Shown: piece after piece, positions 1-64,000 of the stretch | Layout of the letters: the number at the start of each line of letters is the position of its first letter | How positions within the stretch are numbered: the first letter of the stretch is position 1 | From: a virus | Strand: one strand, 5' to 3' | Virus record (IMG/VR): IMGVR_UViG_3300005613_000020 | Coordinates: 32,885-96,884 of that record | Length of the DNA: 64,000 bases | The notes under the pieces: generated by a model | What the model was told of the DNA's origin: nothing | The model's database searches: none | The model's input: the letters and a program-made list of their open reading frames with translations, nothing else | Program-made: the position numbers and the translations under genes

Positions 1-35
1 TTTCTTTTCTTCGGTAGCGTCTGAAGTAACCCTTC

Positions 36-281
36 TTAGGTTGTCCTATGCTTCTTACAGCTGGACCTATTTCTGTAGCTACTCTTCCTACCTATATTAT
101 ACGGCTTTCCTCTTTTTGAGTCAAGCACGTCATAATCGTGACATGTCAGAACTATTGGATTACTTTCTAACAAAACAGCGCTATCAAATCCTAGCTCACA
201 TACATCACAGTCTTTTAAGTTCTTACACCAGCTGCAATCAAACGTATAGATGTAGTTGCAAACCTGGTGATATACGCTCAT
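36..281 (-). CDS. Small Cys-rich hypothetical protein
   Basis: CxxC...CxxC; ATGA overlap with upstream ORF 278..517. Confidence 0.6.
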   Translation of the reverse strand: MSVYHQVCNYIYTFDCSWCKNLKDCDVCELGFDSAVLLESNPIVLTCHDYDVLDSKRGKPYNIGRKSSYRNRSSCKKHRTT

Positions 282-517
282 CCCCTGTACCCCGCTTTGT
301 CAGAAATGCCATTGTACGCCTTAACACAATGAGGGCACATCACATTACCCATCATCTCGATACTACCACTGTCAGCTCTGAAAAATACCCTAGCGTTGTC
401 TTCTGTGATTCCACAAAGCGTTTTATACTTCTTCCCCTTAAATTGAATATGTACCTTACAGCTATCTAGTACAAGACAAAGACCGAAACGATAGTTAGTT
501 ACAAATACGTCTTCCAT
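278..517 (-). CDS. Small hypothetical protein, possible Zn-binding
   Basis: GAGGAG SD upstream; H...C...CPHC pattern. Confidence 0.65.
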   Translation of the reverse strand: MEDVFVTNYRFGLCLVLDSCKVHIQFKGKKYKTLCGITEDNARVFFRADSGSIEMMGNVMCPHCVKAYNGISDKAGYRG

Positions 518-544
518 ACTATCTCCTCACTTAAGGGCCTGTCA

Positions 545-571
545 GGGGGTAGAGATTGTAACTCTACCCCC
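545..571 (-). terminator. GC-rich hairpin (terminator or mRNA-stabilising)
   Basis: GGGGGTAGAG-7nt-CTCTACCCCC perfect 10-bp stem in intergenic space; no clear U-tract. Confidence 0.5.
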
Positions 572-602
572 AGTTATATAACATTCCCTGAGTGGTACTC
601 AG

Positions 603-764
603 CTATTTTGTAGGATCAATACTGAATGTATAGGTTTGTGGTACACAAGTCATGTCTTCCGTAGATCCACATTGAGGACAATTGAGATCCGTTCTAATAT
701 TGAATCCTTCTTTCAACTCAAGTATTGCTCCACACGATTTACACTGATACACATGAATAGGCAT
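603..764 (-). CDS. FmdB-like zinc-ribbon protein (53 aa, not in ORF track)
   Basis: Manual translation MPIHVYQCKSCG...CPQCGSTEDM, matching the FmdB MPxYxYxCxxCG...CPxCG pattern. Confidence 0.75.
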   Translation of the reverse strand: MPIHVYQCKSCGAILELKEGFNIRTDLNCPQCGSTEDMTCVPQTYTFSIDPTK

Positions 765-765
765 A

Positions 766-1260
766 TTAGACCCTCATACCATTTATTTCAATATCGTATG
801 TTCCTGGCTTCACATCGTTTGGAGCAACAACATCTAGGTAAAAATCTTCTGCTCTATTATCCGCCACGGTACATGTTACGCTCGTATCTGTGAACACTGA
901 CCCTGCGGGACCTGGTTCTCTCCACGATACGTCTAGATTCGATCCGTCTATCGCTCCCCCCGTATACGTTAGAGTGTACGTAAGACGGACTTCGATAGGG
1001 TTTGCATAATTGTTATCCACCTCGAAACTAAATTCCATTACATCATTCGGAGAAATGTCTGTCAAAACGAAATCAGTTAGGGGTCCGTCACCTCGGTTCA
1101 AGTCTGTAATGACGAAGTTTGATTCGTCTACTACCATAGAACCGCTAGTGTTGAACGTGTTGTAACTAGCATAAGCTGCCGTTGTGAAGCACGCTAGAAA
1201 CACCACTACAACTATGAGTGTGCTTATTGAGACCTTGTTGATATTGAACGATACTTGCAT
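766..1260 (-). CDS. Secreted/surface protein with signal peptide and beta-rich domain
   Basis: Hydrophobic N-terminus LIVVVVFLACFTTAAYA (AxA site); beta-rich body ending PGTYDIEING. Confidence 0.7.
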   Translation of the reverse strand: MQVSFNINKVSISTLIVVVVFLACFTTAAYASYNTFNTSGSMVVDESNFVITDLNRGDGPLTDFVLTDISPNDVMEFSFEVDNNYANPIEVRLTYTLTYTGGAIDGSNLDVSWREPGPAGSVFTDTSVTCTVADNRAEDFYLDVVAPNDVKPGTYDIEINGMRV

Positions 1261-1277
1261 TTTCCTTTACTCCTCTT

Positions 1278-1421
1278 TTATTCCTTTACTTTTCCACATA
1301 CAGCACATCGATATGCTTGTTTTCCTCCGACTCCAGGAGCCATTGGATTATGAACCCTGAGTCCTTGTCCATATCTCTTGTCCTGCCATGTATTCTTGCA
1401 GTCGCATCTCTTAATTGCCAT
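1278..1421 (-). CDS. Small zinc-ribbon protein (47 aa, not in ORF track)
   Basis: Manual translation MAIKRCDCKNTWQDKRYGQGLRVHN...YRCAVCGKVKE. Confidence 0.7.
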   Translation of the reverse strand: MAIKRCDCKNTWQDKRYGQGLRVHNPMAPGVGGKQAYRCAVCGKVKE

Positions 1422-1433
1422 ATCTACTACTTA

Positions 1434-1706
1434 CTATCCCTCCCTTTCTTCTGCTTCTAAGTCAATCTGAATAGCCTTGAGTACTTCTTCTGCCTTGATG
1501 ACTAATTCCGTCTTTCCCCACCTATTTTCTTCCGCACTAGAAATTGCCTTTCTAGCAGTTACCAAAAGGTTCTCCCATCTTGTTTCGTCTAAAGGTATTC
1601 GCTCTAGGACATGGCTATTACCCGTATATATAACTAGATAGATTTTACCCTGTGATTTGTTGTATTCGAATCTAATATTCTTTTGATATCCGTCATAACA
1701 AGCCAT
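1434..1706 (-). CDS. Hypothetical protein, paralog of 1693..1968
   Basis: Shares LDETxW and WGKxExVxKAExxL with neighbour. Confidence 0.8.
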   Translation of the reverse strand: MACYDGYQKNIRFEYNKSQGKIYLVIYTGNSHVLERIPLDETRWENLLVTARKAISSAEENRWGKTELVIKAEEVLKAIQIDLEAEEREG

Positions 1707-1968
1707 CTTCTTTCCTATTATTAATCCCCTTTTGGATGTCTAACAGTGTTTGCTCTGCCTTAAGAACCGTCTCACATTTACCCCAATTGGCTTGACGTGC
1801 CTTAAACTGAGCTATTTGGTGGGTCTTCTGAGCTTCGTCCCAACTAGTCTCGTCTAAATCAATAGAGTCTATTACTGTGTTGTGGGCTACATCGTATACC
1901 ATAAGGGTAATAACCCTAGATATTGGATTATAGGCATAAGCAATGCGCCGTTTTGGTTTTCCTGTCAT
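1693..1968 (-). CDS. Hypothetical protein, paralog of 1434..1706; likely leaderless start
   Basis: Start moved to ATG 1968 (MTGKPK), 6 nt after TATAAT; length then matches the paralog. Confidence 0.75.
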   Translation of the reverse strand: MTGKPKRRIAYAYNPISRVITLMVYDVAHNTVIDSIDLDETSWDEAQKTHQIAQFKARQANWGKCETVLKAEQTLLDIQKGINNRKEDGLL

Positions 1969-1971
1969 ACT

Positions 1972-1995
1972 TATATTATACTCTGTTTTACAAAA
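1972..1995 (-). promoter_or_regulatory. Phage promoter motif copy 1 (TTTTGTA-N5-GAS-TATAAT-ATA)
   Basis: TTTTGTA AAACAGAG TATAAT ATA; same motif at 12292 and 43410. Confidence 0.7.
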
Positions 1996-2006
1996 AAATG
2001 CACCTC

Positions 2007-2813
2007 TTACTTGGTGAGGTACTTCCAAGCTCTAGCCTTAACCATATTGCCAGAACCTAGCATTGAACCGTTTACTCTACTATCTGGTCTTTCTGGATGG
2101 TTGTAGGATTTATGATGATCAACATACTCTACAACACCATTGTATGCAGCCCATCGACTACCCTTTATTGATTGATTATCTAGTCCGACACCATTCTCTA
2201 TGACAGAAGCCATTTCCTCCATTTGATTCCTTGCTCTGGTTGAGATTAGATCAAAGCTCAGCTCTAATGGAACTCCTAGCGCTGCTTTGAGAAGAAGGGG
2301 AGTCTCCCCTGATGGAAGCTGTAGGGTAGAGAGTCTATCAGCAGTCTCCTTGAATTCCTCATACCAGTTATTAGTAAGTCCAAGAATCTCCTTAGCTACA
2401 TCTATTCTAGCTAAAGCATTAGTTGTATGTCGAGTGTAGAATCTTTCTACTGTATCATTTGCTAGTGCCATTGCTAACGTGTTAGCACATACTACTCTAA
2501 CAGGAGTAAAGAACATCTGACAAGCAAGTGTTCCGTTATGTGAATTGGTAAGCAATAGGTACTTCTTGTGATCTTCCCCTGCGATTGTGATATCACCAGC
2601 ATTCGCAAGGATAAATATTTGAGCCCCGTCTCTTAGAGCACCAACAACTTCGTAAACTGCCTTGCCTTCTCCTACAACAGCGTCGAAGAATCCAAAAGCA
2701 TCCTTATTCTGGATTGGTTGATATCTCTTTCCCACGACTGTATAAACTCTTCTGTCTGTATCCCTTACTACTGCATATTGATCAGGAACTACAGTTCCGT
2801 CGGATACAAGTAG
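2007..2813 (-). pseudogene. DUF932 family protein (phage/plasmid TIGR03299-like), N-terminally truncated
   Basis: Motifs YLLLTNSHNG, TPVRVVCANT, RHT, WAAYNGVVEYVDH. Frame stays open upstream of GTG 2735 (LLVSDGTVVPDQYAVVRDTD), then hits TAA with no ATG/GTG/TTG start; typical N-terminal segment missing. Confidence 0.6.
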
Positions 2814-2896
2814 TATACCATGACATGGTTAACATACAGGTTAACAAATGGTGAATGGATAGTAAAAAATATAGCCTTTTCTGTGAAGAATTACAA

Positions 2897-3079
2897 TTAA
2901 TCCATAGTAACTCTAAGACCGGATTCCGTAAGTAGTTCTTTGAGAAGTGATCGGTACTCATTGAGAGCCTTAGAACGTTTAGCCCTCTCATTCTTATTTC
3001 TCGGCGTCTTGTCAACCAGCTTCTCTAACTGACCGATCCTTCTCATCATTTCTCTATGTGTCATACGAATATCCCCCAA
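2897..3079 (-). CDS. Small hypothetical protein
   Basis: Coupled to upstream ORF; start may be the internal MTHREM. Confidence 0.55.
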   Translation of the reverse strand: MGDIRMTHREMMRRIGQLEKLVDKTPRNKNERAKRSKALNEYRSLLKELLTESGLRVTMD

Positions 3080-3276
3080 TCAAGGGTTTCAATAAGCATC
3101 GGTAGGTTTATATATTCACCTGGTTCATATATGTGCTCTTCACCATCGGAAGTAACAGCAGATATTACTCCTGTTCCGGTCCAAGTTCTATTTACTGTTC
3201 CACGCTTAAAGTGTCCTTTACTTAGAAGCAGAACGTTTTGGTTTTCCTTCTTTTCTTGCTTTTTTGGCAATGTCAT
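3061..3276 (-). CDS. Small hypothetical protein
   Basis: Minus-strand ORF in compact run. Confidence 0.5.
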   Translation of the reverse strand: MTLPKKQEKKENQNVLLLSKGHFKRGTVNRTWTGTGVISAVTSDGEEHIYEPGEYINLPMLIETLDWGIFV

Positions 3277-3460
3277 TTTCAGCGTTCTCCACGTTAGCTT
3301 CTCCAGCCTGCTTTTCGCGCTCTGCCTGTAGCATGGCTTTTACCTTCTGTTCTGTCGAGATCCTTGTAAGTAATTGAATAATTGCATCCACAGTAACGTT
3401 TTCGTTACAAGTATACTCCGCACTTCCGCTTTCCTTGTCATAATACACTGAAAAAATCAT
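3218..3460 (-). CDS. Small hypothetical protein
   Basis: GGGAGGG SD; follows hub gene. Confidence 0.65.
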   Translation of the reverse strand: MIFSVYYDKESGSAEYTCNENVTVDAIIQLLTRISTEQKVKAMLQAEREKQAGEANVENAENDIAKKARKEGKPKRSASK

Positions 3461-3480
3461 ATCTCTTCCCTCCCTATTAT

Positions 3481-6111
3481 TTACGTATACTTATTCATAT
3501 CACTCGTATACCTATCTCCATCCTCGTCTTTATAGATTAATTCACAATCTTCAGAATCAGAATCCTCCCAAATTACAAGCTCTCCAGTACCAACCTGTCC
3601 GCTTGTGGGTCTACTAGATTGCCTGATATGTCTAATTTTGAACTTAGTATCGTAATAATGAAGATCAAAATCTGTTGCATCTACATAGCAATCTCCTGAA
3701 TCAACTTGCAGCCACATGTAATCCTCTGCATCAATCTTTACATAGCCGTTGCTTCCTATCAAAGTTAAGTTGTCATACGCTTCTATTTCTATATCCCCAG
3801 CTGTAGAATCAATAGTCATCAGGCCAGAGCAGTATTGCACAATGGTAGTACCGTGCATCTCCAATTCCCATCTAGCATAAAGGTCTATTGTTCCTCCTGT
3901 TCCACCTACCCAACCTATAGATTGCAATAATAAATTGTCTTTTGCTTTCACCTCAACATCATCATATTCAGAATATACTTGGATTCTTCCTGAACTATAC
4001 GGAGAGGCTGTAGTCGGACAAACTATATCGATATTTGCATCATCACGTCCATAAAGATATATCCCTCCGCTGCTTCCGTAAGCATCAAACCACAAATCCT
4101 TATCTGTCTCTCCCTTAAATCTAAGCTCACTAGCTGCTAATCCAGAGGTATATACGGAAGCTACTTTTGTGCTATCTTTGTAGAATTCTAGCCCTTCATC
4201 GTAACATCTAGCTTTTCCTGTGGAAGATATTAGTTCAAAGTATTTATCCGTAGCATTCTCGTAGCACTCAATTCCGCTAGAATCTAACTGTATTCTAGCT
4301 CCACCCGCAGTACCACAAACAATGGTTGTAGCAAGAACTAGACTACTTTCCAGATGATCAGCTTCAATGTTTCCTGCCTTAATATGTTCAGCTAAGACCA
4401 TATTGGCAGTCATGATTATTGCGTTTAGTATGGGATGTTTACCGTTTGATGGCAATACAAGTGCTTGCTCTGTAGCTGAAGGGGCCTGTTCGCATACTGC
4501 TAGTAGTACATGATCTGTTCCAATTGCTACAGCAAAATCTGAAGTTTGGCTTATTGTTACCTGGTCTCCATCAACCTTGCCTGAAATGTCTGTATAGAAA
4601 TACGAAATTGCAGTAGCTATAGCTGTTTCTCCATCCGATATCCAAAACTTGTCTCCGTCTGTAAAGACTATTGCATATCCGTCTCCTATTGTCCCATCTT
4701 GCCATTGAACAATATCGTTATTTGGTGCTCCAGTTCCTTTTATGTTAAATGTAAGCTGACATTGGTGAGGCTGAACAGCTTTATGAAGAACTCCTGTAGG
4801 AACCCCATCCGATCCGTAAGTATTGGCTATTTCTGTGATATCATCGGTAGTATCAACCATCTCCATAAATTTAGATGTAAGGTCTTGATTATCGCCGTCA
4901 AATCCGTAATCCTTCTCAACTAGAGAAATTGTTGATTGGAAACTCGGCTCAGAGTATATAATCTGAGTTACAATCATATCTGTGTTATCTACGCTAGAGA
5001 TAAGAGGAGAACCGCCTTGCTGTAGATGTATATGCACTAAACTCCCAGCAGTAAGAAAATAATCTACTGCGGATTTAGTGTAGACTGGATATCCATTTAC
5101 AGAAACCTTACCCTTCTGTGGAGCAGTTGTTTGTTCATATTGAGCAATCCATGAATCAGCAATTTCCTCTGCTTCGGTTGCATTTTGTGCCCCAGTTCCA
5201 GATAAATACTTGTGTCTCACAAATGCTATAGTATCTTCTAAGTCTCCTCCACCATCAGGGACCTTCTTTGAGAAGTCGTGATACATAGCGTCTTCTACGT
5301 ATGGTACATGAACTTCTGTGAATATTTCTTTCTGGTAAGTGGGAAACTGGTATCCCCCAATCATAGGCTTTTTCTGATCTGTTTCAGTCTCATTAAAAGC
5401 TATTGTCATACCATTTGTAGCTGCATCTCCAGAAGAAGCGTCTAAGGATTCATCGCTACACTTAGACCCACAATACTTTGTTCGATAGTAATAAACAGCC
5501 TCAGCAACATTCCCAGCTATTTGAGTGCCATTATTTACACGAAATACCCATCCGTATTTACCGCTTGCTGGGGTTCTCTCATCTTCGTTAGCTAGCATGT
5601 TTATTGCCTTCAATGCAGCTGTGCGTTTGCTTTCAAAACTAGGTGCTCCTCCTATGCTAGTTGTAGAGGACTCAATTTTAGTTACTCTAACGTTCCCTGT
5701 TTTTCCTCCATATACAAAATCGTCGATTATCTCTTCTATTACATCGGATATATCCACAGCCCCAGATCCAAGATCAGCAGTATAATCTACATTGCAAGAC
5801 TGTTCGCTCAACTCCATGGACATATCAAAACATTCAATTTCGATAATCTGACCAAGGGTGTCATCATGCTTGGGGTTAACGTATTGAATACGACCGAAGA
5901 AGAGGATTTCTTCAGTCTGTCGTTCGGTTAGACGAACGAAATACATTTCCTTATAACCAACTGTATCCTGACGTGTATTCCACGGATCACTTATCTTTAC
6001 AGTTAGCTGTCTTGGAGCATCAATAGGATCTCTATACTCAAGACCTATTATGTTGGTTTCTTCGTTCCAACTACCGTCGTAATATTCGAAGCGCGAAATA
6101 GGCAGTGACAT
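3481..6111 (-). CDS. Baseplate hub / tail tip (Tal-like) protein with C-terminal beta-helix spike-like region
   Basis: Position after TMP/Dit; hub-like N-terminus (LFFGRIQYV, IECFD); IKAGNIEADHL repeats; C-terminal G-x-I-x-I/L repeats. Confidence 0.75.
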   Translation of the reverse strand: MSLPISRFEYYDGSWNEETNIIGLEYRDPIDAPRQLTVKISDPWNTRQDTVGYKEMYFVRLTERQTEEILFFGRIQYVNPKHDDTLGQIIEIECFDMSMELSEQSCNVDYTADLGSGAVDISDVIEEIIDDFVYGGKTGNVRVTKIESSTTSIGGAPSFESKRTAALKAINMLANEDERTPASGKYGWVFRVNNGTQIAGNVAEAVYYYRTKYCGSKCSDESLDASSGDAATNGMTIAFNETETDQKKPMIGGYQFPTYQKEIFTEVHVPYVEDAMYHDFSKKVPDGGGDLEDTIAFVRHKYLSGTGAQNATEAEEIADSWIAQYEQTTAPQKGKVSVNGYPVYTKSAVDYFLTAGSLVHIHLQQGGSPLISSVDNTDMIVTQIIYSEPSFQSTISLVEKDYGFDGDNQDLTSKFMEMVDTTDDITEIANTYGSDGVPTGVLHKAVQPHQCQLTFNIKGTGAPNNDIVQWQDGTIGDGYAIVFTDGDKFWISDGETAIATAISYFYTDISGKVDGDQVTISQTSDFAVAIGTDHVLLAVCEQAPSATEQALVLPSNGKHPILNAIIMTANMVLAEHIKAGNIEADHLESSLVLATTIVCGTAGGARIQLDSSGIECYENATDKYFELISSTGKARCYDEGLEFYKDSTKVASVYTSGLAASELRFKGETDKDLWFDAYGSSGGIYLYGRDDANIDIVCPTTASPYSSGRIQVYSEYDDVEVKAKDNLLLQSIGWVGGTGGTIDLYARWELEMHGTTIVQYCSGLMTIDSTAGDIEIEAYDNLTLIGSNGYVKIDAEDYMWLQVDSGDCYVDATDFDLHYYDTKFKIRHIRQSSRPTSGQVGTGELVIWEDSDSEDCELIYKDEDGDRYTSDMNKYT

Positions 6112-6623
6112 TACTCTAAACTCCCGCTATGTAGTAACATATGGCATGATCTACACATCGTTACTAAATTATCTGTTTCTGAATTTAGCTTATTTCCATC
6201 TATGTGGTGAGCTACAATATATCTGTTCCAACCGCACAAAACACACTCAAATCCATCTCTCTCATAGACTTCTCTTTTAAGCTGCTTTGTAAATGTGTCC
6301 TTATAAGGATTCTTTGATATTCCGCCTTGCCAATTTGAATTCCTATTTCCCTTATGTGTTTCAGAAAGCCTTTTTCTAACTTCTGGTGTGTGAGTCTTTC
6401 CTAACATACCTCTTGGATGACCGTGCTCTTTCCAGTATTTAGATACCCTCTTTTTGAATGTTTCGGGATCAGCTACTTTCCTGTTCTTATATCCGCAAGC
6501 TTTACTGCAACATACGTTTCTTTTCCACTTTCGGCATACAAAAACCTTAGCACATATAGGGCAAATTCTAGCTTCTGTAGGATGTGCTCTCTTCTTATTA
6601 GCTATGGTTCTACCATCTACCAT
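6111..6623 (-). CDS. Free-standing HNH homing endonuclease (NUMOD3 + HNH)
   Basis: GKTHTPEVRKRLSE (NUMOD3), NWQGG, RDGFECVLCG, AHHIDGNKLN, NLVTMCRSCH. Confidence 0.9.
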   Translation of the reverse strand: MVDGRTIANKKRAHPTEARICPICAKVFVCRKWKRNVCCSKACGYKNRKVADPETFKKRVSKYWKEHGHPRGMLGKTHTPEVRKRLSETHKGNRNSNWQGGISKNPYKDTFTKQLKREVYERDGFECVLCGWNRYIVAHHIDGNKLNSETDNLVTMCRSCHMLLHSGSLE

Positions 6624-6635
6624 TGCTCTCCTACA

Positions 6636-7097
6636 CTATGTCCACGTTGTATCTGAATGCCAAGATCCGCTGTAATACGTATACGCTTTCTGGACAGTAA
6701 GCTCTAAGGTAAAATTACAGTGCTCATGAAATGGCTGGCGCTTTATATCTGCTCTAGAAATCTTGCCTTCTATATAGTTAACGTCGTCTAGATACAAGTA
6801 AATAGTCTCATCCCACCAATTCTTAAACTTAAGTACATCAATCCTATCAGCAATATACCCAGTACCTAAATGACCTGTATATGTAGTCGTATCTCTATCG
6901 AAATCACATACACCTACAAACTGGAATAACTGTATTGTTCTCCCCATATCTAGCTGAAAGACTTCTCCACCAGGGAGAGCAGTATTAATTACAGGCCTAG
7001 ATTGTCCCCAAGTATAGTCCTCCGCTTTAAGGTAATACCTTTCTGGAGTACCTGTTGGATCTTTTACAAGGCATACGCTAAGATCAGTATTGGCCAA
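6636..7097 (-). CDS. Distal tail protein (Dit-like)
   Basis: 153 aa beta-rich gene immediately after TMP; LPGG...DMG motif. Confidence 0.6.
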   Translation of the reverse strand: MANTDLSVCLVKDPTGTPERYYLKAEDYTWGQSRPVINTALPGGEVFQLDMGRTIQLFQFVGVCDFDRDTTTYTGHLGTGYIADRIDVLKFKNWWDETIYLYLDDVNYIEGKISRADIKRQPFHEHCNFTLELTVQKAYTYYSGSWHSDTTWT

Positions 7098-8319
7098 AAC
7101 GTACCTTCCTTAGATCAACTGCTAATTCTCTCTTAATTCCCTCAGAAATCCTAGAACCAACCTGATCAAGATCAATCATAGTATGTGCTGTAACAGTAAC
7201 AGGAGCTTGTATCAGCATGTTTCCAAGCTCACCCTTCATCATCTTTGCGTTTTCCGCTGCTGGAATAATCCTTTCTCCCTTGTGTACCATAGCAGGTCCT
7301 GTGTTTGGTACATACGGAGTACCCTTCTGGAACCAGTTACCTGGCCAAGCTTTCTTAAGTCCGCTAGTTACAGCTCCTCCTATATTCTTTCCTATATTTC
7401 CTACCTTACCTACAACGTTCTTTACAGAATTGAATATTTTTACTATGAAATTCTTAACTGTGGTAATCACAGTTTTGATTTTATTCATAGTATTTTTTAT
7501 GGTTCCCTTAAGGAAGTTCCATATTGATGTCATTACACCTTTGAGTTTTTCAAATACCTTACCGAATACTCCAAGAATGCGTTTGAGAACTCCCCCTATA
7601 AAATTCCATACTTTCTTCTGAATATCCCACAAGAAACCTAGAACTTTACCAACAAAGCTTAATGCCTCAAATATCTTTCCAACTATCCACTCAAATATCT
7701 TTCCTAAAAATCCACTTACTGCTTCTATTACTGGTCTAACAAACTCAAGGAACTTGCCAAGAACATTGCTCCAGAATTCAATAGCATATTCAATAAATGG
7801 CTGAACAAACTCAACAAATGCGTTAAGTAACCCCTCCATGGGTTTGTATAGCAAATTCAATAACTCTACGGCGAAATTCAAAAACGGCATAAGTACAGTA
7901 AGAAGCATACCAATGAGCTTCCCAAGAGGTGTTGCCCATGCCCTAAAGTTTTTAGTTAATATTTCTATTAATGGCCACAGCATTTGGAGGAGCGGTATTA
8001 ATATGGGGATAAGTGGCATTAGTAGAAGATCAACAGCAGCTGATAGTATATCGGTAAGAACCTTGAATGTAGTGGAAAATATAACTGATCCATGCAATGC
8101 TTTCATCACTGTACCGATGATTCCAGCAATCCCGAGAAACTTACCAGCCATCTTAGCGATTCCGCCGATACCCTTCTTCATGGATTTGGCGTCTTTCCTA
8201 GTCTCAGATCCGCCTATTCCAGAAATTCCTGCTCCTTGACCTGCTCCTACACCTTCAGCTCCCCCAGCTGACTGCATTAGAACATCAATACTTATAGTTC
8301 CGCTTACTTCATCTGCCAT
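7084..8319 (-). CDS. Tape measure protein (short, 411 aa)
   Basis: Follows tail chaperone; amphipathic W/F-periodic repeats; C-terminal FQKGTPYVPNTGPAMVHKGERIIPA motif typical of TMPs. Confidence 0.85.
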   Translation of the reverse strand: MADEVSGTISIDVLMQSAGGAEGVGAGQGAGISGIGGSETRKDAKSMKKGIGGIAKMAGKFLGIAGIIGTVMKALHGSVIFSTTFKVLTDILSAAVDLLLMPLIPILIPLLQMLWPLIEILTKNFRAWATPLGKLIGMLLTVLMPFLNFAVELLNLLYKPMEGLLNAFVEFVQPFIEYAIEFWSNVLGKFLEFVRPVIEAVSGFLGKIFEWIVGKIFEALSFVGKVLGFLWDIQKKVWNFIGGVLKRILGVFGKVFEKLKGVMTSIWNFLKGTIKNTMNKIKTVITTVKNFIVKIFNSVKNVVGKVGNIGKNIGGAVTSGLKKAWPGNWFQKGTPYVPNTGPAMVHKGERIIPAAENAKMMKGELGNMLIQAPVTVTAHTMIDLDQVGSRISEGIKRELAVDLRKVRFGQY

Positions 8320-8321
8320 AA

Positions 8322-8869
8322 CTAGCTATCTTCAGGCATTTCAGCCTTTCTTATTTCGTCTAAGATCGTCTTAAAACGAAGTATTCTCTTTGTCGTCATT
8401 CGGTCAAACATGTCTAAAGGAAATCCATTACGGATCAAGTCAACCTGGATTATCTCCATTATTGCTTGCGCGTCTTCCGTGTTGACGACTTTGCCTTTGA
8501 TGACCCTGTTGACCTGCTTTCGAAAAAATCTTGCTCCTCCTCAGAACCAAACATGGAAGATGGGTGAGGAATATGCTCTTCTAGAAGTTGCCCAAACTCT
8601 GGCTTTATCTGCTTCAATACCACGCCAGTATCAGCTAAATTCCAAGGAGTTTCCGTGAGTAATGCCTTAAGAGTCAATTCGTTATATTTCTCAACATTGA
8701 ACTTCACTTTCCCATTGTTAGAAGGATCAATTTCCATTACTTCACTAAGTATGCTGTTAATCTTTGACCATGTTAGTTCCCTTTTCTTGAATTTCCATGT
8801 CTGTCCGCCAAAATCAATGGAAAACTCCTCATCTTCACCGCCTACACAAATCGATGCTATATCTTGCAT
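8322..8869 (-). CDS. Tail assembly chaperone long form (GT-like) via -1 frameshift
   Basis: Slippery T-TTT-TTC at 8528..8522; -1 frame open (FRKQVNRVIKG...EMPEDS) to TAG at 8322, 2 nt before TMP start. Confidence 0.8.
8459..8869 (-). CDS. Tail assembly chaperone short form (G-like)
   Basis: Between tail tube and TMP; GGAGG SD. Confidence 0.8.
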   Translation of the reverse strand: MQDIASICVGGEDEEFSIDFGGQTWKFKKRELTWSKINSILSEVMEIDPSNNGKVKFNVEKYNELTLKALLTETPWNLADTGVVLKQIKPEFGQLLEEHIPHPSSMFGSEEEQDFFESRSTGSSKAKSSTRKTRKQ

Positions 8870-8920
8870 TCTATCCCTCCTTAAACTTTACTTGTTCTAT
8901 TCCCGCAGCCCATTCTTTAT

Positions 8921-10231
8921 CTATGCATATACCCCAACGGAATCTACTACCACGATTTCTGTACTCCTACAAATTATATCTAGAGGAATATTAACCAATG
9001 GAGAATCCGCAATCGCATGAGGAGCATTTCGTATCAAACATCCCATAGCGTCTCCTCCTATAGCGGGAGCACTAGGGGGAGTTGTAATAGTAATAGTATC
9101 ATTTGCCCCTCTTGTCAGAACTAGTTGTACTTGGAATCCCTTGTACACGCTAGTATAATCACCCTGTCTCAAAAGATCCAAAAATAGGCTAGCGTCTTCT
9201 ATATCAATACTAACCGATAAACCATATTCTTTCCTTCCAGGAATTAGCTCATAAGGAACTCTATGAGATCCTACATCATCTGTAACGTAGTATTTAGGCT
9301 CTACCGCGTTGCTGATATCTAGCTTAAACTCAGTTACTCTAGCAAATTCTGTTCCTGCAAGAGTAAGAACCCCGTAGGAAAAGTAGTAAGGTTCTGTAGT
9401 AGGACAATCAATTGTAGGCTTTACGATATCCGACGTGTACCATGGGGAAACATCGGTAGCATCCTTATCCTTATAACGCATGTCTCTAGCCTGTAAATCG
9501 TCAATACCAAAAGTTACAATTTCTCCCTGTCCAGCTGTAATTGAAGCCCTACTAACTTTGCACCCAACATATCGTCTCTGCAAACTAGAATTTCCGTCTG
9601 TATCAACATATGTTGTGTCAATTTGGATTGGTTTTAGATGTACTGACTCAATTGCAGTATGGGTAAATGGGGCTTCAACTTCGTTGCAAGTTTCCCCTGT
9701 TAGATGATCATTAGATAATGGATAATTTAGAACTAAAGTAGTAGTACCCCCACCAGAACTAATCTGTCTAACCTCTGCATTATCACCAGTGCCAATCTGA
9801 ATATAGTCATCATCAGCGTAATCAGTACCAGAAACAACTGTAATTGATGCGACCCCTCTCGCATGGGCTCCGTTTAGAGTTGATCCACCTCCTCCAACAA
9901 CATCAGTTCCTACAGATTTAAGTGAACCTATTGGAAGATACAAAGGCATACCATTAAGTAGTGTAATATCTCCAATAGAACCACTAAATGCAACCTTTCC
10001 TTTATGGGTAATAAACCAATTTCTCTTGGAATTTTCACCATAAGCCCACTTTGATGTAAAATCAAACTCTGGGTCTGGTAATGTAGCTGACTCAAAAATA
10101 CCAAAAATCCTAGTCATATAGTCTTCGTCAACTACTCTGTCTGCTGTCTCTACTCCGCTATGAAGTGAACCATCATCAAAAAATTGCTGTCCGTACGACA
10201 GGCTCCACATTTCTCCACGTATCAACGCCAT
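8921..10231 (-). CDS. Major tail tube protein with inserted beta domain
   Basis: YVGCKVSRASI, FKLDISNAVE, PGRKEYGLSV tube motifs; position before chaperone and TMP. Confidence 0.85.
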   Translation of the reverse strand: MALIRGEMWSLSYGQQFFDDGSLHSGVETADRVVDEDYMTRIFGIFESATLPDPEFDFTSKWAYGENSKRNWFITHKGKVAFSGSIGDITLLNGMPLYLPIGSLKSVGTDVVGGGGSTLNGAHARGVASITVVSGTDYADDDYIQIGTGDNAEVRQISSGGGTTTLVLNYPLSNDHLTGETCNEVEAPFTHTAIESVHLKPIQIDTTYVDTDGNSSLQRRYVGCKVSRASITAGQGEIVTFGIDDLQARDMRYKDKDATDVSPWYTSDIVKPTIDCPTTEPYYFSYGVLTLAGTEFARVTEFKLDISNAVEPKYYVTDDVGSHRVPYELIPGRKEYGLSVSIDIEDASLFLDLLRQGDYTSVYKGFQVQLVLTRGANDTITITTPPSAPAIGGDAMGCLIRNAPHAIADSPLVNIPLDIICRSTEIVVVDSVGVYA

Positions 10232-10350
10232 TCTTGTTTCCTCCTACGTCTTTTATCAGACTTTGGTTTATTTTCTTTGTGAATCTTATGCTTATATCCT
10301 TCCTCTTTATCCCTTTTACGTTCCCTCTTTTGCCACTTATCTATCCTCAT
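10222..10350 (-). CDS. Very basic 42 aa peptide (not in ORF track)
   Basis: GGAGG SD then MRIDKWQKRERKRDKEEGYKHKIHKENKPKSDKRRRRKQEWR. Confidence 0.55.
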   Translation of the reverse strand: MRIDKWQKRERKRDKEEGYKHKIHKENKPKSDKRRRRKQEWR

Positions 10351-10366
10351 AATCCTCCAAATTTAT

Positions 10367-10834
10367 TTAGGCTCCTCCAGTACACTCAACATATACTCCA
10401 TTAGATTCTAGTGAAACTCTAATATCTCCCTCCCAAACGCGGGCGGTATCGTCTGTAGATTCCATAAAACTAACCATTCTTACAAGCTGAAATTCGTCCA
10501 TATCGTGCTTGAAGTGATAACATATTCTAGTTATCTCCTGCTTCAAATCCCATAATCTTTGGCGACTTTTCATAGTATATATAGTTATCAAAACTGGAAT
10601 CTTTACATCCTTATAAGTCCAATTTCCTCTTTGTGTATCCTGCAATCCGGGAGTTTCAACTCTAACAGCACAAACATCTCCCATCTTGAGATTCATCTTA
10701 ATCTCTTCGTTTGGAGCTACAAATTGTGGCTTGGGGACTTCATTATTCAACCTTTCATCCCAATTCTCTTCGAGAAAATCCTTGAACGCCTCTTGTGCCC
10801 TTGCTTCCGCTGAATACGTTTCTTTATATGCCAT
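10367..10834 (-). CDS. Tail terminator/completion protein
   Basis: Size, position between adaptor and tube, alpha/beta pattern. Confidence 0.6.
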   Translation of the reverse strand: MAYKETYSAEARAQEAFKDFLEENWDERLNNEVPKPQFVAPNEEIKMNLKMGDVCAVRVETPGLQDTQRGNWTYKDVKIPVLITIYTMKSRQRLWDLKQEITRICYHFKHDMDEFQLVRMVSFMESTDDTARVWEGDIRVSLESNGVYVECTGGA

Positions 10835-10855
10835 TTTTCTAAATGCTCAATCCCA

Positions 10856-11965
10856 TCAAATTACGGTAAAGCTCTTCAACAACTCAAGCTTCTCCTCCAC
10901 CTCTTTGTTAAGCTGCTCAACCTTAGAACTCATATCCATATGCTCTACACCAGAACTCAGAAGTACAGTATAGTCATTAGAAGTTAATATGTCAATTGCA
11001 GCTAGCTTTGTAGCTATTTCTCTAACTAACCCACCCTGATAATCAGTATCTAAGTTTCTTCCGTAAATATAACTAACCCTGACAGGAAAGGTAAACTCTC
11101 CATAACCCCATCTCCACAAAGGCCCTGATACTGCTAATCTTGCTGGAAGAATGAAGAACCTTGAAAAATAGATCATTCCTAGTTCGTCAATATCAAATAC
11201 CTCTTCGTTTCTCCCTACATCATAAACCTCGTACGAGTTTCCATTCCATATCTCAAATGATGTTAGACTCACTATTGGATAGTGTAGAGTCCTAATTCCA
11301 TATCTATCAAATTGATGGTCCTCATGCTCCGCATAGCCATACTTCCACGTCTTGTGAGAATCATAATCAATCCTAGATTCAGCTCTGTTAATTATCTCCT
11401 GAACTTGTTCTCTTGAAGGCGAAGATGTTGCATCAAAATCGATATCGAATTGCAGGTAATTTTTGACTATCGTAGGAGTAGTATACCTACAAATTGGATT
11501 AACATATATCTCAGTAATAGATGCTACTGTTGTTACTGATGCTGTGCTAACTCTTGTCCAATATCTATATTCCTCGTCTGGTGGAGTTGCTGAATGAGGG
11601 GATGTATCAGAGAAACTTAGACTACTCCAATCTGCTAGGTACTGGAATCGCTCTCCTCCATTAGTGGAAAAATCATACTCCTCTGGAACCACAAACTCTG
11701 TCCAAGATCCTCCATTAGAGTATTCCCAAGTCATATCTCCATAATTTCCGTTGATAGCTAGCAAGAAAACTGCTAACTCGTATCTTGAAGAATGCCCAAA
11801 ATACCAATAATCATCAGCATCATCTAAGAAACTAACATCTGTACCAGTCTTCATGATACTCTTTGTATGGTTAACGTAGGCTCCTCCACTATCGTCCCAC
11901 TGCCAAACAGCGGAAAAATGCGGGTAATTTTCCATTTCTACTTGAATTCCATCTACTCTAGGCAT
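10856..11965 (-). CDS. Head-tail adaptor with N-terminal extra beta domain
   Basis: C-terminal half YTTPTIVKNYL...IINRAESRID...YPIVSL...VSYIYG...IATKLAA; aromatic-rich N-terminal ~155 aa. Confidence 0.75.
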   Translation of the reverse strand: MPRVDGIQVEMENYPHFSAVWQWDDSGGAYVNHTKSIMKTGTDVSFLDDADDYWYFGHSSRYELAVFLLAINGNYGDMTWEYSNGGSWTEFVVPEEYDFSTNGGERFQYLADWSSLSFSDTSPHSATPPDEEYRYWTRVSTASVTTVASITEIYVNPICRYTTPTIVKNYLQFDIDFDATSSPSREQVQEIINRAESRIDYDSHKTWKYGYAEHEDHQFDRYGIRTLHYPIVSLTSFEIWNGNSYEVYDVGRNEEVFDIDELGMIYFSRFFILPARLAVSGPLWRWGYGEFTFPVRVSYIYGRNLDTDYQGGLVREIATKLAAIDILTSNDYTVLLSSGVEHMDMSSKVEQLNKEVEEKLELLKSFTVI

Positions 11966-11967
11966 AT

Positions 11968-12273
11968 CTACTCTCCATATGTACCTGTAACCATAAAATC
12001 ATCTTTCTTGATAACGGTATTACTGCCATCAACACAGGTAGCTGTTGCATGATATTTTCCTAGCACACTATTCTTAACTGTCGTATACAAATATCGGTAA
12101 CTTCCTGTGGCAAACCATGTGAATGAATCCCCATCTACTACTTTGACTCCCCTTGGATCAACTATTGTGATAGTAGGTTCTGAAGCAATGTCAACAAGAT
12201 TTCCGCTTAAGCTCTTTGTATATACGATTATCTTTGCAGTTTCCTCTCGTTCATACTCAACTAACGTTGCCAT
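11968..12273 (-). CDS. Small Ig-like virion structural protein
   Basis: TITIVDPRG, TGSYRYLY, GKY beta-sandwich pattern. Confidence 0.65.
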   Translation of the reverse strand: MATLVEYEREETAKIIVYTKSLSGNLVDIASEPTITIVDPRGVKVVDGDSFTWFATGSYRYLYTTVKNSVLGKYHATATCVDGSNTVIKKDDFMVTGTYGE

Positions 12274-12291
12274 TGTCTTTTCCCTCTATTA

Positions 12292-12315
12292 TATATTATA
12301 CTCGATTTTACAAAA
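12292..12315 (-). promoter_or_regulatory. Phage promoter motif copy 2
   Basis: TTTTGTA AAATCGAG TATAAT ATA; TTGTGA also lies 17 bp upstream of the -10. Confidence 0.7.
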
Positions 12316-12333
12316 TTTCACAAGTTTTTGTTT

Positions 12334-14595
12334 CTACTCCGTTCTGTGGAACTCTAATATAGCTAGAAATTCACTGCTGAATAGTAGCTCCATAGCAAGA
12401 TACCTATAGAAATCAAGGACTTCTGTAATGGATTCTGTGTCTGATAAAATCTTAGTAAAGTCCTTATTAACAACCTCGATTAGCGGTAATTCCTCTGCAA
12501 TTCCCTTTCCTATTCCTAACACGTTATTATCAGAAAGTGTTATTGAATCAGAAAATACGCTTACCTGTTCCTTTGATATCAACTCTGATATTGATTCATA
12601 ATCAGATAATTCTCTGACAATATCCCAAATAATTACTATCGAGTCTGATAAACTAGTTTGATCGTCTAAGTTAGAGTAGTAGTTCCTAGAACTAGATTCA
12701 GATACAGGCATACCTTCGCTAATATATAGCTTCTTGTTTGATCCATCTACAGCAAATATCTTTGTAAACTCTGCGATATTAAGAATGTCTGACAATGTCT
12801 TATACCTAGCAATTCCAGTTAGACTTACTAATAACTCTGCTATTGATACTGTATCTGATAATGATTTAGTGTGTGGTACACCTGATCCTTCTGGCCAATC
12901 TATGTCGCTAGAGCTATAAAACCAAATTCCTGCTGGTGAACCTTTTTTTATGTCAGTAAACACAAAAGCATATCCAACATCTGGAATGTTAGGTGAAGGT
13001 GATGTTTGAGGATAATTACTGTACATAGCAACCGGAACCCAAGGAAGTGATTCTTCATAAACCAAAACTTCTAGTAATTCAGCTGGAGCAGTCCACCATG
13101 AAGTGTAAGTAGATGAATAGATAGAAGTATACCCTGGTTCTTCGTCATCGGATCTATTGTAAAACACATATAGGTTTCCTGCTCTATCTATAGATGTAGA
13201 TACCGCAAAGATTCCTTCGTGCAGATCACATTCTAAAGCAGCATCAATAAATGCTGTCAAAGCCCATACTCCTTCGTATGGTTTTTTGTTGTGTACTAAT
13301 ATGGTCCCTCCACTAATATCATACATCCCCCAGACAATATGAATAGTATCATCAGCATCCACTATAACGGAAATTGAAGCAGGAATGTACTCTGTGTCTG
13401 CTGGGTTGAAGACTAGTTCCCCGCTGTCCCAAGAACCATCCCATGTATAATGATATAGCACTTGGAACCCTAATGCTTCCTCTCCTGTTATCAGATGCAA
13501 ATCTCCTGATGAATCAAATGCTATAGCAGGTATTGTTGAATCGCTAATATTTATTAGTGGTCTCGTAACTCCCGCTATTTCCGACGAGATAGCTCCCCAA
13601 ACACCAGCTGCTGATCTTACTCTATGCCAAACACATAGATCCATAGACGCATTTTCCTGAAACCAAACAACATGTAAGTTATCTGAGTCATCAACAGCTA
13701 TAGTAGATTCGTAACTAAAAGTATATGTATCATTATTTACCTCTTCAACGGAATCTAATGATCCTCCTACCTGTCTACGCCGATAATATATAATATCCTC
13801 GTCTTCGTCATACCATGTTAAATGAAGATTCCTAGAACTATCAATCGCCAATCCAGCAGGGGTTAAATCACCTACAGTGCTAGTAACCATCAAGGAAGAA
13901 TCCCAAGTACTTCCGCCATCATCAGACCAAGCAAGGTAGATATCCATAGGGCTATTTCTTCCAAACAACGAATATATTCTCCCATCAACAATATCGTAAA
14001 CTAATTGTCTGCCTGTTACTTCGTAGCTTACAGCAGAGGGGTCTTCGTCATTAATATTAACCGCATCATCCCATGTAGGTATGCTATATTCAATAGTTAG
14101 TTTTGCTCCATAGCTATTATCAAGATAATCCCAAGTTCTAAACTCTCTATAATGACCAGCTACAGCATTCTGGATACTAAACCATAGGATTATACCTCCT
14201 CCCGACGAATAATCGTGTTCAGAATACAACTCACTTATTATAGATTTAACATCCTTTGAAACCCATCCGTTATCCTCGTGACTGCTAAAATTAGACTGTG
14301 CGTCTGTCCTGGTTTCGTTTACGTCAAAAGAAGGATTTACGTCATCGTCTTGACCTTCTATTTTTATGAGTGGATTTCCAGTCTCTGATGACTGGTATAC
14401 CTGCAAGGTTGCGGAATCTATCACTACACCAGCTGGTATAGTTACATCGAATTTTACCCCCATCGCGTAGGCATCAGCATATAGGGGGGTTCTTCCCATT
14501 CTAGCATCAGTTATTGTATAGTCATAAGAAGGTGTAGAAACATAACATTCTACATCATCGTTACTCTCGTTTACTTGATAATTTAACGTAGGCAT
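12334..14595 (-). CDS. Virion appendage protein: N-terminal beta-sandwich, BNR/Asp-box beta-propeller, C-terminal stalk repeats
   Basis: SDDGGSTW Asp-box; repeated IAxDxxxNLHxxW blades; ~18-20 aa LSDxxxIxE repeats. Confidence 0.75.
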   Translation of the reverse strand: MPTLNYQVNESNDDVECYVSTPSYDYTITDARMGRTPLYADAYAMGVKFDVTIPAGVVIDSATLQVYQSSETGNPLIKIEGQDDDVNPSFDVNETRTDAQSNFSSHEDNGWVSKDVKSIISELYSEHDYSSGGGIILWFSIQNAVAGHYREFRTWDYLDNSYGAKLTIEYSIPTWDDAVNINDEDPSAVSYEVTGRQLVYDIVDGRIYSLFGRNSPMDIYLAWSDDGGSTWDSSLMVTSTVGDLTPAGLAIDSSRNLHLTWYDEDEDIIYYRRRQVGGSLDSVEEVNNDTYTFSYESTIAVDDSDNLHVVWFQENASMDLCVWHRVRSAAGVWGAISSEIAGVTRPLINISDSTIPAIAFDSSGDLHLITGEEALGFQVLYHYTWDGSWDSGELVFNPADTEYIPASISVIVDADDTIHIVWGMYDISGGTILVHNKKPYEGVWALTAFIDAALECDLHEGIFAVSTSIDRAGNLYVFYNRSDDEEPGYTSIYSSTYTSWWTAPAELLEVLVYEESLPWVPVAMYSNYPQTSPSPNIPDVGYAFVFTDIKKGSPAGIWFYSSSDIDWPEGSGVPHTKSLSDTVSIAELLVSLTGIARYKTLSDILNIAEFTKIFAVDGSNKKLYISEGMPVSESSSRNYYSNLDDQTSLSDSIVIIWDIVRELSDYESISELISKEQVSVFSDSITLSDNNVLGIGKGIAEELPLIEVVNKDFTKILSDTESITEVLDFYRYLAMELLFSSEFLAILEFHRTE

Positions 14596-15251
14596 AATAA
14601 GTCCTTAATTTCATCCAAATTACCAACGTGCAAGCTTGCGTGACAAGAACGGCACATGGTAACTAGGTTATGCTCCATGCAATTTTTCTTATTTTCGTCC
14701 TTATGGTGGACGCATAGTTGGTGGTTCCTTCCACAAACACTGCACTTATACCCGTCTCGACTCAAAATTGATTTCTTAAGCTCGTTGTTCCATTCATCTG
14801 GGTATTCATTACTGCTAATTCCGCCCTTCCAATTCCAATGATTTTCCCCTCTTTGCAACTCTAGATCAATTCGATTTCCCTTCATAACCTCAACCAAATC
14901 TGGCCTAGGCTTTCCATTTGCTACATGTCCAATAGCATATTTCTTTTCCCTGCCTCGATTGTCATATCTGCGAATTAAAGTTCCGCAACCACATTCGCAT
15001 TTCTTTTCCTCGTTGCTATGCCGATTGGGATTGTGATCTGGCCTTCTTGTCACATCTCTATTTGCATTATAACATTTGAAGGAACAATATTTAGGTTTAC
15101 CACCAAATCTAGTATTACGATTAAACGCCTTACTGCAACCAGCACAAATTACTTCTACTGGACGCTTTAACAAACCCTTATTAGCACAGGCTTTGGAACA
15201 ATAGGTCAAACCGTACCATTCCAAAGCGTTACCACATGTCTTGCAAACCAT
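14583..15251 (-). CDS. Free-standing HNH homing endonuclease with Cys-rich repeats
   Basis: YCSxxC repeats, CECGCG, NWKGG, RDGYKCSVCG, VHHKDENKKN, NLVTMCRSCH. Confidence 0.9.
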   Translation of the reverse strand: MVCKTCGNALEWYGLTYCSKACANKGLLKRPVEVICAGCSKAFNRNTRFGGKPKYCSFKCYNANRDVTRRPDHNPNRHSNEEKKCECGCGTLIRRYDNRGREKKYAIGHVANGKPRPDLVEVMKGNRIDLELQRGENHWNWKGGISSNEYPDEWNNELKKSILSRDGYKCSVCGRNHQLCVHHKDENKKNCMEHNLVTMCRSCHASLHVGNLDEIKDLLCLR

Positions 15252-15272
15252 AATTAAGTCATCTACGTAGGT

Positions 15273-15734
15273 CTACGACGAACCTGCGGAGAGGGTCCAC
15301 GTAATCTGCAAAGTATCTCCAGCTGCCTTATTGATAACTGCAAACGTAGAGTAAAGTAGTATAGTCCCAGCTGAAGGATCGTTGAAAATTCCTGCTTCTG
15401 TAATAGCTCCAGTACCATCACCAGCCGCCCAGTCAGCAATGTAAATTACATCGTTGTCGTCAGCTCCAGCTCCTTGATTAAAGCTAGTAAGTGCATTTCT
15501 ATCAAGTTCTGTAGCTAGAGCCGTAACTGCTGTACCGAGACCTGAATTGTCTCCCGTTCCAATGGCCATATGGCTCATAGGAGATTCATCAGGGACTTCT
15601 GACAACTGATCAGCAATATGAGCATCTCCAACAGCAGCTACTGTATTATGAAGCTCCCTTACTTCTTTTATCTTTCCGTCTGGACCCCTTAGTACGATCT
15701 TAACATTGTCCTTAACCTTCGCTCCATCCTTCAT
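15273..15734 (-). CDS. Virion structural protein (fibre/appendage base)
   Basis: HNTV...HMAIGTG...TALATE...GAITEAGIFN...DTLQITW pattern common in phage structural proteins. Confidence 0.75.
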   Translation of the reverse strand: MKDGAKVKDNVKIVLRGPDGKIKEVRELHNTVAAVGDAHIADQLSEVPDESPMSHMAIGTGDNSGLGTAVTALATELDRNALTSFNQGAGADDNDVIYIADWAAGDGTGAITEAGIFNDPSAGTILLYSTFAVINKAAGDTLQITWTLSAGSS

Positions 15735-16260
15735 TATTACCTCCCTTATGTACTAGGCTCGTTATTTTGCCTAGTTTTTCCGACACTAATTTCCTAATAA
15801 CCATAACTGCTTTATCTTCTACTGGCTTAACAATTTTATCGGTTTGCTTCCTCGGTACAAACAGGAATATAAATAGGAAAGCGAATATAACTAATTGCAT
15901 AATTAATCCCCATTCGGTTGCAAACCACGTTGGCCAAAACCATTTATGGTGCAGCCCTTGGGTACAATTCCATCCGGTTATAAAGAATAGTGCCCACTCA
16001 AAATCTGGTAACACCCCAAATAACATTCCCAACCAATATTTCTTTGCTTTTATTGCTAGGAATATTGACAATATAATACTAATAGAGATTACTGCTCCTG
16101 TTAACTCGGCGTCCATAGGGCCATGGAACAGTGTATATTTTCCATAGTTAAAAGAATCAAGGAAAAAATGCGACGCAAAAGCAAACGGTATTGTTAGATA
16201 CCATCTACGGCTAGCCTTATCAATTATGGCCCCAGCCATCATATGAACTGGCATAAACAT
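15712..16260 (-). CDS. Multi-pass membrane protein, possible metal-dependent hydrolase
   Basis: Four hydrophobic segments; H...SHFFLD...LPD...LH motifs. Confidence 0.7.
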   Translation of the reverse strand: MFMPVHMMAGAIIDKASRRWYLTIPFAFASHFFLDSFNYGKYTLFHGPMDAELTGAVISISIILSIFLAIKAKKYWLGMLFGVLPDFEWALFFITGWNCTQGLHHKWFWPTWFATEWGLIMQLVIFAFLFIFLFVPRKQTDKIVKPVEDKAVMVIRKLVSEKLGKITSLVHKGGNNEGWSEG

Positions 16261-16354
16261 AATTCAGTCTTCAACCCTCGCATAAATAATATCAGAAGAT
16301 GTCTGGTTAATCATTCTCACAAATGAACTACTTCCAATATTTTGTTTCTTGTCT

Positions 16355-16588
16355 TTATCTATCCTCTTGGTCTTCTTCTGTTTTGCCATATACTATATCC
16401 ATCTTATTTGAAAACATAATCTCAATAGCTGTCTCTTCTTTTATATTCGTTTTTTCTGATCTCTTAAAGAAAGCAAGAAATCTTTTACCTAACCGAGTAT
16501 GGGAAGCCCTTGTATAGAAAGCTAATAGTACCAAACCACCGGCTATTCCCAAAACAGTTATTAAATCGTTCATTTCTGCTTCGTGCAT
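16355..16588 (-). CDS. Small single-TM protein
   Basis: LITVLGIAGGLVLLAFY segment. Confidence 0.55.
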   Translation of the reverse strand: MHEAEMNDLITVLGIAGGLVLLAFYTRASHTRLGKRFLAFFKRSEKTNIKEETAIEIMFSNKMDIVYGKTEEDQEDR

Positions 16589-17076
16589 TATATCAATCCC
16601 GTTACTACGACCTTTGCTGCGGATGACCCCGGTTGTCCTGTTGGCGGGGTAGCCCCAGATCCATATATACTTATTGTATCACCACTGTAAAATACATAAG
16701 AATGTGTTCCAGTGAACAAATCACCTGCTGCATTGTAAGCGCCAGCAGATCCCACTTTAGCCATCTCTAGGTTGCCGGAACTGTGGTAACAACCCAAAAG
16801 ATCGCCGACAGTAACTGAGATACTTAATCCTGTGAATGTTCTAACTGCCCCCGCTGCAACCGTACCTAATACCGCAAAAGACCTACACGTATAAGAACCG
16901 GAAGATCCATAAAAAGTACCTGTTTTAAGCCCGCCTGCATCAGCAAATGCATAAACCTGTATTGTACTGATAATTCCTGTTTCATTCGCCGGGTTATCCA
17001 CCAATACAGATGTTCCTCCAGGAAAAGTATAGCTCGCTCTATTTATAGCTGGTGACCCAATATCAATAGAAGACAT
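16588..17076 (-). CDS. Beta-rich putative structural protein
   Basis: G/S/T-rich; VTVGDLLG motif; coupled start and stop. Confidence 0.65.
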   Translation of the reverse strand: MSSIDIGSPAINRASYTFPGGTSVLVDNPANETGIISTIQVYAFADAGGLKTGTFYGSSGSYTCRSFAVLGTVAAGAVRTFTGLSISVTVGDLLGCYHSSGNLEMAKVGSAGAYNAAGDLFTGTHSYVFYSGDTISIYGSGATPPTGQPGSSAAKVVVTGLI

Positions 17077-17381
17077 TATATTTTCTTAGTTTCTGCCTTT
17101 TTCTCTATTTTGTCTTGTACCTCAATTCCAACCCAATCTGATTGCTTCTCATCAAGATACTCCCAAGATGATTTTACCTTGGATAGATGGCTTAGCATTA
17201 TTTTTTGCAAGTCGTTTAAAGTTGATGTCGGAGTAACTTTTACAAAATGTGTGTTACATGGCGTATCCTCGCCATCGACTACATAATCCTCATAGTGGGG
17301 CTCACCGATTTCCAAATAAACATCAAATCTTACCTGTAGTTTATCCGCGAGAAAGTCAACATCTGTAATAACAGCTCTCAT
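17076..17381 (-). CDS. Hypothetical protein
   Basis: GGAGG SD; coupled to neighbours. Confidence 0.65.
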   Translation of the reverse strand: MRAVITDVDFLADKLQVRFDVYLEIGEPHYEDYVVDGEDTPCNTHFVKVTPTSTLNDLQKIMLSHLSKVKSSWEYLDEKQSDWVGIEVQDKIEKKAETKKI

Positions 17382-17391
17382 TTATTACCTC

Positions 17392-17865
17392 CTATTCTGT
17401 CCACTCAACTACTAATCCAACTTGAACACTATAGAATACTAAACTATCACTATCTACGCTGGCTTCATCCCATTGTAGATCATAAGTTCCATTGCCAGTT
17501 ACCTCGCCCTTCACATCCACATTCCCCATTACAACATCCCCCCCATCGGTTGTTGATCCGTCAACTTGGATATCGTCGTCAAGAAAATTGATAGCATCGG
17601 TCCAAGATCCTGCTACGGTTTCTTTTACCTGTATTTCTTGAGCCCCATTAAGTTTATTGCCGGCGGCATTGGTATTCTCAACCTTCCTGTACTTAAATAT
17701 TGCTCTTACTCTATCAATATTAGCATAGCTCGGCAATCCAGAAACTGTAACACTCAATAAAGCAACATCTGATGCAGCATTGTTTACAGTTATACTAGCT
17801 TGTGATCCGGTACACCAAAATGGTTTTGATTTAGGTATCCTCTTACGCGGTCTTGAAACTGGCAT
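17392..17865 (-). CDS. Beta-rich putative structural protein
   Basis: SD present; jelly-roll-like composition. Confidence 0.65.
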   Translation of the reverse strand: MPVSRPRKRIPKSKPFWCTGSQASITVNNAASDVALLSVTVSGLPSYANIDRVRAIFKYRKVENTNAAGNKLNGAQEIQVKETVAGSWTDAINFLDDDIQVDGSTTDGGDVVMGNVDVKGEVTGNGTYDLQWDEASVDSDSLVFYSVQVGLVVEWTE

Positions 17866-17881
17866 AATTCACCTTCCTTTA

Positions 17882-20800
17882 TTAATATAGATCCTTAGTA
17901 ACCGCTCTGAAGTCCACCGTTCTTGTGGCGGTAACATCGGAGCTACATTGTATTGTAAATTTAAGAGCATGGCTTATCATGTTAAATTCAAAGTTTGGAT
18001 TTACATCACCAGCTCCTACGACATATTCAACCTTATCAATCAACCTATAATTACTACTATCAATCCTATTATATGCTTTTAGCGTTATAGTTCCGCCTTC
18101 TCCAGCAGTTTCCAGTTCTTCTAAATCAAAGTATATACTATAAGCATATTGGTCAGTCCTTGTAGCCGAAGTCGTGCTAATATCAGTTTCTGACGTATCG
18201 TTAGCCGTTGTCACACTATGAGTACTTATCTGAGTTACAACCGAAAGTCTATCTTTAAGATCTTCTAGTCTTTCTAGAACAGAGCCATCATCATCAGACG
18301 AAATTCCGCTAGAATCATATCCTGTAACAATAGTATCATACAAGTCGGGGGTTCCGTCAAACTCTACTCCTAACGCTGTACCAATAGCCGACATGGCCGA
18401 CTCTAGCGTAGTTTGGCTTCCGCCGAACATTGCCGGATCAAAAGTATTTGCTCCATCACATCCAAGAACGGCACAAACCGCTTGTACTGCCCCATCAAGG
18501 CTAGTTATTGCACCATTGCTAATATTAGTCCAGCCATCATAATCGTCCCCACCAACCAATGAGGTTAGGATTGCTCTAATCACCTCTGCTAAACTTACAC
18601 CGTTAGCCGGGTCAGCAGCTGCCGGGAATGAAGCAATACCATTTGTACCCCTAAGGTCCTCAATTATACTTTCAAGTCTTTCTGGAATGGAACCATCATC
18701 ATTCCTAGTAATATGGGAACTAGTCCATCCCTTGTTTAGTTTGCCATTTAACCAATCAAGTAGTGGTTGCTCGTAGATTAAAACAACATTATCAAAATGG
18801 AAATCCGTATTGGCATCAAGGCTTCCAAAGTTTAATCTGTCGATAAGGGCTGGATTCCACCCACCGCCGGTTCCATCTGGGGTACTTCTGAAATCAACGG
18901 AATAATAAGCTGATATAGCGCTTAGTTGAACATCCCAATATTTGTAATTGGTTGCATCGCTAACATCCTCCAATCTAACCTGGATGGTCGGAGTTCCCGT
19001 CGATGCCTTAGCTTGGAATACTACCGCGCTTATTTGGCCAAGTTCATAGGCATATCCAAATAGGTTTACATCAATACCTTTTCTAGCTTCACCGTCCCCC
19101 CCTGCTCCGACAGCAACCTTCATTGAGGTTGTACCGTATAGTGGAGAACCCTGTTCTCTAGTTATTGCGGAATTTCCAGTGCCGTCTGTCCATACCGCCT
19201 GCAACGCGGCATCGTTAATATATGATTCGAAAGCATCAAAAACTAGTATATTTCTTGTCGGCATCGAATCTGGATATCTACGCAATTCACTATGAGACCC
19301 AAACATAGTTGGAATTTGGAATGTCTGTCCGGCAATAGTCACCACAGCGCTTTCAAGTTTATACCTAACCAGATCACCCTGCTCCCAACTTGCTGATGGG
19401 AATGTATAGCTATAATGAGCATATCCATTGGCGACTGTCATGGCCTGCGACGATACAATGGCGTTCCAATCGGTATCAACACCCCTTCTGTATCTTTCAA
19501 TGGTTATTGTTGCGCTGGTAATTTCTCCTGATTGAACAACATCGCTATCTGGCCTCATGTTTAGAACAGATAGTGTTGCAATCTGCATGCTCGAACCGTC
19601 AACATTGGGGGAAGGATAACCAATAAATTCTGCCTTTATATAGGGCATGTCAAGAAGACTTCTTTGAGCAGTTGATCCATCAGCCCAAGTTTCCGCTGAT
19701 CCATCACCAACAAGAGCCTTGTATAGGGTTGTTCCAGTTCCGTCTGCTTCAAACCCAGTTCCCCCACCAGCAACAATTTGCATCGCAGCCTTTTCAGCCT
19801 CGTCCCTTTCAAGCATTGAACCATCAATATTCCCTACAACTGCACTTGAGTCATAAGCATTGTTGGCATTGTTATCCCCAATTATCCTCGCAACATCAAA
19901 AAGATTAAGGATTATATAAGAAACCCCTGATGCAACCGCATTTGGGAATCCGGGTTCAAATGTTAGCATGTCCGTTCCGTCATCAAAGTCACATATAGGT
20001 CTGGCTAGACCAGCATTTGCCCCATCAAGACAAACAAATACCGCGCCATTCCAATAATCATCTGCTTCCGTTCTTGAGGAATCAATAGCTGTGGTCGTAG
20101 TTCCTGCTCCATCAGTAGTTCCAGGAGTACCAAGAATTGATAGTATTCCCTCAAGTCGCTCTAGTACACTTCCATCATTGTTTGATACCACAGAACTTGA
20201 ATCCATGGCGTTATTAGCATTGTTAGCACCAATTGCACCTAAAACGGATGCTGCCAAATCGGTAACATTTGCACCATCTGTACCAAGAGCCGTAACCAAA
20301 CTTGGACTCCCATCATCTTCTAAACCAGTTCCAGTACCAGCTGGAGTAGCCCCCAAAGCTCCTTGAAGACCCCTTAAGAGATTAACTATAGTTGTAGTAG
20401 CAGCTGTTAGGTCAGAACTGTCATCTCGTTGTCCTACAACCGTATGTAAAGAATCATCAGGATCAGCAGGAGTCTGTCCAACGGTCTCCCTAATTGCCTT
20501 AAGATGTTCAACTAATGTATCCGTAGATGCTGGAGCAGTATCCATTGCTGGAGCAGCATCATCCCTCTGGCCTGAAATTGTATGCAGTGAATCATCCGGG
20601 TCAGATGGTGTTGCGCCAACTCTCTCAAGGATTGCCTTTGCAATGGATTCTAGGGACCAGCTACCAGGAGCTTGGTCCATTGCCGGGATTGCATCGGTCT
20701 TATTTCCAATTACATCCTTAGCTGTATAATTTCTTGTACTGTCAGCATTAGGTGGTCCCCCAACTTCAAGAAATACTGCAATATCTGGTATCTCTTGTTC

Positions 20801-22417
20801 ATGTAGAGTAGTTGCATCAGTTACCTTGATATCTGAAACAACAACTTTGCAAAAGTCGCCTGGCAACCATTCTGCATTAGGGAAATCATAAGTTCCGATT
20901 ACACATCCGTCAACATCACTCATAGTAACATCTGAAATTCCTACATTTGTCCAATCAGAATCAGTACCTTCCCTAAATCTAAGAGTATCAACGGAATAAT
21001 TAGTTATTTCAGCCGCCGTTGGTTCTACGTCCCTGAGATTGGTCAAAGAAATTCTAAATACCTCAATCCCTGTTCCAGCATTCATATCAACGCGGGGATT
21101 TTCGCACTTAGAAACTAGTGGTATAACCTCTTGCTCGTCAGCTTCAGTTGTCATCCTAGTAAAAAATACCGCAGTGCTTATGTCGGTTCTAACAGCTTCA
21201 CAAATCGTATCAGCAATATTGAAAGTATTAGAAAGATTGTTAGTTAATTGAATTGTTGTGGGATCTATAATCGATGCAATAGTATCCCACTCATCAGTAC
21301 CAGCACCATCGCTTAGATGGACGAGATTTCCTACAGTCCACTCACTTGAATCGTTAACCGTTACCAATTTTTGGCCTGATGCAGCTTGTACCGTAAACGC
21401 TTCAGAAGGTGTTCCATCTGCTCTAATATATCCACCAGAGAATGTAATTTTCATTAAATCCCCAGCATCAAGGTTCGCAGGGGTTGGAGTATAAGAAGCA
21501 TAAATAGTTCCTACTGATTCGCTAGCAGCACTAGAACCAACAAGGCTTGAAGAAGTTCCATCCTTTTGTATCCTATCTATAGTGTAATTGCCAGGCTCAA
21601 TCTCAACCGTAGTTGGAGGAGCGAAATCTGACAAAAGTTCTAATGCCCATGTGCATGGTTGATCATATCCAGCACTTGGCATTCCTTGCTTTACGTACTG
21701 CATAGTCTGGAATTCTAGTGACTTAACATCATCAATCAAACCATTTAACTTCGCATGAACAGAACCAACCTGTCCTACTCCTATTGCAGCTTCAGATCCG
21801 AAACCAACCATATCAACTAGTGAATGTTCATACACAAATATGATGTCATCAACATAGAATGTTGTTGCATCTGCCAAGTTTTCAAATGCAATTGTATCTA
21901 TTAGACTTGCATCAAACGATGCTCCCTTAGTTATTGCTGGAAAACTTTCCGTGTTATCCGTATCTAAATCTATTACATAGTCAGTATACTTGCCAGTACC
22001 TACTGTAAGATCTATATAAGCATAGTTATTTGATGAATCAGAAGCATCATATAATTTGAACCTGACTGTTTCATTTCCACTTGATCCTCCATGCATCATC
22101 TTAAGTGACACATATCTAAAAGACGGACGATCCCCGTCGCTTGGAAACATATGGCCAAATGTAGCAAAATCTATAGACCTATAAAGATCATCGCTTGCAG
22201 CTCCAGTAACTAGTTTAAGCGACTTTCCTCCACGCATGGGGGAAGTTGTCTCTAAAGTTACAGTTCCAGCCGTACTAGACCACACAGCCTGAATAGCTGT
22301 ATTATCAGCATATCCTTCCATATTGTCAAAGAGTCTTCCACTAACACCTTGATTGATTGCCCTGATACCTCCCGGACGGTCGGTTGGCTGAAAAGCATAG
22401 CTCCATGTAAATTTCAT
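17882..22417 (-). CDS. Large modular virion fibre/appendage protein (1511 aa)
   Basis: Two copies of a CBM-like domain (FDNMEGYADNTAIQAVW / FDAFESYINDAALQAVW); DGSxxER(L)E x4; TPxDPDDSLHT x2. Confidence 0.75.
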   Translation of the reverse strand: MKFTWSYAFQPTDRPGGIRAINQGVSGRLFDNMEGYADNTAIQAVWSSTAGTVTLETTSPMRGGKSLKLVTGAASDDLYRSIDFATFGHMFPSDGDRPSFRYVSLKMMHGGSSGNETVRFKLYDASDSSNNYAYIDLTVGTGKYTDYVIDLDTDNTESFPAITKGASFDASLIDTIAFENLADATTFYVDDIIFVYEHSLVDMVGFGSEAAIGVGQVGSVHAKLNGLIDDVKSLEFQTMQYVKQGMPSAGYDQPCTWALELLSDFAPPTTVEIEPGNYTIDRIQKDGTSSSLVGSSAASESVGTIYASYTPTPANLDAGDLMKITFSGGYIRADGTPSEAFTVQAASGQKLVTVNDSSEWTVGNLVHLSDGAGTDEWDTIASIIDPTTIQLTNNLSNTFNIADTICEAVRTDISTAVFFTRMTTEADEQEVIPLVSKCENPRVDMNAGTGIEVFRISLTNLRDVEPTAAEITNYSVDTLRFREGTDSDWTNVGISDVTMSDVDGCVIGTYDFPNAEWLPGDFCKVVVSDIKVTDATTLHEQEIPDIAVFLEVGGPPNADSTRNYTAKDVIGNKTDAIPAMDQAPGSWSLESIAKAILERVGATPSDPDDSLHTISGQRDDAAPAMDTAPASTDTLVEHLKAIRETVGQTPADPDDSLHTVVGQRDDSSDLTAATTTIVNLLRGLQGALGATPAGTGTGLEDDGSPSLVTALGTDGANVTDLAASVLGAIGANNANNAMDSSSVVSNNDGSVLERLEGILSILGTPGTTDGAGTTTTAIDSSRTEADDYWNGAVFVCLDGANAGLARPICDFDDGTDMLTFEPGFPNAVASGVSYIILNLFDVARIIGDNNANNAYDSSAVVGNIDGSMLERDEAEKAAMQIVAGGGTGFEADGTGTTLYKALVGDGSAETWADGSTAQRSLLDMPYIKAEFIGYPSPNVDGSSMQIATLSVLNMRPDSDVVQSGEITSATITIERYRRGVDTDWNAIVSSQAMTVANGYAHYSYTFPSASWEQGDLVRYKLESAVVTIAGQTFQIPTMFGSHSELRRYPDSMPTRNILVFDAFESYINDAALQAVWTDGTGNSAITREQGSPLYGTTSMKVAVGAGGDGEARKGIDVNLFGYAYELGQISAVVFQAKASTGTPTIQVRLEDVSDATNYKYWDVQLSAISAYYSVDFRSTPDGTGGGWNPALIDRLNFGSLDANTDFHFDNVVLIYEQPLLDWLNGKLNKGWTSSHITRNDDGSIPERLESIIEDLRGTNGIASFPAAADPANGVSLAEVIRAILTSLVGGDDYDGWTNISNGAITSLDGAVQAVCAVLGCDGANTFDPAMFGGSQTTLESAMSAIGTALGVEFDGTPDLYDTIVTGYDSSGISSDDDGSVLERLEDLKDRLSVVTQISTHSVTTANDTSETDISTTSATRTDQYAYSIYFDLEELETAGEGGTITLKAYNRIDSSNYRLIDKVEYVVGAGDVNPNFEFNMISHALKFTIQCSSDVTATRTVDFRAVTKDLY

Positions 22418-22452
22418 TGTTTCCTCCTACTTTATAGGATCTTCTACTATTA

Positions 22453-23055
22453 TTATCCTAGTTTTGTTACACTTGCAATAGTATGTTCATTTCCAGAATC
22501 TATATCTCTGTCACTACCGTGATCATGCCTTACATAAAACGACACGTATTGAGAACTTGTTAAATAGCACACCATTGATGCCTGTACAGTTGGTGCATAT
22601 GTACCAGGAACCATCAGAGTTGATCTTACAAGAACTGCACTACCTGCTTTTATTATAGCTTGACATTCATCTCCATCAGATAGAGTTTCCGCAAACCTCA
22701 CTATAAGCTGAACAAGATAATACCCATTCTCTGGTACATCAAATGTATTAGAAGCAAAATCGTTACCTACATCATAAAACTCTGTATCAAATGGTATTTG
22801 GCGATCTGATCCAGAAACAGCCGTAAAATCTGTGGATAAATATACTCTACATCCAACACCTAAACTAGGAGATACAGATGACCATGTGCCGTCATCCTTC
22901 AGATAATTTCCTACGTTAGTTCCCTTTGGAACAAGGCCATGGAGAGAAGTAGAAAAATCTAAATCCGTAGTATCATCAGGAGCGGCTAAATTATCTAATT
23001 TTACATCTTCAATCTTCTGCTGAGAATCACTTCTTACTGGATATTCAACTGCCAT
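22453..23055 (-). CDS. Short fibre with C1q/TNF-like head
   Basis: N-terminal repeat shared with 23055..26243; IPFDTEFYDVGNDF...FDVPENGYYLV C1q-like motif. Confidence 0.75.
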   Translation of the reverse strand: MAVEYPVRSDSQQKIEDVKLDNLAAPDDTTDLDFSTSLHGLVPKGTNVGNYLKDDGTWSSVSPSLGVGCRVYLSTDFTAVSGSDRQIPFDTEFYDVGNDFASNTFDVPENGYYLVQLIVRFAETLSDGDECQAIIKAGSAVLVRSTLMVPGTYAPTVQASMVCYLTSSQYVSFYVRHDHGSDRDIDSGNEHTIASVTKLG

Positions 23056-26000
23056 TATCCTTTCACCTCCGTCATTTCAACCCTGGCAACCCATCTAATA
23101 GTCTTTCCTACTTCGCCAGTTACCTTTATCTCAAGCCTATCATTCGCATCACTAACTGTTACATTAGCATCCCATGCTGCTGTATCCTCTGCTACAACAT
23201 CTTTAACTACATCTCCAACTAATGCGCTTGTTCCAGCATTGTTATCTGCACAACATCGGAAATAATACATAGCACTCTCATTATCGGAATCAGTTCTTCT
23301 AGCTACAATAGTTATTACAAATGCGTAACTTACATCACTCTGTAAATCAATATATTGACTTTCTCCTGCTCCATTTAGTGCAAGTTCCTTTACATCTGCA
23401 TTAGTTGTCTGAATACGGGCAATGCATACCGAAGTCTGTGCATCACCAGCTTCCGAGAAGTACCCAGAAGCTCGTGCATTCTGTCCGTACACGCTAGTCT
23501 TTGCTCTACTTCCAATCGCAGAAGCGTATGAATCCAAAGCAGAACATTGATAACCAGCTGCAAAAGACCCAGACCCAGAAGCCGTATTTTCTGTTCCAAG
23601 AACAGCTGCACCCGTAGCTGATGCTGTATTTTGGTTTCCAGCTGCAAAACAGCTATCTCCAGTTGCTTGCAGATTTTGTCCTAGTGCAACTGACCCGTTA
23701 TTAGTTGCATCGCTATCTACTCCTATCGCTAAACTGTATGAACCGCTTGCTTTAACGTTCCACCCAAAAGCATTCGAGTAGTCCCCCATATTGGCGTTAT
23801 CCCAATCAGTACCAGATACCTTACCAGCCCTAAAAGCTGCCTTTCCTTCATCAAACAAAAATCTTGAATCGTGGTCTGCATCCCCATCGTCGTCTAGTTG
23901 GGGAGAGCCAAATACAAAATCCTCATCGTATCCTGCTGTTCCTGTATCCTGTTGCACAACTGAACTTGACTCTTCAAAAGCCCCTCCACCAGCTACTGGG
24001 GTATCCCATGTACCATCGTCTTTAAGGAACTTGCCTGTATTAGTCCCCTTTGGGCATAGCCCATGGGCTGATGTACTAAAGTCCAAATCTGTATTATCAT
24101 CTGGAGTAGCAAGATCGTCAAGTTTTATTGCATCTCCGCCGCCAGATTGGTGGCTCGTATTATGAGCCTGCGGAGCATTAGAACCTGTAACATCGGCTCC
24201 GTCTGCTACGTTTATATCTGATCTTACTTGTGCCGCAGTTCTTCCTTCAATACCGTTGGCCGTAAACCTAGCATATTCATCATCAGCCGCCGCAGAGTCA
24301 TCTACTGTAACTAAGTGATTATCCGTAATTCCATGTTGTATTTGATGGGCATGATCGGCGCGAGCTAACGAATGTGATGATCCTTCACCAGCCGCTTGTA
24401 CTCCTGCAATTTCAGAAGCCGCAGCACAGTCAAGTGCATCACCTCCATCCTCTGGATCATGAGAATCCTTATGGGATTGCGGAGCATGATTTTGCACTTG
24501 GGCTTTCGTAGATCCTTCGAGAAGATCAGAATCATCAGCCATATCACATTGCCCATTATCACCTGTGTCGTAGGTTGATTTTAACATATCACCAGCACCA
24601 GAAGCCGCCCAAGTACCGTCGTCCTTCAGGAAGTTTCCAACATTTGTACCCTTTGGAACTAATCCATGCTTTGTTGTGCTAAAATCTAGGTCTGTATTAT
24701 CATCAGGTTCAGCTAGATCATCAAGTTTTATTGAGTCTCCTCCTCCAGACTGATGGCTAGTATTATGGGATTGAGGAGCATTATCTCCGGTAACGTCTGC
24801 ACCGTCAGCAACATTTATGTCTAACCTAACTTGAGCCGCTGTTCTTCCCTCAAGACCGTTAGCTGTAAATCTAGCATATTCATCGTCTGCTGCTGAAGCA
24901 TCGTCTACAGTTACTATATGGTTATCAGTAATTCCGTGCTGAATTTGGTGTGCATGGTCAGCTCTTGCTAGTGAGTGGGATGTACCTATACCAGCTGACT
25001 GAACACCGGCAATTTCAGACGCAGCTGCTGTATCAAGAGCATCTCCACCGTCTTCTGGATCATGGCTATCTTTATGAGCTTGGGGTGAATTATCTCCAGT
25101 TACGTCAGCTCCAGGATCTATTCCGTCCAATTTTGTTATTTGAGAAGATGTTGCTAATCCTTTTTGGCTATCCGTTGCATCTTGGATATCATCTGTACCA
25201 TCAGTGTGATTTGACGCATGATTATCTGGTGGCCTTGAATCACCGCTGTCGTCAAGAGTAGCATCTGAAATTATAGCGTTTATGTCTGCCAAGGTATCAG
25301 ATCCATGAGCACCCAAAACATGCGATTTCGGCGTATGGTCCTGAACCTGAGCCTTTGTCGAACCTTCTAAAAGATCAGAGTCATCGGCATTATCGCATTG
25401 ACCGTTATCTCCTGTATCATAGACTGATTTCAACATATCACCAGCACCAGAAGCACCCCAAGTTCCATCATCTTTTAAGAAATTTCCAATATTAGTTCCT
25501 TTTGGGACCAAACCGTGCTTTGTTGTACTGAAATCCAAATCTGTGTTATCATCTGGTTCAGCTAGGTCGTCAAGTTTTATGGAATCTGCTCCTCCTGATT
25601 GGTGAGAAGATGCGTGCGATTTTGGATCATTGTCCGCAGTAACATCGGCACCAGGATCTATTCCGTCCAATTTTGTTATTTGTGCCGCCGTAGCTAACCC
25701 CTTCTGGCTATCTGATGCATCCTGTATATCATCGGTTCCATCCGTATGGTCCGAAGCATGCGCAGTAGGTGGTCTTGAATCTCCACTATCATCAAGAGTA
25801 GCATCCGAAACAATTGTATTCAAATCTGCCAAAGTATCAGCCCCGTGAGAACCTAAAACATGCGATTTTGGAGTATGGTCTTGAACTTGGGCTTTTGTTG
25901 ATCCATCTAGCAACGCGGAATCATCAGCCCCGTCAACAACTCCATCATCATTGGTATCATATGCCGCTTTTGTCATATCTCCAACGCCAGCAGGGCTTGA

Positions 26001-26243
26001 CTCAAATTTATTTGCACTTGAGTTATAAATTATACCTTCACCGTCGGAAATACCAGTAAGATCTAAGTCATATCCTCCCAATTGACCATCAGATGAAACT
26101 CCTGTCATAGCTTTTAACTGAGCACCAGATTCCATCCAAAATTGCAAGCAGTGTGGACATTGATAGTATCTTCCCCCTCTATCGTCTTCTTGCAAAACTA
26201 GCGTGTTGTTTACGGTGTTTGGGCATATTTTACATTTTGGCAT
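23055..26243 (-). CDS. Long fibre protein: N-terminal Zn finger, modular His-knot repeats, YadA-like head repeats
   Basis: CKIC/CPHC; internal modular repeats; ASGxxSxAxG YadA-head-type repeats. Confidence 0.8.
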   Translation of the reverse strand: MPKCKICPNTVNNTLVLQEDDRGGRYYQCPHCLQFWMESGAQLKAMTGVSSDGQLGGYDLDLTGISDGEGIIYNSSANKFESSPAGVGDMTKAAYDTNDDGVVDGADDSALLDGSTKAQVQDHTPKSHVLGSHGADTLADLNTIVSDATLDDSGDSRPPTAHASDHTDGTDDIQDASDSQKGLATAAQITKLDGIDPGADVTADNDPKSHASSHQSGGADSIKLDDLAEPDDNTDLDFSTTKHGLVPKGTNIGNFLKDDGTWGASGAGDMLKSVYDTGDNGQCDNADDSDLLEGSTKAQVQDHTPKSHVLGAHGSDTLADINAIISDATLDDSGDSRPPDNHASNHTDGTDDIQDATDSQKGLATSSQITKLDGIDPGADVTGDNSPQAHKDSHDPEDGGDALDTAAASEIAGVQSAGIGTSHSLARADHAHQIQHGITDNHIVTVDDASAADDEYARFTANGLEGRTAAQVRLDINVADGADVTGDNAPQSHNTSHQSGGGDSIKLDDLAEPDDNTDLDFSTTKHGLVPKGTNVGNFLKDDGTWAASGAGDMLKSTYDTGDNGQCDMADDSDLLEGSTKAQVQNHAPQSHKDSHDPEDGGDALDCAAASEIAGVQAAGEGSSHSLARADHAHQIQHGITDNHLVTVDDSAAADDEYARFTANGIEGRTAAQVRSDINVADGADVTGSNAPQAHNTSHQSGGGDAIKLDDLATPDDNTDLDFSTSAHGLCPKGTNTGKFLKDDGTWDTPVAGGGAFEESSSVVQQDTGTAGYDEDFVFGSPQLDDDGDADHDSRFLFDEGKAAFRAGKVSGTDWDNANMGDYSNAFGWNVKASGSYSLAIGVDSDATNNGSVALGQNLQATGDSCFAAGNQNTASATGAAVLGTENTASGSGSFAAGYQCSALDSYASAIGSRAKTSVYGQNARASGYFSEAGDAQTSVCIARIQTTNADVKELALNGAGESQYIDLQSDVSYAFVITIVARRTDSDNESAMYYFRCCADNNAGTSALVGDVVKDVVAEDTAAWDANVTVSDANDRLEIKVTGEVGKTIRWVARVEMTEVKG
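23990..25990 (-). repeat. Intragenic modular repeats of the fibre gene (order A-B-C-A-B-D-C-A-D-C)
   Basis: Protein and DNA repeats, e.g. ccaggatctattccgtccaattttgttatt at ~25111 and ~25651. Confidence 0.9.
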
Positions 26244-26255
26244 AATTAACCTCCA

Positions 26256-26462
26256 CTAAATAATAAGTGATGCTACAATAGCTATAACTAAAGGTACCAT
26301 TACATACATAACTCCCTTAGTCCAAGCTCTAGCTGAGCTTACTTCCTCATATACAGTCTCTAATCCACCCATAACATCTTGGACATCATCCTTCAAATGC
26401 TCAAAATGATTTCCTAGAAAATTATCAAATTCTTCCTTTGTCAAAAACTCCTTATCATCCAT
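26256..26462 (-). CDS. Small coiled-coil + C-terminal TM protein (XhlA/holin-like)
   Basis: NHFEHL, coiled coil, C-terminal hydrophobic helix. Confidence 0.6.
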   Translation of the reverse strand: MDDKEFLTKEEFDNFLGNHFEHLKDDVQDVMGGLETVYEEVSSARAWTKGVMYVMVPLVIAIVASLII

Positions 26463-26470
26463 TCTATCAC

Positions 26471-28258
26471 CTACTTCTTCTTATTTACTAAAACCTTTGT
26501 AGGAGTCGGTGCAGGACTTGTCACCTCGGAAAATCCCTTCGGTGTCTTTAGTTTTTCCCTGTAAACTCTTTCATCTATAGTTGGCTTAGGCGCTGGCTTT
26601 GTGAGCCTTGCATACCCCCCGGGGGTTTTTAATTGTTCTGTGGTTTTGTTTTTGTGTTCCGGTGTTACCCATCTATGCGTAAGTTCACACCATACCAATC
26701 CTTGTCTTGGTGGTGAACCCGGAGCCTGCTTTTCAAGCTCTTCCTTAGCTATCTTTACGTATTTTTCAATATTCTTTTCATTCTCATCATTCATACGCTG
26801 CAATGGAGATCCCATTGCAGTTCTAAGTTTTCCTTGCATTGGAGCATTATAAGTTCTTCTCGTACGAGGAACCTGCATTCTTGGCTTTACCCCCATTCTA
26901 GGCATTGCACCAGGCATTTTTTGGCGATATCCACCTGGAGGACCTTGCTTTTTCATTCCAATAACTCTCTTCAATTCATCAAGAGAACTCTCGTTTTCTT
27001 TACACTCAGCTTTACTTGTACTAGGACTAGCTTTTGTTAGACGTTGAATAATTTCTCTAGCCTCTTTCTTACTAGGCCCTCCCATTACTAATGCCCCAGC
27101 ATCGGAATAACTTAGGGTCTTTCTAGCAACATTTAGTTGATGTCTTTCTGGAACTGAAAGCTTCTTACTTGGCCTTGCAGCCATAAGCTTACTATCAATA
27201 TTATCTTGCGTACTATCTGCTAATTTACTGTGTCTCCATCTTCTTGTCTCCTCATGCCACTCCGCACCAGCAAAGGGGGGAGGTCCAGGAGGACCCGACT
27301 TCTTTATGTCTTCCGTTCGATACTTAATTGATCCACAATACGCTTTAGGGTCTCTCTTATCCCTACTTCGTCTAACGCACTCGTCAAAGTCTTGATAGCC
27401 TGCAAATGGCTTCTTTATTTCAAGTTCTTTATTTTCCTTCTTAATTTTCCTGTAGGAATTCATCAAAGAACCAATTGCCAATGCAGCCAATGGACCAATC
27501 TTTTCAACCTCTTTCTTATCTGGAATGCAATTTTTATTTTTGTCCTCATTCTCAACTCGCTCAATTCTATGAATATTCATCCACTGAGGACGCTTTCTAA
27601 TTCCACCTTCCCCCTCTTCCTTCGGCATATGACCAACCGTTACTGTTTTGTCTGCGTCATACATCTTATTTGCCATTTTTCTTACCTCGCTAGTATCTCT
27701 CCTCCCTTTACTCGGAGTATGACTTGAATCATGTCTAGATATGCTATTGTCTAGATCTCTTTTTGCGTCTATTAGCCATCTCATCAAACTACCTTGTGCA
27801 TGAGGAAATTTTGGATTTATTTCTCTAGGAACTAAACCTATCTTCGTTCCTAAATGATTAGCAAGCTTTTTAGCTTCATCTAAGTCATCGTATGAAGCTC
27901 TCCCAGGTTTTGAGCTATTAAGCTTAGTAACGTGTTTCTTAGCTCCACTTACACTTTGGTGAATTACCTCATGATTAAGCTGTTCGCTAGGATTCAGTTT
28001 GCTATAATCCCGATGTCTCCACCTTCTTGTTTCTTCATGCCACTCGGCACCAGCAAAGGGGGGAGGTCCAGGAGGACCCGACTTACTAAATTCCTTATAT
28101 CTCCTAAGAATCTTATCCTTTGATAATCCAGTTCCTCTTGGAGGAAGATCTGAAGTTCCAAATTTACTTTTGTGTCGTTCTGATCTTTCTTCTTCAGTTC
28201 TAGGATTTCTAAATCTAGGAATATTATCGTTCATCTTAACACCCCCAGAAGTTTCCAT
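26471..28258 (-). CDS. Basic modular protein, putative internal head polyprotein (start may be MNDNIP at 28234)
   Basis: Three (G/A)PxxPP...W...RW modules; PFAGYQDFDECV...PKAYCG module; modules preceded by Lys junctions. Confidence 0.7.
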   Translation of the reverse strand: METSGGVKMNDNIPRFRNPRTEEERSERHKSKFGTSDLPPRGTGLSKDKILRRYKEFSKSGPPGPPPFAGAEWHEETRRWRHRDYSKLNPSEQLNHEVIHQSVSGAKKHVTKLNSSKPGRASYDDLDEAKKLANHLGTKIGLVPREINPKFPHAQGSLMRWLIDAKRDLDNSISRHDSSHTPSKGRRDTSEVRKMANKMYDADKTVTVGHMPKEEGEGGIRKRPQWMNIHRIERVENEDKNKNCIPDKKEVEKIGPLAALAIGSLMNSYRKIKKENKELEIKKPFAGYQDFDECVRRSRDKRDPKAYCGSIKYRTEDIKKSGPPGPPPFAGAEWHEETRRWRHSKLADSTQDNIDSKLMAARPSKKLSVPERHQLNVARKTLSYSDAGALVMGGPSKKEAREIIQRLTKASPSTSKAECKENESSLDELKRVIGMKKQGPPGGYRQKMPGAMPRMGVKPRMQVPRTRRTYNAPMQGKLRTAMGSPLQRMNDENEKNIEKYVKIAKEELEKQAPGSPPRQGLVWCELTHRWVTPEHKNKTTEQLKTPGGYARLTKPAPKPTIDERVYREKLKTPKGFSEVTSPAPTPTKVLVNKKK

Positions 28259-29183
28259 AAACCCTAGGTTGTTCTCCTGCTACTGCATTTACAATTGAAA
28301 TTTTGTTTGTAATCAAAACTGCTCTATCAAAGTTGTAGTCCGTTCCTGCCTTTACGAACTCTCCTCGATCTTCAGCATCTGTAGCACTTGAATCTGCATC
28401 CCTATCAAAGGCTATGTACGTATCCCTAGTGAAAAATAGATGTCCATTTCTAAGTTCTGTTACGTGACGATATCTCCTCGAAGGTGAAGCATTAGCAGTT
28501 TCTAACCATTCATTATCAAGTCCCTGCTCTCCGTCACAATAAACAGATGCGGTTTCAAGAGACTCTGCTTGTAAGCCATCCGCATAAAATACCGTTCCGT
28601 GCTGGGAACCTGTAACAACATAAGCTCTTAGATTGGTATTTTCGATCATCTCGTCCTTTCCTATCTGTGCAACCGATCTCTGCCATGATGTAGAAAGGGT
28701 TACTGTATTTCCAGTAGCGATTGTATTACCAGAATCATCCTTAATTATTACTAGTGCCTCATCTCCACCAGCAGCGGCATCTCTCAGATATACGCTAACG
28801 CAAAGCGGTACTTTAGCCGGATATGATCCAAGATCCCAATATCCACCTTCATTATCCGCTGCATTATCTGGAGTAACTTCCATTGAAGTTGCACCATAAA
28901 GAAACGTAGTCCCATCGGTATCAAGGGTTGCTTCACTAGCAACCATACCAGTTGGAGGATTCCCAGCTCCAGGTAACGCAAAACTAGGATTTGTAATCAT
29001 GTTGATTGTCTGTTGACCAGCATCAACCGTAATAAGATCTTCCGCAGTTCCTGGAGTTGCTAACGTTAAATCAACGGGAAAGTTCTTTGACATTGGCCTT
29101 AGAGATTCCCTAGTAGATGGGTCCCTTTCCCTAGGCCATTGGGCATAAACCCTAGCGTCTAACTTTGTTTGATATGCTCCCAT
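28236..29183 (-). CDS. Structural protein with carbohydrate-binding-like domain
   Basis: NMITNPSF, SVYLR, LSTSWQR, FYADGLQAE, YCDG motifs. Confidence 0.7.
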   Translation of the reverse strand: MGAYQTKLDARVYAQWPRERDPSTRESLRPMSKNFPVDLTLATPGTAEDLITVDAGQQTINMITNPSFALPGAGNPPTGMVASEATLDTDGTTFLYGATSMEVTPDNAADNEGGYWDLGSYPAKVPLCVSVYLRDAAAGGDEALVIIKDDSGNTIATGNTVTLSTSWQRSVAQIGKDEMIENTNLRAYVVTGSQHGTVFYADGLQAESLETASVYCDGEQGLDNEWLETANASPSRRYRHVTELRNGHLFFTRDTYIAFDRDADSSATDAEDRGEFVKAGTDYNFDRAVLITNKISIVNAVAGEQPRVYGNFWGC

Positions 29184-29193
29184 AATTCACCTC

Positions 29194-29565
29194 TTACATC
29201 TGGATTTCGCCGGTTGCTAAGCATACTTGATACATTACCCCGCATTGCTTGCAGCGGAATCTTGCAATCTCATCACTATATTCCCAAGGTCTAGATTCTT
29301 GTGAGTCTCCAACACATCCACAAACTGGACAGGATTGTTCGATTTCTTCTTGCTCTTTATTTCTGAGCTTGTGGATGAATTCAACCTTCTCCTCAACCTT
29401 TGGAGTTGCATCCAACTTATCTACCAATTTCTCATGTGATTCATGCACTTCTTGCACAACCACAGGTTCTTCCCTTTGTACTGCATCAACTTTTCGTTCC
29501 TTCCGCACAGGTCGCAACATTCCCTTCTTTTTTCCTGTTTTATACCTTTTACTGTGTGGTTTCAT
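29194..29565 (-). CDS. Zinc-ribbon protein
   Basis: CPVCG...CKQCG. Confidence 0.65.
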   Translation of the reverse strand: MKPHSKRYKTGKKKGMLRPVRKERKVDAVQREEPVVVQEVHESHEKLVDKLDATPKVEEKVEFIHKLRNKEQEEIEQSCPVCGCVGDSQESRPWEYSDEIARFRCKQCGVMYQVCLATGEIQM

Positions 29566-29785
29566 TGCTTTCCTCCTTCTGCCTTAACTCCTGCATTCTA
29601 GGACCTTGCCACCTTCTTCGATGTCCACATGCCCAACAAGAACACATTTGCGGAGTCTTTGAGGTCATTCCAATTCTCTTGTCGTCAATCCAATCTTCAT
29701 CCAATTTCCAAACGTTTCTAAGCCAACCTCTTACCATTCTTCTCTTTCTATGTTCGCGATGCCTTCTCTCCGCTCGGTTTATCAT
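29549..29785 (-). CDS. Small basic protein with CSCWxCG motif
   Basis: TPQMCSCWACGHRRR, a recurrent phage hypothetical motif. Confidence 0.7.
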   Translation of the reverse strand: MINRAERRHREHRKRRMVRGWLRNVWKLDEDWIDDKRIGMTSKTPQMCSCWACGHRRRWQGPRMQELRQKEESNETTQ

Positions 29786-29834
29786 TTTTCTCGCTAATGG
29801 CTTATTAACCCATTATCCCAAAATATCGTGAATG

Positions 29835-29856
29835 GGGGAGGGATTAAACCCTCCCC
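29835..29856 (-). terminator. Hairpin after putative decoration gene
   Basis: GGGGAGGG-6nt-CCCTCCCC. Confidence 0.55.
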
Positions 29857-29865
29857 ACAATCATC

Positions 29866-30258
29866 TTAACCCTCGTCGTAAAATTCGCCGCAAGGCTGGA
29901 AGAATACAACTGCACAAATATTTACTGCACCAGCATTATCACACTCTAGCTGAATCGTGATGTCGGTATCAGCTGCAAACTGTTGGCTACCAGCTACCGA
30001 ACTGCAAACTTCAGCATTTGTATCACCTTGGGCTGTCTCGGTATCTGTACCATCGGTTACAATAACTGACATATCGCCGGTTACGGTATCTGCCGAAGTT
30101 CCATATATCCTTCTAGCTATCACTGGAAACGGAAACTGAAGTATTAGAGCATCTACCGTTGTAGCATTTACCGATGCTTTGCAGCAAACCGGAATCAACG
30201 GCATATGGCCCTTACCACAGAGGTCCACCATCCTTTTGGCTCCCTTCTTATAGCTCAT
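29866..30258 (-). CDS. Putative capsid decoration protein
   Basis: Directly after MCP; GGAGG SD before MSYKK (30258); beta-rich. Confidence 0.6.
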   Translation of the reverse strand: MSYKKGAKRMVDLCGKGHMPLIPVCCKASVNATTVDALILQFPFPVIARRIYGTSADTVTGDMSVIVTDGTDTETAQGDTNAEVCSSVAGSQQFAADTDITIQLECDNAGAVNICAVVFFQPCGEFYDEG

Positions 30259-30267
30259 TCGAACCTC

Positions 30268-30319
30268 CAAAAATAAAATTTGTGGGATTGGGGGGGAAAT
30301 TAATCCCCCCCGAAGTCCC
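30268..30319 (-). terminator. Intrinsic terminator after major capsid gene
   Basis: G7/C7 stem plus outer GGGACT/AATCCC pairing, followed by a T-rich tract on the minus strand. Confidence 0.7.
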
Positions 30320-30327
30320 TGAGTTAA

Positions 30328-31653
30328 TTACGCATTGAGGTCAGAGATTCTACCCTGAACGTCGATCCTAAGAGCGCGAAGTTCAGCCATCATATACAGA
30401 AGGCCACGGACCACCAAAGCGTCCGCATGGAAGTAATCCCTATTCTCGTAGTACTGAGTGGGAAGCGCAACCGCGATCTCAAGATAGTCAGTATCGAGAA
30501 CCATAATATCGGAACCAAGAACCGTACCAGAGTCATCAACGGACTTCATCTGGTCTGGGTCGGGAAGAATCGGAATGCCCATATAGGTTGAGAGAACAAG
30601 TCCAGTTCGGGTTCCAGGAAGGGTTCGCTCGTCGCCAACGCCAACCTGATACTCTTCGGTACCCATATAACGCTGTTGAGCCGACAGAAGTCGCTCCATC
30701 CTAAAATATTGATCCCAGCCCATTGTAATGAGCTTGGGTTCGCCACCAGCTTCGCGGATCTTCTGAATCTGAGTATCGATCATCGTGAGGGTAAGGTCTC
30801 TACCAGTTCCATCATTCCCATCGTAGTTTGCCAGAGCGGCATACCCACCAGCGGTTCTAGTTGTCAAATTGTAGCAATCGGGATTTACGGCATTGCCAGA
30901 TCCGCCAACAATCATCCCATCCTCGCAACAAATGTCGCCAAGGGAGGTTAGAGCGGCACGGGACCGTACAAAGACGGTATCGCCAGCGGCAATGGCCGTT
31001 CCAGTTGCAATGGTCACGGTTGTACCGGACACGTTGGACACGGCACGAGCGGTTCCATCAATTGCACCACCAGTCTCATCCCAAAAATCGACGGTATCGC
31101 CGATATGGAACTGGGAAGCGATTGCGGCCGAAGCGCATACAAACGTAGTTGTAGACCCGCCAGTTGCGTAGCATGCTGGGGTTGAAACCAGCTGCTGGTT
31201 AATATTCTTTACAAAGTCCCTCTCGCAAGCCTCTTGCTCGGTGGCGAGGATGTCCCCCATTCCGCCCGCAAGAGAATTAACAAAGATCGACTTCACCGGG
31301 ACGCCAAACGTTGCCGCAGGAATCTTTGGCAGCGAATAAACGCCCTCGTAGTTCGACACGTCAATGGTCGGAAGACTTCCGGTCTCTGTGACGGGGCGAA
31401 CCCTTTGGTCTCCACGGTCGGTTCTAAGAACCCAACCCGCGGTATTCCCCCACGGAACCTTCTTAATGGCATTGTAGGTGACCTTCTTATTATTAAGTGC
31501 GTCCCATACCTTGCGTCCGTAGGTCTGATTGAACGTCGAAGCTGCGGTTGTTAGGTAGGTCTGCTTTTTCAAGTAGTCCTCTCCAAAAACCTTGGTCTGT
31601 AGACCACGCTGACTTGACGCGATAAATTCAGCAATTCCTATTTCGTCAGACAT
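30328..31653 (-). CDS. Major capsid protein (HK97 fold) with inserted beta domain
   Basis: Follows scaffold; AAGGAG SD; ETGSLP, LTLTMID, YMGIPILPD, LDTDYL motifs; strong GC3 codon bias. Confidence 0.85.
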   Translation of the reverse strand: MSDEIGIAEFIASSQRGLQTKVFGEDYLKKQTYLTTAASTFNQTYGRKVWDALNNKKVTYNAIKKVPWGNTAGWVLRTDRGDQRVRPVTETGSLPTIDVSNYEGVYSLPKIPAATFGVPVKSIFVNSLAGGMGDILATEQEACERDFVKNINQQLVSTPACYATGGSTTTFVCASAAIASQFHIGDTVDFWDETGGAIDGTARAVSNVSGTTVTIATGTAIAAGDTVFVRSRAALTSLGDICCEDGMIVGGSGNAVNPDCYNLTTRTAGGYAALANYDGNDGTGRDLTLTMIDTQIQKIREAGGEPKLITMGWDQYFRMERLLSAQQRYMGTEEYQVGVGDERTLPGTRTGLVLSTYMGIPILPDPDQMKSVDDSGTVLGSDIMVLDTDYLEIAVALPTQYYENRDYFHADALVVRGLLYMMAELRALRIDVQGRISDLNA

Positions 31654-31678
31654 GTTTCATATCTCCTTATTCTTATTT

Positions 31679-31927
31679 GGAGTCTTTTATCTCATTTTCT
31701 GAGACGTTACGCATCCGACTCCCTTATGCGTTTTTTCTCCCAAATTTTTTCTCTCCATCTAGCATTATGCCGATTTCGATTTCCCTATGTCGATCCTTCT
31801 TATGGGAGACGCTCCTTTCGGAGACCTTACGGATACGACCTACATATATTCAATTGTTGTTCTCATTGGGCTCTTAGAGCTTTTACACACCTACCTACAT
31901 ATTAATAGGTACTCTATGCCCAAATGA
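31679..31927 (-). ncRNA. Candidate structured RNA leader upstream of MCP
   Basis: Multiple nested stems; tandem ~29 nt motif with compensatory changes. Confidence 0.5.
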
Positions 31928-32147
31928 CGTTCCCCGCAATCCGAGTTACAAGCCCTTTCATTATCCTTATCATGTTTCTCCTTACCTAAGTCTAGGATAT
32001 TATCTGACTCTTTTACTCTAGTGCCCTTATCATTTACCATACTTTATTATGTCAAGCCTTTTCTTTCTTTCGGCCGATCCAGCTATAACACTTTACATAA
32101 TAGGGTACACAAAACTGCACTTTTGCGAACCGTCCTAGCTAAACTCC

Positions 32148-32882
32148 TTAGTCAAAATTCCATACTCCGCCGGGCATCTGAGTGTTTGAATCTTGGTTCA
32201 TCTTCTCTTGCATCCTACGGAGTTCCTTATAGCTTAAGTCTTTCATCTTCTCAACAGTCTCGGACTCGGACTCGTCGCCCTTTAGGATTGGCATGTCACC
32301 AGTTCCCAGGTCTCGACTCGTTGGACTATTAAGTCCCTTGGACTCCTTAAACCCTGCTTTGCGTAGTCTTTCCTCGACAGCCTTCTGAATCATATTCTCC
32401 ATGTCTTCCTTATCTTCTTCCTTTTCCTCTTCTTGCTTCTCCTTCTCCTCATCAGAGCCTTCCTTTTCAACCTTTTCCTCTTCCTTCTCATCCTCTTGCT
32501 TTTCTACCTTATCAGTTACATTACCATCATCAATAGGCTTTTGACTCTCTTCAGGCTTAGTATCTACCTTTTCTGAACCCTCTTCACTATCCGCGCCGGT
32601 ATTCGTCATTTCTGCGGGTACATCGGGACCAGCTTCCTTGAATAGATTAGGGTAGGTAATCTCTAGTGCCTTAATGAGATTCTTGACCATCTTCTCTTCC
32701 TTCTCTTCCTCTTCTTGTTCCTTCAACTCTTCTTCTTTCTTCTCTTCATCCGCTTCCTGCTTCTGGATTAGTCGCCCAAGATAACTATTCATAGTCTCAA
32801 GGGTTTCAGCAGTTGCAGACAAGGCCAATGTGTTGCCTTCAAGCTTCTTCTCTATTGCATCCACTCTCTCATCAATATCCAT
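32148..32882 (-). CDS. Capsid scaffolding protein
   Basis: E/K-rich coiled coil upstream of MCP; GGAGG SD. Confidence 0.8.
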   Translation of the reverse strand: MDIDERVDAIEKKLEGNTLALSATAETLETMNSYLGRLIQKQEADEEKKEEELKEQEEEEKEEKMVKNLIKALEITYPNLFKEAGPDVPAEMTNTGADSEEGSEKVDTKPEESQKPIDDGNVTDKVEKQEDEKEEEKVEKEGSDEEKEKQEEEKEEDKEDMENMIQKAVEERLRKAGFKESKGLNSPTSRDLGTGDMPILKGDESESETVEKMKDLSYKELRRMQEKMNQDSNTQMPGGVWNFD

Positions 32883-33159
32883 TAGATTTGACCTCCGTCT
32901 TTTTTTTGTTCTTCAACCAGGTTGGTCTTAGCCATCCGACCTGGTGATCTACTGCAATCTTTGCCATTGTTTCCGCGTCGCTTTTTCCTAGTGATTCTGC
33001 ATGTTCTAGTTCGTGATTCATTCCCATATGAAGTTGATGCTGATTTATCTTTGACCAGTCAACATCCAATTTGTCTCCAGTCTTTCTCGCGTCTTCTATA
33101 GAGAACTTTTCTTCCTTCTTCAGGCTTTTATACAACCTTAAAATGTTCTCTACATTCAT
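32872..33159 (-). CDS. DUF5661-like protein with atypical C-terminus
   Basis: LHMGMNHELEH...AKIAVDH motif; start taken at MNVEN. Confidence 0.6.
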   Translation of the reverse strand: MNVENILRLYKSLKKEEKFSIEDARKTGDKLDVDWSKINQHQLHMGMNHELEHAESLGKSDAETMAKIAVDHQVGWLRPTWLKNKKKTEVKSNGY

Positions 33160-33288
33160 TCCTAATTTCTCCTTTATTACACGCAAAAAAGTAGGACTCG
33201 CAGGCACCCTCCTATATAGAGTATTCCTACTATCCTACTCTTTACTTTTCTACTGTACCGCTATGCTTAGCTTTAACCCACTATACCA

Positions 33289-33317
33289 AGTATATCATAC
33301 TTTTTTTAGCGCGTCAA
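33289..33317 (-). promoter_or_regulatory. Sigma70/sigmaA-type promoter with extended -10
   Basis: TTGACG-17 bp-TATACT with TG just upstream of the -10; A-tract upstream. Confidence 0.8.
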
Positions 33318-33335
33318 CTTTTTTTCGTAGCTAAA

Positions 33336-33494
33336 TTACTCTAAATTCTCGGCTATTTCTCTCAATCTACTAGCTATTATTCTTGCTGTTGGATCGAGTA
33401 TAATAACGCACTCTATATCTCCGGTAAAAGTAGATCTTTTTAGATTATCTAATCCTTCTGCTAGCTCTAAAATATACTCTTTATCAGTCTTCAT
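33336..33494 (-). CDS. Small hypothetical protein (52 aa, not in ORF track)
   Basis: AAGGAG SD; MKTDKEYILELAEGLDNL... Confidence 0.6.
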   Translation of the reverse strand: MKTDKEYILELAEGLDNLKRSTFTGDIECVIILDPTARIIASRLREIAENLE

Positions 33495-33580
33495 TAAGCT
33501 CCTTTTCTGTCCTTAAAGAAGACCCTATTTGTTCGTAAGTCTTCACTTGTCTTCATCAGTCTTCAATGCTGTCTTCTTTA
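33487..33580. repeat. GTCTTC/GAAGAC repeat cluster
   Basis: GTCTTC at 33487, 33539, 33549, 33559, 33571; inverted copy at 33518. Confidence 0.7.
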
Positions 33581-33898
33581 ATGATTCTGTCCATACGGAG
33601 TTATAGCTGAGTCACAATTTGTATGAAAGTTGCTAGTCTCTACCAAGCTACACGATGTAAAAGTATTGATAGACTTATGTATGCATGCAACAGTTACTTC
33701 TACGTTTTCGGGGAAACACCTTTTTTCTATGTCCTCATAAATCTCTGCGAATCTCTCCTTTATATCTGGAGAACATACATTGTAGTGAACACAGTCACGA
33801 CAATATTCCCTATTTATTTTACGTGGCCTATTTTCCAATTCCTCAGCAGCTTTATTTATGGCCTTCTGTTCTAGATCTATCCTATCCCATTGCAACAT
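33578..33898 (-). CDS. Cys-containing hypothetical protein
   Basis: CRDCVHYNVC; GGAG SD. Confidence 0.6.
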   Translation of the reverse strand: MLQWDRIDLEQKAINKAAEELENRPRKINREYCRDCVHYNVCSPDIKERFAEIYEDIEKRCFPENVEVTVACIHKSINTFTSCSLVETSNFHTNCDSAITPYGQNH

Positions 33899-33907
33899 AT
33901 TTATCTC

Positions 33908-34105
33908 CTAGTACTCATCCTTAAATGGTTGGTCTCCTTCGTATTCTCTTAACATATCTAGCTTAGTCGGTATTGTGCAGTATACAGTACCCCTTTCCTG
34001 TATCTTCCTCTGAGATATCAAGTTACAGCTAGTGAATCTTCTAAATCTAGGCATTCTGAATGAGACCATCACCTCAATTTCTCCCACGGGAGTCCTAAGC
34101 TTCAT
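33908..34105 (-). CDS. Small hypothetical protein
   Basis: GAGGAG SD; coupled. Confidence 0.55.
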   Translation of the reverse strand: MKLRTPVGEIEVMVSFRMPRFRRFTSCNLISQRKIQERGTVYCTIPTKLDMLREYEGDQPFKDEY

Positions 34106-34316
34106 CTTTCTCTCTCCTCCTTCTCTTTATGGAATTAACCGCTTTTGCTCCTCCGGCTACCCCAGCTATACTTCCGATAGTTCCTGTGATAATTATTATA
34201 GTTTGCCATTCAACATCACTCTGAGTGATGAGACAGGCCAATGCGATGATTGTAAGACAAGTTATCGCTACGATGCTAATTATCCACCTTTTCCTCTGGG
34301 GTATCTGGTTCATCAC
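34095..34316 (-). CDS. Small two-TM protein (holin-like)
   Basis: Two hydrophobic helices and basic C-terminus. Confidence 0.6.
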   Translation of the reverse strand: MMNQIPQRKRWIISIVAITCLTIIALACLITQSDVEWQTIIIITGTIGSIAGVAGGAKAVNSIKRRRREKDEA

Positions 34317-34324
34317 TCTCTGTT

Positions 34325-37300
34325 TTAGCTTAGTTTCTTTTTTATCTCTTCAGATATAGTGTTTCCTATCTCTTCAAGATCTAAGTCATCAGGAATTTCA
34401 ACATGTATAGGTGGTAAATCTAAGTCTTTACCTGTTTCATCCTCTTCCCTTAGAATATCATCTATTTGTGGTCTAGTAGTAGATGCAGTAGCATCCTTCT
34501 CTACCTTGTCTCCCCACTTCTTTGGAACTTCTCCGTCCTTTACCTTATGCGTAGCAACAACATCATTATCGCCTTCCTTGAATTCCTCTGCATGTTTATC
34601 GCAGAACCAGGCTCTTCCTCTTCCATCGGCCCAAAGTAATTCCTTTGTAGGAGGTTCGTCACAATGCATACATTTCGATCTTGAGTATTGTTTCTCTAAA
34701 TCCTCATCTTCAGATTCCTCTTGTATTTCCGCAAGAGCATTCCATGCTTTTACTCCCTCTTCTCTAATCCTAGCTCCTCTAAATTGTTCTGCTAAATCAT
34801 CTGCTTGGTCATGGTTATTTGATTCCTTTAATACTGCATAAGCTATTTCCATATCGTCGAAGCCCATGCTAATAAGTTTATCAAAGGTTTCTTTGTCAAT
34901 ATATACTATATCAACATTCTTTCCCTTATTCTTAGCGTGTAAAGCCCTATTATGACCATCAACTATATTAATTTCATTATCACCCACATATCCGACAATT
35001 GGAGGCATATCTTCCGCGTCAGGCCACGACTCTTCAACGAACTCTAAATTGTGCTGATCAGATTCTCTGAAAACTAGATTATTCGGATTTACGTAGTTTT
35101 CCCGCACTTCTCCTCTCGAAATATACGTTTTCCTATCAGGACTTCTCGTAATTTCACCTCTATTATATTCTACATTTCTCTTCTTTGGTCTTATCCACCT
35201 CCTTGTTTCCTCCTTCCATTCAAGTCCAGTTCTTGGTGGGGGTCCAGGAGGACCGGCTCTCACTACTAAATCCTCCTCTTCCGATGTTGTTGGAACATAT
35301 TCAGGACTCTTTATTATCTTTTCTCTATCTGTGTCGGGAGTTGGTTTATCTAATCCCTCTTCATCTTGTTTACGCTCTAGCTCATACTCTTCTGGAACTA
35401 GTTCTATCTTCTCTATTTCTTCTTCCTGCGACTTTTCTGGAGTGGGTAGTGCAGGCCCTACAAAATCAGTTTGTAGTTTCTTCAATCTCAAATCACCCTT
35501 AACGATATCAAGATATGTCTTGCTTCTTTCTTTTCTGTCGCCTTTATAGATAATTGCATTGTTGTCAGATCCTTGGATCTTTCTTACATTCCATCCAGGA
35601 AACTCCGCAGCAAGGTCTACTATACTATCCCAATGATGTCTGTGATCTCCTTGAAGTCTTTTGCCTAGTGGAACGATATGTGCTACATTTTGTCCTGCTA
35701 CTCTTTCGCTTTCATCCAATGCCTTTTGTATGTCCTCGATATGTTCTAATACATGCATTGAAATAATCGTGTCAAATTCATCATCTTCGTATGGAAGTCC
35801 CTTACTGATATCACAATGATCTACAACGATACCATCTTCCTCTACATCCTTTGTTACCATCTCATCAATATCAACTCCGCGAACCCAATAATGAGAATTC
35901 CGTAAAATCTGTAGTAAGCTACCGTTTCCACAACCAAGCTCTAGAACCTTATCGCCTACAATACTTTTCATCAACTCTGCCATGTCAATTATAAGGGGTT
36001 CAGTTGTTGAACCATATCCCCTATCAACCTTCTGTATTACTTCTTCTCCATTCACTTGTTTCAGCATACCAAACTTCTCGCAAGGAACTAACTCAAGCTT
36101 ATATAACGGTATGTGCTCTTTGTTTTTGTCTAGGGAGCTAATATAATTTAGCCTGTTCTTCTGTTCTGGAGATATCTCTCTAGCTAGCCTGACCTTTACG
36201 GCTTCCGACAGCCATGACTTGTCATCTGAACGAATTAATATATCTATCTTACCGTTCTTCCCCTTCTCTATCATGTCGCCAACCATTGATACAGTACAAT
36301 CTGACAACTCTAAAGTCTTTTTAGGAAATACATTGACTGCATCATCTAGAGAAATTATCTCAAGATCTGTAACCTTTTCTTCTTCCTCTGCCTTATCTCC
36401 CTTTATAAGGTTGAAATGAGCCTTTTGGTTTGCTGGATTCTGGACAAAAGAAATCTCAGAAAGTTCTAGTGCTGTAACCTTAAGGTAGCTTCCTCCCCCT
36501 GCTTTCTTAACATCCTCTTTCTCTGTGGCTATTCCAGCAATTGAATAAGATCTAATGCTACCATTCTTGATCTCTTCCCTTACCTTCTCTGGTATCCTTC
36601 CGCTACTATTTATCTCAGAAACCACAAACAATCCTTTGTCTGATATACCTGACCTATAGATATTTCCTTCTTTATTAATGAATAGGGGAATTATCCATCC
36701 TACCTGAGCATCGCTATTATGAAATACAATACCCTTTCCACAATATGTGTGATCTTTGTCTACATTTAGATCATATACATATCCATCATAATGATTTTTT
36801 CTTACAGACAATATCTTGGTTCCATTAGAAACTTGTAGACTATCTTTGGATAACAACAACTCAGTTAAATATGCCTTCCATTTATCCCTATTAAAATTCG
36901 TTTTTCCATGACATTTATCACAAAGAGTTATTAAATTAGATGAAGTAGAATTTTCTTTATCATAATCAATATGATGTACATATAATGATGAATCAACAGA
37001 ATTATTACTAGCACCACATATCATACACCTATTATTATCCCGATTTCGTGTTTCTTTTTTTACCTCTTCGGTAAATCCTATATAAGTAAAATCGATAGAA
37101 TGGCCATCTATATAAGAAGGATTATTCTTTCCTGAGAATGCTAAAGACCTACATTCTTTAGAGCAAAATACTTGGTAGCTCCGTTTCCTTGAAATTTGGA
37201 ATTCCTTCCTGCAATATTTACAGACTAATACCTTAGGTCCTTTATATCTTGGATTCTTAATTCCTGAGACTGAAAATGACAGTCTATTTTTTATCTGTAA

Positions 37301-38023
37301 TGCTTTATCTTTACCGTATATTTCAAATAATGATTTTCCCTTTCTTATATTTGCTGTTATTTTGCTGGGATTTTCTCCTCCTTCTTTATTATCCCACCAA
37401 GGTGTGTGTCCTATAGCATATTCTCTACTCATCTTTAAAATAACATCATTTTGTCTTATATCTTTAGCGTATATCCATCCCCTTTTAGTCAATACCCTAT
37501 GCCTATCGCTAATCCTAATAGTTTCTCCATTATCTAGTTCTAATAAGTTAATGTCTGACACATACCTATATTTATATACATCAAGAACCTCGCATCTTCT
37601 TCCCTCAGAAGAAATGACAAAATCTCCTATTTTGATATCCCCTATTTCCTTATATTTATTATCAAAGCTTCTATCTCCGCGTACTTTAATTTTGGTTTCT
37701 GGGGCAAGGCAATGCATTACAATACCATTTCTAGTTCTGAAGTTCTTCATGAACTTAGAAAACGCTTCCTTCAAAGCGTCTGTTGTAATCAAATGACCTT
37801 GCTTGTCAATAACTTCAACTGAAGCATATCCACCTACGATTAGTGGCTCTCCCTCAAATCCTCTCTCTTTAGCCATATCTAAATACTTTTTGTTGTTAAA
37901 GTATCTATTCAATGTCAATAACTCAGCGTGGGAAATAATATCAACATCAGGAGCAAGCTTTTGTGCTTCGTATAGTGCTAGATATTCTTCAATGTGTTTT
38001 CCTATATCTTTCTTCTCTGCCAT
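34325..38023 (-). CDS. HK97-family prohead protease polyprotein: protease (intein-split), NTase-like, class I SAM MTase, PPGPPP module, ParB/Srx-like, Zn finger
   Basis: GYASVEVIDKQG, VMH, SYSIAG, LSEISFV..PAN; VG...DILIR; VLELGCGNG, GVDID, HVLEH; PPIV...IVDGHNR; CMHC...FCDKH. Start taken at MAEKK. Confidence 0.85.
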   Translation of the reverse strand: MAEKKDIGKHIEEYLALYEAQKLAPDVDIISHAELLTLNRYFNNKKYLDMAKERGFEGEPLIVGGYASVEVIDKQGHLITTDALKEAFSKFMKNFRTRNGIVMHCLAPETKIKVRGDRSFDNKYKEIGDIKIGDFVISSEGRRCEVLDVYKYRYVSDINLLELDNGETIRISDRHRVLTKRGWIYAKDIRQNDVILKMSREYAIGHTPWWDNKEGGENPSKITANIRKGKSLFEIYGKDKALQIKNRLSFSVSGIKNPRYKGPKVLVCKYCRKEFQISRKRSYQVFCSKECRSLAFSGKNNPSYIDGHSIDFTYIGFTEEVKKETRNRDNNRCMICGASNNSVDSSLYVHHIDYDKENSTSSNLITLCDKCHGKTNFNRDKWKAYLTELLLSKDSLQVSNGTKILSVRKNHYDGYVYDLNVDKDHTYCGKGIVFHNSDAQVGWIIPLFINKEGNIYRSGISDKGLFVVSEINSSGRIPEKVREEIKNGSIRSYSIAGIATEKEDVKKAGGGSYLKVTALELSEISFVQNPANQKAHFNLIKGDKAEEEEKVTDLEIISLDDAVNVFPKKTLELSDCTVSMVGDMIEKGKNGKIDILIRSDDKSWLSEAVKVRLAREISPEQKNRLNYISSLDKNKEHIPLYKLELVPCEKFGMLKQVNGEEVIQKVDRGYGSTTEPLIIDMAELMKSIVGDKVLELGCGNGSLLQILRNSHYWVRGVDIDEMVTKDVEEDGIVVDHCDISKGLPYEDDEFDTIISMHVLEHIEDIQKALDESERVAGQNVAHIVPLGKRLQGDHRHHWDSIVDLAAEFPGWNVRKIQGSDNNAIIYKGDRKERSKTYLDIVKGDLRLKKLQTDFVGPALPTPEKSQEEEIEKIELVPEEYELERKQDEEGLDKPTPDTDREKIIKSPEYVPTTSEEEDLVVRAGPPGPPPRTGLEWKEETRRWIRPKKRNVEYNRGEITRSPDRKTYISRGEVRENYVNPNNLVFRESDQHNLEFVEESWPDAEDMPPIVGYVGDNEINIVDGHNRALHAKNKGKNVDIVYIDKETFDKLISMGFDDMEIAYAVLKESNNHDQADDLAEQFRGARIREEGVKAWNALAEIQEESEDEDLEKQYSRSKCMHCDEPPTKELLWADGRGRAWFCDKHAEEFKEGDNDVVATHKVKDGEVPKKWGDKVEKDATASTTRPQIDDILREEDETGKDLDLPPIHVEIPDDLDLEEIGNTISEEIKKKLS
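36716..37711 (-). mobile_element. Intein (332 aa) with HNH endonuclease in prohead protease
   Basis: CLAPET...HRVLT...VYDLNV...FHN|S; internal RDNNRCMICG, VHHIDYDK, LITLCDKCH. Confidence 0.92.
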
Positions 38024-38025
38024 GA

Positions 38026-38256
38026 CTACAACTCCAATTCCCGAAGGTCTAACCAATATAGGTCTTTAATCATATCCCAGCGGGTTCCTTTCAATTCCTC
38101 TCCCTTATGATACGGGAATACCGGCATTCCGCTACTAGTAGCTAGAATTACTCCGTTAACTCTAACAGAATTAAATGGATCTTCAACTTTTTCATAGTAA
38201 TTCCAGTCCAAGACTAGAAAATCAACCTCTCCGTTTTCCTTACTCCTATAACGCAT
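38026..38256 (-). CDS. Hypothetical protein
   Basis: Coupled TAATG start. Confidence 0.6.
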   Translation of the reverse strand: MRYRSKENGEVDFLVLDWNYYEKVEDPFNSVRVNGVILATSSGMPVFPYHKGEELKGTRWDMIKDLYWLDLRELEL

Positions 38257-38696
38257 TAAAGCATCTCAAAATCATCGTCTGATTTTATAGTTGAAAAAAA
38301 TCCTCTTGACTCTCTCCTTACATCTGATTCATCTTCCATACCAGAAAGAGTATTCAATTCCTTTGTTATGTATCCTATATCGCATGATCCGAATATCGTC
38401 TGTGCGTAACTAGGAGTTCTATGTATAGCAGCTGCAACAGCATCAATTGCTAAAGCCTGATCTACCCTACTTTTTGCTATTGCAAATTGATTTTCAAACT
38501 GAGTTCCTTCTACATTCTTCTTTAGCATTGTAAACGCTCTTTCTACTTGATCATCAGAAGCTCTGTTATTGGCTATGTCCTTATAAATAGCCAAAAAAGC
38601 AGAAGCAGACATACCATCATTTCCAGACCGTGGCCTTCTAACTACTTCTGGATTCCATTTCTTTAAATCGTCTAATGCTCCCATTATTTCCTCCAA
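38256..38696 (-). CDS. Hypothetical protein (head module)
   Basis: GGAGG SD suggests start at MGALD. Confidence 0.65.
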   Translation of the reverse strand: MEEIMGALDDLKKWNPEVVRRPRSGNDGMSASAFLAIYKDIANNRASDDQVERAFTMLKKNVEGTQFENQFAIAKSRVDQALAIDAVAAAIHRTPSYAQTIFGSCDIGYITKELNTLSGMEDESDVRRESRGFFSTIKSDDDFEML

Positions 38697-38706
38697 CCTA
38701 TGATGA

Positions 38707-38729
38707 GGAGAGGGTTTTACACCCTCTCC
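38707..38729 (-). terminator. GC-rich hairpin
   Basis: GGAGAGGGT-5nt-ACCCTCTCC. Confidence 0.5.
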
Positions 38730-38747
38730 CCATTCCTTAAGGATTTA

Positions 38748-38954
38748 TTAGTTTTCCTCTTCTCGTAGCTCTGCTAATCTACGGCATATCAAATTTCTTG
38801 CATCATAGATATCCTGCTCTACGATCTTTTTGAAGCTTTCTCGCTGTGTTTCCTCTGAAAAAGCAGCTTCAATCTTAGTAAGTACTTTTCCAACTAAATG
38901 TGATACTTCTTCCCAAACAATTTCCTGCCATTCTGGTATTCTTGGTTCAGACAT
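38748..38954 (-). CDS. Small helical hypothetical protein
   Basis: GGAGGGAGG SD. Confidence 0.7.
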   Translation of the reverse strand: MSEPRIPEWQEIVWEEVSHLVGKVLTKIEAAFSEETQRESFKKIVEQDIYDARNLICRRLAELREEEN

Positions 38955-38967
38955 ACCTCCCTCCTTA

Positions 38968-40929
38968 TTACTCTTCTTCCGGTACGCCTCCGTACTGATT
39001 AAATAACTCTGATGGAACTGCTAGTGCGTCGTCATCGTCTTCTTTGACGAGTTCGAACATCGACCTTTTCTGTCTCTTATTACGTCTCTTTTGTCCAGCC
39101 TCATATGAATCATTTGAGTCATAAAGGAATTGGAACTCTTGCTCATCTAGAAACCTATAAATTCTAGGAATAGGAACAAAAAATCCCATCCAAGTTACAA
39201 CGTCTGTTCCAAACCCAAGCTGCTTAACTGTTACTCTTGCTGGAACACCAATAAATTTACCACCTTCCTTAGTATAAACAGATCCACCTGAATTATGTAC
39301 CAACACGCCATCAGCAAAGAAGTTATGAACTCCTTCTATTTCTAGATCATATACATATTCCTCCTCGCATTCTTCCACACTGTTAACCTTCTTATACACT
39401 AAATCCGCTGGCAAACCTGAGTGGTCTCCTCCTACATAGCAATTCTTGCTTTTAGTCTTATTAGGATAAGCAGAAAATGCATATGTAGTTGTATTGTAGC
39501 TGCACCCATTCACCTCGACATCCCTAGTTCTAGTACTAATATTTGATACATCCACTCCAAGATGTATAAACAACATTCTTATCTTTTTGATCATTGTGTC
39601 GTTTACAGCCTCAAAAACCATATCTTGATTCTTGTTCAAGTGACCATCAGCTGTCAAATAGCCATCAATAAATTCCCGCATATCGTTATCAGGCAAAGAC
39701 ATCACCCAGTCTGGAATATCCTTTGTTCTGGAAGCTCCTGTAAGACCAGCCTCTACCAATATTTCGTAGGCATCCTTTCTGTATATTGATAGAGTTCCTC
39801 CCTTTTCCGAAGCACTATTAAATGAGGGCTTGTAACCAAATACATTCTCGAAAATGCTCTCTAATCTACTTCTTGGATCATCGCTATAACATGCCACAGA
39901 AATTTCATATCCATCACCGTCTCTATTCCTAGACCAACCATCCCCAAGATAATACCCACAAAACCATATGAAATCTTTTATATTATCGTTGTCTTGTGTT
40001 CCGAGAAGCTGGAATAGATTTATCCCTTTCCTAGTTGTTCTTTCTGGTAGCCTGTCCAAGCAAGCTATGGTATCTCCGTTAACAATCTCATTGGCTGGAA
40101 CCCATTTTACTACATTGTGTTTTTTACCAGACCAATCACTAAAAGACTCTACTTTTGCTAGTGGGTGATTTTCAGAACATCTTATAGTTCTTCCCATCGT
40201 CTTTATATCCAAAATCTTCTTCTTGCCCGAGTTTATTGCGCGTTTTACTGTGTGTTTGCTCATCCCAGCACTATGTCCGTATGACCAAACGGTATCCCCT
40301 TCTACCACTTCGTCTATTCGCTTAACCCTACCATCTGCCATAGAAACAAGGGATTCTCCTGGCAAACAATTACCAAAGATCATGGAAGCATTACACATCC
40401 AATATATTTCTTCTTCAATGTATTCCTGCAAATACGTTACATGCCCAGGATTAGCAAATGGTTCATGGAGTAGTGATGCTCCGCATGTGAATATTTCAGT
40501 AAACATCTTAATCTCGTCTTCTGCATCCTTCGGCCACAAATCAGCCACATAAGGATACTTTCTAGGGGTATCGAGCTTAAGTAAAGCCAAATCATGATTC
40601 TTATCATAAGCAATAATATCAGCCATGTGGGTATTGGTTGAAACAACTCTACTAAGATCAATGTAATCAAAAATATCAACACTGACCCTAGATTTTACTT
40701 CTTTCTTGACCTTCTTCTTTATAATTGAATCCCAATCCTCAACCGCCTTTACAGCATCTGCAATAACGTGATGGTTGGTAAGAACAAAAGTCTGGTATTC
40801 ATTTGGGTCTCCTGGATCCTTTGACTTTCTAGCTTCTGAATAAATAATAGTACCACTTCCTCCAGAACTTTCTAGCCTTACTCTACATGTGGGGTACAAA
40901 ACCTTCTCGTGCAATTCCTTCAAATCCAT
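38968..40929 (-). CDS. Trypsin-like (S1) serine protease interrupted by an intein
   Basis: GSGTII, LTNHHVI (His), HDLALL (Asp), GN|SGG (Ser) after splicing. Confidence 0.9.
   Translation of the reverse strand: MDLKELHEKVLYPTCRVRLESSGGSGTIIYSEARKSKDPGDPNEYQTFVLTNHHVIADAVKAVEDWDSIIKKKVKKEVKSRVSVDIFDYIDLSRVVSTNTHMADIIAYDKNHDLALLKLDTPRKYPYVADLWPKDAEDEIKMFTEIFTCGASLLHEPFANPGHVTYLQEYIEEEIYWMCNASMIFGNCLPGESLVSMADGRVKRIDEVVEGDTVWSYGHSAGMSKHTVKRAINSGKKKILDIKTMGRTIRCSENHPLAKVESFSDWSGKKHNVVKWVPANEIVNGDTIACLDRLPERTTRKGINLFQLLGTQDNDNIKDFIWFCGYYLGDGWSRNRDGDGYEISVACYSDDPRSRLESIFENVFGYKPSFNSASEKGGTLSIYRKDAYEILVEAGLTGASRTKDIPDWVMSLPDNDMREFIDGYLTADGHLNKNQDMVFEAVNDTMIKKIRMLFIHLGVDVSNISTRTRDVEVNGCSYNTTTYAFSAYPNKTKSKNCYVGGDHSGLPADLVYKKVNSVEECEEEYVYDLEIEGVHNFFADGVLVHNSGGSVYTKEGGKFIGVPARVTVKQLGFGTDVVTWMGFFVPIPRIYRFLDEQEFQFLYDSNDSYEAGQKRRNKRQKRSMFELVKEDDDDALAVPSELFNQYGGVPEEE
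39292..40368 (-). mobile_element. Intein (359 aa) with LAGLIDADG endonuclease
   Basis: CLPGES...SENHP...VYDLEI...VHN|S; GYYLGDG and FIDGYLTADG. Confidence 0.95.
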
Positions 40930-40974
40930 ACTTTTACCTCCTCTTTCTTTTTCTATTTTTTGACTGCATTTCTG

Positions 40975-41199
40975 CTAATCTACCCACTCATCATTTACTT
41001 TGTCCCAATATCGAAACTTTCTAGTTTCCTTGTTACTTTCTATAGCCTCTTCTAAATCAGTACCGTATTCTGCTATTTGAGAAAGAATATTATGACAAGT
41101 TGCTTCAATAGCTTCTAGATTTTTATAGCTATCTATAGCACCCATACTCAGAGCATCTACTACTCTTTTTCCCTCTTCCAAAAACGGCTTTACATTCAC
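40975..41199 (-). CDS. Hypothetical protein
   Basis: Coupled GTGA overlap. Confidence 0.6.
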   Translation of the reverse strand: MNVKPFLEEGKRVVDALSMGAIDSYKNLEAIEATCHNILSQIAEYGTDLEEAIESNKETRKFRYWDKVNDEWVD

Positions 41200-41792
41200 T
41201 TCTGTACCCCTTTTATCCTCTTTAGATAAAACGATATGTCTTCTGTTAGATGGACTATCTCTTGCTTAGTTGCTTCAAGTAAGAACGGTCTTGCTCTCAA
41301 CTTAGGCCACTTGCTTATTACTCTGTATATTCCCTTTCTTGCATCAATTGGAACTAATCTTCTATCTTTATATTGCCTCTTATGCGCCCTTACCGTGATA
41401 TACTTTGTAGTCCTTTTCCTCCCGACAAACTTATATGGATTAAGTTGTTCCCCCTTATGCGTTCCTAGTGAAGATCCCCCAAGTCTTTCTGTGGAACTAA
41501 TCTCATTCGCAACTCCGGTTACTTTTCTTTTGTGTTGGCTTATATATACTGTCTGAGTCCCATCTATCGCCTTTTCTTCAGAACCATTGTGTACTCTAGA
41601 CGAATAATTTGCTCTATAAGATATCCTAGTTCCTTTGCTTAGATCCTCTTTTACACCCGTGTTCTTAAGATATCCGGTTCTAACCGGACACTTGATTTGA
41701 CTAGTCGCGAATATTCGATCCCCGTTTCTCTGTATCCCTTTCACAATCGCATTTAGGATATTCTTTTTCAATTCCTTCTGTGTTTTCGCCAT
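41196..41792 (-). CDS. HK97 gp10-like neck/tail-completion protein
   Basis: CPVRTGYLK, YSSRVHNG, RPFL motifs. Confidence 0.75.
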   Translation of the reverse strand: MAKTQKELKKNILNAIVKGIQRNGDRIFATSQIKCPVRTGYLKNTGVKEDLSKGTRISYRANYSSRVHNGSEEKAIDGTQTVYISQHKRKVTGVANEISSTERLGGSSLGTHKGEQLNPYKFVGRKRTTKYITVRAHKRQYKDRRLVPIDARKGIYRVISKWPKLRARPFLLEATKQEIVHLTEDISFYLKRIKGVQK

Positions 41793-42093
41793 CTCGTAAC
41801 CACCCTACTACCTGATCAAATACCCCTGCTCGTTTGATAAATGCTAGCGTTAATTCACTGCATACCCGGCAATCAGTTTCCGATATCTGTTCGTCAGAAA
41901 ATAAATAACTTCCCTTGTGAAATGCTTCATGAAGCACGTTTACAATTAAGTCATCGTTAGTTCCTTTACCATCTACATAAATCTTATTCATGGTAGGCGG
42001 AGCTTGCCCTTGCAAACCATGCCTTTCCATAATATCGTAGTCAAGAATTATCTCTACTTCTCTACCACCAAACGGAAAATATTTCCTTGGCAT
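41701..42093 (-). CDS. HExxH zincin-like metallopeptidase
   Basis: VLHEAFH...E motif. Confidence 0.65.
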   Translation of the reverse strand: MPRKYFPFGGREVEIILDYDIMERHGLQGQAPPTMNKIYVDGKGTNDDLIVNVLHEAFHKGSYLFSDEQISETDCRVCSELTLAFIKRAGVFDQVVGWLRDGENTEGIEKEYPKCDCERDTEKRGSNIRD

Positions 42094-42114
42094 AATTGTA
42101 CTCCTATTCTGATC

Positions 42115-43215
42115 TTATGTCCAACCGTTACGTTGGGATATGACCTCTGGATTATACTTCTGTGCTGGAAGTACATACTCCCTACTATTTTCTATATCTG
42201 ACTTTCCACCCGACTGAATCACAACTCCATATCCTGCTACCTGTGGCCTACCATATGCCTTCTCAACAGGATACGATAGAGGCTTACATAGACAACCTGT
42301 TTCCATTATCTTACATGTTCCAGCTCTTTCATAACTCACGTTAACTTGATGGGTATGCCCCTGAGCAATTATATTAAAGTCATTCAGTCCTAAAGCATAC
42401 TTCCAATCAGTGAAAAATGCAAACGCCTTTGTAACACTTCCTGATCTAGTAAGATATGCATTAGAGACTCTTTCACAATGACAAAATATTGCATCATTAA
42501 TCTGTACAAACCATTGATCAACAGGGATAATATTAGGGAAAGGTCTACTCAAAACTCTATTGATGTCTGAATTTACTAGGAATCTAAGTGACTCATGTAT
42601 GTCCGATGCTTTCTTACTTACCCTATTACTGTGATTTGTATTCAACAGAATTATTACGGAATTAGGAAATTTCTCCGATAAATATTCATACAATCTAACA
42701 GTCCTGTCAAGCTCTATCTCAAACGGGATATTCTCAGACTTAGTAAATCTAGATAAAGCATAGCAATCCATAACTTCGTCCATTACTATTACATCAGCTG
42801 TAAGGTTCCTATTAACTGCGGTTTGAATGAAATCCTGGTTCTCGAACGGTATATGAAAATCCCCAACCTTAAGTATCTTTATTGGATCATCAGTCTCGTA
42901 TTTGACTCCCTCTAGATCAATTACTTTTGGCTCTGCAATCTTTCGATCCTCAAAATACTCTATGTATTTAGTGTAGTATGGCAAGTATAGAGGAATAGGT
43001 TTTTCAGATTCTAATGACTCTAAGTTTACCCCTCCTCCCATAAGCTTTCCATGCACTTGATTTCTTGAGACTACTACTCCTCTCTCCTCCGACAAAATAC
43101 CAGCTATTTCAGCTTCGGTATGCTTTTCAGGGGCCGTTTTTAGCTCAATCAGTCGTCTTGTCAAGGCATCATCCCATATCATATATTTCCTCCCTATTAG
43201 TAAAAGTTGGCACAA
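42115..43215 (-). CDS. Calcineurin-like metallophosphoesterase with N-terminal HTH-like region
   Basis: GDFHIPF, NH, CH, GHTH, GCLC; start probably MIWDD. Confidence 0.8.
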   Translation of the reverse strand: MCQLLLIGRKYMIWDDALTRRLIELKTAPEKHTEAEIAGILSEERGVVVSRNQVHGKLMGGGVNLESLESEKPIPLYLPYYTKYIEYFEDRKIAEPKVIDLEGVKYETDDPIKILKVGDFHIPFENQDFIQTAVNRNLTADVIVMDEVMDCYALSRFTKSENIPFEIELDRTVRLYEYLSEKFPNSVIILLNTNHSNRVSKKASDIHESLRFLVNSDINRVLSRPFPNIIPVDQWFVQINDAIFCHCERVSNAYLTRSGSVTKAFAFFTDWKYALGLNDFNIIAQGHTHQVNVSYERAGTCKIMETGCLCKPLSYPVEKAYGRPQVAGYGVVIQSGGKSDIENSREYVLPAQKYNPEVISQRNGWT

Positions 43216-43385
43216 GACCTGTACTCAACTTCGTCTACCATCCACTTATGTCCTACTTTTAATCCTTTACGACAGCCTTCAAATGCGCAAAACTGGCAAC
43301 ATTCAGGCCATGAGTAGTAGGTAATAGTCTCCTGTGGTATGTCTTCGATAGTCTTTTCTTTATCTCGGGACTTACTAGAAATCAC
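43197..43385 (-). CDS. Small Cys-rich protein
   Basis: CCQFC...C...C; GAGGAG SD after promoter motif. Confidence 0.55.
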   Translation of the reverse strand: MISSKSRDKEKTIEDIPQETITYYSWPECCQFCAFEGCRKGLKVGHKWMVDEVEYRSCANFY

Positions 43386-43409
43386 TTTTCTCTAATCTCC
43401 TCTCCTACT

Positions 43410-43433
43410 TATATTATAGTCAATCCTACAAAA
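43410..43433 (-). promoter_or_regulatory. Phage promoter motif copy 3
   Basis: TTTTGTA GGATTGAC TATAAT ATA. Confidence 0.7.
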
Positions 43434-43448
43434 AAACGTAATTCATGG

Positions 43449-44507
43449 TTACGTAAAACCTAAGTCAGTTGTATGTATGAAAGAATTATCCCCTGCAAAT
43501 CTGTTTCCCTTCCACTCGTTATCAATTGGCCTTCTCGCCAAAGAGCATCTTTGATTGTAAAAGTCTAAATAAATCTTTCCTTCTATATTCTGCCCTTGTC
43601 GCTCCCACAAAAAGACAGCTTCATCGTATGTATAGGGTCCATTCAATACCCTCCACTTACTAATAGGCTTTGATCTATCGTCCATGGGATTTATCCATAG
43701 GTATTCATAGTAGTATTTGTCTGGGTCTTTACTCCATCCTAACAATCTTCCAATGCCAGAAACTCCAGCTACCTCTGTTCTTACTATCCTCTCCAACTTG
43801 TATCGTTCTGTCTCTACTAATTCTGACATTCTATTTCTAAGCTCTGGTACGCTGTATGCTCCTTCTGGGCCAAAAGATTCCGCTATTATGCCCCGGAATT
43901 GATCTACTAGCTCTGACCCAAACGTTGTTATACTAGCTCCAATTCTGTTAGGGTTTCTTGCTATCCACTCAAGGGCAAGTTTATCTGCTACCTTCATTGC
44001 TGTCTTAACTCCAGATGCGGCTGTACCAGCTATGAACCCTTGTTCATGTAGTTGTCGAAATACTCCATCCAACTTCTCTTGTTGCTTTTTTGTCCAGTCT
44101 CTTACCAGATCCTCCACTCCTGCGATGATTTGAGTCTGTGTCATACCAGGATTAAGATTGTCTAGATACTTGGTAACTACCTTTTCTAGACCTTTGTATA
44201 GATCGGATTCTATTTGTGATCCTAGTTGTTTTGACTTCTTGGGATGTTTTCCAGGAATCTTGAGACCCTTGATCTTGAATCCCTTTTGAATTTCTTCCTC
44301 AATCCATTTGTAGATCTCTTCAGAATAAGGATCAACGATTGGGTCTATCAGGCCATCTCGATTGTTTTTGTACTCGCGAGATTTCTTTATGCACTTCTTA
44401 GTAGACAACAACCAGTTTTTTAACTCACGTAATTTACCTAATCCTTTTCGTTTTCCGTGAGTAGGAGAGAATGTTGTACTAGTAGTCCCTAAATAGGACT
44501 TATTCAC
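43449..44507 (-). CDS. MuF/SPP1 gp7-like head morphogenesis protein
   Basis: After portal; LERIVRTE, DDRS, NQRC motifs. Confidence 0.8.
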   Translation of the reverse strand: MNKSYLGTTSTTFSPTHGKRKGLGKLRELKNWLLSTKKCIKKSREYKNNRDGLIDPIVDPYSEEIYKWIEEEIQKGFKIKGLKIPGKHPKKSKQLGSQIESDLYKGLEKVVTKYLDNLNPGMTQTQIIAGVEDLVRDWTKKQQEKLDGVFRQLHEQGFIAGTAASGVKTAMKVADKLALEWIARNPNRIGASITTFGSELVDQFRGIIAESFGPEGAYSVPELRNRMSELVETERYKLERIVRTEVAGVSGIGRLLGWSKDPDKYYYEYLWINPMDDRSKPISKWRVLNGPYTYDEAVFLWERQGQNIEGKIYLDFYNQRCSLARRPIDNEWKGNRFAGDNSFIHTTDLGFT

Positions 44508-47270
44508 TTAATCTTCCTCCCTTTGGTTCTTCTTGTCTGCGTTGAAGTCCCTAAAAGCATCCTCCTCTAGCGGTTGTTTTGATGTACTTGTTTCATGTGG
44601 CATATTAGCAGGATGAGGCGGATGTCCGTCATGTGAATGGTATGTTACTCCTTTCTCAGTATGTGAGTTTTCCTCCCCACTTCCCGGTGGTGCATATTCT
44701 AATCCTTGCTCTCCACCTTCTCCTTCATATTCCTCATACCCTCCTCCTAGTCCTCCCATCATTCCACCCATTTGAGACATCTGCTGTTGCTGTTTTTCTT
44801 CTTCTGTCATTTCAGATACCTTAAAATCAATATCTTCAATTCCAGAGCTTTCAACCAACTCAACCTTGAACCCCATTTGCTGTAGCTGCATTGCTGTCAT
44901 TGTCTTTTGTTGCATGAATTGGGCTCTAGCCTGTTCAGACTTCTCTTCAGGATTCTTAAGAAGTAACTTCCATTCATTAATACCAAAATGATCTAACAAC
45001 CAAGGAAATATCTTATCATTGAATCTCTTTTGGTCTGATTCCACAACACGACTAGTCACAACTAATTGCTGGGTATTGCTAACCACTAAATCACCAGTAG
45101 CAATAACAAATGTATGATCTGATGTTTCAATATCATATACCCAAACCTTGTCAGAATCATCTCTTACAACAATCTTCTTAATTTCGTTTCTTGGTATTAC
45201 TCTTCTACTTGGTCTAGTAAGGATATAAACTGGGTTTTGTTTTTCACTTTCTGGTATATCGTATGCTAGGGATGTCTCGTAACCAAGAGAATTGCATAAA
45301 TACCTTACTCCAGCTATAAGAACAGAATCAACACTCTTCACTTCCCAAGCGTTTTCTTTTCTGCCATCTCCTGCGTAATAACCGTCAATAAAAGCTCTCT
45401 TTACTTCGTCAGTACCATTCAATACCTCCATAGGTACCTTCTTAATATTATACGAAATCTTCTTCTTTCCACCACGCCCGTATTTCTGATCATATTCGCT
45501 CAAGCACATTCTGCGGAGTTCGTTTACAATAGATTTTCCATATATAGTAAGCCTAGAAATTCCCCTGTACTTCTTTATAGTAGTTTTCTTCAAAAATCTA
45601 TCTTCCACTGCTTTTTTCGCTCTCTCAAGGAGGGAAACGTCTATATTAGTCCAATTTGCTCCTGCCTTATTGGAATAAATGTCTCCTTCAGCACACCACA
45701 GCCCTAGCGACCATGCAAATTCCTCTGATATATCGCTGGAAGAATCAACTGTACTAAGCCTGTTTGTTTTGATCCTTGTACCAACTTCAAAATCCCTAGC
45801 GTCTAACCATAAACCGTCTTCGGTTTTCATAGCATGATTTCCTGTGATGTTTACAATACCGTCTCCAGATATAATTGATCTTATTTCGTTTATGTTTCTG
45901 TGCCTATACGCTCCGTTTATATCTGACCAACCGCCTTCAGTCCATACCTCAAGATTTTTTGGTGTTTTCCTATACCAAGTATCCGAATGCTCCTTATACA
46001 ATGATGCAATAGGTATAATGTCTAAATATTTGCCGTCTACTCTAACATAGATAGGAGTTTCTCCTGTAACAGACTGAGTTGCAATACCACCTGAAGTTTC
46101 TTGTGCTGACATCCAAATCGGAGATACACCCCACATAGCAGCAATTCTATCCCGAACATCATTCTTGATCGGAAGATAATCCGTCTCTAGTAGATTGTGA
46201 AATAGCTTAACGAAATCAACACGACCTCTTGATCCTTGTCTTGCTGAATAAGCAATCATAGGCATGTAATCAGGATCAACACGCATCTTTGCTTCTATGT
46301 TTGCTCTCTCCCTTCTAAGACCTTCGGGATCATCAGTAGCTACAAGAAGCATCCCAGCAGGCAACTTACGTTCAAAGAAATATCGGTAAATAGTCTTGTC
46401 CATACCCACTAGTGATAATATCTTGTCATACAATGTAATTAAAGGGGAAACTCCAAATGTCTCCATAACAGAAAACTTGCTTAGATGTAAAACCTCTTCC
46501 TCAAGAAGGTATATTGGATCGGTTCCCTGGTGATAGTATATCCACATAACAGGAACTAAATCCGCTTTACATTTCTTGCATTTGCCTTTTTTTGGTTCCT
46601 TCTCATCTCTATGAAAGTAACATGTAAATGTCTTATTCTTTGGAAGTCCCTTATCATCCAAATCTAAATCCATCATTGCAGGATGAAGAACACGAATTTC
46701 TTTTGGCTTGCTCATTACTTTGTTTCCTGCATTAATATATTCCTTTCTAACATAAAGGAACGCATCATCTGCCCAGTTTAAGCAATCCTCGTACGATCCG
46801 AATAATTCGTTTAGGGATTGTCCAAATATGTTCGCATCTTCCATAAAGGGGGTAAGCTTGTCTTTCTGCTTTTCATCGGGTTTTCTAAATTCTTTTTCTC
46901 CACATTTTTCGCATTCCTCAACCACTTTCTGGTATTCAGACCCACACTTCTCGCACTTAAGTTCAAATTTAGGAGACCAAATATACCCTCTCCTAAATAC
47001 CTCATTTCTAATAATCGAAATTGGGCTACGAACTTCAGCTACAGTTAGATATAAACTCCATAAGTCTAATAGAAGATGTCTTCTATATCCAACTCTTTGC
47101 TGAATCCACGCATTAGTGAATCTATCAGATCCTAACGCCTTCGGAGTATACTTACTACCTTCCTGCTTAGACATTTGATCAAAAAAATCTACAAACTGAT
47201 CTAGTTTGTGCATCTCTGAATATTTGTGTGTAACTCCAGGAACAAAGTCTGATAATTTAGCCATATCCAA
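44508..47270 (-). CDS. Portal protein with Zn-ribbon insertions and an intein
   Basis: After TerL; DDAFLY, FGVSPL, YFFERKLPAG, IAAMWGVSP; CEKC x2. Confidence 0.9.
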   Translation of the reverse strand: MDMAKLSDFVPGVTHKYSEMHKLDQFVDFFDQMSKQEGSKYTPKALGSDRFTNAWIQQRVGYRRHLLLDLWSLYLTVAEVRSPISIIRNEVFRRGYIWSPKFELKCEKCGSEYQKVVEECEKCGEKEFRKPDEKQKDKLTPFMEDANIFGQSLNELFGSYEDCLNWADDAFLYVRKEYINAGNKVMSKPKEIRVLHPAMMDLDLDDKGLPKNKTFTCYFHRDEKEPKKGKCKKCKADLVPVMWIYYHQGTDPIYLLEEEVLHLSKFSVMETFGVSPLITLYDKILSLVGMDKTIYRYFFERKLPAGMLLVATDDPEGLRRERANIEAKMRVDPDYMPMIAYSARQGSRGRVDFVKLFHNLLETDYLPIKNDVRDRIAAMWGVSPIWMSAQETSGGIATQSVTGETPIYVRVDGKYLDIIPIASLYKEHSDTWYRKTPKNLEVWTEGGWSDINGAYRHRNINEIRSIISGDGIVNITGNHAMKTEDGLWLDARDFEVGTRIKTNRLSTVDSSSDISEEFAWSLGLWCAEGDIYSNKAGANWTNIDVSLLERAKKAVEDRFLKKTTIKKYRGISRLTIYGKSIVNELRRMCLSEYDQKYGRGGKKKISYNIKKVPMEVLNGTDEVKRAFIDGYYAGDGRKENAWEVKSVDSVLIAGVRYLCNSLGYETSLAYDIPESEKQNPVYILTRPSRRVIPRNEIKKIVVRDDSDKVWVYDIETSDHTFVIATGDLVVSNTQQLVVTSRVVESDQKRFNDKIFPWLLDHFGINEWKLLLKNPEEKSEQARAQFMQQKTMTAMQLQQMGFKVELVESSGIEDIDFKVSEMTEEEKQQQQMSQMGGMMGGLGGGYEEYEGEGGEQGLEYAPPGSGEENSHTEKGVTYHSHDGHPPHPANMPHETSTSKQPLEEDAFRDFNADKKNQREED
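45075..46073 (-). mobile_element. Intein (333 aa, Ser-initiated) with LAGLIDADG endonuclease
   Basis: SVTGETP...TGNH...VYDIET...VSN|T; LGLWCAEG and FIDGYYAGDG. Confidence 0.92.
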
Positions 47271-47278
47271 CTCCTTAG

Positions 47279-47662
47279 CTATCGTCCTAGTTTTCTAACT
47301 TGCCGAGTTCCTACAATCTTCACCACGGCATCGATAGCGTATCTCTCTAGATCTTCTGTAGATTGTTCCTCATAGAGTTCCTCATCAACAACGTTTTCCA
47401 CGGAAGACTCTTTATTTGTTTCTATACTCTTCTTACCAATACCTAATCTATTCCTCTCATCTAGAAGAGCCATAACTGCTAACCCAGGTAATATAGTAAC
47501 CGCAGGGTGATCATCTGGAATCTCGTCGTCCAAATTTGAGATAGTTACTATAGCTTCATGTTGTAAGTCTAAAATTCTCCAAACATCTGTCAGTTCATTA
47601 TATAGGACTGCATATCTACCGTCCATTCCACCTAACTCTGGAATCATACTAAATCTTGACAT
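47279..47662 (-). CDS. Hypothetical protein between TerL and portal
   Basis: Compact ORF, GGAGG upstream. Confidence 0.7.
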   Translation of the reverse strand: MSRFSMIPELGGMDGRYAVLYNELTDVWRILDLQHEAIVTISNLDDEIPDDHPAVTILPGLAVMALLDERNRLGIGKKSIETNKESSVENVVDEELYEEQSTEDLERYAIDAVVKIVGTRQVRKLGR

Positions 47663-47665
47663 TTT

Positions 47666-50482
47666 CTATTCCTCCTTCCATTCTCCTTCTTTTTTTACCC
47701 ACTTGGAACCACACATAAGACACTTTCTCTTCTCTGCTTCGTCTGGGGTAACTCTAAGAGCACCATTACGATATATGTATTCTCCATTCTCACATCGGCA
47801 ACATACTTCGATTGGTGGTTCTTTCTTATATGTCAGCTTGTCCTTCATTATCTTTTGGACATCTATACTATTATACCCCATTCCAAAATGTTTCTCAAGT
47901 AATGATGCTTCTTTGGTGGGTCCATATTCATCCGATGGTGCTGTTTGCAAATTCCCTATTTCAGTAAACTTGTTTGAAGAACCTTCATAGAAACAAAGAG
48001 CTAGAGAGTCTCCTTTGTCGGGAGATTTAAGACCCCTCTTCTTCATATCTGACTTACTCTCAATAGCTAGCTGACCCCTTGGATTGTAAACATATTTTAT
48101 CCTGGTAATCTGCTCTATCAAATCTGTGTCATTAGGAATTCTTATCTCTTTGTTTTTGAACTTTAGCCGAAGATTCCAAAATATTTCCGCCCTAAGATTT
48201 GCAAAATGCTCTGAATCAAATGCTCTCTCAGCAACATTTACACCACACACATCTAGTTCTAATTGGTTTAGCCTATCTACTACACCAGCACCTATTCCAA
48301 TAATATCTATATTCTTGTGAGTAGGGTTATAATCACTTATAGCACTCATCATACGACCAACGGTATACATAGTGTCCTCTTGTGACCATTCCTGTATTTC
48401 TGTGACTACTTCGTCTCTTCTAGCTGTTAATACACTGCTATCGTCACCAAAACGGGCTATATCAAGACCTAGCCCTACTACAGGATCTTCTGGGGGAGTA
48501 AACTCATCTAGGCTACTGTATACGGCCCTTTCCGCCCAAGCCAATGGTATCAGTGTGTCTACTGTATTAGTTGGAAATTCTCCTTTTACACGAACTTGGT
48601 AAAGAGGGCTCTCAATTCCCCAATCATAAGCCATCTGAGCAGCCCATTTAGGAGATACCAAATATGGTCTAGGCAATACTGAATCCCCTAGAAGATTCTC
48701 CCAAGAACCATCTAGTATGTTCTCCTCTGTAATTCCAAATTTAGCAAAATTAGGTGTATCATAAGCACTTACATGATATGTTTTGTACGCTTTGCTCTTG
48801 AAACTATCTCCAAACTTTGTAGCCTCATCCGTAGGATTTCCAATTAAAAGAAGCTTAGATGTTTCTCCAGCAGCTATGATACCTTCGATAGCCTCATAAA
48901 TAGGAACTTCAACACCAGAATTTCCAGACCACATGCAATATCCATTTCTTCTAGTTAATATAAGATGATACGGAGGTACATTAACGCAATACACATTTCC
49001 TTCATAGTGTATAATATCTATTTCTTCTTTCTTAACTACAAAATTTTTCTTTCCTTTCAGCCTGAGTACTTGGTAATGGTCTTTCGATGCTTTGGTTTCT
49101 TTTCCCCGAATATTCTTCTTCGTACCTTTTTTCACTGCTACTCTATAGCTTGAATCATAACCTAATTTCAATAGCATTTCTTGTATATCGTCCCTCATCT
49201 TGCTAGAAGAAGTACAATAGACAATAACCCCGTTACCATTGTCATAACCATCACCCATAGCAAAACTATTGAGAAAAGCTTCTATTATATCTGGTGTTGC
49301 GTTTTTTATTTCTTCAGGAACATATTTATCAATTGATCTTCCATACTTACTTAATTCCAAAACTAATTGTTTAGAACCTATGGTTATCTTATTGTGTTTC
49401 TTACGCTCATTAGGATAAAATCCTATGTTATTTATAGAGTCAACTATTCTATCCCAATTAGATCTATTTTTGGTATAACTCTGATTTATAAACGCTGTAT
49501 AACCGTCACTAGAACAACACCCCTCGGATAAATACCATCCCATAAATACAGCCCAATTTTTCATGGAAATCTTTTTTTCTGTATAGTCGATTCCTCTTGT
49601 TCTTGCTAACTCTTTCAACACTTTAGTATCCTGTCTCGTTCCAATCCAAGAGCATTTCTTATCTATCTTAAATTGAGGACTACTTATATCCTTCATGGGC
49701 TTTAATTCCCATTTTTCTTTCTTTGTTAATGGATTTGAAATCCACATCTTATGACTAGGAGTAACGCAAAAATTACGACCCGGCTTTTTACATTCATACA
49801 TATCACCGTTATACGGATATATATAATACTCTTCGGGTTTCTTAAAAAATGCCACATTAGTTATCGGATTCTTTGTCAATACTTCATCTTCTTCTGTTAA
49901 ATCACCAAATAATTTCCATCCGTGATTAGTTAATATCTCTGTGTCGCAGCTATGACAGGCTTCGTCCACGATTACGAGAACATTGGTATTATGAAATCCT
50001 TGAAAGGCCACCAAATTATGCTCATCTGTTGAAAACCCTATTCCAAACCACTTCTCCTTATCACTCATATCAAGTCGTGTAGTAAGTAGTCTACCTCCTA
50101 AAGGTTTCCTTGCTTTATGATAAAGCGAAGCTATTTCATTCCATAGGATCTCTCTAACCTGTCTTCCTGTTGGAGCAGTAGTTACTACAGTTGATGGCCT
50201 ATACGTATGAAGGAAATAGAGAACTACACAAGCTGCTAGGTTTGTCTTACCAATAGCATTACATGACTTTACCGATACTCGTTCTTCTTTGTCAATTGCT
50301 CTAACTATTTTCTTTTGCTCTTCCCAAAGGCTTATACCTAGAACTTCTTCAACAAACTCTACAGGTCGTCCTCTATAACTAGAATAGTCAACATCAGATA
50401 CCTCTCCAAGCTCTAAAAAGTCAGCTAACTTCTCAAATCCAGTAGATACTGATACAAGACTACTTTTCTTCACATACGTCAC
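47666..50482 (-). CDS. terL: Terminase large subunit with intein and C-terminal Zn ribbon
   Basis: SCNAIGKT Walker A, VIVDEA Walker B, IGNP, GLDIARFGDD and SPDKGDS nuclease motifs. Confidence 0.95.
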   Translation of the reverse strand: MTYVKKSSLVSVSTGFEKLADFLELGEVSDVDYSSYRGRPVEFVEEVLGISLWEEQKKIVRAIDKEERVSVKSCNAIGKTNLAACVVLYFLHTYRPSTVVTTAPTGRQVREILWNEIASLYHKARKPLGGRLLTTRLDMSDKEKWFGIGFSTDEHNLVAFQGFHNTNVLVIVDEACHSCDTEILTNHGWKLFGDLTEEDEVLTKNPITNVAFFKKPEEYYIYPYNGDMYECKKPGRNFCVTPSHKMWISNPLTKKEKWELKPMKDISSPQFKIDKKCSWIGTRQDTKVLKELARTRGIDYTEKKISMKNWAVFMGWYLSEGCCSSDGYTAFINQSYTKNRSNWDRIVDSINNIGFYPNERKKHNKITIGSKQLVLELSKYGRSIDKYVPEEIKNATPDIIEAFLNSFAMGDGYDNGNGVIVYCTSSSKMRDDIQEMLLKLGYDSSYRVAVKKGTKKNIRGKETKASKDHYQVLRLKGKKNFVVKKEEIDIIHYEGNVYCVNVPPYHLILTRRNGYCMWSGNSGVEVPIYEAIEGIIAAGETSKLLLIGNPTDEATKFGDSFKSKAYKTYHVSAYDTPNFAKFGITEENILDGSWENLLGDSVLPRPYLVSPKWAAQMAYDWGIESPLYQVRVKGEFPTNTVDTLIPLAWAERAVYSSLDEFTPPEDPVVGLGLDIARFGDDSSVLTARRDEVVTEIQEWSQEDTMYTVGRMMSAISDYNPTHKNIDIIGIGAGVVDRLNQLELDVCGVNVAERAFDSEHFANLRAEIFWNLRLKFKNKEIRIPNDTDLIEQITRIKYVYNPRGQLAIESKSDMKKRGLKSPDKGDSLALCFYEGSSNKFTEIGNLQTAPSDEYGPTKEASLLEKHFGMGYNSIDVQKIMKDKLTYKKEPPIEVCCRCENGEYIYRNGALRVTPDEAEKRKCLMCGSKWVKKEGEWKEE
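48920..49957 (-). mobile_element. Intein (346 aa) with LAGLIDADG endonuclease, just after Walker B
   Basis: DEA|CHSCDTEILT...VTPSH...VYCVNV...WSGN|S; GWYLSEG and FAMGDG. Confidence 0.93.
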
Positions 50483-51051
50483 TAAGCACCTCTAGTTTGC
50501 CACTTTGCAGCAAGTTCTCTCAACTTTCTAACTACTCTCTCCCTGTCATCAGGATCATTTATCTCTGTGTCCAAAACCTCAACTACTTCCGATATAAACT
50601 GCATTGCAACTAAACCCATAACAACTTGACGCTCACCTTTTATCCCAACGTCAATCATCTCAGCAATATCCTTACCTGATTTAACAATTACACTATCAAG
50701 GTTATCGTATGCTTTCTCGTGTAATTTCTTATACGTTTGAACATGTTGCTTAGTCTGTTCCGCTATGTCGTAAGCTTCCTCTTCTATTAGCTCCGCTGAA
50801 GTCATTAAAACTACACCCTTCTCAGCTTGCCAATTGTACCTCCTAGACCAACGCAAAACAGTTACGTCTGTAGTCTTGGTATCCCACTTCTCTCTAATTT
50901 CCCTAGCAATAACCTGGTTAGGTATGTTTTCTAAATATCTCCTATGAGCGTATTCTACAATCTCGTTGGAATATCTCCTACGCTTGTTTCCTTCGGGCTT
51001 TCCTAGTACTTGTCTATTCTTCTTAGATACCCTAGCTTTCTTCTTAGTCAT
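50482..51051 (-). CDS. terS: Terminase small subunit
   Basis: Directly upstream of TerL; HTH-like TVLRWSRRYNW then coiled coil; start taken at MTKKK. Confidence 0.65.
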   Translation of the reverse strand: MTKKKARVSKKNRQVLGKPEGNKRRRYSNEIVEYAHRRYLENIPNQVIAREIREKWDTKTTDVTVLRWSRRYNWQAEKGVVLMTSAELIEEEAYDIAEQTKQHVQTYKKLHEKAYDNLDSVIVKSGKDIAEMIDVGIKGERQVVMGLVAMQFISEVVEVLDTEINDPDDRERVVRKLRELAAKWQTRGA

Positions 51052-51347
51052 CCTATATTTCCCCCTTGGGGATATTTTGCCCAATCCATATGACCTTTTC
51101 TCTTTCGTGCGCTGTAGTTCATGCATTCTGGTATTTCATGCTCAATACATCCTTGAGTTATCTTTCGTAATCTTATATACAAATTCTCACAACTACACAT
51201 CCCTCTAATAACATCATCTTCAAACGGGGTTACCATCCTCTTGTCTTCCCCAAACCAATGGTCCTCGTCAGTAGGTTCATTGAACAAGCAATCGTATCTG
51301 TTACAAAAAATCATTTTTTCCTCCTTTTCAAATTCTATTAGATTCAA
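51048..51347 (-). CDS. Cys-rich hypothetical protein
   Basis: CNRYDC...C.C...C. Confidence 0.6.
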   Translation of the reverse strand: MNLIEFEKEEKMIFCNRYDCLFNEPTDEDHWFGEDKRMVTPFEDDVIRGMCSCENLYIRLRKITQGCIEHEIPECMNYSARKRKGHMDWAKYPQGGNIG

Positions 51348-51358
51348 CTAACTCATTT

Positions 51359-51991
51359 TCATTTAACCAAATTTCCCCATTGAAAAGCCATTGCCTTTGC
51401 TACTCTAGGAAAAGTCTTGCTTCTTAGTTTAGCTCTTTCGTCCTTTGGCAGTTTCCAAGCATCGGCATACCAAGCAGGCATAGTTTTACCGCTCTTAAAT
51501 TCTTTTCTTGGTGCAGGTTCTACTATATTCGTAGGAGTTAAGTTAGGAAGACCCTTGAGCCAAAGGCATGTCTTCTTTTCAAAGGGGTCACCAAATTGAT
51601 AGGGTTGTATTATTTGGTCTGGCTTTCTCCACTCGCTTGACATAATACCAACAGGGTTTTCGATTGCTATTTTTTTACAATTCGCATTAGCAAAAAGCAT
51701 AAAAAATCTTATTGCTTCTTTTCTGTCCTCGTGTCGTTTTATTGCTTTATCCCCGTAACGTTCAACATTAAACCACCTGTTTCCAGTAACAGTTAAATAT
51801 GTGCATGGAGGAAATGCAATAATCATGTCCCACTGTTCTTTCAAAAGTTCTGTTACATCTTGTTGTAAATGCCATTCTGGATGACCACCACTACATGACA
51901 ATATATCGCAAGAGTATGCTTTAATACCTAACACTCGCATCTCTTTTGTTACGGCTTGTGATTCCTCACAAGCGATCAGAACTTTGCTCAT
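51359..51991 (-). CDS. Phage DNA cytosine methyltransferase-like protein
   Basis: VLIACEES, SCD, FPPCT (catalytic PC), IENPV, KKTCLW, RSKTF. Confidence 0.8.
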   Translation of the reverse strand: MSKVLIACEESQAVTKEMRVLGIKAYSCDILSCSGGHPEWHLQQDVTELLKEQWDMIIAFPPCTYLTVTGNRWFNVERYGDKAIKRHEDRKEAIRFFMLFANANCKKIAIENPVGIMSSEWRKPDQIIQPYQFGDPFEKKTCLWLKGLPNLTPTNIVEPAPRKEFKSGKTMPAWYADAWKLPKDERAKLRSKTFPRVAKAMAFQWGNLVK

Positions 51992-52140
51992 CTTTCAACT
52001 CCTTGACTAATTTCTCGCTTGCATCCACTTTTCGGTAAATAATGAATCATATCCTGGAATGACTTTGTTGTTCCCCCCTCTTTTTCTGTTCTATACTCTA
52101 GTAACTCGTGTATGATTTCAACTAATTTACTACTATTCAT
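51988..52140 (-). CDS. Small hypothetical protein (50 aa, not in ORF track)
   Basis: GGAGGAG SD; ATGA overlap with MTase. Confidence 0.5.
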   Translation of the reverse strand: MNSSKLVEIIHELLEYRTEKEGGTTKSFQDMIHYLPKSGCKREISQGVER

Positions 52141-52150
52141 TTTTCTCCTC

Positions 52151-53722
52151 CTAGATGAAACACTCGTCTAAGGAACAACTAGGTTGAACTGGTGTTTCCT
52201 CTAGTGAACCCTCTCTGTAAAACGTTATGCTCTTCAATCCTATCCTTTGCGCTACATAAACCAACCCTGTTATTTGGTCTCTTGACGCACTGTTTGGCAG
52301 ATTAACCGTCTTCGCAACCCCTTGATCGACATATTTCTGAAATACAGAAGCCATCAATAGATGATTTCTTGGTGTTATATCATAAGCAGTCTTCACTGAG
52401 CTATCTATATTATACTCAACACTATATCCATCTGCTATGTTCCTACTGTATGTGCTATGAAAATGTGGCTCTATTCCTGTAGATACTCCCCCAGCTATTA
52501 TACTCAAAGATCCTGTTGGAGCTATTGACAACAAACTAACATTTCTTCTATTGAATCCTAATACAGTACCTTTTTCCTTTCCTAACTTCCCTGACATAGC
52601 AAAGGCCCTTCTTCTGATAAAATTCATAAGAACCTCAGCAAAAGCCAAAGATTCTGGACTACCATAATCCATATGAGACATTATAAGAACATCAGCCCAT
52701 CCCATTACGCCTAATCCTATTTTCCTTGACTGTTGTGTCTTTGTCTTTATTCTGGGTAAAGGATATGGCGTAATATCTATCACGTCGTCAAGAAATCTAA
52801 TGGCTAAATCAACTACTAATCCTAACTTATCCCAATTGAAATCTCCCTTATCCGCGTCAAAAAACTTAGGTAGATTAAGAGAGCCTAAAACACAGGATTC
52901 GTAAGGATGCAAAATCGCTTCCGAGCAAGGATTTGTTGCTGAAATTCTGCCAAACTGAGGTGTTAGATTGTACTTGTTAATCGTATCCTCAAATAAGATT
53001 CCAGGATCTCCTACTGACCATTGACAATCAATGATTTGGTCAAGAATGTCTCTTGCATTTACTTTTCTCTCAAATCCAGATGCATTATGTCTCAATACAA
53101 TGGAATTGCCAGCCTTTGCCTTCTTAAGAAAATCCATATCAATCATTACTGATAAATTGAAGTTCTGAAATCTATCATCACTAGTTCTCTTGCAGTTTAT
53201 AAAATCTTCAATATCTGGGTGATGACAGCTTAGAACTCCCATATTTGCCCCTCGTCTTACTCCTCCCTGCTTAACTACATCAGTCATCGTATCATAAAGA
53301 TGCATAAAACTGACTGGACCTGAAGCAGATCCTCCAGATGATATTGTAGATCCAGTAGGCCTAATCTTATCAAATGAAAACCCTGTTCCTCCACCCTCTT
53401 GGTGTATTATAGCAGCATGTTTCAAAGTACCAAATATACTACTCATCTTATCTTCGATAGGTAGCAAAAAACAAGCCGCGCAACACCCTTTTCCGTTACC
53501 TGCATTGAATAGCGTAGGACTATTAGGTAGCCATTCAAGATCGCTCATCATCCTGAAGAATTCCTTCTTATACTTGTTTCTCTTTGATTTCTTTTCAGCC
53601 ATTGACACCGCTTCAGCAACACGATAAAACATAGTTTCTGGAAGCTCTACCACATTTCCATCAACATCTCTCTTAAGATATCTGTATTCTAATAGATACT
53701 TAGCATCGTCTGTTAGTTCCAT
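52151..53722 (-). CDS. nrdJ: Class II (B12-dependent) ribonucleotide reductase
   Basis: PNSPTLFNAG, QGGVRRGANM, TNPCSE, CVLGSLNL, APTGS, C-terminal CxxxxC; no beta-subunit gene nearby. Confidence 0.85.
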   Translation of the reverse strand: MELTDDAKYLLEYRYLKRDVDGNVVELPETMFYRVAEAVSMAEKKSKRNKYKKEFFRMMSDLEWLPNSPTLFNAGNGKGCCAACFLLPIEDKMSSIFGTLKHAAIIHQEGGGTGFSFDKIRPTGSTISSGGSASGPVSFMHLYDTMTDVVKQGGVRRGANMGVLSCHHPDIEDFINCKRTSDDRFQNFNLSVMIDMDFLKKAKAGNSIVLRHNASGFERKVNARDILDQIIDCQWSVGDPGILFEDTINKYNLTPQFGRISATNPCSEAILHPYESCVLGSLNLPKFFDADKGDFNWDKLGLVVDLAIRFLDDVIDITPYPLPRIKTKTQQSRKIGLGVMGWADVLIMSHMDYGSPESLAFAEVLMNFIRRRAFAMSGKLGKEKGTVLGFNRRNVSLLSIAPTGSLSIIAGGVSTGIEPHFHSTYSRNIADGYSVEYNIDSSVKTAYDITPRNHLLMASVFQKYVDQGVAKTVNLPNSASRDQITGLVYVAQRIGLKSITFYREGSLEETPVQPSCSLDECFI

Positions 53723-53724
53723 GT

Positions 53725-54219
53725 CTAGTAACTCCTATCGACCAAACTTCTCATGTACTCAGCTAAGCACAAAGCATCAAAACAATGTTGACTTTGTTTC
53801 TTTAGCAATATTTCCCAATCCAAATCATATTTCGTAATAGCATATCTTTTGATTATGTCTTTGTCAACTCTAGCTGTACCTAAAATAGCTTTCTTCCATA
53901 CCAGATTCTGAACTGATTCATACTGTATTTTGCTGTCATGCAGATGCTTACAAACAAGCGCGTCAACTTCGCTCAACATCATAGTTGTCTTAGGATTCTG
54001 TATCATGACCGGAGCTTCTACTCCTATCAAACCAAGCTCTCCGTACTGTTTTACGAATGCTGGAAGACAAGCAATCCACTCATCAATCATCTTGAATATC
54101 CTCATTTGCCAATATTTCTCTTTCTTATCTCCTACAATCTGAAGGAAATGGGGGATCTCTCCGTCTAGCACTACAAGAGATAGCTGTTTTGAATCTACGT
54201 CAATACCACCATGTAGCAT
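53725..54219 (-). CDS. RuvC-like Holliday junction resolvase
   Basis: GIDVDS, GVEAP, WKKAILG, DALCLA. Confidence 0.75.
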   Translation of the reverse strand: MLHGGIDVDSKQLSLVVLDGEIPHFLQIVGDKKEKYWQMRIFKMIDEWIACLPAFVKQYGELGLIGVEAPVMIQNPKTTMMLSEVDALVCKHLHDSKIQYESVQNLVWKKAILGTARVDKDIIKRYAITKYDLDWEILLKKQSQHCFDALCLAEYMRSLVDRSY

Positions 54220-54748
54220 CTTCGATTACTCTCCTTACAGCTTCCCCTGCTTCTTTGTACCTTTCCTCTGGCGAACCTCTCAAGATGACCACTTCATCTT
54301 CTACATTTGCGACATACTCTTCTATCGCGCACTCTACTATCAACCTCTCTACTTCATCTAGTCTCCTAGCTCCGTTATCTATCATAGGTATATCTTCTAT
54401 CATAGTCCATAGAGCTAAGTTATATCGGTAACTTCCTAGTACTTTCTCTACGTCTTCTAATAAGTCTGGTCTGTTCAGCTTTGTGTAAATGATGGAATGA
54501 TATAAATGAGAATCAGTAACTAGACCAATATTTCCGGATGCTCCAGCCATATTAGATGTATAATCTTCATAAAACTTCTGTCTCTTTGTGATTTCTAATT
54601 GGTCTATATCTTTTCCTATTTCCATCCCACGGGCTATACAATCAGCGGCATACTCATGAACATACCTTAAAGGAAAATCCTCTACTAATAGCTTCGCTAT
54701 TGTTGTCTTCCCTGTACACGGGGCTCCTATCATTGCTATTCTAATCAC
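54200..54748 (-). CDS. P-loop kinase/ATPase (NadR/AAA_28-like)
   Basis: GAPCTGKTT, EYA, DNGAR, GSPEER; start moved to GTG 54748. Confidence 0.75.
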   Translation of the reverse strand: MIRIAMIGAPCTGKTTIAKLLVEDFPLRYVHEYAADCIARGMEIGKDIDQLEITKRQKFYEDYTSNMAGASGNIGLVTDSHLYHSIIYTKLNRPDLLEDVEKVLGSYRYNLALWTMIEDIPMIDNGARRLDEVERLIVECAIEEYVANVEDEVVILRGSPEERYKEAGEAVRRVIEDATWWY

Positions 54749-54758
54749 TTTATCTCTA

Positions 54759-54828
54759 TTATACCGGCTGAAGTCAGCCGCTTTGCTACCTTTCTCCTGC
54801 AAATTCGTAGTGGAATGATTTGTTATAT
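54759..54828 (-). mobile_element. attC-like site 3 (degenerate)
   Basis: ATATAAC 3 nt after stop of 54832 ORF; AAATCATTCCA...TTTGC/GCAAA...GCGGCTGACTTCAGCC-GGTATAA. Confidence 0.5.
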
Positions 54829-54831
54829 AAA

Positions 54832-55047
54832 TTACTCCTTTTCAGCCAGATCTAGTATATCAAAATATTTGAGTTCACCAGACTGGTCTATACGATATAG
54901 CGCCGCTTCACTAGGATGTGTATCAAGGTATTTTGATACCTTCCAGTGGTCACGGACAGCTTGGCGAAACTTGTCATCCGTACCTCCTAGGCGAACTGCG
55001 TCACATATAGAAAGACCCCATCTTTCCCACTCTGGTGGATTATTCAT
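54832..55047 (-). CDS. Small hypothetical protein (putative cassette gene)
   Basis: GAGG SD; flanked by attC-like sites. Confidence 0.65.
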   Translation of the reverse strand: MNNPPEWERWGLSICDAVRLGGTDDKFRQAVRDHWKVSKYLDTHPSEAALYRIDQSGELKYFDILDLAEKE

Positions 55048-55064
55048 TCAACACCTCTAAAGCC

Positions 55065-55119
55065 ACATAAGGTCAAATTAACCCTCCGCTTGCGGTCGGA
55101 CTTCAATTAGTTTTTATGG
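55065..55119 (-). mobile_element. attC-like site 2 (degenerate)
   Basis: CCATAAA-AACT-AATTGAA...CCGCAAGCGG...TTAATT-TGAC-CTTATGT; L boxes pair with one extrahelical base. Confidence 0.55.
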
Positions 55120-55313
55120 AAAAGGGGCAATTGTGAGCTTCGCCTTTACATAAGTCTGGTCTTACATATCCCTAGCCAATTTGGGATGACAGCCTATACT
55201 GTCTAGGATTTTCCCCTCGCTCAGTATCACAGGCGGATACAACTTTCTCTAGACATCACCCTATCGATGTTGGCATCCTGTGATCTCCTCATCCTATGCC
55301 CCTTTCTCCATAA
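55114..55313 (-). ncRNA. Candidate structured non-coding RNA (ORF-less cassette)
   Basis: 16-17 nt terminal inverted repeat and several internal stems; no substantial ORF. Strand assumed from surrounding genes. Confidence 0.5.
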
Positions 55314-55347
55314 CGTTTAAGTTCAGCCGCCATTCTTATTGTTATAT
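55308..55347 (-). mobile_element. attC-like site 1 (left arm shortened)
   Basis: ATATAAC at stop of 55347 ORF...GGCGGCTGAACTTAAAC-GTTATGG. Confidence 0.5.
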
Positions 55348-55583
55348 TATACCTTATTTTCAATTACATATCCTAAAAAATCTGCTATCCCATACCCAGA
55401 TTTACAACTGGAATGGGGTTCTATTATTCTTGGTGGCATTCCAATATTAAGTCTTGCTAATTTATTCTCTGACCCAAGGGAAATATATACCAAACACGTT
55501 TTAGCTATATCCTCGCATGTTTCTCCGCTTGTATATACTTCTCCGCATAACCTACATTTATATTTAAATTTAGCTATTTTCAT
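55347..55583 (-). CDS. Small Zn-binding hypothetical protein
   Basis: YKCRLCG...HxxC..GYGIADFLG. Confidence 0.7.
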   Translation of the reverse strand: MKIAKFKYKCRLCGEVYTSGETCEDIAKTCLVYISLGSENKLARLNIGMPPRIIEPHSSCKSGYGIADFLGYVIENKV

Positions 55584-56054
55584 CTACATATTCCTCTCTT
55601 CTACTACTACCTGTCTTCTAGACAACTCTCTAGATAGTGCTACTATTTGTAATTCGTATATCTTAGAAAATCTATCCATCATTGAAACTTCAGCTCCCAT
55701 CCTATCCATCAACGATTTAAGAGTAAATAAGTCTGGATTTGCCGCATAAGCTTCGGATAACAACGCATTTTGGGTCTTTGACTTCTTCTCTAGTGGAACT
55801 GATGTCTTTCTCAACTCGTCTTCATATAAAGACTTTACTCCAGTATATCTTGTCTCTGCTATTGCTAGCTGGTACATAACATATCCTCTATACGCTGTTA
55901 ACTTCATCATGTATTTTCCAAGATCATCAATACTAAGAATAGTAGGATCTGTCGGAAAATCTATCTCTTCCCCAAATTCCTTTGGTCGCTTAAGGTTAAT
56001 TGCTGATTTATGAGCTTCTATAATATCATCAAATGGATATCCTACATCAGACAT
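55584..56054 (-). CDS. Coiled-coil protein, possible UvsY-like recombination mediator
   Basis: Helical; ends ALSRELSRR; near RecA and exonuclease. Confidence 0.55.
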   Translation of the reverse strand: MSDVGYPFDDIIEAHKSAINLKRPKEFGEEIDFPTDPTILSIDDLGKYMMKLTAYRGYVMYQLAIAETRYTGVKSLYEDELRKTSVPLEKKSKTQNALLSEAYAANPDLFTLKSLMDRMGAEVSMMDRFSKIYELQIVALSRELSRRQVVVEERNM

Positions 56055-56916
56055 TCGGCATTACCACCTTTCCAATACTAGCCCTCTCACAAGCACTTGA
56101 ATAGTAACATCTGCTTATTGTACATGGACTACACTTTGTTGGAATTTGACCAGACTTTATGCACTTCAGTACATAATTCATCTTCTTGAATATCTTGTCT
56201 AACAACTTCTTACTTTCGTATCTACCCCCCTCTGAAGACTCTGAAATAACATTTCCTTCATCGTCAAGTGTAACCAAAAAATATAAGTCGCCCTGATTAT
56301 CCTTACACTCATAAATCAACCATCCTTCTTTCATCTCTAGTGCATACATATACAAAACTAGTTGTTCTAAGTGCTCTTGTTTTGGACCGTCTTTTCTGAT
56401 AGATCTGTATCCATTTGCGTTTATTGATTTGATTTCTCCTACATATAGAATCCCATCTATATCAATAATTGAATCAAGTCTTCCTTTCATAGGTGGATTG
56501 TCTATTGAAACCTGCTTCTCTGATGATGTTTGTAAACCAGCTTCTTCCATCTCTGTCTGTAACCTCTCATGAACATAATCACCGTTTTCCATCCTAGTAA
56601 GTCCTAGAACATCTGGGGGTCCAGTAAGATTCAGAGACATCAAATAGAGTACCCTAGCCTGATACCCACAAGCACTAGCTGCAAAGTACTTGAATTCGCT
56701 AGCCTTTCTAACTGGTCTTGTCCTTTTCTTTATCTTCTTCTCTCTATACTTGTGAATTGCATCTTTCAAAATAGTTGCTCTTCCTACTATCTCTTTATCA
56801 TCTATTTCTTTTTTTACGCCCTTTGGCTTTGATTTCTTTCTCATGATAGACGGTTTTATTTTCATTGTAGTAGGCTTTTTCTTGTACGTCTGTAGCAATC
56901 CAGTCAACTCGTTCAT
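56047..56916 (-). CDS. Cas4-like PD-(D/E)XK exonuclease
   Basis: GDYVHE, GRLD, EIKS, QLVLYM, C-terminal Cys cluster. Confidence 0.8.
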   Translation of the reverse strand: MNELTGLLQTYKKKPTTMKIKPSIMRKKSKPKGVKKEIDDKEIVGRATILKDAIHKYREKKIKKRTRPVRKASEFKYFAASACGYQARVLYLMSLNLTGPPDVLGLTRMENGDYVHERLQTEMEEAGLQTSSEKQVSIDNPPMKGRLDSIIDIDGILYVGEIKSINANGYRSIRKDGPKQEHLEQLVLYMYALEMKEGWLIYECKDNQGDLYFLVTLDDEGNVISESSEGGRYESKKLLDKIFKKMNYVLKCIKSGQIPTKCSPCTISRCYYSSACERASIGKVVMPNV

Positions 56917-57260
56917 AGTACCCCCTTAGTTCTAGGCATAAATCCGCCTCTTCTTACTTCAGCCGACTCATACCAATGCTCTATAAATCCTAATATCTTC
57001 TGTGTCACTTCTTCCTTGTTCTTCATCTCGGTATCGTATATTCGTAGTATGGGTATGTTGTACTTCTGCATTATGAAATTATCTCTTTTTCTATCTCGAC
57101 CCTTCATATGAGTAACCTTTGAATCAGCTTCAAATCCTATGTGACAATCATACTCATAACAGTCTAGAGAATAGGGCTCTACCTGAACCTCAGTCTCTAC
57201 CATCAATCCTATTTCATTCAGTATCTCTACAAGCTTCTTGTGATTCTTTGATATCATCAT
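56913..57260 (-). CDS. Vsr/DUF559-like endonuclease
   Basis: YSLDCY, EAD...H, DRKRD, ILRI. Confidence 0.75.
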   Translation of the reverse strand: MMISKNHKKLVEILNEIGLMVETEVQVEPYSLDCYEYDCHIGFEADSKVTHMKGRDRKRDNFIMQKYNIPILRIYDTEMKNKEEVTQKILGFIEHWYESAEVRRGGFMPRTKGVL

Positions 57261-58228
57261 TCTGATTCGGCTACCTCTTTTGACAATTTCTTGAAACTCT
57301 TTTCGTTGTCTAGAAAGTAATCCTCTACGGCTTGTCTTCCAAGCATCTTTCCGTTTGGAAAATCCTCAAACTGATAGTATGGACCCTTCTGAGTTATGAT
57401 ACCTAGATCAATAGCTCGTAGTATCGTCGATAGTATCAGATCCAACTTACCAGAAAACAGAAATGGTATCTCTGTCATAAGCTGAGGTCTATGAGTCTTA
57501 TTCTTCTCTGTAAACATCCTCATGTGGAATCCTAGCTTGTTCTTGTCTTTGTCCTTGATAAACGGACCCTTACTAACCCACAAAATGATTCCCGCAAAAT
57601 GTCTAAGACCTCTACCTCCAGGTTGGTTCTTTCCAGTCATTCCAGCCCACATTCCTATAGAATCTCTTTGCTGGTTTATCAGAAGTACGATGGTATCTCC
57701 TGTTATTTCTTGGGTTATCTTCCTAAGACCTTGATTTATCAACCTTGCCTGAGTACCTACCTGCTTCTGCTCCATATCAGCATCTTTCTCAGATAGTGGT
57801 AGAAGACCCGCTAAACTATCTACAACAACTAATCCAGTTCGTGCCTTTATCAACTCAACAGCTACATCAATTGCTTCTTCTCCAGATGATGTATCTGAAT
57901 AAATAAGATTTTCTGTATCTACTCCTATATTATTAGCCCACACAGGATCAAATGAATGCTCTACATCTATCAATGCTGTGGTCAATCCTGCTCTCTGAGC
58001 AGATGCTATTACTAACTGTGACAGGAATGACTTTCCTCCTGATTCCTCTCCAGAGAAACACGTTATTCGTCTAAAAGGCAATCCTCCACCAAGTATTTCA
58101 TCAAGAGGAGGAACCTCTGTTCTAAGACGCTTTATGATAAGTTCTTCGTCTGATCCTGCCATCATCCTAGCTGATTTAACAGCCTTAGAAACATGATTCA
58201 TTATGTCTTGCATATCGCTATCTGTCAT
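57257..58228 (-). CDS. recA: RecA recombinase
   Basis: LGGGLP, GEESGGKS, IDVEH, VVVDSLA, QARL, INQQR, PGGRGLRH; start taken at MTDSD. Confidence 0.92.
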   Translation of the reverse strand: MTDSDMQDIMNHVSKAVKSARMMAGSDEELIIKRLRTEVPPLDEILGGGLPFRRITCFSGEESGGKSFLSQLVIASAQRAGLTTALIDVEHSFDPVWANNIGVDTENLIYSDTSSGEEAIDVAVELIKARTGLVVVDSLAGLLPLSEKDADMEQKQVGTQARLINQGLRKITQEITGDTIVLLINQQRDSIGMWAGMTGKNQPGGRGLRHFAGIILWVSKGPFIKDKDKNKLGFHMRMFTEKNKTHRPQLMTEIPFLFSGKLDLILSTILRAIDLGIITQKGPYYQFEDFPNGKMLGRQAVEDYFLDNEKSFKKLSKEVAESE

Positions 58229-58460
58229 TTGCCATTTCCTCTTTCGCCTTGGCGATAGCTGCGCGAGCAATATGCACCATTCCTTCTGGATTAGTATAGT
58301 CAGGCTTATTTGTTATCTGCTCCAATGCCTTAACCAGCTCATTTATGAGAGATTGCTTCTCTTCACACCATTGGCAATATGGGATACTATCTTGGTCCAT
58401 CATTGAATCAAACATGCTATGTTTCATAAATCCTCCTAATCTGCCTTCTTTCCTACCCAT
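58218..58460 (-). CDS. Small hypothetical protein
   Basis: GGAGG before MKHSM; ARAAIAKAK motif. Confidence 0.6.
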   Translation of the reverse strand: MGRKEGRLGGFMKHSMFDSMMDQDSIPYCQWCEEKQSLINELVKALEQITNKPDYTNPEGMVHIARAAIAKAKEEMANDR

Positions 58461-60832
58461 CTTTGATCAACCTCTACATCAGGATTAAGCACGAGTCCGT
58501 CCAATTCCTTGATAGGCTTCTTCATTTCAGACAGTATGATCTCTTTTGCTTCCTCTACGCAATCATCTGACACTTCAGCTAAGATAGCATCATGATGTGT
58601 AAACAACACATTAGCGTCCATATTTTTAAACCGATTATCTATATCAATCAACGAAAAATGTAATTTGTCTGAAGTACTTCCTTGAACCCTAGCATTAACT
58701 GCTTGTCTAAGCATTTCCCTAACTTGTGGCATCTTCATATTTGCGTTATCAGGAAAATCAAAATGTCTCCTTCTTCCAAAACAATTCTCTACATACGTAT
58801 TTTGTAAGCAATACATCCTAGTCTCATTAATCCATTGACTGTACTTACGAAACTCCAAAAAGTAGTTCCTTATAATATCCTTAGCCTCTTGTACGCTACA
58901 TTTCAACTCGTCAGATAATCCAAATTCTGTCATACCATACGCGATACCGAAGTTTACTTTCTTTGCTCTTCTTCTATACTCTGGATCTGCTACCTCTCGT
59001 TTCTTCTTTTCATCCCAGTGAGTTGGTGAATTCAAAACTGTTCTAGCAACTACATCATGCAAGTCTTCTGATACAGCTTCCTTGAATACCTCATCATTTG
59101 AGTAATATGCAGCTACCCACAATTCCGCCTGAGAGTAATCAGCAGCTATTATCTTGTATCCAGGAGGTGCAAAAATAAGACCTCTCATAAATTCCGTGTC
59201 AGGCATGTTCTGCAAGGTAGGATCTCCATAAGTAACCCTTCCTGTAGTTGCTCCATTAATACGCGCTATAGGATGAACTCTATTGTTGGAATCTAGAAAC
59301 TGATACAATCCTGTTGTGTCATCTCCTAAGAAGGATAGCTCTTTTTCTTTTTTCTTGAAAGCCTTCAAGTCAACTATCATTAAATGTTCTATACTATCTT
59401 TCTTTGTTCTACTAAGAAGCTCTGTTAGCACATCTGATGTTACCTGCGGAACCCCCTTTGGTGTCTTGCTTATTACTGGAAGACCCATATCTGAAAATAA
59501 CTCCTTACTAAGTTGCGACGTAGACCTAATATTAATATCAGGATCTTCCATACGTTCTTTTATTACAGACTCTAACTCCAAATTTTCCTGTACTGTCATC
59601 TCATATGCTTCTTCTAGCCTATCTGTATCAATCAGTACTCCACGTAGCTCTGCTTCTAGAAACACTCTTATCAATGGTTCAGTAAACTTCCAATAGAACT
59701 TGTCTAAACCTTCTAACGCTACCTGCCTATACATCTCCCTACCAACCCTACTTGTAGCATCTACATCTCTTGCAAGATAACTCCACAATAAATCAGGATC
59801 AACTGTTGAAAATCCAAACTTCTTCTCGTTCCTTGGTATCTTGTCAGTAAAATCATCCTTGTATGGAGTCATGTTCGTGTACTTCTTTGTTGCAAAGTCT
59901 AAACTGTGTGGTTCGTCCTCATGAACCAAGTGATGTAATAGACTCGTATCTAAAATTCTTCCTTTAAGTTCAAACCCAAACTTGTGTTTTAGGAACCTCA
60001 TATCAAACTTTATATTTGCGCCAATCCATGTATACTCATTACTAAATATTCTTTCTAAACCGTCCATTATTGTTTTTGTGTCTTCTTCGTTCCATGTTTG
60101 GCAACAATGCTTACCAAGTAATGGAACTACGTACCCTGTTCTTGGCTTTGGAGAAAATCCAATCGCTAAAACTTCACTAGTAATCCAACTAAATCCTGAT
60201 GTTTCTAAGTCAACAGATACTATCTTTGTGCTATCTAGCTGTTCTTCTATCCATTGAATGTCATCAGGAAATATAACTTTGTAGTCTGTGTCTTCAGCCT
60301 CTCGTTCTCCGTTCACATATACAGCTGCGCTATTAAAATCGTCTAGTGCTTTGCCGTACAACTTCTGATCTCTCAATATTGCCGCCGGGTGTATCGTTGA
60401 AATTAGTGGTACATCAGGAAATTCAGACCAAGACTCTTGTAGTCCGTGCTTCTTTGTTATACCTCCCTCAATTCCAGTAGAAGCATAAAAAGCATAGTTA
60501 CCAAGAGATATTATCACCTTTGGGTTAAGCCCCTCAATCTTCTTCTTGACGTTATCCATGCAGCAATCAACGTATGGGTAATCGGCCTTTTTCGACTTTG
60601 GCCGACACCCCAATACGTTTACTATATAACAATCATCTCGTGAAAGACCAGCCTTCTCTAGTATCTCGTGCAACAAGTGTCCAGCCCTTCCTATGAATGG
60701 AACTCCTTCTTTCTCCTCATTATATCCAGGACTCTCACCAAGTATGAGGATAGGAGCATTTACATCTCCATGTCCAGGCATGTTGTTTATGTTCGATTCA
60801 GTATTAAGCGGACACTTAAAGCACTTTGACAT
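58436..60832 (-). CDS. polA: Family A DNA polymerase with N-terminal family-4 uracil-DNA glycosylase domain and 3'-5' exonuclease
   Basis: CxxC, GESPG, PFIGRAG, CRP, HPAA (UDG4); DLET, NIKFD, YLARD (exo); DYSQAE, AKKVNFGIAYG, HD (Pol motifs A, B, C). Confidence 0.95.
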   Translation of the reverse strand: MSKCFKCPLNTESNINNMPGHGDVNAPILILGESPGYNEEKEGVPFIGRAGHLLHEILEKAGLSRDDCYIVNVLGCRPKSKKADYPYVDCCMDNVKKKIEGLNPKVIISLGNYAFYASTGIEGGITKKHGLQESWSEFPDVPLISTIHPAAILRDQKLYGKALDDFNSAAVYVNGEREAEDTDYKVIFPDDIQWIEEQLDSTKIVSVDLETSGFSWITSEVLAIGFSPKPRTGYVVPLLGKHCCQTWNEEDTKTIMDGLERIFSNEYTWIGANIKFDMRFLKHKFGFELKGRILDTSLLHHLVHEDEPHSLDFATKKYTNMTPYKDDFTDKIPRNEKKFGFSTVDPDLLWSYLARDVDATSRVGREMYRQVALEGLDKFYWKFTEPLIRVFLEAELRGVLIDTDRLEEAYEMTVQENLELESVIKERMEDPDINIRSTSQLSKELFSDMGLPVISKTPKGVPQVTSDVLTELLSRTKKDSIEHLMIVDLKAFKKKEKELSFLGDDTTGLYQFLDSNNRVHPIARINGATTGRVTYGDPTLQNMPDTEFMRGLIFAPPGYKIIAADYSQAELWVAAYYSNDEVFKEAVSEDLHDVVARTVLNSPTHWDEKKKREVADPEYRRRAKKVNFGIAYGMTEFGLSDELKCSVQEAKDIIRNYFLEFRKYSQWINETRMYCLQNTYVENCFGRRRHFDFPDNANMKMPQVREMLRQAVNARVQGSTSDKLHFSLIDIDNRFKNMDANVLFTHHDAILAEVSDDCVEEAKEIILSEMKKPIKELDGLVLNPDVEVDQRWVGKKAD

Positions 60833-60837
60833 ACCAT

Positions 60838-61443
60838 TTATCCTAACTTTGATCCTACCTCATCGTTTCCGTGGCTCTTTCTACATTGGAACACTTCAGA
60901 CATTGTGGGAAATTCTGCACCACAAATCTTACATGTAAACAATCTACCAGCAGCCTTCTTGCTTTCCTCAGCCTTCTTAGTAACCTTCTTGACTTTTTTG
61001 GGTTCTGGCTCTTTGGTTTCCTCCACCTTTTCTGGTTCAGGTTCAACTACCTCTTTCTTATCTACCTTTTTATATGTTTTCTTTGCAGTCTTCTTAGGTT
61101 TTGGTGTCTCTACTACTTGCCCTGGTTGATCAGAATGTTGTTTAAGATGTTGTATCACTACGTCCTTTATGTTTGCCTGTTCCTTCATAAGCTTCTCAAG
61201 CGTCTTATTGAATGATTCTCTCAACTCAGGAACTTCATCAGATATAAGAGTTACAACCTCTTCTTTTAGCTGATTTGATCCAGCCTCAAAGATAACGTGT
61301 ATTGCTTGCCCAGCTTCCTCAAGCTGTTTTCCCACATCTCCGTCTGTGTCGATACCTAATATACCTACCTCTGGCCTAATATATGACCTAGTAGAATCAT
61401 CTATTGGCAACGTCAAACCTATTCTTACGTCTATTTTTGGCAT
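60838..61443 (-). CDS. Hypothetical protein with K/E-rich linker and C-terminal Zn finger
   Basis: CKICG...CRKSH. Confidence 0.7.
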   Translation of the reverse strand: MPKIDVRIGLTLPIDDSTRSYIRPEVGILGIDTDGDVGKQLEEAGQAIHVIFEAGSNQLKEEVVTLISDEVPELRESFNKTLEKLMKEQANIKDVVIQHLKQHSDQPGQVVETPKPKKTAKKTYKKVDKKEVVEPEPEKVEETKEPEPKKVKKVTKKAEESKKAAGRLFTCKICGAEFPTMSEVFQCRKSHGNDEVGSKLG

Positions 61444-61449
61444 AATATA

Positions 61450-62301
61450 CTATCCCTCCATTAACTGTTTTAAAAGCTTATCTGTTCCAACAGGAGTATC
61501 TTCAAGTTCTTCCTCTTCATCAACGTCTTCTTTCTCCTCTACAGCAGCTTCTTCTGGTTCTTGGTCATTGTCCTTCTTTGATGAAGCCTCTTTCTTACGC
61601 TTATTCAATTCCTCTTGAGCTTTGGATAATTCACTATCCCAATCTGGGTCCTTCTCTTCCTTGACCTCATCATTTCCAGGAGCTTTAGGCCAAGTCTCAC
61701 ATACATCCTCAAGAGCATAAGGAATTTCAGCTTCAGTATACTCAAAGTCGCTTGGAGCTTCCGGCAATAACTCATAGTTTGTGTTTTCCATCTTTGCACC
61801 CGACCTTATCCAAGTGTAATCCCTGTCCATAAGGCTTCCGTAGGTCTGATACAAAGTCATAAGCTTATTCGTAAGGTACTTGCCCTTACCAGGACCCATA
61901 CGTAGAACACGAACATCGTTAACTGATTGCTTGTAATAAGTCTTTTCGCCTACCTTTACAATTTCAATCTTATCCAAGTCAATATTATCTCCTTCAGGAA
62001 TGCTCGTCTTAAGGATATGGTAAACATAAACCCAAGCGTGCCACTTTAGGTTCTTCTTATTCTGCTGGACGCACAATTCACAATCTTCGCCTAGCATTGA
62101 CCTACAAAAAACTTCTTTTCGATATGTCTTCTCTGGTATAGGAACACTGTGGTATAAAGCCCTTACAACTTCATCCCCTTCAGTCAAAAACCTGATCTTA
62201 GCTCTCTCTCCATCCTTTAGTCTAAGAGATTTAATCCAATTTGATCCCCCATAATCTTCCCCACCTACATTCAACCCGTACATAAAACCCTTTTTCGCCA
62301 T
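61450..62301 (-). CDS. Single-stranded DNA-binding protein (gp32-like)
   Basis: LKDGERAKIRFL, H/C/C/C Zn site, RSG...TNY, acidic tail. Confidence 0.75.
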   Translation of the reverse strand: MAKKGFMYGLNVGGEDYGGSNWIKSLRLKDGERAKIRFLTEGDEVVRALYHSVPIPEKTYRKEVFCRSMLGEDCELCVQQNKKNLKWHAWVYVYHILKTSIPEGDNIDLDKIEIVKVGEKTYYKQSVNDVRVLRMGPGKGKYLTNKLMTLYQTYGSLMDRDYTWIRSGAKMENTNYELLPEAPSDFEYTEAEIPYALEDVCETWPKAPGNDEVKEEKDPDWDSELSKAQEELNKRKKEASSKKDNDQEPEEAAVEEKEDVDEEEELEDTPVGTDKLLKQLMEG

Positions 62302-62317
62302 TACAATACCTCCTATA

Positions 62318-62809
62318 TTATGATCCTTCTAGTAAGAACTTGCACTTTTGTCTAAGATTATCTCTAATATAGTAATATTCTCGTTGTGATAATCCTAGAT
62401 CCTTTTCTATCTCATGTCTGTACCTTCCTTCTACTAACAACTCAGCATATCTAATCTCCGTCTCGCTAAGATTCCCTATAGGTAAAACATGCTCTAAACT
62501 ACTATCATCGTAATCCTCATAACATGATGTAAGATACACTAGTTCAGGTATATCAAAAACAAGCCTATTGAATTTCACTGCTCTACTATCTAATAGATTA
62601 ATTGCTCTATTAACAATAGACCTATGCAAATAGGTGTTAAAAGACACTCCCTTTTTCTCGTCGTACTTTTCCGAAGCATTCAATACAACAATACGCATTT
62701 CCTGATAAATATCCTCAAAGTCCATTCCTGATATGTGGTATTTTCTACACATGTCTCTAATCTTTTTATCCCATTTGTTAAGTATTTCCATCTTCTGATT
62801 CTCTGTCAT
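62318..62809 (-). CDS. Sigma-70 family RNA polymerase sigma factor
   Basis: EDIYQE, YDEKKGVSFNTY (region 2); LSETE...EIEKDLGLS (region 4). Confidence 0.85.
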   Translation of the reverse strand: MTENQKMEILNKWDKKIRDMCRKYHISGMDFEDIYQEMRIVVLNASEKYDEKKGVSFNTYLHRSIVNRAINLLDSRAVKFNRLVFDIPELVYLTSCYEDYDDSSLEHVLPIGNLSETEIRYAELLVEGRYRHEIEKDLGLSQREYYYIRDNLRQKCKFLLEGS

Positions 62810-63050
62810 CTTTTCTTTCCTTTTCTTTTGTCTCTTCGACTTTACCTACTACAAACTCATCCCAAAGATTTATGCATCGTTCAACTCTTTCACATTTGTC
62901 ACACCTATCGTTTGCTCGAAAAAAAGAACACTCATCAAGTAATTTGCATAAACGTTCCCACGCTTCAATTGATATTGGAGATAATTTTACTGTTTTCTTC
63001 ATGTAATCCTCGCTGAAAGATAGGACATACTGTTCGTTAAAACTTTGCAC
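62778..63050 (-). CDS. Small Cys-containing hypothetical protein
   Basis: Probable start MKKTV (ATGA overlap with primase stop). Confidence 0.55.
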   Translation of the reverse strand: MQSFNEQYVLSFSEDYMKKTVKLSPISIEAWERLCKLLDECSFFRANDRCDKCERVERCINLWDEFVVGKVEETKEKERKDDRESEDGNT

Positions 63051-63796
63051 AACTCCTCCTTATTACATTCTTGAACGTCGTTCTTTTCTTTTGGCAAAAC
63101 TACCGTATCCACTCTTGCTCTATCCTTCAATAAATTAAATGCCCTCTTTGCAGCCTTCTTCCCAGCTTCGTCATTATCAAAACATAAAGTAACTTGTCTT
63201 GAAATATTTAGTATCATTGAAGCCTGTTTATCGCTCATATGAGAACCTAAAATTGAAACTGTGGACGTGAATCCATTCTGATGCATCCACACAGCATCTA
63301 AAGCTCCTTCTGTAACGTAAATACACTCTGATGAAATAGGACACTTATGTATACCAAACAAAACCTCCGAGATCTTTAACCCATAACTGTATTTGTATTT
63401 TGGATCTTCATCTATCGTTGTTCTTCCTATTGTTCCCCAAACATGGCCAGACCTATCTATAATCGGAATCATTACCCTATGTTTCTCTGGATCAAAAGAA
63501 ATAAAAAATGAAGCTATTGTTTCTTTTGTATATCCTCTTTTCTTCATGTAATTCATTCCAGGATCATTTACAGCTCTAGCAGATACTGTCTCATCTCCGC
63601 TTCCTACATTTCCACATAATGTAGGTTTTCCGAACCTTGATACCAAATCAGTTGCCCTTCCCCTCTTCTCACAACCAAAGCAATAGTACACATCTTTTTT
63701 CAAATTCATACTTAACGATGGATTTTTGTCTACATGACTAGGAAATGGACATAAGCACAAAAGCTCGTCTCCGCTAATACTTACTACTTCAATCAT
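62999..63796 (-). CDS. dnaG: DNA primase (CHC2 Zn finger + TOPRIM)
   Basis: CPFPSH..YYCFGC, PKY, VTEGALD, FDNDEAG. Confidence 0.9.
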   Translation of the reverse strand: MIEVVSISGDELLCLCPFPSHVDKNPSLSMNLKKDVYYCFGCEKRGRATDLVSRFGKPTLCGNVGSGDETVSARAVNDPGMNYMKKRGYTKETIASFFISFDPEKHRVMIPIIDRSGHVWGTIGRTTIDEDPKYKYSYGLKISEVLFGIHKCPISSECIYVTEGALDAVWMHQNGFTSTVSILGSHMSDKQASMILNISRQVTLCFDNDEAGKKAAKRAFNLLKDRARVDTVVLPKEKNDVQECNKEELCKVLTNSMSYLSARIT

Positions 63797-64000
63797 ATAG
63801 CGGTCCTAACTAGTACTCCTGCATCCCTAAAAAGTTTAGAAGAAGAAATATACTTGTCGTACTCATATAATTGCTTGCAAACTACTTCTATTACTCCTGC
63901 ATTGATTATGTATCCCGCGCATGTTTTGCACGGAATCGGGCAAGAGCAATACAAGGTAGACCCCTCTACTGATACTCCAGCTCTAGATGCTGTAACAATA
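63793..64000 (-). CDS. dCMP deaminase, C-terminal fragment (runs off window)
   Basis: Manual translation ...GVSVEGSTLYCSCPIPCKTCAGYIINAGVIEVV; PCxxC motif; TGA overlaps primase ATG. Confidence 0.85.
   Translation of the reverse strand, partial: IVTASRAGVSVEGSTLYCSCPIPCKTCAGYIINAGVIEVVCKQLYEYDKYISSSKLFRDAGVLVRTAI

Follow-up and report, generated by a model that had tools for sequence, protein, structure and literature searches.

A structured, lineage-specific non-coding spacer with a decayed duplication of the capsid gene start in an uncultivated marine phage

What can 494 nt of non-coding sequence be doing between the scaffold-like gene and the major capsid protein (MCP) gene of a phage, two genes that are normally adjacent? 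The question is raised by IMG/VR virus record IMGVR_UViG_3300005613_000020, a 96.9-kb uncultivated marine phage (~97 kb) with direct terminal repeats, of which bases 32885-96884, i.e. a stretch of 64,000 nt, form the window analysed here and referred to by all coordinates below, unless another record is named. The minus strand carries almost all genes of the phage and, when it is read 5' to 3', the capsid locus consists of the prohead-protease polyprotein, several small ORFs, a DUF5661 protein, the scaffold-like gene, the gap and the MCP gene. An original prediction, made from the letters of the sequence, had singled out this gap (put at ~490 nt), two copies of a motif and a small upstream ORF (uORF) within it, and had proposed that it holds either an undescribed cis-regulatory RNA, which might control the stoichiometry of capsid to scaffold, or a packaging-associated RNA. 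The main features of the locus are:

34325-38056, minus strand: prohead-protease polyprotein, 1243 aa, containing an intein as well as HNH and methyltransferase domains
32872-33207, minus strand: DUF5661 protein, between the small ORFs and the scaffold-like gene
32148-32882, minus strand: scaffold-like gene, 244 aa, very acidic and Glu/Lys-rich in composition
31654-32147, minus strand: scaffold-to-MCP spacer, 494 nt, non-coding, of which ~450 nt are read as a lineage-specific insertion
31931-32147, minus strand: distal spacer segment, of unique sequence and without significant structure
30328-31653, minus strand: MCP gene, 441 aa, ATG at 31653; PF17236 SU10_MCP, E 4e-8

The scaffold-like gene, with its stop at 32148, lies between the prohead-protease polyprotein and the MCP gene. 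Its product matches no Pfam or PHROG family, and its C-terminus (residues 165-237) is conserved in the ORF found upstream of MCP in at least 75 relatives. The MCP itself has at least 1232 homologues in metagenomes, of which many are marine (Tara, JGI), and no match by tblastn among 50,697 phage records, cultured or deposited. MAGs labelled Nitrosopelagicus and Dehalococcoidia also include contigs of relatives, a placement that is probably due to mis-binning. The phage lineage is rich in mobile or homing-type elements, i.e. inteins and HNH-nuclease matches at four sites of the genome (G000:C1 17453-17581, 39010-39129, 47512-47628 and 69786-69911; six-frame search), one of which is inside the intein of the prohead-protease polyprotein. 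Upstream of the same polyprotein, after a small ORF of ~68 codons, a perfect 13-bp G+C-rich hairpin of the GGGGAGAGGGUGU-AAAAC... type is observed (window 38703-38733, minus strand); it has no U-tail and is, therefore, not a classical terminator.

What related phages have at the same place was read from 80 IMG/VR loci whose MCPs are 55-63% identical to that of the window, both genes being placeable in 77 of them. In 77 out of 77 measurable relatives 14-58 nt separate the end of the scaffold-like ORF from the MCP start, as the original prediction had expected of these two genes, and the 49 distinct spacers in this size range are all AT-rich with an SD and nothing else, without hairpins. The final ~30 nt before the window's own MCP start resemble such an ancestral short spacer. 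Therefore, given the 14-58 nt of the relatives, the extra ~450 nt is to be read as an insertion which, as far as sequence comparison goes and among the relatives read, is confined to this phage lineage. This absence covers MCP identities up to 63%; it excludes the two closest MCP relatives in the protein database (83% and 76% identity; Logan/ENA), which were found in neither the IMG/VR nor the JGI loci. The GTDB relatives are three only, with MCP identities of 56-57%. A 49-aa ORF identical to the one in the gap was called on an independent 6.3-kb ENA contig; part of the insert has, therefore, been assembled independently, and the insert is not an assembly artefact.

The spacer has the same GC as the genome (0.397), and no second copy of the whole spacer was found in the latter. 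When gap words were compared with all other intergenic regions by short-word BLAST and k-mer counts, chance matches only were obtained; CATAAGGGAG-like words, considered as a shared signal, proved unrelated and were rejected. Since the genome repeats no part of the gap elsewhere, the gap is not a repeated phage promoter or a mobile repeat. Neither did blastn against cultured phages return any match to the gap, nor did Tandem Repeats Finder report anything within it, and a tRNA/tmRNA search was equally negative. Its similarity to the 3' end and to the start region (32800-33000) of the scaffold gene, tested over the whole gap, is not significant.

Known RNA families and transcription signals are likewise of little help in explaining the gap. 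In a search of Rfam 15 at E up to 10 over positions 31000-33000 no match falls inside it, and a weak plus-strand match to TeloSII_ncR30, which touches its MCP-proximal edge, scores 17.9 bits vs a gathering score of 86; at gathering scores, no family reaches threshold in the whole 64-kb window. The families covered include ribozymes, ToxI-type repeats and CRISPR repeats, and with neither phi29 pRNA nor any other Rfam family matching in the gap, the proposal of a packaging-associated RNA finds no support. Sigma-70-like sites are present in the genome at chance frequency (51 found vs 50.1 expected) and, therefore, a 10-of-12 site of this type between the two motif copies (TCGACA-18-CATAAT, 31793-31764) is no evidence of a promoter. 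Intrinsic terminators are no more frequent than in shuffled sequence. Both CsrA (PF02599) and a TnpB/Cas12f-like domain (PF07282) are absent from the 96.9-kb genome.

Two short ORFs of the gap deserve attention:

31914-31973, minus strand: 19-codon uORF, ATG at 31973, TAG at 31916-31914, AAGGAG 4 nt upstream of the ATG
31891-32040, minus strand: 49-aa ORF, no SD, orphan

The uORF is there as originally described, with its SD and with a stop codon that falls inside the 5' arm of a big hairpin (see below). The 49-aa ORF has no match other than itself in 5.8 billion clusters and 1.84 billion representatives and, by this measure, is probably not a gene. A 95-aa frame on the plus strand has no homologue, and Pfam and PHROGs, at E up to 1, gave no match for the six stop-to-stop frames of at least 41 aa that lie mainly in the gap. 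Six-frame searches of the genome for HNH and GIY-YIG nucleases found nothing in the gap and, for GIY-YIG, nothing anywhere. A decayed homing endonuclease gene, which the original prediction had itself named as an origin of the region that would undo its RNA reading, finds no support, the gap frames showing no residual protein similarity in the Pfam, PHROG, HNH and GIY-YIG searches.

The MCP-proximal part of the spacer has an internal history of its own, which involves the following segments:

31761-31864, minus strand: unit A, upstream duplicate, now decayed, of the MCP leader with SD and first codons
31630-31739, minus strand: unit B, working MCP leader, SD, ATG and first 8 codons
31812-31839, minus strand: motif copy 1, GUCG, a weak hairpin with CGUAA loop (hairpin 1) and a CUCC-GAAA-GGAG hairpin (hairpin 2)
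31691-31719, minus strand: motif copy 2, in which hairpin 2 is UCUCA-GAAAA-UGAGA

Local alignment of 31864-31761 with 31739-31630 gives 76 identical positions out of 118 and a score of 54, against 32.5 ± 6.0 for the null, a value reached by 1 of 500 shuffles; in a region-wide test, with scoring that permits an extended alignment, the extended duplication has p ~0.01. By these alignments the twin motif is the best-kept core (23/28 positions, flanks ~60% identical) of a tandem duplication, ~105 nt long, that comprises the leader of MCP, its SD and its first codons and extends 24 nt into the MCP coding sequence. Unit A has decayed: AAGGAU stands in place of its SD, and the segment ATG-TCT-GAC has been lost. 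Four duplicated codons encode Glu-Ile-Gly-Ile in both units, with 3 differences, few in number and all at synonymous third positions. When 31761-31782 is compared with 31630-31644 (minus strand), unit A is seen to retain Glu-Ile-Gly-Ile in the MCP frame; the N-terminal peptide of MCP differs in the closest MCP relatives (DDINL, DEMSL). That unit A came from a sibling phage by recombination is a possibility. Compared with units A and B and with the flanking genes, the distal part of the spacer is not significantly similar to any of them, and the 283 nt that remain upstream of the duplicated units resemble nothing in these or in the rest of the genome.

The two motif copies are indeed at 31839-31812 and 31719-31691, 120 nt apart from start to start, as originally located, and they are the only two in the 96.9-kb genome, also when a covariance model built from both is used. 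Five substitutions and one indel in a loop separate the copies. Of these substitutions, four make up two compensatory pairs, namely C8-G14 to G8-C14, closing the CGUAA loop, and C20-G25 to A20-U26, closing the GAAA/GAAAA loop; the 5' GUCG and the CGUAA loop are invariant, and both copies have a U-G wobble in hairpin 1. Simulations that placed five random substitutions in 28 nt and counted pairs in any shared helix of at least 3 bp gave two or more compensatory pairs in ~0.4% of cases, a figure to be read with n=2 copies and with stems chosen after both copies had been seen. Of the compensatory changes claimed for both hairpins, the two pairs stand, but hairpin 1 has a predicted pairing probability of ~0 in both copies, i.e. 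essentially no predicted stability; that of hairpin 2 is 0.5 in copy 1 and 0.97-1.0 in copy 2. Copy 1 folded alone is no better than shuffles (z 0.1), RNAalifold applied to units A and B finds no common helix with covariation and, under strict scoring, the core is only marginally significant as a repeat in the 518-nt region (p ~0.055).

The four point differences of the motif share one codon phase, being third positions of an open 41-codon frame (31849-31727) that reads R-I/M-R-K/N-V-S-E across it. A coding origin of the motif was, however, rejected as the main reading because two of the four differences pair six bases apart and the frame has neither a start codon nor a homologue. Outside this genome, a 24-nt exact pattern with N at the four variable sites gave 0 matches in IMG/VR, JGI metagenomes and GTDB genomes, and the covariance model of the two copies (R1), run on 83 related loci and 4 related records, had no hit with E under 0.1. 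Upstream of homologous MCPs, where its absence had been named beforehand as the outcome that would speak against a regulatory RNA, motif and insert are absent in all 77 loci read (55-63% MCP identity). A recurrent, undescribed RNA family is, accordingly, not supported by these searches, and nothing in them points to one.

The excess of predicted structure is a separate matter. The whole gap folds with z -3.54 vs shuffles, and the signal is confined to the MCP-proximal 277 nt (z -3.46, i.e. about -3.5; none of 200 shuffles as good), the distal 217 nt folding no better than shuffles (z +0.24). On the antisense strand folding is almost equally good (z -3.23), the sense strand being 9 kcal/mol more stable, and the energy excess alone is, therefore, no proof of a role at the RNA level. 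The elements predicted on the sense strand, together with the start region that they precede, are:

31860-31927, minus strand: big irregular hairpin, ~20 bp in three helices, UCAUUUGGGC/GCCCAAUGA, AGAG/CUCU and UACCUA/UAGGUA
31736-31809, minus strand: long-range helix UCUCCCA/UGGGAGA, which bridges the unit A end and the unit B start
31679-31722, minus strand: closed module, a GGAGUC/GACUCC stem around motif copy 2
31648-31668, minus strand: MCP translation start region, SD AAGGAG at 31668-31663

The big hairpin (31927-31860) has an MFE of -22.6 kcal/mol vs -10.2 ± 2.6 for shuffles (z -4.8) and is present in all folds, as is the long-range helix in which UCUCCCA at 31809-31803 pairs with UGGGAGA at 31742-31736 (z -3.2 for its module). 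In the closed module, GGAGUC at 31722-31717 pairs with GACUCC at 31684-31679 (MFE -14.1 kcal/mol, z -3.85). The further stems named in the original prediction thus all recur in the minimum-energy folds, where they belong to these three modules. Directly 3' of the closed module, a predicted-unpaired, A-rich stretch extends into the 5' half of the SD, the module with copy 2 being 10 nt upstream of the A-rich MCP start region. There, a predicted 7-bp hairpin, AGAUAUG-AAA-CAUGUCU (31664-31648), covers the AUG and half of the MCP SD; the AUG and the AG within the SD have unpaired probabilities of 0.03-0.2 at every leader length tried. In the AT-rich spacers of the relatives, nothing resembling this hairpin over the MCP AUG is seen.

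The observed anatomy of the spacer, its absence from the relatives read, the excess of structure and the duplication would be best accounted for, in a judgement that stops somewhat short of even confidence, by a lineage-specific structured intercistronic leader of the MCP message with an ordinary role. A ~450-nt non-coding insertion would have entered the ancestral 14-58 nt scaffold-to-MCP spacer, and its MCP-proximal 277 nt, transcribed with the late operon, would fold into three mRNA hairpin modules, which are, in order, the ~20-bp irregular hairpin, the module of the long-range helix and the closed module with copy 2. Transcription of the region as a single message is inferred, as is every functional step of the model. 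RNase III-type cleavage at the long hairpin could, for example, serve mRNA processing, and a site for this enzyme would be an irregular ~20-bp duplex between cistrons, which is the form predicted for 31927-31860. A hairpin at the new 5' end may then be protective and contribute to mRNA stability, and the hairpins together with the open start region could uncouple MCP translation from that of the scaffold.

Since the relatives do without the insert, it may also be functionless, i.e. the gap may be a relic made of a decaying tandem duplication and of leftover foreign DNA, derived for example from illegitimate recombination or a lost mobile gene, that has not yet been deleted. We regard this as doubtful, although an insert unique to one lineage, a unit A that has lost SD and ATG, a distal 217 nt without structure and without similarity to anything, and a core of marginal significance as a repeat (p ~0.055) would all agree with it, as would a genome rich in mobile elements (inteins and four HNH sites) which carries a second orphan non-coding insert at 55061-55346. 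However, no protein-level remnant is left in any frame, folding is far better than in shuffles for each of the three separate modules, and the compensatory changes argue against neutral decay; moreover, the units are ~36% diverged and the insert is, therefore, old, and yet it is retained in an otherwise compact structural operon. The better conservation of the core with respect to its flanks and the two compensatory changes are a hint of more than generic hairpins, and the twin double-hairpins might be operators by which free MCP, the scaffold or some other RNA-binding protein of the phage tunes MCP translation, possibly acting jointly with the hairpin over SD and AUG. Such operators, which we consider rather unlikely, would be in keeping with a core of 23/28 inside flanks that are ~60% identical, with the low frequency (~0.4% of simulations) at which four of five substitutions fall in two compensatory pairs, with a U-G wobble in hairpin 1 of both copies that fits RNA pairing and not DNA symmetry, with the invariant CGUAA loop and 5' GUCG, with the stability of the closed module that holds copy 2 and lies 10 nt upstream of the A-rich start region, and with a start-region hairpin that is predicted to hide the AUG. 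The motif, however, consists of two copies in one genome, with stems picked after both had been seen, and is absent in the 77 relatives, in the 83 loci and 4 records searched with the covariance model, and in IMG/VR, JGI and GTDB; the pairing probability of hairpin 1 is ~0, copy 1 alone has z 0.1, and the genome offers neither a CsrA-like gene nor an identified partner protein. It would be more improbable still that the twin motifs are operators in an undescribed feedback loop in which a virion-assembly protein, i.e. free capsid or scaffold, matches capsid synthesis to assembly. In such a loop unit A may be a recombination import from a diverged sibling phage; if it is, the compensatory differences in the hairpins and the synonymous-only differences in the four duplicated MCP codons would record selection on the same leader in two lineages.

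The readings that dispense with an RNA element carry far less weight. That the gap encodes one or more micro-proteins, through the 19-codon uORF or the 49-aa ORF, and is thus a small accessory gene, has very little to recommend it: an AAGGAG does precede the ATG at 31973 by 4 nt and a gene caller did call the 49-aa ORF in the ENA assembly, but the latter has no SD and no homologue among the 1.84 billion representatives, no family matches were found, and ORFs of such size are expected by chance in 494 nt. It is just as hard to credit that the 28-bp repeats are DNA sites at which a regulator loops the intervening 120 bp around an MCP promoter. They are direct repeats 120 bp apart that flank the 10-of-12 sigma-70-like site at 31793-31764; promoter-like sites are, however, at chance frequency (51 vs 50.1 expected), a third site is absent from the genome, and compensatory changes with a U-G wobble suit RNA and not a DNA site.

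The structured intercistronic leader is the reading that is retained in the following, with the corresponding reserve. Of the undescribed cis-regulatory RNA of the original prediction, three elements hold, namely a gap that is non-coding as far as the protein searches tell, a structured MCP-proximal half and two copies that differ in a structure-preserving way, but the motif does not recur in relatives or databases, and a new regulatory RNA at this spacer is not shown by the sequence evidence. If the hairpins work, one event of insertion and duplication would give the phage post-transcriptional control of its most abundant protein, and hundreds of relatives, which keep the ancestral, unregulated state, are available for comparison. 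At present, the spacer is an orphan of one genome, that of an uncultivated marine phage, and it adds no recurrent RNA family. The same genome contains, at window 55061-55346 (minus strand), a second gene-free, orphan, hairpin-closed non-coding insert with strong folding (z -3.45), which has no sequence in common with the scaffold-MCP gap; with respect to this insert (55114-55313) the gap is larger and holds a gene-start duplication. Given this second case, orphan structured inserts seem, therefore, to be a habit of this phage lineage.

Several known phage systems invite comparison. The nut sites of lambda consist of boxA and boxB, and were considered here along with the put RNAs of HK022. As in lambda nut, a conserved linear box with a short hairpin behind it is present twice, and hairpin 2 of copy 2, with a 5-bp stem and a GAAAA loop, is like the boxB of nutR, although such hairpins are common; hairpin 2 of copy 1 differs from boxB in having 4 bp only and a GNRA tetraloop, GAAA. 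Unlike lambda nut, neither motif copy has a boxA (CGCUCUUUA-like) sequence next to it, no downstream terminators are predicted and no N-like protein was identified; furthermore, the nut sites follow two early promoters, whereas both motif copies are found 120 nt apart in a late structural operon.

Phage translational operators include the coat-protein hairpins of MS2 and PP7 and the T4 sites for gp32, gp43 and RegA, and the scaffolding gene of P22 is subject to post-transcriptional autoregulation. The spacer resembles the MS2, PP7 and T4 operators in having small hairpins with invariant loops in or near the start of a structural gene, one of its hairpins containing the AUG. It differs from them in that the motif is not conserved in relatives, hairpin 1 is thermodynamically negligible and no binding protein is known.

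Polycistronic phage mRNAs also carry intercistronic hairpins for RNase III processing, as in the R sites of T7, and stabiliser hairpins at 5' or 3' ends. Unlike the T7 R sites, the spacer is an insertion of one lineage and is not conserved in a group, the likeness being one of predicted fold, with no sequence family behind it. Within these terms, its ~20-bp irregular hairpin with internal loops, placed between two highly expressed late genes on the same strand, is like a T7 R site, and its further hairpins, just upstream of an open, A-rich ribosome-binding region, are like those of known stabilisers.

Follow-up and report, generated by a model that had tools for sequence, protein, structure and literature searches.

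A single long open reading frame on the minus strand lies in the head module of an uncultivated tailed virus of 97 kb, of which a window of 64,000 nucleotides was analysed. The gene has portal and MuF genes on one side and genes for a scaffold-like protein and an SU10-type major capsid protein (MCP) on the other. The uninterrupted frame spans 34325..38056, and translation likely starts at the ATG at 38023, which has a GGAG 8 nt upstream; residues are numbered throughout as in the TTG-started version (P0001), in which this ATG is residue 12. The protein begins with an S78/HK97 prohead protease that has an HNH intein inside it, followed by a nucleotidyltransferase (NTase)-like segment and a class I SAM-dependent methyltransferase (MTase). 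Beyond these come an acidic linker, a PPGPPP-W module, a ParB/Srx-fold domain, a Cys3-His/Cys zinc module and an acidic tail (Table 1). Without the intein, the precursor is about 900 aa long. The initial annotation had proposed most of these domains from the letters of the sequence, though it missed the intein. Its calls of a protease, a methyltransferase, a ParB fold, a zinc module and a PPGPPP module held, whereas that of a nucleotidyltransferase did not.

Table 1. Features of the protease-cargo gene and of neighbouring head-module genes. Positions are those of the window; an arrow marks the candidate cut position in the Lys motif.
Feature	Residues	Position	Strand	Basis or defining elements
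Whole protease-cargo gene (1232-aa precursor)		ATG 38023 to stop 34325	-	
Protease N-extein	12-115	37712..38023	-	PF14550 at 77-116; last residue is the conserved His115
HNH-type intein, 332 aa	C116...HN447	36716..37711	-	PF14890, PF01844, TIGR01443
Protease C-extein	448-552	36401..36715	-	PF04586 at 473-551; terminus F-N-L-I-K552↓G
NTase-like segment	588-655	36092..36295	-	Family alignment; weak LPD15 match, E about 0.1
Class I SAM-dependent methyltransferase	685-846	35519..36004	-	Motif I LELGCGNG; PF08241; AF2/Foldseek
Acidic low-complexity linker	854-931	35264..35497	-	Sequence; AF2 pLDDT <50 from residue 847
Lys/Arg-PPGPPP cassette	930-958	35183..35269	-	VVR933↓AG-PPGPPPRTGLEWKEETRRWIRP
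ParB/Srx-fold domain	985-1114	34715..35104	-	Alignment; AF2; Foldseek
Zinc module	1123-1190	34487..34690	-	C1129-x2-C1132 ... C1152-x2-H1155
Acidic C-terminal tail	1191-1243	34328..34486	-	Sequence only
P0002, 595 aa, three K↓[SQ]-(G/A)-PPGPPP-type cassettes		26471..28258	-	
SU10-type major capsid protein		30328..31653	-	PF17236; L28-K-K30↓Q31
Acidic scaffold-like protein		32148..32882	-	6 motif matches vs 1.6 expected
Trypsin-like protease, split by LAGLIDADG intein		38968..40929	-	PF13365
Portal, intein-containing		44508..47270	-	Sole motif match M-S-K35↓Q

The assignment as an HK97-type maturation protease was confirmed by PF04586 (28.9 bits against a cut-off of 21) and by PF14550 on the N-terminal part; TIGR01543 scored 24.4, under its equivalog cut-off of 59. 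The C-extein holds a conserved S503-Y-S505-I-A-G sequence, and H115 together with S503/S505 is kept in at least 95% of 39 non-identical relatives. His115 is the probable catalytic histidine and Ser505 the probable nucleophile, both assigned by position only. The intein is inserted directly after His115, with C116 as Cys1, H446-N447 at its C-terminus and S448 as the +1 nucleophile, and it is matched by PF14890 (4.9e-13), PF01844 (HNH) and TIGR01443 (intein C-terminal region, 426-448). It is absent from about 45 relatives. In the orthologue P0006, as in relatives, it is missing as an exact gap: the P0006 sequence runs uninterrupted through the insertion point (MH/TDTQVGW, the slash marking the point), and PF04586 and PF14550 match over the unsplit protease domain.

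The segment following the protease had been read as a minimal nucleotidyltransferase, and this was not borne out. A search for PF01909 at E<=10 gave no match, and the AF2 model had a pLDDT of 45-60, too low for fold comparison. The family alignment shows the pattern hG[GS]-x9-11-D-h-D-h, written GS...DIDI in relatives and GD...KIDI in this protein. Lys thus stands where the first and third carboxylates would be expected (K-I-D, and K for the later Asp), so that the segment is probably inactive. NTase-like segment and MTase form a conserved unit among relatives. For the MTase, PF08241 (1.4e-14), a confident AF2 model and Foldseek matches that were exclusively class I MTases agree with the earlier call and place it as a class I SAM-dependent enzyme of a generic type; family-conserved residues are H768, E771, H772 and one later His.

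The acidic linker starts behind LDIVK853↓G, and KIIK916↓S lies within it; a search for homology to the linker found none. The PPGPPP...W module proposed earlier proved to be a recurrent element, with three copies in the neighbouring 595-aa protein and many more in polyvalent proteins. The ParB/Srx-like domain was likewise recovered by structure prediction (AF2 pLDDT 91.7), the top Foldseek matches all being ParB, Noc, pNOB8 ParB-N or sulfiredoxin (probability about 1.0, E 1e-3 to 1e-2, TM 0.40-0.48). Within 14 sequences of this domain D-G-H-x-R is invariant, and the fourth residue is nearly always Asn (D-G-H-N-R). No Pfam model, ParBc and ddrB-ParB included, matched the domain or 13 homologues at E<=1, and a profile search against PDB sequences returned no ParB match. 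The suggested C3H zinc finger is well conserved: C1129, C1132, C1152 and H/C1155 are kept in 37-38 of 38 homologous modules, the fourth ligand position being H in 30 and C in 8. The same module is present in the polyvalent protein P0005, which carries ART-PolyVal (PF18760). The acidic C-terminal tail could, judging from its sequence, be a capsid-binding tail.

Homologous proteases were compared for their cargo, which, as the initial annotation had anticipated, differs between relatives. P0006, on an 89-kb contig, is intein-free and collinear with this protein over protease, NTase and MTase (56-70% identity); beyond the MTase it continues with K↓TA-PGPPP, a GNAT-like region, K↓SA-PGPPP and a region without assignment. 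The MCP P0156 is 83% identical to the MCP here, and P0006 and P0156 are probably from the same, closest relative. L010 (90.9-kb contig, MCP 36% identical) combines MuF, K↓QG-PPGPPP, an ADP-ribosyltransferase and an S78 protease, the last of which contains an HNH intein, and P0013 and P0021 have NTase-MTase-ligase plus a C-terminal XkdF protease. The protease is N-terminal here, in P0006 and in P0276, and C-terminal in L010, P0013 and P0021. In other relatives the same protease bears variable, non-enzymatic C-terminal extensions of 200-800 aa. The cargo modules are also found separately in giant multidomain proteins, and they co-occur with ART-PolyVal, Nudix, Topo IB and N6/N4 methylase domains; the description of the cargo as polyvalent-type is upheld by this recurrence of the same modules in bona fide polyvalent proteins. 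The reading frame is real, and the fusion that it encodes is likewise genuine and recurs elsewhere. That separate genes were joined by an assembly or frameshift artefact, for which the unusual length alone would speak, is extremely improbable, because a collinear fusion is present on the independent contig of P0006 and analogous ones occur in L010, P0013, P0021 and P0276.

It had further been proposed that the domains are separated by self-cleavage sites of the form [ILVM]-x-K-[SAQGD]. All seven listed sites are present, but LMK↓S (K697) lies within the folded MTase and not at a junction, and a further seven matches fall within the protease, NTase-like and MTase domains. The 14 matches exceed the 5.6 expected from shuffled sequences (P=0.0004), but this test is circular since the motif was derived from the same protein. 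Enrichment at boundaries, the test that the initial annotation had suggested, was not found: 6 of the 14 matches are at independently defined linkers, which account for 28% of the sequence (Fisher test matched for K, P=0.40), and half of the matches in the polyprotein are inside folded domains. Several individual sites vary as well. LEK↓Q and VEK↓D beside the zinc module (K1122 and K1187) have Lys in 10/38 and 13/38 modules, MLK↓Q (K666) is not conserved in P0006, the closest orthologue, and the residue ahead of the PPGPPP module is Arg (R933), not Lys.

Comparison between relatives gives the cleavage proposal stronger and independent support, through conservation at the level of protein families, at the end of the protease, near the N-termini of MCP and portal, and ahead of PPGPPP. 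K552 at the end of the protease domain is invariant (38/38 relatives); the next residue is S, A, G or E, after which the alignment collapses. As had been noted, the motif occurs in MCP, portal and scaffold, and sites are present in all three. In the MCP (motif residues 28-31) K30 is found in 120 of 121 homologues and L28 in 110, with Q, A or S at position 31; the first 30 residues are, however, conserved in themselves. The portal Lys near the N-terminus, K35, is kept in 17/17 relatives, written [VL]-M-K-[SA], in a protein otherwise depleted of the motif (1 match against 5 expected). Among PPGPPP instances from unrelated polyvalent proteins, which were gathered by an anchor without K, [LIVMF]-x-K stands 2-5 residues before PG.PP in 43 of 59; in a control window 8-11 residues upstream the pattern was seen for 10 of the 63 raw matches, several of them h-x-K-A-R-G-V-P variants. 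The Lys motif marks likely cut sites. Against cleavage, h-x-K is natural in amphipathic, Lys-rich helices, and the conserved Lys could be structural.

On balance we favour, with moderate confidence, the view that the protein is an S78 protease carrying a string of cargo in place of a C-terminal extension, and that splicing, encapsidation, cuts after Lys and release or delivery of the cargo follow one another. Here the extension is replaced by a polyvalent-type string of NTase-like segment and MTase, PPGPPP-W module, ParB/Srx domain and zinc module. Splicing would remove the HNH intein between His115 and Ser448 and restore the protease fold; the insertion site is observed directly, and the intein may have a gating role. 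By analogy with the encapsidation of HK97-type proteases, the protease would then co-assemble into the procapsid and bring its cargo along. There it would cut after Lys (or Arg) at [LIVM]-x-K↓[small/polar], as family-level conservation suggests, the best-supported cuts being K552↓G, where the protease domain ends, and R933↓A ahead of PPGPPP; trimming of MCP (K30↓Q) and portal (K35↓Q) would use the identical motif. Two cargo pieces of ~300 aa each, NTase-like plus MTase and PPGPPP-ParB-Zn, would be freed. They would then stay inside the head and, by analogy with T4 Alt and internal proteins, P1 Dar proteins and polyvalent proteins, probably reach the host together with the DNA, where early in infection they might act on nucleic acid by modifying it, or else sense nucleotides or degrade them. 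At least part of the cargo may have no catalytic activity, since the NTase-like segment is without the expected carboxylates. A more tentative, rather doubtful extension is that [LIVMF]-x-K↓x-(G/A)-PPGPPPRPGLxW..T(H/R)RW(I/V)RP is a portable cut element for Lys-directed prohead proteases, which splits capsid-delivered polyvalent effectors into units, is the breakpoint of cargo exchange between viruses and leaves on each released cargo a Pro/Trp N-terminal mini-domain with a possible role in retention or ejection. In this reading the intein also keeps the protease, and with it all loading and cutting, off until splicing. The neighbouring P0002, to which no Pfam or NCBIfam family was matched, is a probable second processed head-cargo protein.

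That the extension instead stays attached, as an uncut internal head, scaffold or anchor protein or with its enzymes acting on DNA in or at the capsid during packaging, and with structural lysines, is unlikely. The non-enzymatic extensions borne by the same protease in relatives, the absence of boundary enrichment and the apparent inactivity of the NTase-like part are consistent with such a protein, and N4 virion RNA polymerase is packaged unprocessed though it has a peptidase domain (PMC5512222). However, conservation ends right at the K552 site in every relative, close relatives swap cargo as cassettes bounded by K-PPGPPP modules, and MTase motif I and the DGHNR of the ParB domain are intact. 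If the fusion served co-expression only, the MTase, ParB and zinc domains would act in the cytoplasm late in infection, self-cleaved or uncut, and never be packaged or delivered. We regard this as very unlikely: class I MTases of such a type are indeed generic, but the gene sits in the head module, its modules recur in polyvalent proteins that have MuF and ART, a typical setting for effectors delivered by the virion, and prohead proteases such as HK97 gp4 are by nature encapsidated.

The same architecture and encapsidation could also be combined with Lys cuts made by the adjacent trypsin-like protease of chymotrypsin fold, alone or shared with the S78 enzyme. This protease lies within the head module, is kept near the MCP in at least six relatives and has no motif match against 3.3 expected, as for a self-resistant enzyme. 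We nevertheless think its involvement quite unlikely, as three independent architectures have PPGPPP-cassette cargo joined directly to an S78 protease and the HK97 S78 protease itself cuts after Lys, cleaving its capsid protein at K103/S104 (PMC10275583). In addition, a naive trypsin alignment places Ser, not Asp, six residues before the catalytic Ser and shows no clear Lys pocket, which is a weak argument.

The favoured processing model has parallels in several known systems. In HK97 gp4 and in protease-scaffold fusions such as P2 gpO and lambda C/Nu3, a serine protease at the N-terminus is carried into the procapsid by the C-terminal part of the protein and digests itself after assembly; that part is a targeting tail or scaffold, whereas in the present protein it consists of enzyme-like domains in a chain. 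Prohead proteases of the T4/phiKZ type trim many head proteins at a single short motif, and the Alt ADP-ribosyltransferase and similar enzymes are packaged, cleaved and injected. Their cargo is encoded by separate genes and recruited via N-terminal targeting peptides, whereas here it is fused to the protease; their motif ends in Glu and the one here in Lys, and their protease family (T4 gp21 type) differs from S78. The systems compared were T4 gp21 with internal proteins and Alt, and the phiKZ/SPN3US prohead protease with ejection proteins (PMC10052503, PMC7411985, PMC9026906). The anti-restriction proteins DarB and DdrB of phage P1 likewise have methylase-type and ParB-type domains, which are head-packaged and act on incoming DNA (PMC5512222). 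Unlike in P1, the ParB domain here lacks a ddrB-ParB profile match, the MTase is of a small Methyltransf_11 type and not a DarB-like adenine methylase with helicase, and there is no zincin peptidase.

Closest are the polyvalent proteins, in which assemblin-like peptidases were predicted to process the proteins during virion assembly (Iyer, Burroughs, Anand, de Souza, Aravind 2017; PMC5512222). As in these, a gene within a virion module encodes disparate domains (MTase, ParB/Srx, NTase-like) in one polypeptide with a prohead-type peptidase that is predicted to process it; an ART-PolyVal (PF18760) protein has the same zinc module, and the PPGPPP module is seen with generic ART, Nudix, Topo IB and N6/N4 methylase domains. 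Hallmark polyvalent families (zincin MPTase, ART-PolyVal, ddrB-ParB, LPD1-40) gave no significant match in this protein, only LPD15 turning up, at E about 0.1. While the assemblin-like peptidase of polyvalent proteins is C-terminal, the protease here, as in P0006 and P0276, is N-terminal; it is the only S78 protease detected in the genome and, unlike those described, carries an intein. Looked through for mentions of proline and linkers, PMC5512222 gave nothing that corresponds to the K-PPGPPP cassette. Protease-bearing polyvalent proteins were thus already predicted in 2017, and the N-terminal protease, the intein and the Lys-PPGPPP cassette are new here.

How polyvalent proteins enter the capsid, and if and at which positions they are cut into working enzymes, has been the subject of predictions since 2017 that were rarely tested. 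The intein after the catalytic His is a possible added layer of control on head maturation. If the proposed processing is correct, the Lys-PPGPPP cassette would aid the annotation of delivered effectors in metagenomic viruses and might serve to load foreign proteins into capsids. The locus and its relatives offer a model that can be tested by mutation, with one protease and a P3-P1 motif in MCP, portal, protease end and cassettes, and natural variants bear different cargo at identical breakpoints.

The virus record is complete (96,884 bp, with direct terminal repeats) and the window is part of it; the genes in the window lie on the minus strand. The polyprotein is encoded by a single open frame running from 38056 to 34325 (minus strand). 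Its likely start codon is the ATG at 38023, which has GGAG upstream and yields a precursor of 1232 amino acids; residue numbers refer to the TTG-started frame (P0001). Scans against Pfam, PHROG and NCBIfam placed the S78/HK97 prohead protease in two parts (residues 77–116 and 473–551), separated by an intein whose splicing domain is accompanied by an HNH endonuclease, and a Methyltransf_11-type class I SAM methyltransferase (MTase) at 705–787; the HK97-type protease read in this frame by the initial annotation was thus confirmed. The intein is inserted directly after His115; of 39 non-identical relatives, at least 95% keep both this residue and the SYS505IAG motif. On the upstream side, inteins are present in the large terminase, in the portal and, at the catalytic Ser, in a trypsin-like protease; a MuF-like gene is located there too. 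The downstream side has a scaffold-like protein, which is acidic, and the major capsid protein (MCP), which is of SU10 type. Since it is flanked by these genes, the polyprotein gene supplies the virus with its head-maturation protease, and no other S78 protease was detected in the genome.

Coordinates of the polyprotein modules (residues of P0001) and of related genes (nucleotides of the window, unless a locus is named).
Feature	Position	Strand	Remarks
Intein	C116...H446-N447, +1 residue Ser448; nt 36716-37711	minus	332 residues of the ORF
NTase-like + MTase unit	residues 586-853		
PPGPPP-W module	residues 932-958		
ParB/Srx-fold domain	residues 985-1114		invariant P..L.F.E..Q, DGH.R (fourth residue Asn nearly invariant)
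Zinc module	residues 1123-1190		
P0002 (595 aa)	26471-28258	minus	without known family
Trypsin-like protease	38968-40929	minus	intein-containing
Portal	44508-47270	minus	motif match at residues 33-36
Large terminase ORF	47666-50482	minus	intein-split; tblastn matches in two pieces
P0005 gene	L005:6236-11317	plus	IMGVR_UViG_3300025030_000090

The fusion is genuine. An assembly artefact was excluded by an independent collinear fusion in P0006 (an intein-free orthologue of 920 amino acids, on an 89-kb contig) and an analogous fusion in L010, a 90.9-kb contig with an MCP 36% identical to that of the window. P0006 is collinear with the window protein over the protease, the nucleotidyltransferase (NTase)-like segment and the MTase, with 56–70% identity, and reads MH/TDTQVGW at the site of the intein. 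Past the MTase it continues with K/TA-PGPPP, a GNAT-looking region, K/SA-PGPPP and an uncharacterised domain (a slash after K marks a candidate cut). P0006 and P0156, an MCP 83% identical to that of the window, probably stem from one, closest relative, because the longest contig with P0156 measures 89,312 bp. In L010 the order is MuF, K/QG-PPGPPP, ADP-ribosyltransferase and a C-terminal S78 protease with an HNH intein, and in the fusions P0013 and P0021 the NTase-MTase unit is joined to an ATP-dependent ligase domain, with an XkdF-type protease at the C-terminus. In about 45 relatives at a greater distance (L017-L090; MCP 56–60% identical) the protease gene is downstream of the MCP; the protease is intein-free and carries a non-enzymatic, Cys-rich extension of 200–800 residues, of which no counterpart was found in the window. 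Cargo thus varies among homologous proteases, which the initial annotation had proposed to compare. P0276, a fusion of the same protease clade, contains an intein of ~350 residues at a different site (…VIAWGP/ACL…FFTGN/SVEVID…), and therefore at least two inteins have invaded this protease. The extensions of the distant relatives contain the motifs SC.DGSCL, GI.CG.C.YF…C.LY, a conserved EHHQLLREYGFPSE and PPW.VNEAG.

Residues 566–1243 were split into modules by an exhaustive HMMER search; each recurs alone in many proteins, many of which are 1000–4500 amino acids long. The class I SAM methyltransferase was supported by the Methyltransf_11-type match, by an AF2 model that is confident from ~685 to 846, and by Foldseek, which returned class I MTases throughout. 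A Hen1-like RNA 2'-O-methyltransferase had been considered on the basis of a conserved H-x-x-E-H...H pattern and weak Hen1 matches; human HEN1 ranked only 43 among generic MTases, and the idea was reduced to a lead. The proposed minimal nucleotidyltransferase is unproven: relatives read hG[GS]-x9-11-DhDh in this segment, the window protein has K-I-D plus a Lys for the later Asp, the AF2 pLDDT was 45–60, and a search of the whole genome for PF01909 (NTP_transf_2) came back empty at E<=10. Judged from its sequence, the copy in the window protein is probably inactive. The ParB/Srx-like domain was right at the level of the fold, because the top Foldseek matches of the 14-sequence AF2 model (pLDDT 91.7) were only ParB, Noc, pNOB8 ParB-N, PadC and sulfiredoxin. 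Sequence profiles were silent, as ParB was detected neither by a profile search against PDB sequences nor by Pfam scans of 14 homologues; the domain is not of the ddrB-ParB Pfam family. The C3H zinc finger also held: C1129, C1132, C1152 and H/C1155 are kept in 37–38 of the 38 copies of the module, with His (30 copies) or Cys (8 copies) at the fourth position, and this tetrad is a good signature of a putative zinc site. Look-ups of the NTase-like segment and of the zinc segment in the ESM Atlas gave no usable match.

An ATP-dependent DNA ligase domain follows the NTase-like + MTase unit in a whole family of proteins (P0009, P0012, P0013, P0017 and P0021), some of which also possess ART or have an XkdF protease at the C-terminus; this arrangement hints at a role of the unit in nucleic-acid end-modification or repair. 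The zinc module is common to the window protein and P0005, a polyvalent protein of 1693 amino acids from another viral contig, which comprises a CCA-adding enzyme, an HD domain, the zinc module, ART-PolyVal and Nudix. P0005 has its own inter-domain peptide, repeated three times (…PKKIHEVVHRGG..F.R.R.I.V.PEE-like), and this may be the counterpart of the PPGPPP-W module. An ORF of 139 amino acids just upstream of P0005 is similar to the MTase's C-terminal half.

All candidate cleavage sites of the initial annotation exist in the sequence. The spliced protein contains 14 matches to [ILVM]-x-K-[SAQGD] versus 5.6±2.3 in shuffles (P=0.0004), which is a circular test since the motif was derived from this very protein. 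With linkers delimited by HMMER envelopes and AF2 confidence, independently of the motif, the proposed enrichment at domain boundaries failed, as linkers account for 28% of the length and received 6 of the 14 matches (P=0.18 in a binomial test and 0.40 in a K-matched Fisher test). Several individual junctions were lost as well: LMK/S (K697) is part of the folded MTase, K666 is unconserved in P0006, and among the homologous zinc modules only 10/38 have Lys at position 1122 and only 13/38 at position 1187.

Comparative data, which had no part in defining the motif, carry more weight. The protease domain ends with A-x-F-[DE]-[IL]-[LI]-K-[SA] in 38/38 relatives, where similarity ends too; in the window protein this end reads FNLIK552/G. 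Residues 28–31 of the MCP are L-x-K-[QAS], and K30 is present in 120 of 121 homologues, within an N-terminal stretch of 30 residues that is itself conserved. The portal has one motif match versus 5 expected, the N-terminal MSK/Q; its relatives show [VL]-M-K-[SA] in 17/17, next to which comes a variable stretch with gaps, and a propeptide may be present at the N-terminus. In the scaffold, 6 matches were counted versus 1.6 expected. The HK97 protease cleaves its capsid protein at K103/S104 (PMC10275583). On the basis of this cut and the comparative conservation, Lys-directed processing is likely at K552 and at the position that precedes the PPGPPP module, which is Arg933 in this protein; it is plausible at K30 of the MCP and K35 of the portal. 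This inference is tempered by the general conservation of the MCP N-terminus and by the frequency of h-x-K in amphipathic helices. A complex prediction of the P0006 protease (1–215) with the first K-PPGPPP region (508–562) gave a score of 0.00, which is no answer and uninformative either way.

With a Lys-free anchor, 59 bona fide PPGPPP modules were collected from protein matches, IMG/VR and metagenomes. [LIVMF]-x-K is found 2–5 residues upstream in 43 of these; among the rest, several carry a K whose P3 residue is non-canonical, or the variant h-x-K-A-R-G-V-P at a greater upstream distance. The sequence preceding the K-PPGPPP cassette is unrelated between instances, and in several proteins the cassette comes after an N-terminal leader of 10–30 residues. 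Full-text literature searches found no description of it. Further PPGPPP proteins were retrieved by degenerate DNA patterns, and none by a loci search with a 4-row alignment or a homologue search with residues 45–95 of the neighbouring protein P0002. Most metagenome pattern matches were filtered out as out-of-frame GC-rich DNA or as an unrelated repeat family, …VIRVGPPPVVVEH-PGPPPERGFVW.GGYHRWDG.RYV, seen in soil and peat metagenomes (L092, L109, L112, L126, L140, L143-L146, L149, L153, L156 and L168). P0002 itself holds two near-identical K/SG-PPGPPPFAGAEWHEETRRWRH cassettes, a third, diverged EK/QA-PGSPPRQGLVWCELTHRW and a K/QGPPGG stretch; its sequence suggests a second head cargo protein built from several units.

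Overall, we establish the architecture and homology of the polyprotein. Its cargo would be encapsidated with the protease, as suggested by HK97-type proteases and protease-scaffold fusions; the chances that two pieces of ~300 amino acids are released are about balanced, and by analogy the cargo might be ejected into the host to act early on nucleic acid. A main rival for the Lys cuts is the adjacent trypsin-like protease, which contains 0 motif matches versus 3.3 expected. This enzyme is conserved in relatives, at least six of which (L031, L034, L035, L051, L054 and L064) keep it without an intein a few kb from the MCP, and therefore this virus group has two different proteases in its head module. 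The other main rivals concern the cargo: the C-terminal extension could stay uncut, as an internal head protein, or the cargo enzymes could act in the cytoplasm only.

Processing and delivery of such cargo as a general idea is already published, as a computational prediction: Iyer et al. (2017) described assemblin-like peptidases in polyvalent proteins and predicted that they process these proteins (PMC5512222). The window fusion fits this polyvalent protein concept. Unlike the peptidase of Iyer et al., the position of which was described as 'always' C-terminal, the window protease is N-terminal. New are a sole protease that is placed N-terminally and carries enzymatic cargo, the intein directly after the conserved His together with the second insertion site in P0276, and a conserved boundary, the K-PPGPPP cassette, at which cargo is exchanged between close relatives.

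The MCP had 0 matches among 50,697 deposited phage genomes; more than 1,200 homologues are metagenomic, and 530 IMG/VR loci were recovered with the MCP alignment as query (a single MCP as query for related loci gave none). The best tblastn match of the large terminase, with 39% identity, was a Caudoviricetes virus, the record of which names Methanosarcinales as host.

What the first reader, a model, noticed from the sequence alone, without database searches (positions are those of the whole stretch)
54759..55583. Degenerate integron-like attC array (CALIN-like) embedded in a phage replication module
Seen: three elements on the minus strand at 55308-55347, 55065-55119 and 54759-54828. Each begins with a TAAC-like box (ATATAAC, CCATAAA, ATATAAC); two of these sit right at a stop codon. 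Each ends with a GCGG...TT...GTTAT-like arm (GTTATGG, CTTATGT, GGTATAA). Site 2 has AATT(G)AA/TTAATT boxes with one unpaired base around a CCGC-AA-GCGG hairpin. They separate two small unknown ORFs and one ORF-less unit. Known: attC sites are RYYYAAC...GTTRRRY imperfect palindromes with extrahelical bases. No integrase is in the window. Inference: the phage acquired accessory units through a host integron integrase, and the sites are now decaying.
Basis: partly seen in the sequence, partly recalled or inferred. Interest (0 to 1): 0.7.

Follow-up and report, generated by a model that had tools for sequence, protein, structure and literature searches.

The report
Decayed integron attC sites in phage
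Three short sequences between small genes in a phage's replication region are most likely worn-out integron recombination sites (attC). The same phage carries three well-scoring attC sites next to two DNA methylase genes elsewhere, so it has taken up integron gene cassettes, something already reported for a few phages.

Summary
The three elements are at the stated coordinates. A covariance model I built from 150 bacterial attC sites ranks exactly these three, all on the minus strand, as the best attC-like stretches in 54500-55800. Their scores are only 9.0, 7.3 and 3.6 bits, against about 25-78 bits for real attCs, and they do not fold as attC hairpins. By the usual criteria they are not functional attC sites.

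They are still not chance:
- The L'-R' half of site 1 is the best match in the whole 96.9-kb genome to a profile of bacterial attC 3' halves (15.8 bits). The maximum was 10.7 in 200 simulated genomes and 5.5 in 109 kb of related phage DNA.
- Both half-sites of site 3 co-occur in the right order. No such pair occurred in 200 simulated genomes.
- Outside the window, the same genome holds three attCs that score like the bacterial ones (56.7, 38.5 and 32.8 bits). They follow an N6/N4 methylase, a C5 methylase and an 88-aa ORF.
- The well-scoring site attC_B and sites 1 and 3 share the R'' box ATATAAC, which none of the 150 bacterial sites has.
- The genome encodes no tyrosine recombinase.

Site 2 is the weakest, and p78 may be a backbone gene. 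CALINs in phages, including methylase cassettes, were published in 2023, so this is a new member of a known kind. The added observation is a second, decayed array.

The parts
55347..55583 (-). p78, a small Cys-rich protein. Its stop codon abuts site 1. It is possibly a backbone gene rather than a cassette.
   Evidence: ORF listed. Matches phrog_16725 at E 1.3e-7. Its look-alikes are about 81-aa viral proteins. One homologue at 61% identity, P0002. No GTT junction upstream; its start overlaps the p156 stop.
55308..55347 (-). Site 1, an attC relic: R'' ATATAAC, spacer, L'' lost, then L' CGGCTGAAC, spacer TTAAAC and R' GTTATGG.
   Evidence: R2 score 9.0 bits, the best in 54500-55800. The 3' half scores 15.8 bits, the best in the genome; simulated maximum 10.7. 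It parallels the well-scoring site attC_B, ATATAAC...CCGCTGAAC TCAAC GTTATGC. ssDNA fold -1.2/-1.6 kcal/mol, z about 0.
55114..55313 (-). ORF-less unit between sites 1 and 2. It folds into a multi-stem structure closed by a helix of about 16 bp, TTATGGAGAAAGGGGCA / TTGCCCCTTTTCCATAA. The two ends of this helix are the R' tail of site 1 and the R'' of site 2.
   Evidence: No ORF longer than 29 codons in any frame. RNA fold z -4.0 on the minus strand and -3.9 on the plus strand. GC 0.46 against about 0.38 nearby. No Rfam match. Inverted repeat I7.
55065..55119 (-). Site 2, the weakest attC-like relic: CCATAAA, AACTA, ATT(G)AAGTCCGAC, CGCAAGCGG, AGGGTTAAT, TTGAC, CTTATGT. Both crossover triplets are mutated (AAC to AAA, GTT to CTT).
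   Evidence: R2 score 7.3 bits, second best locally. No half-site profile hit. ssDNA fold no better than shuffles. The outer bases of its R'' (CCA) are the complement of site 1's R' (TGG).
54832..55047 (-). p71, a small protein of unknown function that lies between sites 2 and 3 like a cassette ORF.
   Evidence: ORF listed. No Pfam or PHROG match. One homologue at 75% identity, P0004, whose read-through tail back-translates to the 5' half of an attC.
54759..54828 (-). Site 3, an attC relic: R'' ATATAAC, spacer AAATC, start of L'' ATTCCA, a degenerate middle, L'-like GCGGCTGA and a degenerate R' GGTATAA.
   Evidence: R2 score 3.6 bits. 5' half 3.8 bits and 3' half 4.4 bits, in order on one strand; 0 such pairs in 200 simulated genomes. 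It shares the 15-mer TAACAAATCATTCCA, in register, with four attCs of a chromosomal integron array, L142.
54200..54745 (-). AAA_28 P-loop kinase-like gene downstream of site 3. The probable start is GTG at 54745, giving MIRIAMIGAPCTGKT.
   Evidence: Pfam AAA_28 at E 1.5e-17. No attC-like site follows it; it overlaps the RuvC-like gene.

Best explanation
Sites 1 and 3, and probably site 2, are mutational relics of integron attC recombination sites. They bound former gene cassettes: the ORF-less unit, p71 and possibly p78. These cassettes sit in the phage's replication and recombination gene block.

The cassettes came from an integron cassette pool. One route is a host integron integrase acting in trans on folded single-stranded attC DNA during infection. 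The other is capture of a piece of an existing array. The phage encodes no integrase, so nothing maintains the sites. The L'' arm of site 1 is lost. The AAC/GTT crossover triplets of site 2 and the GTT of site 3 are mutated. None of the three can fold into the recombinogenic hairpin, so the units are now fixed parts of the genome.

Shown: sequence relatedness to attC, better-scoring attCs of the same subtype elsewhere in this genome, and absence of an integrase. Inferred: the recombination events themselves, their order, and any present function of the units.
For: 1. Models R1 and R2 were built only from bacterial integron arrays. R1 recovers 152 attCs at E<=0.01, all but one on the array strand, including sites with GC as low as 0.38. 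R2 picks exactly the three reported intervals, minus strand, among its four best local hits.
2. The L'-R' half of site 1 scores 15.8 bits, the top hit in the 96.9-kb genome and above the well-scoring sites' own halves. The maximum was 10.7 in 200 simulated genomes and 5.5 in 109 kb of related phage DNA.
3. Site 3 has 5' and 3' half-site hits in the correct order and on the correct strand. No such pair occurred in 200 simulated genomes. It shares a 15-mer, in register, with four attCs of array L142.
4. The same genome has attCs at L144:4759-4813 (56.7 bits, E 1.5e-10), 6252-6299 (38.5 bits) and 4484-4543 (32.8 bits). All are on the minus strand, each after an ORF. Each cassette's R'' matches the R' at its own upstream boundary: GTTATAT with ATATAAC 7/7, GTTATGC with GCATAAC 7/7, GTTGGGC with GACCAAC 6/7.
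5. The R'' box ATATAAC occurs in 0 of 150 bacterial attCs but in attC_B, site 1 and site 3.
6. Junction logic in the finding: the outer bases of site 1's R' (TGG) pair 3/3 with site 2's R'' (CCA). For site 2 to site 3 the match is 2/3.
7. No integron integrase and no tyrosine recombinase were found in the complete genome.
8. The tail of P0004...PHNQSFKTD..., can be encoded by xCAYAAY CARTC NTTYAARACNGAY. That is an R''-spacer-L'' matching the attC consensus, placed directly after the p71 homologue. This is inference by back-translation.
9. CALINs with methylase cassettes are documented in phages (PMC9892861).
Against: - None of the three sites reaches even the weakest genuine attC score (about 25 bits). 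The 9.0-bit hit ties for third among 8 chance-level hits in the window. From the CM E-values alone, a cluster like this is expected about 0.4 times per window (my estimate).
- ssDNA folds are no better than shuffles for sites 1 and 2.
- Site 2 has no half-site signal, and its R'' overlaps the closing helix of the multi-stem unit, which could explain the complementarity by itself.
- p78 is a member of a viral protein family and lacks an upstream GTT junction.
- p78 and p71 were not found in 1.56 Mb of integron-array loci. Each has a single homologue among 5.8 billion proteins.
- The syntenic relative L009 has different genes here and no attC.
- The tests on sites 1 and 3 were chosen after seeing the sequences.
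Confidence: 0.7

Rival explanations
1. The relics are of attC origin, but no integrase ever acted on the phage genome. A fragment of a cassette array, from the host chromosome or another phage, was captured en bloc by illegitimate or homologous recombination and then decayed.
For: Site 1 is a full-length relic lying directly after p78, a phage-family gene with no upstream G|TT junction. Insertion of a cassette at a secondary site would leave only GTTRRRY on that side. Qi et al. propose off-target homologous or illegitimate recombination for phage CALINs. Junction logic is inherited from the source array, so it cannot distinguish the two routes.
Against: The well-scoring array starts at a bare GTTATAT (L144:7103) that matches the R'' of its first cassette 7/7. 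No scoring attC lies upstream of it. That is what integrase-mediated insertion at a secondary site produces. Two separate arrays of one attC subtype suggest repeated site-specific events.
Confidence: 0.3
2. The sites are chance AT-rich motifs together with ordinary intergenic signals (hairpins, ribosome-binding sites, -10-like boxes). There is no integron ancestry in this region.
For: CM scores of 9.0, 7.3 and 3.6 bits are at chance level in the window. There is no significant ssDNA folding for sites 1 and 2. ATATAACAA with one mismatch is not enriched in the window. GGTATAAT in site 3 looks like a -10 box.
Against: The 3' half of site 1 scores 15.8 bits, against a simulated maximum of 10.7 and a natural-phage maximum of 5.5. 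The paired halves of site 3 gave 0 pairs in 200 simulations. Well-scoring attCs with the same rare R'' box exist in this genome. All three sites lie on the coding strand, just after stop codons or between units.
Confidence: 0.1
3. The middle unit (55114-55313) is an independent element: a small structured RNA gene or a MITE-like insert with 16-17-bp terminal inverted repeats. The 'R' of site 1' and the 'R'' of site 2' are simply its ends. Site 2 is then its terminator-like hairpin, CCGCAAGCGG followed by TTAATTT.
For: The fold z-score is -4.0 and the closing helix extends about 10 bp beyond the 6-7 nt that cassette logic requires. GC is raised. AAAC lies on both flanks. Site 2 has no half-site signal.
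Against: There is no second copy in the genome, no Rfam family and no homologue on which to test covariation. The plus strand folds equally well. The L'-R' half of site 1 lies outside the helix and is independently significant. The two readings are compatible, because ORF-less cassettes exist.
Confidence: 0.2

Closest known systems
CALINs (clusters of attC sites lacking an integron integrase) in phage genomes: Qi, Rajabal, Ghaly, Tetu and Gillings 2023, Front Microbiol 14:1091391 (PMC9892861)
   Same: attC sites sit in a phage genome with no integrase. The cassettes are co-oriented with the attCs, which lie downstream of the ORFs. DNA methyltransferase cassettes of the N6_N4_Mtase type are present, as in the five methylase cassettes reported there. 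In this genome that describes the array at L144:4484-7103.
   Different: The array in the finding itself is decayed. No site passes an attC model or folds, so a standard scan would not call it a CALIN. It lies in the replication/recombination block and includes an ORF-less, strongly folding unit. A higher-scoring array and a decayed array of the same attC subtype in one phage were not described in the parts of that paper I read.
Canonical integron attC sites (59-base elements) of mobile and sedentary chromosomal integrons
   Same: Order of R'', 5-nt spacer, L'', variable region, L', spacer, R'. Sequence similarity to the consensus GCCTAAC AATTC GTTCAAGCCGAC ... GGCTTAAC TCAGGC GTTAGGC. Position just after the ORF stop codon. 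Each cassette's R'' is complementary to the R' at its own upstream boundary.
   Different: Site 1 has lost L''. Site 2 has AAA/CTT instead of AAC/GTT. Site 3 has GGT instead of GTT and a degenerate middle. None has a stable hairpin. The R'' variant ATATAAC was absent from the 150 bacterial sites.
Cassettes fixed at secondary sites or by loss of their attC (integrase-mediated insertion at GWT-type secondary sites; from my own knowledge of the integron literature, not checked here)
   Same: A cassette that lacks a functional flanking site can no longer be excised and becomes a permanent gene. The bare GTTATAT at the start of the well-scoring array fits insertion at a secondary site.
   Different: Here the loss is by gradual mutation of complete sites, in a virus rather than a plasmid or chromosome.

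Membership tests
Functional integron attC site | R'' box RYYYAAC and R' box GTTRRRY, with conserved AAC/GTT crossover triplets | tested here: not met
   Site 1 keeps both triplets (ATATAAC / GTTATGG). Site 2 has AAA / CTT. Site 3 has AAC / GGT. So only 1 of 3 sites keeps both triplets.
Functional integron attC site | L''/L' pairing with extrahelical bases, and a stable folded single strand | tested here: not met
   ssDNA MFE: site 1 -1.2/-1.6 kcal/mol, site 2 -3.1/-2.5 kcal/mol, z about 0. Site 3 has only an internal hairpin. The phage's own attC_A and attC_B fold at about -10 kcal/mol, z -2.4 to -4.3.
Functional integron attC site | Score above threshold with an attC covariance model | tested here: not met
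   R2 gives 9.0, 7.3 and 3.6 bits. With R1, genuine sites score about 25-78 bits. These are my own models, not IntegronFinder's.
Functional integron attC site | Recombination by an integron integrase | not testable with these tools
   This needs an attC x attI suicide-conjugation assay like the one in PMC9892861.
attC-derived relic (homology to attC, function lost) | Sequence similarity to attC half-sites beyond chance | tested here: met
   Site 1, 3' half: 15.8 bits, against a simulated maximum of 10.7. Site 3: paired halves, 0 such pairs in 200 simulations. Site 2: not met on its own.
attC-derived relic (homology to attC, function lost) | Cassette-like placement: same strand as the ORFs, directly after stop codons, with junction complementarity between neighbouring sites | tested here: met
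   All sites are on the minus strand. Site 1 starts in the p78 stop codon and site 3 starts 3 nt after the p71 stop. Outer R-box bases match 3/3 from site 1 to site 2 and 2/3 from site 2 to site 3.
CALIN (at least 2 attC sites within 4 kb, no integrase nearby) | At least two attC sites that pass the model threshold | tested here: not met
   Not met for 54759-55583. Met for the separate array at L144:4484-6299, which has three sites with E from 1.5e-10 to 2.5e-5.
Complete integron | An integron integrase gene (intI) next to the array | tested here: not met
   TIGR02249 and PF00589 give no match in the complete 96.9-kb genome.
Known RNA families (Rfam 15), for the ORF-less unit | Match to a curated covariance model | tested here: not met
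   No hit at gathering thresholds in the window. At E<=10 only two chance-level hits, neither in the unit's body.

The most novel reading that the evidence does not exclude
Large lytic-type phages repeatedly sample the host's integron cassette pool, using host integrase in trans, and then fix useful cassettes by letting their attC sites decay. This genome would show both stages: a recent methylase array and an old, eroded array whose ORF-less cassette has become a structured RNA in the replication module. Decayed attC footprints would then be a general, so far uncounted, marker of integron-to-phage gene flow.
Probability: 0.25. Interest if true: 0.65.

Novelty: new member of a known kind. Interest (0 to 1): 0.5.

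Why it matters
Integron cassettes in phages were reported only recently and are counted only when the attC sites are intact. This genome suggests that phages can also keep cassettes after the recombination sites erode. Threshold-based scans would then underestimate gene flow from integrons to phages. It also gives a concrete pair to compare experimentally: three well-scoring attC sites flanking two orphan DNA methylases, which are plausible anti-restriction cargo, and three dead sites in the replication block. Finally, the attC subtype could help to identify the unknown host.

Tried and rejected
- Rfam over the whole window and, with relaxed thresholds, over 54500-55800: nothing relevant. No tRNAs.
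- Promoter and terminator scan: no enrichment, no terminators.
- GCGGCTGA is over-represented, with 4 copies, but two of them appear to lie inside coding sequence. ATATAACAA with one mismatch is not enriched.
- Phage database (INPHARED), distant blastn with 2.9 kb: no match.
- Relatives in IMG/VR:
  - Cas4-like and RecA queries found only distant phages. L009, with RecA at 48% identity, is syntenic but has other genes between p156 and RuvC, and no attC.
  - AAA_28, p78 and the p71 alignment found nothing.
- The single metagenome scan returned one spurious contig, L012.
The contigs encoding the only close homologues, P0002 and P0004, therefore could not be fetched, and the cassette-precise presence/absence test could not be run.
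- Recoding or a broken gene in the 300-nt gap: rejected, because all six frames are full of stops.
- The 16-base attC-subtype pattern in IMG/VR gave 39 loci, roughly the number expected by chance. Eleven of them carry attCs, mostly as long GC-rich arrays, and none is related to this phage.
- tblastn of p78, p71, p88 and p155 against 1.56 Mb of integron loci: no hits. Only the two methylases have relatives there.
- blastn of the region against those loci and against the rest of the genome: only the short attC-half matches.
- Protein-atlas look-ups gave no function for p71, and only viral hypothetical proteins for p78.

Full report
**Setting.** The window is bases 32885-96884 of a 96.9-kb IMG/VR virus record with direct terminal repeats, rated 100% complete. 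Around the finding, all genes run on the minus strand and form a replication/recombination block:
- PolA (58436-60832)
- RecA-like (57257-58270)
- a 115-aa ORF
- a Cas4-like PD-(D/E)XK nuclease (56047-56916)
- p156 (55584-56054)
- p78 (55347-55583)
- an ORF-less gap of about 300 nt
- p71 (54832-55047)
- an AAA_28 P-loop protein, probable GTG start at 54745
- a RuvC-like protein
- a class II ribonucleotide reductase

**Observation.** As single-stranded DNA they are unconvincing. Site 1 folds at -1.2 kcal/mol (z -0.08) and site 2 at -3.1 kcal/mol (z +0.12), and for site 2 the predicted fold is not the proposed structure. Site 3 shows only an internal 6-bp hairpin, with no pairing of its ends. 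Rfam finds nothing here.

**Building a test.** IntegronFinder's model was not available, so I built attC models from bacterial data only.
1. IntI1 from plasmid R100 was used to fetch 80 integron loci from bacterial genomes.
2. The integron-integrase family TIGR02249 located chromosomal integrons in a sample of 401 genomes. I took 8 kb of array from 20 of them. None of the four genomes flagged as unpublished (G041, G143, G298, G310) was used for any claim.
3. A palindrome scan picked canonical sites. Twenty-five short ones were aligned (A4) and, with a hand-set R-box/L-box structure, gave model R1.
4. Positive control: R1 finds 152 sites at E<=0.01 in 41 array loci, all but one on the expected strand. 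Most were not in the training set. They are 50-136 nt long, with GC down to 0.38.
5. The 150 best were aligned to the model (A5) and gave model R2.

**Result in the window.**
- With filters off, neither model finds a significant attC in the 64-kb window. The best hits, at 11-13.6 bits, are trivial short palindromes.
- On 54500-55800, the three reported intervals are among R2's four best hits, all on the minus strand: 55308-55347 (9.0 bits), 55065-55119 (7.3 bits) and 54759-54828 (3.6 bits). A 17-nt palindrome at 55192-55208 (3.7 bits) ranks third.
- From the E-values, I estimate that such a cluster is expected about 0.4 times per window. The covariance model alone therefore does not reject chance.

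**Half-site profiles.** Decay destroys pairing before it destroys sequence. I therefore built two sequence profiles from A5, one for R''-spacer-L'' and one for L'-spacer-R', and scanned the whole genome.
- The best 3'-half hit in the genome is site 1 (55330-55310, 15.8 bits, E 0.002).
- In 200 first-order Markov genomes the maximum was 10.7. In 109 kb of related phage DNA it was 5.5.
- Site 3 has the fifth-best 3' half (4.4 bits) and the sixth-best 5' half (3.8 bits). They lie on the same strand, in the right order, 29 nt apart. No such pair occurred in 200 simulated genomes.
- The 5' half of site 3 shares the 15-mer TAACAAATCATTCCA, in register, with four attCs of one chromosomal array, L142.
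- Site 2 gives no half-site hit.

**The same scan exposed well-scoring attCs outside the window.** R2 confirms three sites on the minus strand of L144 (genome 1-20000):
- attC_A, 4759-4813: 56.7 bits, E 1.5e-10
- attC_B, 6252-6299: 38.5 bits, E 1.4e-6
- attC_C, 4484-4543: 32.8 bits, E 2.5e-5

They follow, in order, an N6_N4 DNA methylase (7072-6266), a C5 cytosine methylase (6209-4773) and an 88-aa ORF (4764-4498).

attC_A and attC_B fold at about -10 kcal/mol with canonical extrahelical bases, and attC_C is weaker.

The hallmark of cassette-by-cassette assembly is present. Each cassette's R'' is the complement of the R' at its own upstream boundary, not of the R' next to it:
- GTTATAT (7103) with ATATAAC of attC_B: 7/7
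- GTTATGC with GCATAAC of attC_A: 7/7
- GTTGGGC with GACCAAC of attC_C: 6/7

The array begins at a bare GTTATAT with no scoring attC before it. That is what insertion at a secondary site would leave.

The genome has no integron integrase and no other tyrosine recombinase.

**Linking the two regions.**
- attC_B reads ATATAAC CAACC GTTTCAGCGGAC AAG CCGCTGAAC TCAAC GTTATGC. Site 1 reads ATATAAC AATAA GAATGG CGGCTGAAC TTAAAC GTTATGG. This is the same site type with the L'' arm lost.
- The R'' box ATATAAC occurs in none of the 150 bacterial sites, but in attC_B, site 1 and site 3.
- In the finding region, the outer R' bases of site 1 (TGG) are matched 3/3 by site 2's R'' (CCA). From site 2 to site 3 the match is 2/3.
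- Across the terminal repeat the two arrays are about 13 kb apart, within the same minus-strand early gene block.

**A relative.** Each small ORF has a single homologue among 5.8 billion proteins. P0004 is 75% identical to p71 and runs on past the p71 stop codon as ...QDQPHNQSFKTDREDTAADRSDGRLL. The segment HNQSFKTD can be encoded by CAYAAY CARTC NTTYAARACNGAY. That fits an attC R''-spacer-L'' (consensus CTAAC AATTC GTTCAAGCCGAC) at the position where the window has the decayed ATATAAC AAATC ATTCCACTACGAA. This is inference by back-translation.

**What argues for caution.**
- No site passes an attC model, and none folds.
- Site 2 depends on context. Its R'' is also one strand of the 16-bp helix that closes a strongly folding 200-nt unit at 55114-55313 (z -4.0 on the minus strand, -3.9 on the plus strand; GC 0.46 against 0.38 nearby). 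That helix extends about 10 bp beyond what cassette logic needs. The unit may therefore be a structured RNA or a small inverted-repeat element in its own right.
- p78 belongs to a viral protein family (phrog_16725; look-alikes are viral). Its start overlaps the p156 stop, with no GTT junction, so it may be a backbone gene.
- The only syntenic relative, L009 (RecA 48% identical), has unrelated genes between p156 and RuvC and no attC. This shows the region is variable, but L009 is too distant to test for precise junctions.
- p78 and p71 do not occur in the 1.56 Mb of array loci I held.

**Mechanism.** The most likely history is as follows. Cassettes of integron origin entered the phage genome, either through a host integron integrase acting in trans on folded attC strands or through capture of an array fragment. 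With no integrase in the phage, the sites drifted. Loss of the L'' arm and of the AAC/GTT triplets now makes excision impossible, so the units are fixed. The left array, with its two orphan DNA methylases, looks recent and plausibly protects phage DNA from restriction. The array in the finding looks old. Homology to attC and the absence of an integrase are shown. The recombination events, their timing and the present roles of p71, p78 and the ORF-less unit are inferred.

**Comparison with what is known.** Qi et al. [quoted passage not shown] They also showed that five of six tested phage attCs recombine with attI1 under IntI1. The left array here is a further example of that kind. The finding adds a decayed second array in a replication module, which threshold-based scans would miss. 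I therefore rate it a new member of a known kind, of moderate interest.

Noticed in passing
L144:4484-7103 (genome coordinates 4484-7103, outside the window), minus strand: A well-scoring three-site attC cluster (CALIN). It starts at a bare GTTATAT and continues as N6_N4 methylase, attC_B, C5 cytosine methylase, attC_A, 88-aa ORF, attC_C and a 155-aa ORF. Junctions follow cassette logic (7/7, 7/7, 6/7). The genome has no integrase.
   Followed up: yes
window 55114-55313: An ORF-less 200-nt unit folds into a multi-branched structure closed by a helix of about 16 bp (z -4.0), with GC raised to 0.46. It contains a 21-codon mini-ORF behind a strong GGAGAAAGGGG ribosome-binding site, which is itself one strand of the closing helix. 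No Rfam match and no homologues.
   Followed up: partly
protein P0004 (95 aa; Logan contig of 4995 nt, not fetched): The only homologue of p71 reads through the stop position into a tail that back-translates to the 5' half of a canonical attC. This suggests a less decayed site in that relative.
   Followed up: partly
L175, L171, L163, L165, L154, L183, L151, L152, L169 (IMG/VR contigs): These 'viral' contigs carry long GC-rich attC arrays, up to 15 sites within the 2.8-13 kb fetched for each. They may be phages with CALINs, or provirus calls that include part of a host chromosomal integron.
   Followed up: no
L144:7545-9992, minus strand: An 815-aa replicative-helicase-like ORF appears to be interrupted by an intein-like insert (my reading of the translation). 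This fits the earlier notes of several inteins in this genome.
   Followed up: no
L009:11106-12302: In the syntenic relative, the RuvC-like domain sits at the C-terminus of a 398-aa ORF. Its unexplained N-terminal part of about 230 aa lies where the window has p71 and the AAA_28 gene.
   Followed up: no
window 54745-54802: The mechanical 200-aa ORF with a TTG start at 54802 runs through site 3. The P-loop N-terminus MIRIAMIGAPCTGKT points to the GTG at 54745 as the real start of the AAA_28 gene.
   Followed up: partly

Follow-up and report, generated by a model that had tools for sequence, protein, structure and literature searches.

An orphan, inverted-repeat-closed non-coding insert between two small phage genes

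The ORF-less element of 200 nt described here is a real, orphan, non-coding insert that is closed by an inverted repeat. It lies in an IMG/VR virus record of 96,884 bp, which has direct terminal repeats and an estimated completeness of 100%; bases 32885–96884 of this record make up the 64-kb window, i.e., the whole stretch of DNA that was analysed. An initial annotation of this stretch had proposed a multi-stem RNA whose family it did not recognise, and a multi-stem RNA that would belong to a new family finds no support in the statistics presented below. Rather than a new RNA machine, the element is most likely a leader or hairpin of the ordinary mRNA kind, brought in together with a small accessory gene.

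The element and its gene neighbourhood

The sequence features quoted in the initial annotation are all present at 55114–55313, including the pairing ends and all eight internal complementary pairs that it listed, and its description of an ORF-less stretch on the minus strand, the same strand as nearly all genes, agrees with what we find (Table 1). No ORF longer than 21 codons occurs on the coding strand of the element, which fits the earlier remark that there is no sizeable ORF, and stops are frequent in all six frames. Recoding of a frame with four TGA and one TAG codons was considered and rejected, as the neighbouring genes all read cleanly under table 11. The element is also more GC-rich than its flanks, as had been noted, and together with the spacer and the p71 gene that follow it (values in Table 1) it stands against 32–39% in the adjacent genes and 39.9% in the window.

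Table 1. Positions (window coordinates) of the element, its parts and the neighbouring genes.
Feature	Position	Strand	Remarks
ORF-less 200-nt element	55114..55313	-	single-copy, 45.5% GC, closed by terminal inverted repeat (TIR)
Closing helix, 5' arm, TTATGGAGAAAGGGGCA	55313-55297	-	A-rich run, then GGGGC
Closing helix, 3' arm, TGCCCCTTTTCCATAA	55129-55114	-	GC-rich base, then UUUU
Long imperfect hairpin	55225..55284	-	ATCACAGG/CCTGTGAT plus GGATGC(C)AAC/GTTGTATCC, one G-U
Three abutting short hairpins	55147..55203	-	GACAG/CTGTC, ATCCC/GGGAT, ATGTAAG/CTTATGT (the last with two wobble pairs)
Imperfect direct repeat, 21 nt, upstream copy	55310..55330	-	15/21 identical, common GCGGCTGA
Imperfect direct repeat, downstream copy	54761..54781	-	contains a hairpin of 7 bp (54765-54780), located between p71 and the kinase gene
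RecA gene	57257-58270	-	
PD-(D/E)XK nuclease	56047-56916	-	
p78, small upstream gene	55347..55583	-	phrog_16725, unknown function; complete, TAA end 33 nt before the element
p71, 71-aa orphan gene directly downstream of the element	54832..55047	-	44.0% GC
Spacer between element and p71, 66 nt	55048..55113	-	p71 Shine-Dalgarno AGAGGTG at 55052-55058; 43.9% GC

The terminal arms form a 16-bp helix that includes one G-U pair and has a single bulged A. The inner part of this closing helix is GGGGCA/UGCCCC, with the A-rich run before it and UUUU after it, and the 3' arm with its UUUU is terminator-like except for a “loop” of 167 nt; the GC-rich base and U-tract appear to resemble a terminator whose loop has grown to this length. 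Four wobble pairs are formed along the minus strand (G8-U193, G40-U75, U147-G166, and G148-U165), and these function as pairs on the minus strand only. The dinucleotide TA is found at both ends of the element; it is self-palindromic and belongs to the inverted repeat, so that a target duplication is indistinguishable from the TIR. A direct repeat of 21 nt (71% identical) brackets the unit formed by the element and p71.

On the minus strand, which carries almost all genes, the order is RecA, p115, the PD-(D/E)XK nuclease, p156, p78, a gap of 299 nt with the element, p71, an AAA_28 kinase, a RuvC-like protein, and ribonucleotide reductase (RNR), the last three corresponding to the downstream nucleotide-metabolism genes that had been mentioned earlier. 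The phage is novel, with no close cultured relative; its UDG-exonuclease-PolA fusion protein reaches at most 28% identity to GenBank phage polymerases and its RecA at most 36% identity to GenBank phages. The DNA polymerase itself (58436–60832, minus strand, 798 aa) joins a uracil-DNA glycosylase-superfamily part to a 3'-5' exonuclease and a family A polymerase. GC skew is uniformly negative across the genome, the minus strand being G-rich genome-wide, and was uninformative when an origin of replication was considered. The “kinase” ORF of 200 aa is called from TTG 54802, with the Pfam AAA_28 match starting at residue 21, and its start is probably ATG 54745, which gives MIGAPCTGKT and an N-terminal P-loop; this start would leave a spacer of 86 nt after p71 that contains the 7-bp hairpin CGGCTGA-CT-TCAGCCG followed by TATAAT.

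When only ORFs of at least 55 aa are counted, 12 gaps of at least 100 nt are found in the window, and most of these, read by eye, hold small Shine-Dalgarno-led (SD-led) ORFs, several of them zinc-ribbon-like. Apparent gaps with SD-led ORFs of less than 55 aa are located at window positions 470–765, 1261–1433, 3332–3480, 41793–42114, 51127–51358, and 51992–52150, and several of these small ORFs show CxxC...CxxC zinc-ribbon patterns and are missed by length-filtered ORF lists. A truly non-coding gap of 299 nt is uncommon in this genome, which gives a weak argument for function or for a recent origin of the element.

In and beside the gap, consensus scans found neither a convincing sigma-70 promoter nor a canonical terminator; a scan for canonical terminators over 54000–56500 gave no terminator-like site, and promoter and terminator signals showed no enrichment over shuffles in the surrounding 40 kb. 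A perfect TATAAT does overlap the stop codon of p78, at 33 nt upstream of the element, without a −35 or TG partner. Since the element has neither promoter nor terminator of its own, the default expectation is that it is transcribed within the long minus-strand message. Elsewhere in the window, the best sigma-70-type promoter is found at 33289–33317 (minus strand) in the gap 33208–33577, with TTGACG, a 17-nt spacer, and TATACT preceded by a TG; it suggests that the host uses canonical sigma-70 promoters and Shine-Dalgarno sequences.

Folding statistics and known RNA families

The whole 200 nt fold to −66.7 kcal/mol on the minus strand (z of −4.10, with none of 200 shuffles as good) and to −59.7 kcal/mol on the plus strand (z of −3.58), and the better fold of the minus strand is partly compositional because that strand is G-rich throughout the genome. 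The 166-nt interior without the terminal helix has a z of only −1.37, with 19 of 200 shuffles as good, which is not significant. The fold signal of the whole element comes mainly from the 16-bp terminal helix; among 400 dinucleotide shuffles of the gap (299 nt), 2 attain the energy of this helix. The shuffle test that the initial annotation had suggested for its multi-stem RNA hence comes out positive for the whole element and the terminal helix and negative for the interior: the inverted repeat, and perhaps one of the hairpins, depart moderately from chance, and the “multi-stem” interior is not statistically supported.

Among the internal substructures, the long imperfect hairpin is the sole one with modest support (55224–55286, 63 nt, z of −2.38, 4 of 200 shuffles). 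The three abutting hairpins at 55147–55203 are not significant alone (z of −1.71, 13 of 200 shuffles), and the spacer toward p71 has no significant fold (z of −0.33). The frequency of the minimum free energy (MFE) structure in the ensemble is 0.0003. At the level of the 64-kb window, the closing helix is the best long-range duplex among approximately 4,700 seeded on the minus strand, with −28.9 kcal/mol, followed by runners-up at −27.7 and −27.3 kcal/mol in a continuous distribution of energies. When 200-nt windows are scanned with a correction for GC, the residual of the element is −2.99 sd, and unoptimised coding windows reach −3.3.

A search of the whole window with Rfam 15 at gathering thresholds gave 0 matches, and at E-values up to 10 over 54950–55450 nothing was matched inside the element, so that the Rfam check proposed earlier yields no family even at this permissive level. 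The matches obtained outside the element were noise, namely cHP at 15.2 bits and an NsiR4-like match at 13.9 bits, the latter on the other strand. ARAGORN found no tRNA in the window. The complete genome lacks a reverse transcriptase (RVT_1), a tyrosine integrase (PF00589), the TnpB TNB domain (PF07282), Y1 transposase (PF01797), IS110 transposase (PF01548), Ro60/TROVE, and RtcB.

These absences bear on several RNA types for which the element was considered. A retron msr/msd RNA was rejected for lack of the reverse transcriptase, and a bacterial or phage Y RNA, a type that has a Ro60/Rsr (TROVE) partner and a tRNA-like module, for lack of TROVE, RtcB, and any Rfam Y RNA match. An IscB/TnpB omega-RNA or IS110 bridge RNA was rejected as well, given that the flanking p78 and p71 lack such domains and that PF07282, PF01797, and PF01548 are absent; the HEARO model is unmatched in the element even at an E-value of 10, and a PATE acting in cis has no transposase partner proteins in the genome. 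A group I intron, a type marked by a conserved P3-P9 core, is contradicted by the lack of an Intron_gpI match and by the flanking genes: p78 is full-length against phrog_16725 and ends in TAA, and p71 starts at the MNNPPEW of its homologue. Because p78 is complete and the p71 start is the same as that of the homologue, the element interrupts no gene and is not an intron. The ribozyme, decoy, or antitoxin RNA suggested in the initial annotation finds no backing in an Rfam match (E-values up to 10), in a partner protein encoded by the genome, or in the folding of the interior.

Outside the window the same genome does hold a genuine HEARO/omega-RNA (RF02033), which matches the full model with 90.9 bits against a gathering score of 83 (18229–18449, minus strand, on contig L009, which also holds the other features given in this paragraph). 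The HEARO RNA is directly upstream of an IscB-like ORF of 416 aa (16916–18166, minus strand; RRXRR 3.7e-62 and HNH 1.5e-11), and the two constitute a phage-borne RNA-guided nuclease module, with no Y1 TnpA in the genome. The locus (16916–18449) is approximately 70 kb from the element and has no sequence in common with it. The 16–20 nt just upstream of the HEARO RNA have no second match in the genome, and a guide link of this omega-RNA to the element was rejected, as no match was found with up to 3 substitutions and a 12-base look-alike with one indel near the p71 Shine-Dalgarno is, by eye, at chance level. An RlaP-like ORF of 119 aa (18415–18774; RNA-repair-associated Pol-beta family) adjoins the HEARO RNA, and three tRNA genes, all on the minus strand, are found for Ala-tgc, His-gtg, and Pro-tgg at 10582–10655, 15881–15955, and 15961–16039.

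Relatives of the phage and a variable site

The element has no second copy in its own genome by blastn-short or by a covariance model built from its one sequence (R1), no blastn match among GenBank phages or PLSDB plasmids, and no match in IMG/VR when exact patterns (the TIR pair and two internal 19–20-mers) were scanned for. A 20-mer of the TIR has one match in 185,579 GTDB genomes, in a Sphingomonas MAG, with nothing common beyond the 20-mer. Relatives were sought through the flanking proteins p78, p71, RecA, PolA, and p156, which yielded only three contigs (L002, L003, and L004), and the element is absent from all three by BLAST and by the covariance model. The match L005 from a metagenome scan, of 21 residues, was spurious, and tblastn of p78, p71, and p156 found none among GenBank phages. 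For p71 there is one homologue among 5.8 billion protein clusters (P0002), which is 75% identical, shares the start MNNPPEW, and is carried by a Logan contig of 4,995 nt.

The closest relative, L002, which is also the sole informative one, is a syntenic IMG/VR contig of 30 kb, in which the homologues of RecA (48% identity), p115 (49%), the PD-(D/E)XK nuclease (30%), p156 (44%), the RuvC-like protein (36%), and RNR (41%) follow in the same order. It lacks the element, p71, and the kinase at the syntenic spot. After its p156 homologue there is instead an unrelated ORF of 79 aa, a 32-nt gap, and then a frame of 398 aa (9106–10302, plus strand). An HNH-type motif (CxxC...HH...N...CxxC) lies in the N-terminal ~235 residues of this frame, and its C-terminal part is the RuvC-like protein; the frame is a fusion, or else two genes that no stop codon separates. 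The presence of an HNH-like ORF where our phage has the element and p71 makes this a variable hot spot and marks it as one for homing endonucleases and accessory genes, occupied by p78, the element, p71, and the kinase here and by different accessory or selfish genes in L002. A pseudogene remnant was rejected, since six-frame reading together with tblastn and tblastx against the L002 site genes left no trace in the element; the sole significant tblastn match to these genes is the RuvC-like gene.

The “cassette” of the initial annotation is consistent with a spot that differs between the phage and L002. Mobility itself is not supported, with a single copy in the genome, none in L002, L003, or L004, no blastn match in GenBank phages or PLSDB, and no exact-pattern match in IMG/VR or, beyond the one isolated 20-mer, in GTDB.

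Competing explanations and comparison with known systems

Our preferred, and tentative, reading is that the element is a non-coding leader which was acquired with p71 and acts through its long helix, in cis, on the polycistronic message; this reading retains, from the options listed in the initial annotation, that of a cis-regulator, and we hold it as a possibility short of a probable one. Together with the orphan p71 the element would make up a small accessory (“moron-like”) unit, in which it is the non-coding portion at the 5' side. The unit is situated in a variable hot spot between recombination genes (RecA, the PD-(D/E)XK nuclease, p156, and p78) and nucleotide-metabolism genes (the kinase, the RuvC-like protein, and RNR). 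Transcribed within the long minus-strand polycistronic mRNA, its ends would close into the 16-bp helix with a GC-rich base and UUUU around a loosely structured interior, if the predicted helix forms in vivo. Such a helix could serve as a double-stranded processing site of the RNase III type, as a barrier to 3' exonucleases, or as a weak attenuator, and each of these roles would insulate the genes up to and including p78 from p71 and those that follow it. RNase III sites are double-stranded helices of roughly two turns, and cleavage of the closing helix by this enzyme is pure inference.

Several observations speak for this cis-acting leader. The element is non-coding and lies on the strand of all neighbouring genes, and the lack of its own promoter or canonical terminator makes co-transcription the default. 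The four wobble pairs and the better fold of the minus strand (−66.7 vs. −59.7 kcal/mol) fit a role at the RNA level and are partly explained by the G-rich strand. Of the long-range duplexes in the window the closing helix is the best, and 2 of 400 shuffles equal it. The element, spacer, and p71 are alike in composition (44–45.5% GC vs. 32–39% in the neighbours). In L002, the place of the element, p71, and kinase is taken by just the 32-nt gap and the HNH-like ORF fused to or abutting the RuvC-like gene, and p71 has its own Shine-Dalgarno, with a start 66 nt past the element that is conserved in the homologue. Against the leader stand an interior that folds no better than shuffles, with the very low MFE frequency given above, coding windows with similar GC-corrected fold scores, other long-range duplexes within 1–2 kcal/mol of the closing helix, and a 167-nt “loop” far beyond canonical terminators. 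No homologue was found in the collections searched, so conservation and covariation lend no support.

A functionless element, i.e., a neutral scar or spacer left by recombination in the accessory-gene hot spot (the remains of a lost gene or the product of illegitimate recombination), is doubtful when taken alone and yet nearly as likely as the cis-acting leader. On this account the repeat and the hairpins are the upper tail of chance, which agrees with the interior z of −1.37, with the residual of −2.99 that coding windows exceed at −3.3, with the continuous energies of long-range duplexes, with the single-copy and orphan nature of the element, and with a site that varies between relatives. 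Phage genomes are compact, however, and most other gaps of at least 100 nt hold small SD-led ORFs, which makes a non-coding gap of 299 nt unusual; the terminal helix, which brackets most of the gap, is matched by only 2 of 400 gap shuffles, and there is no protein-level trace of a decayed gene, either by tblastn and tblastx against the L002 site genes or behind the stops in six frames. An element that is mobile at the DNA level seems unlikely. It could be a foldback resembling a MITE, with 16-bp TIRs and a possible TA target duplication, or a 167-nt insertion into the loop of a former terminator hairpin (A-tract, GGGGC...GCCCC, U-tract), mobilised by a host transposase. MITEs are defined by TIRs of at least 10–15 bp, a size of 50–800 bp, and no transposase ORF (PMC11602168), and the element falls within these bounds with arms of 16 bp (one mismatch, which is a G-U at the RNA level, and one 1-nt indel), 200 bp, and a longest ORF of 21 codons. 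TA flanks both ends, the syntenic site of L002 lacks the element, and selfish elements abound in the genome, with IscB/HEARO here and an HNH-like ORF at the site in L002. Opposed to this are the single copy in the phage genome and the lack of a related one in the collections that were searched: the TIR pair has no match in IMG/VR, its 20-mer has one match in 185,579 genomes with no further similarity, and blastn finds nothing in plasmids (PLSDB) or phages (GenBank). The TA is itself part of the palindrome, which leaves a target duplication inseparable from the TIR, and only ~0.01% of viral sequences are reported to carry MITEs (PMC11602168).

We consider it rather improbable that the element is a free-standing, trans-acting structured RNA of a new class, such as a ribozyme, protein decoy, or anti-defence RNA. 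The whole-element z of −4.1, the GC enrichment without an ORF, the paired ends as in many stable RNAs, and the presence of other RNA genes in the genome (three tRNAs and the HEARO omega-RNA) would be in keeping with it, but there is no Rfam match at E-values up to 10, the interior is not significantly structured, the element is without its own promoter or terminator, partner proteins (RT, integrase, TnpB, Y1 or IS110 transposase, Ro60, RtcB) are absent, and no homologue was found in the collections searched. The bolder proposal that it is the founding member of a new phage structured-RNA class, forming with p71 a two-part accessory module in a homing-endonuclease hot spot and working as a decoy or regulator with p71 or as a small ribozyme, is quite improbable in our estimate. 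A degenerate integron-like attC site or array spanning 54759–55583 has very little to recommend it and is largely refuted. An imperfect palindrome adjoins a small promoterless ORF and an imperfect direct repeat brackets the unit, as such a site would have it, but the complete genome has no tyrosine recombinase (PF00589), the ends of the element do not fit the RYYYAAC/GTTRRRY cores, the bracketing repeat does not recur elsewhere, and the element, with its 200 bp, exceeds the 57–141 bp that are typical of attC sites.

If the element is only a helix or leader acting in cis, it matters little, as one more structured intercistronic RNA together with gene turnover in a hot spot, here seen in a phage lineage without cultured relatives. 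It would matter more if covariation were seen throughout the interior in relatives, which would make it a new class of phage RNA that goes with an orphan protein. In practical terms, nearly all of the apparent “multi-stem” fold comes from a single terminal inverted repeat.

Two known kinds of intercistronic structure come close to the element, namely the hairpins at which RNase III processes polycistronic phage mRNAs, such as the T7 R sites, and the stem-loops that stabilise mRNAs. The element is like both in lying between cistrons on the coding strand without its own promoter or terminator, and in its long imperfect helix of ~16 bp, or ~22 bp with an adjacent 4–5 bp, that includes a bulge and an internal loop, in a geometry that is predicted only. 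It is unlike the known sites, which are compact hairpins of ~60 nt, in that the helix closes an interior of 167 nt and the element is not repeated at other gene junctions of the genome. With intrinsic (rho-independent) terminators it shares the A-rich run, the GGGGC/GCCCC stem base, and the UUUU directly after the 3' arm, whereas its loop measures 167 nt instead of 3–8 nt and the consensus scan is empty. As a ~200-nt multi-stem RNA candidate in a phage with one genuine HEARO it recalls the HEARO/IscB omega-RNA (RF02033), from which it differs in having no model match at an E-value of 10, no adjacent IscB gene, and no sequence in common with the real locus.

Prokaryotic and viral MITEs (PMC11602168) are similar to the element in length (200 bp), lack of an ORF, TIRs of ~16 bp, possible TA flanks, and intergenic position, and differ from it in that the element is single-copy, has no related copy in the searched collections, and is accompanied by no encoded helper transposase. 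PeSLs, found in T4-type phages, are a conserved promoter-plus-stem-loop motif with many repeats per genome (PMC2839356, PMC4122927), whereas the 21-nt repeat that flanks our unit is 71% identical and is not joined by a convincing promoter, and no 9-mer is common to three or more of the 12 gaps. Neither the bracketing 21-mer nor its hairpin recurs elsewhere in the genome, and the direct repeat may well be chance, so that there is no solid support for a PeSL-like shuffling mechanism. The likeness to phage morons and to the PeSL cassettes of T4-type phages (PMC2839356, PMC4122927) is found in the arrangement as a whole, with a small ORFan and its non-coding flank in a hyperplastic spot between core genes, a p71 unit that the nearest relative lacks, and borders marked by short direct repeats.
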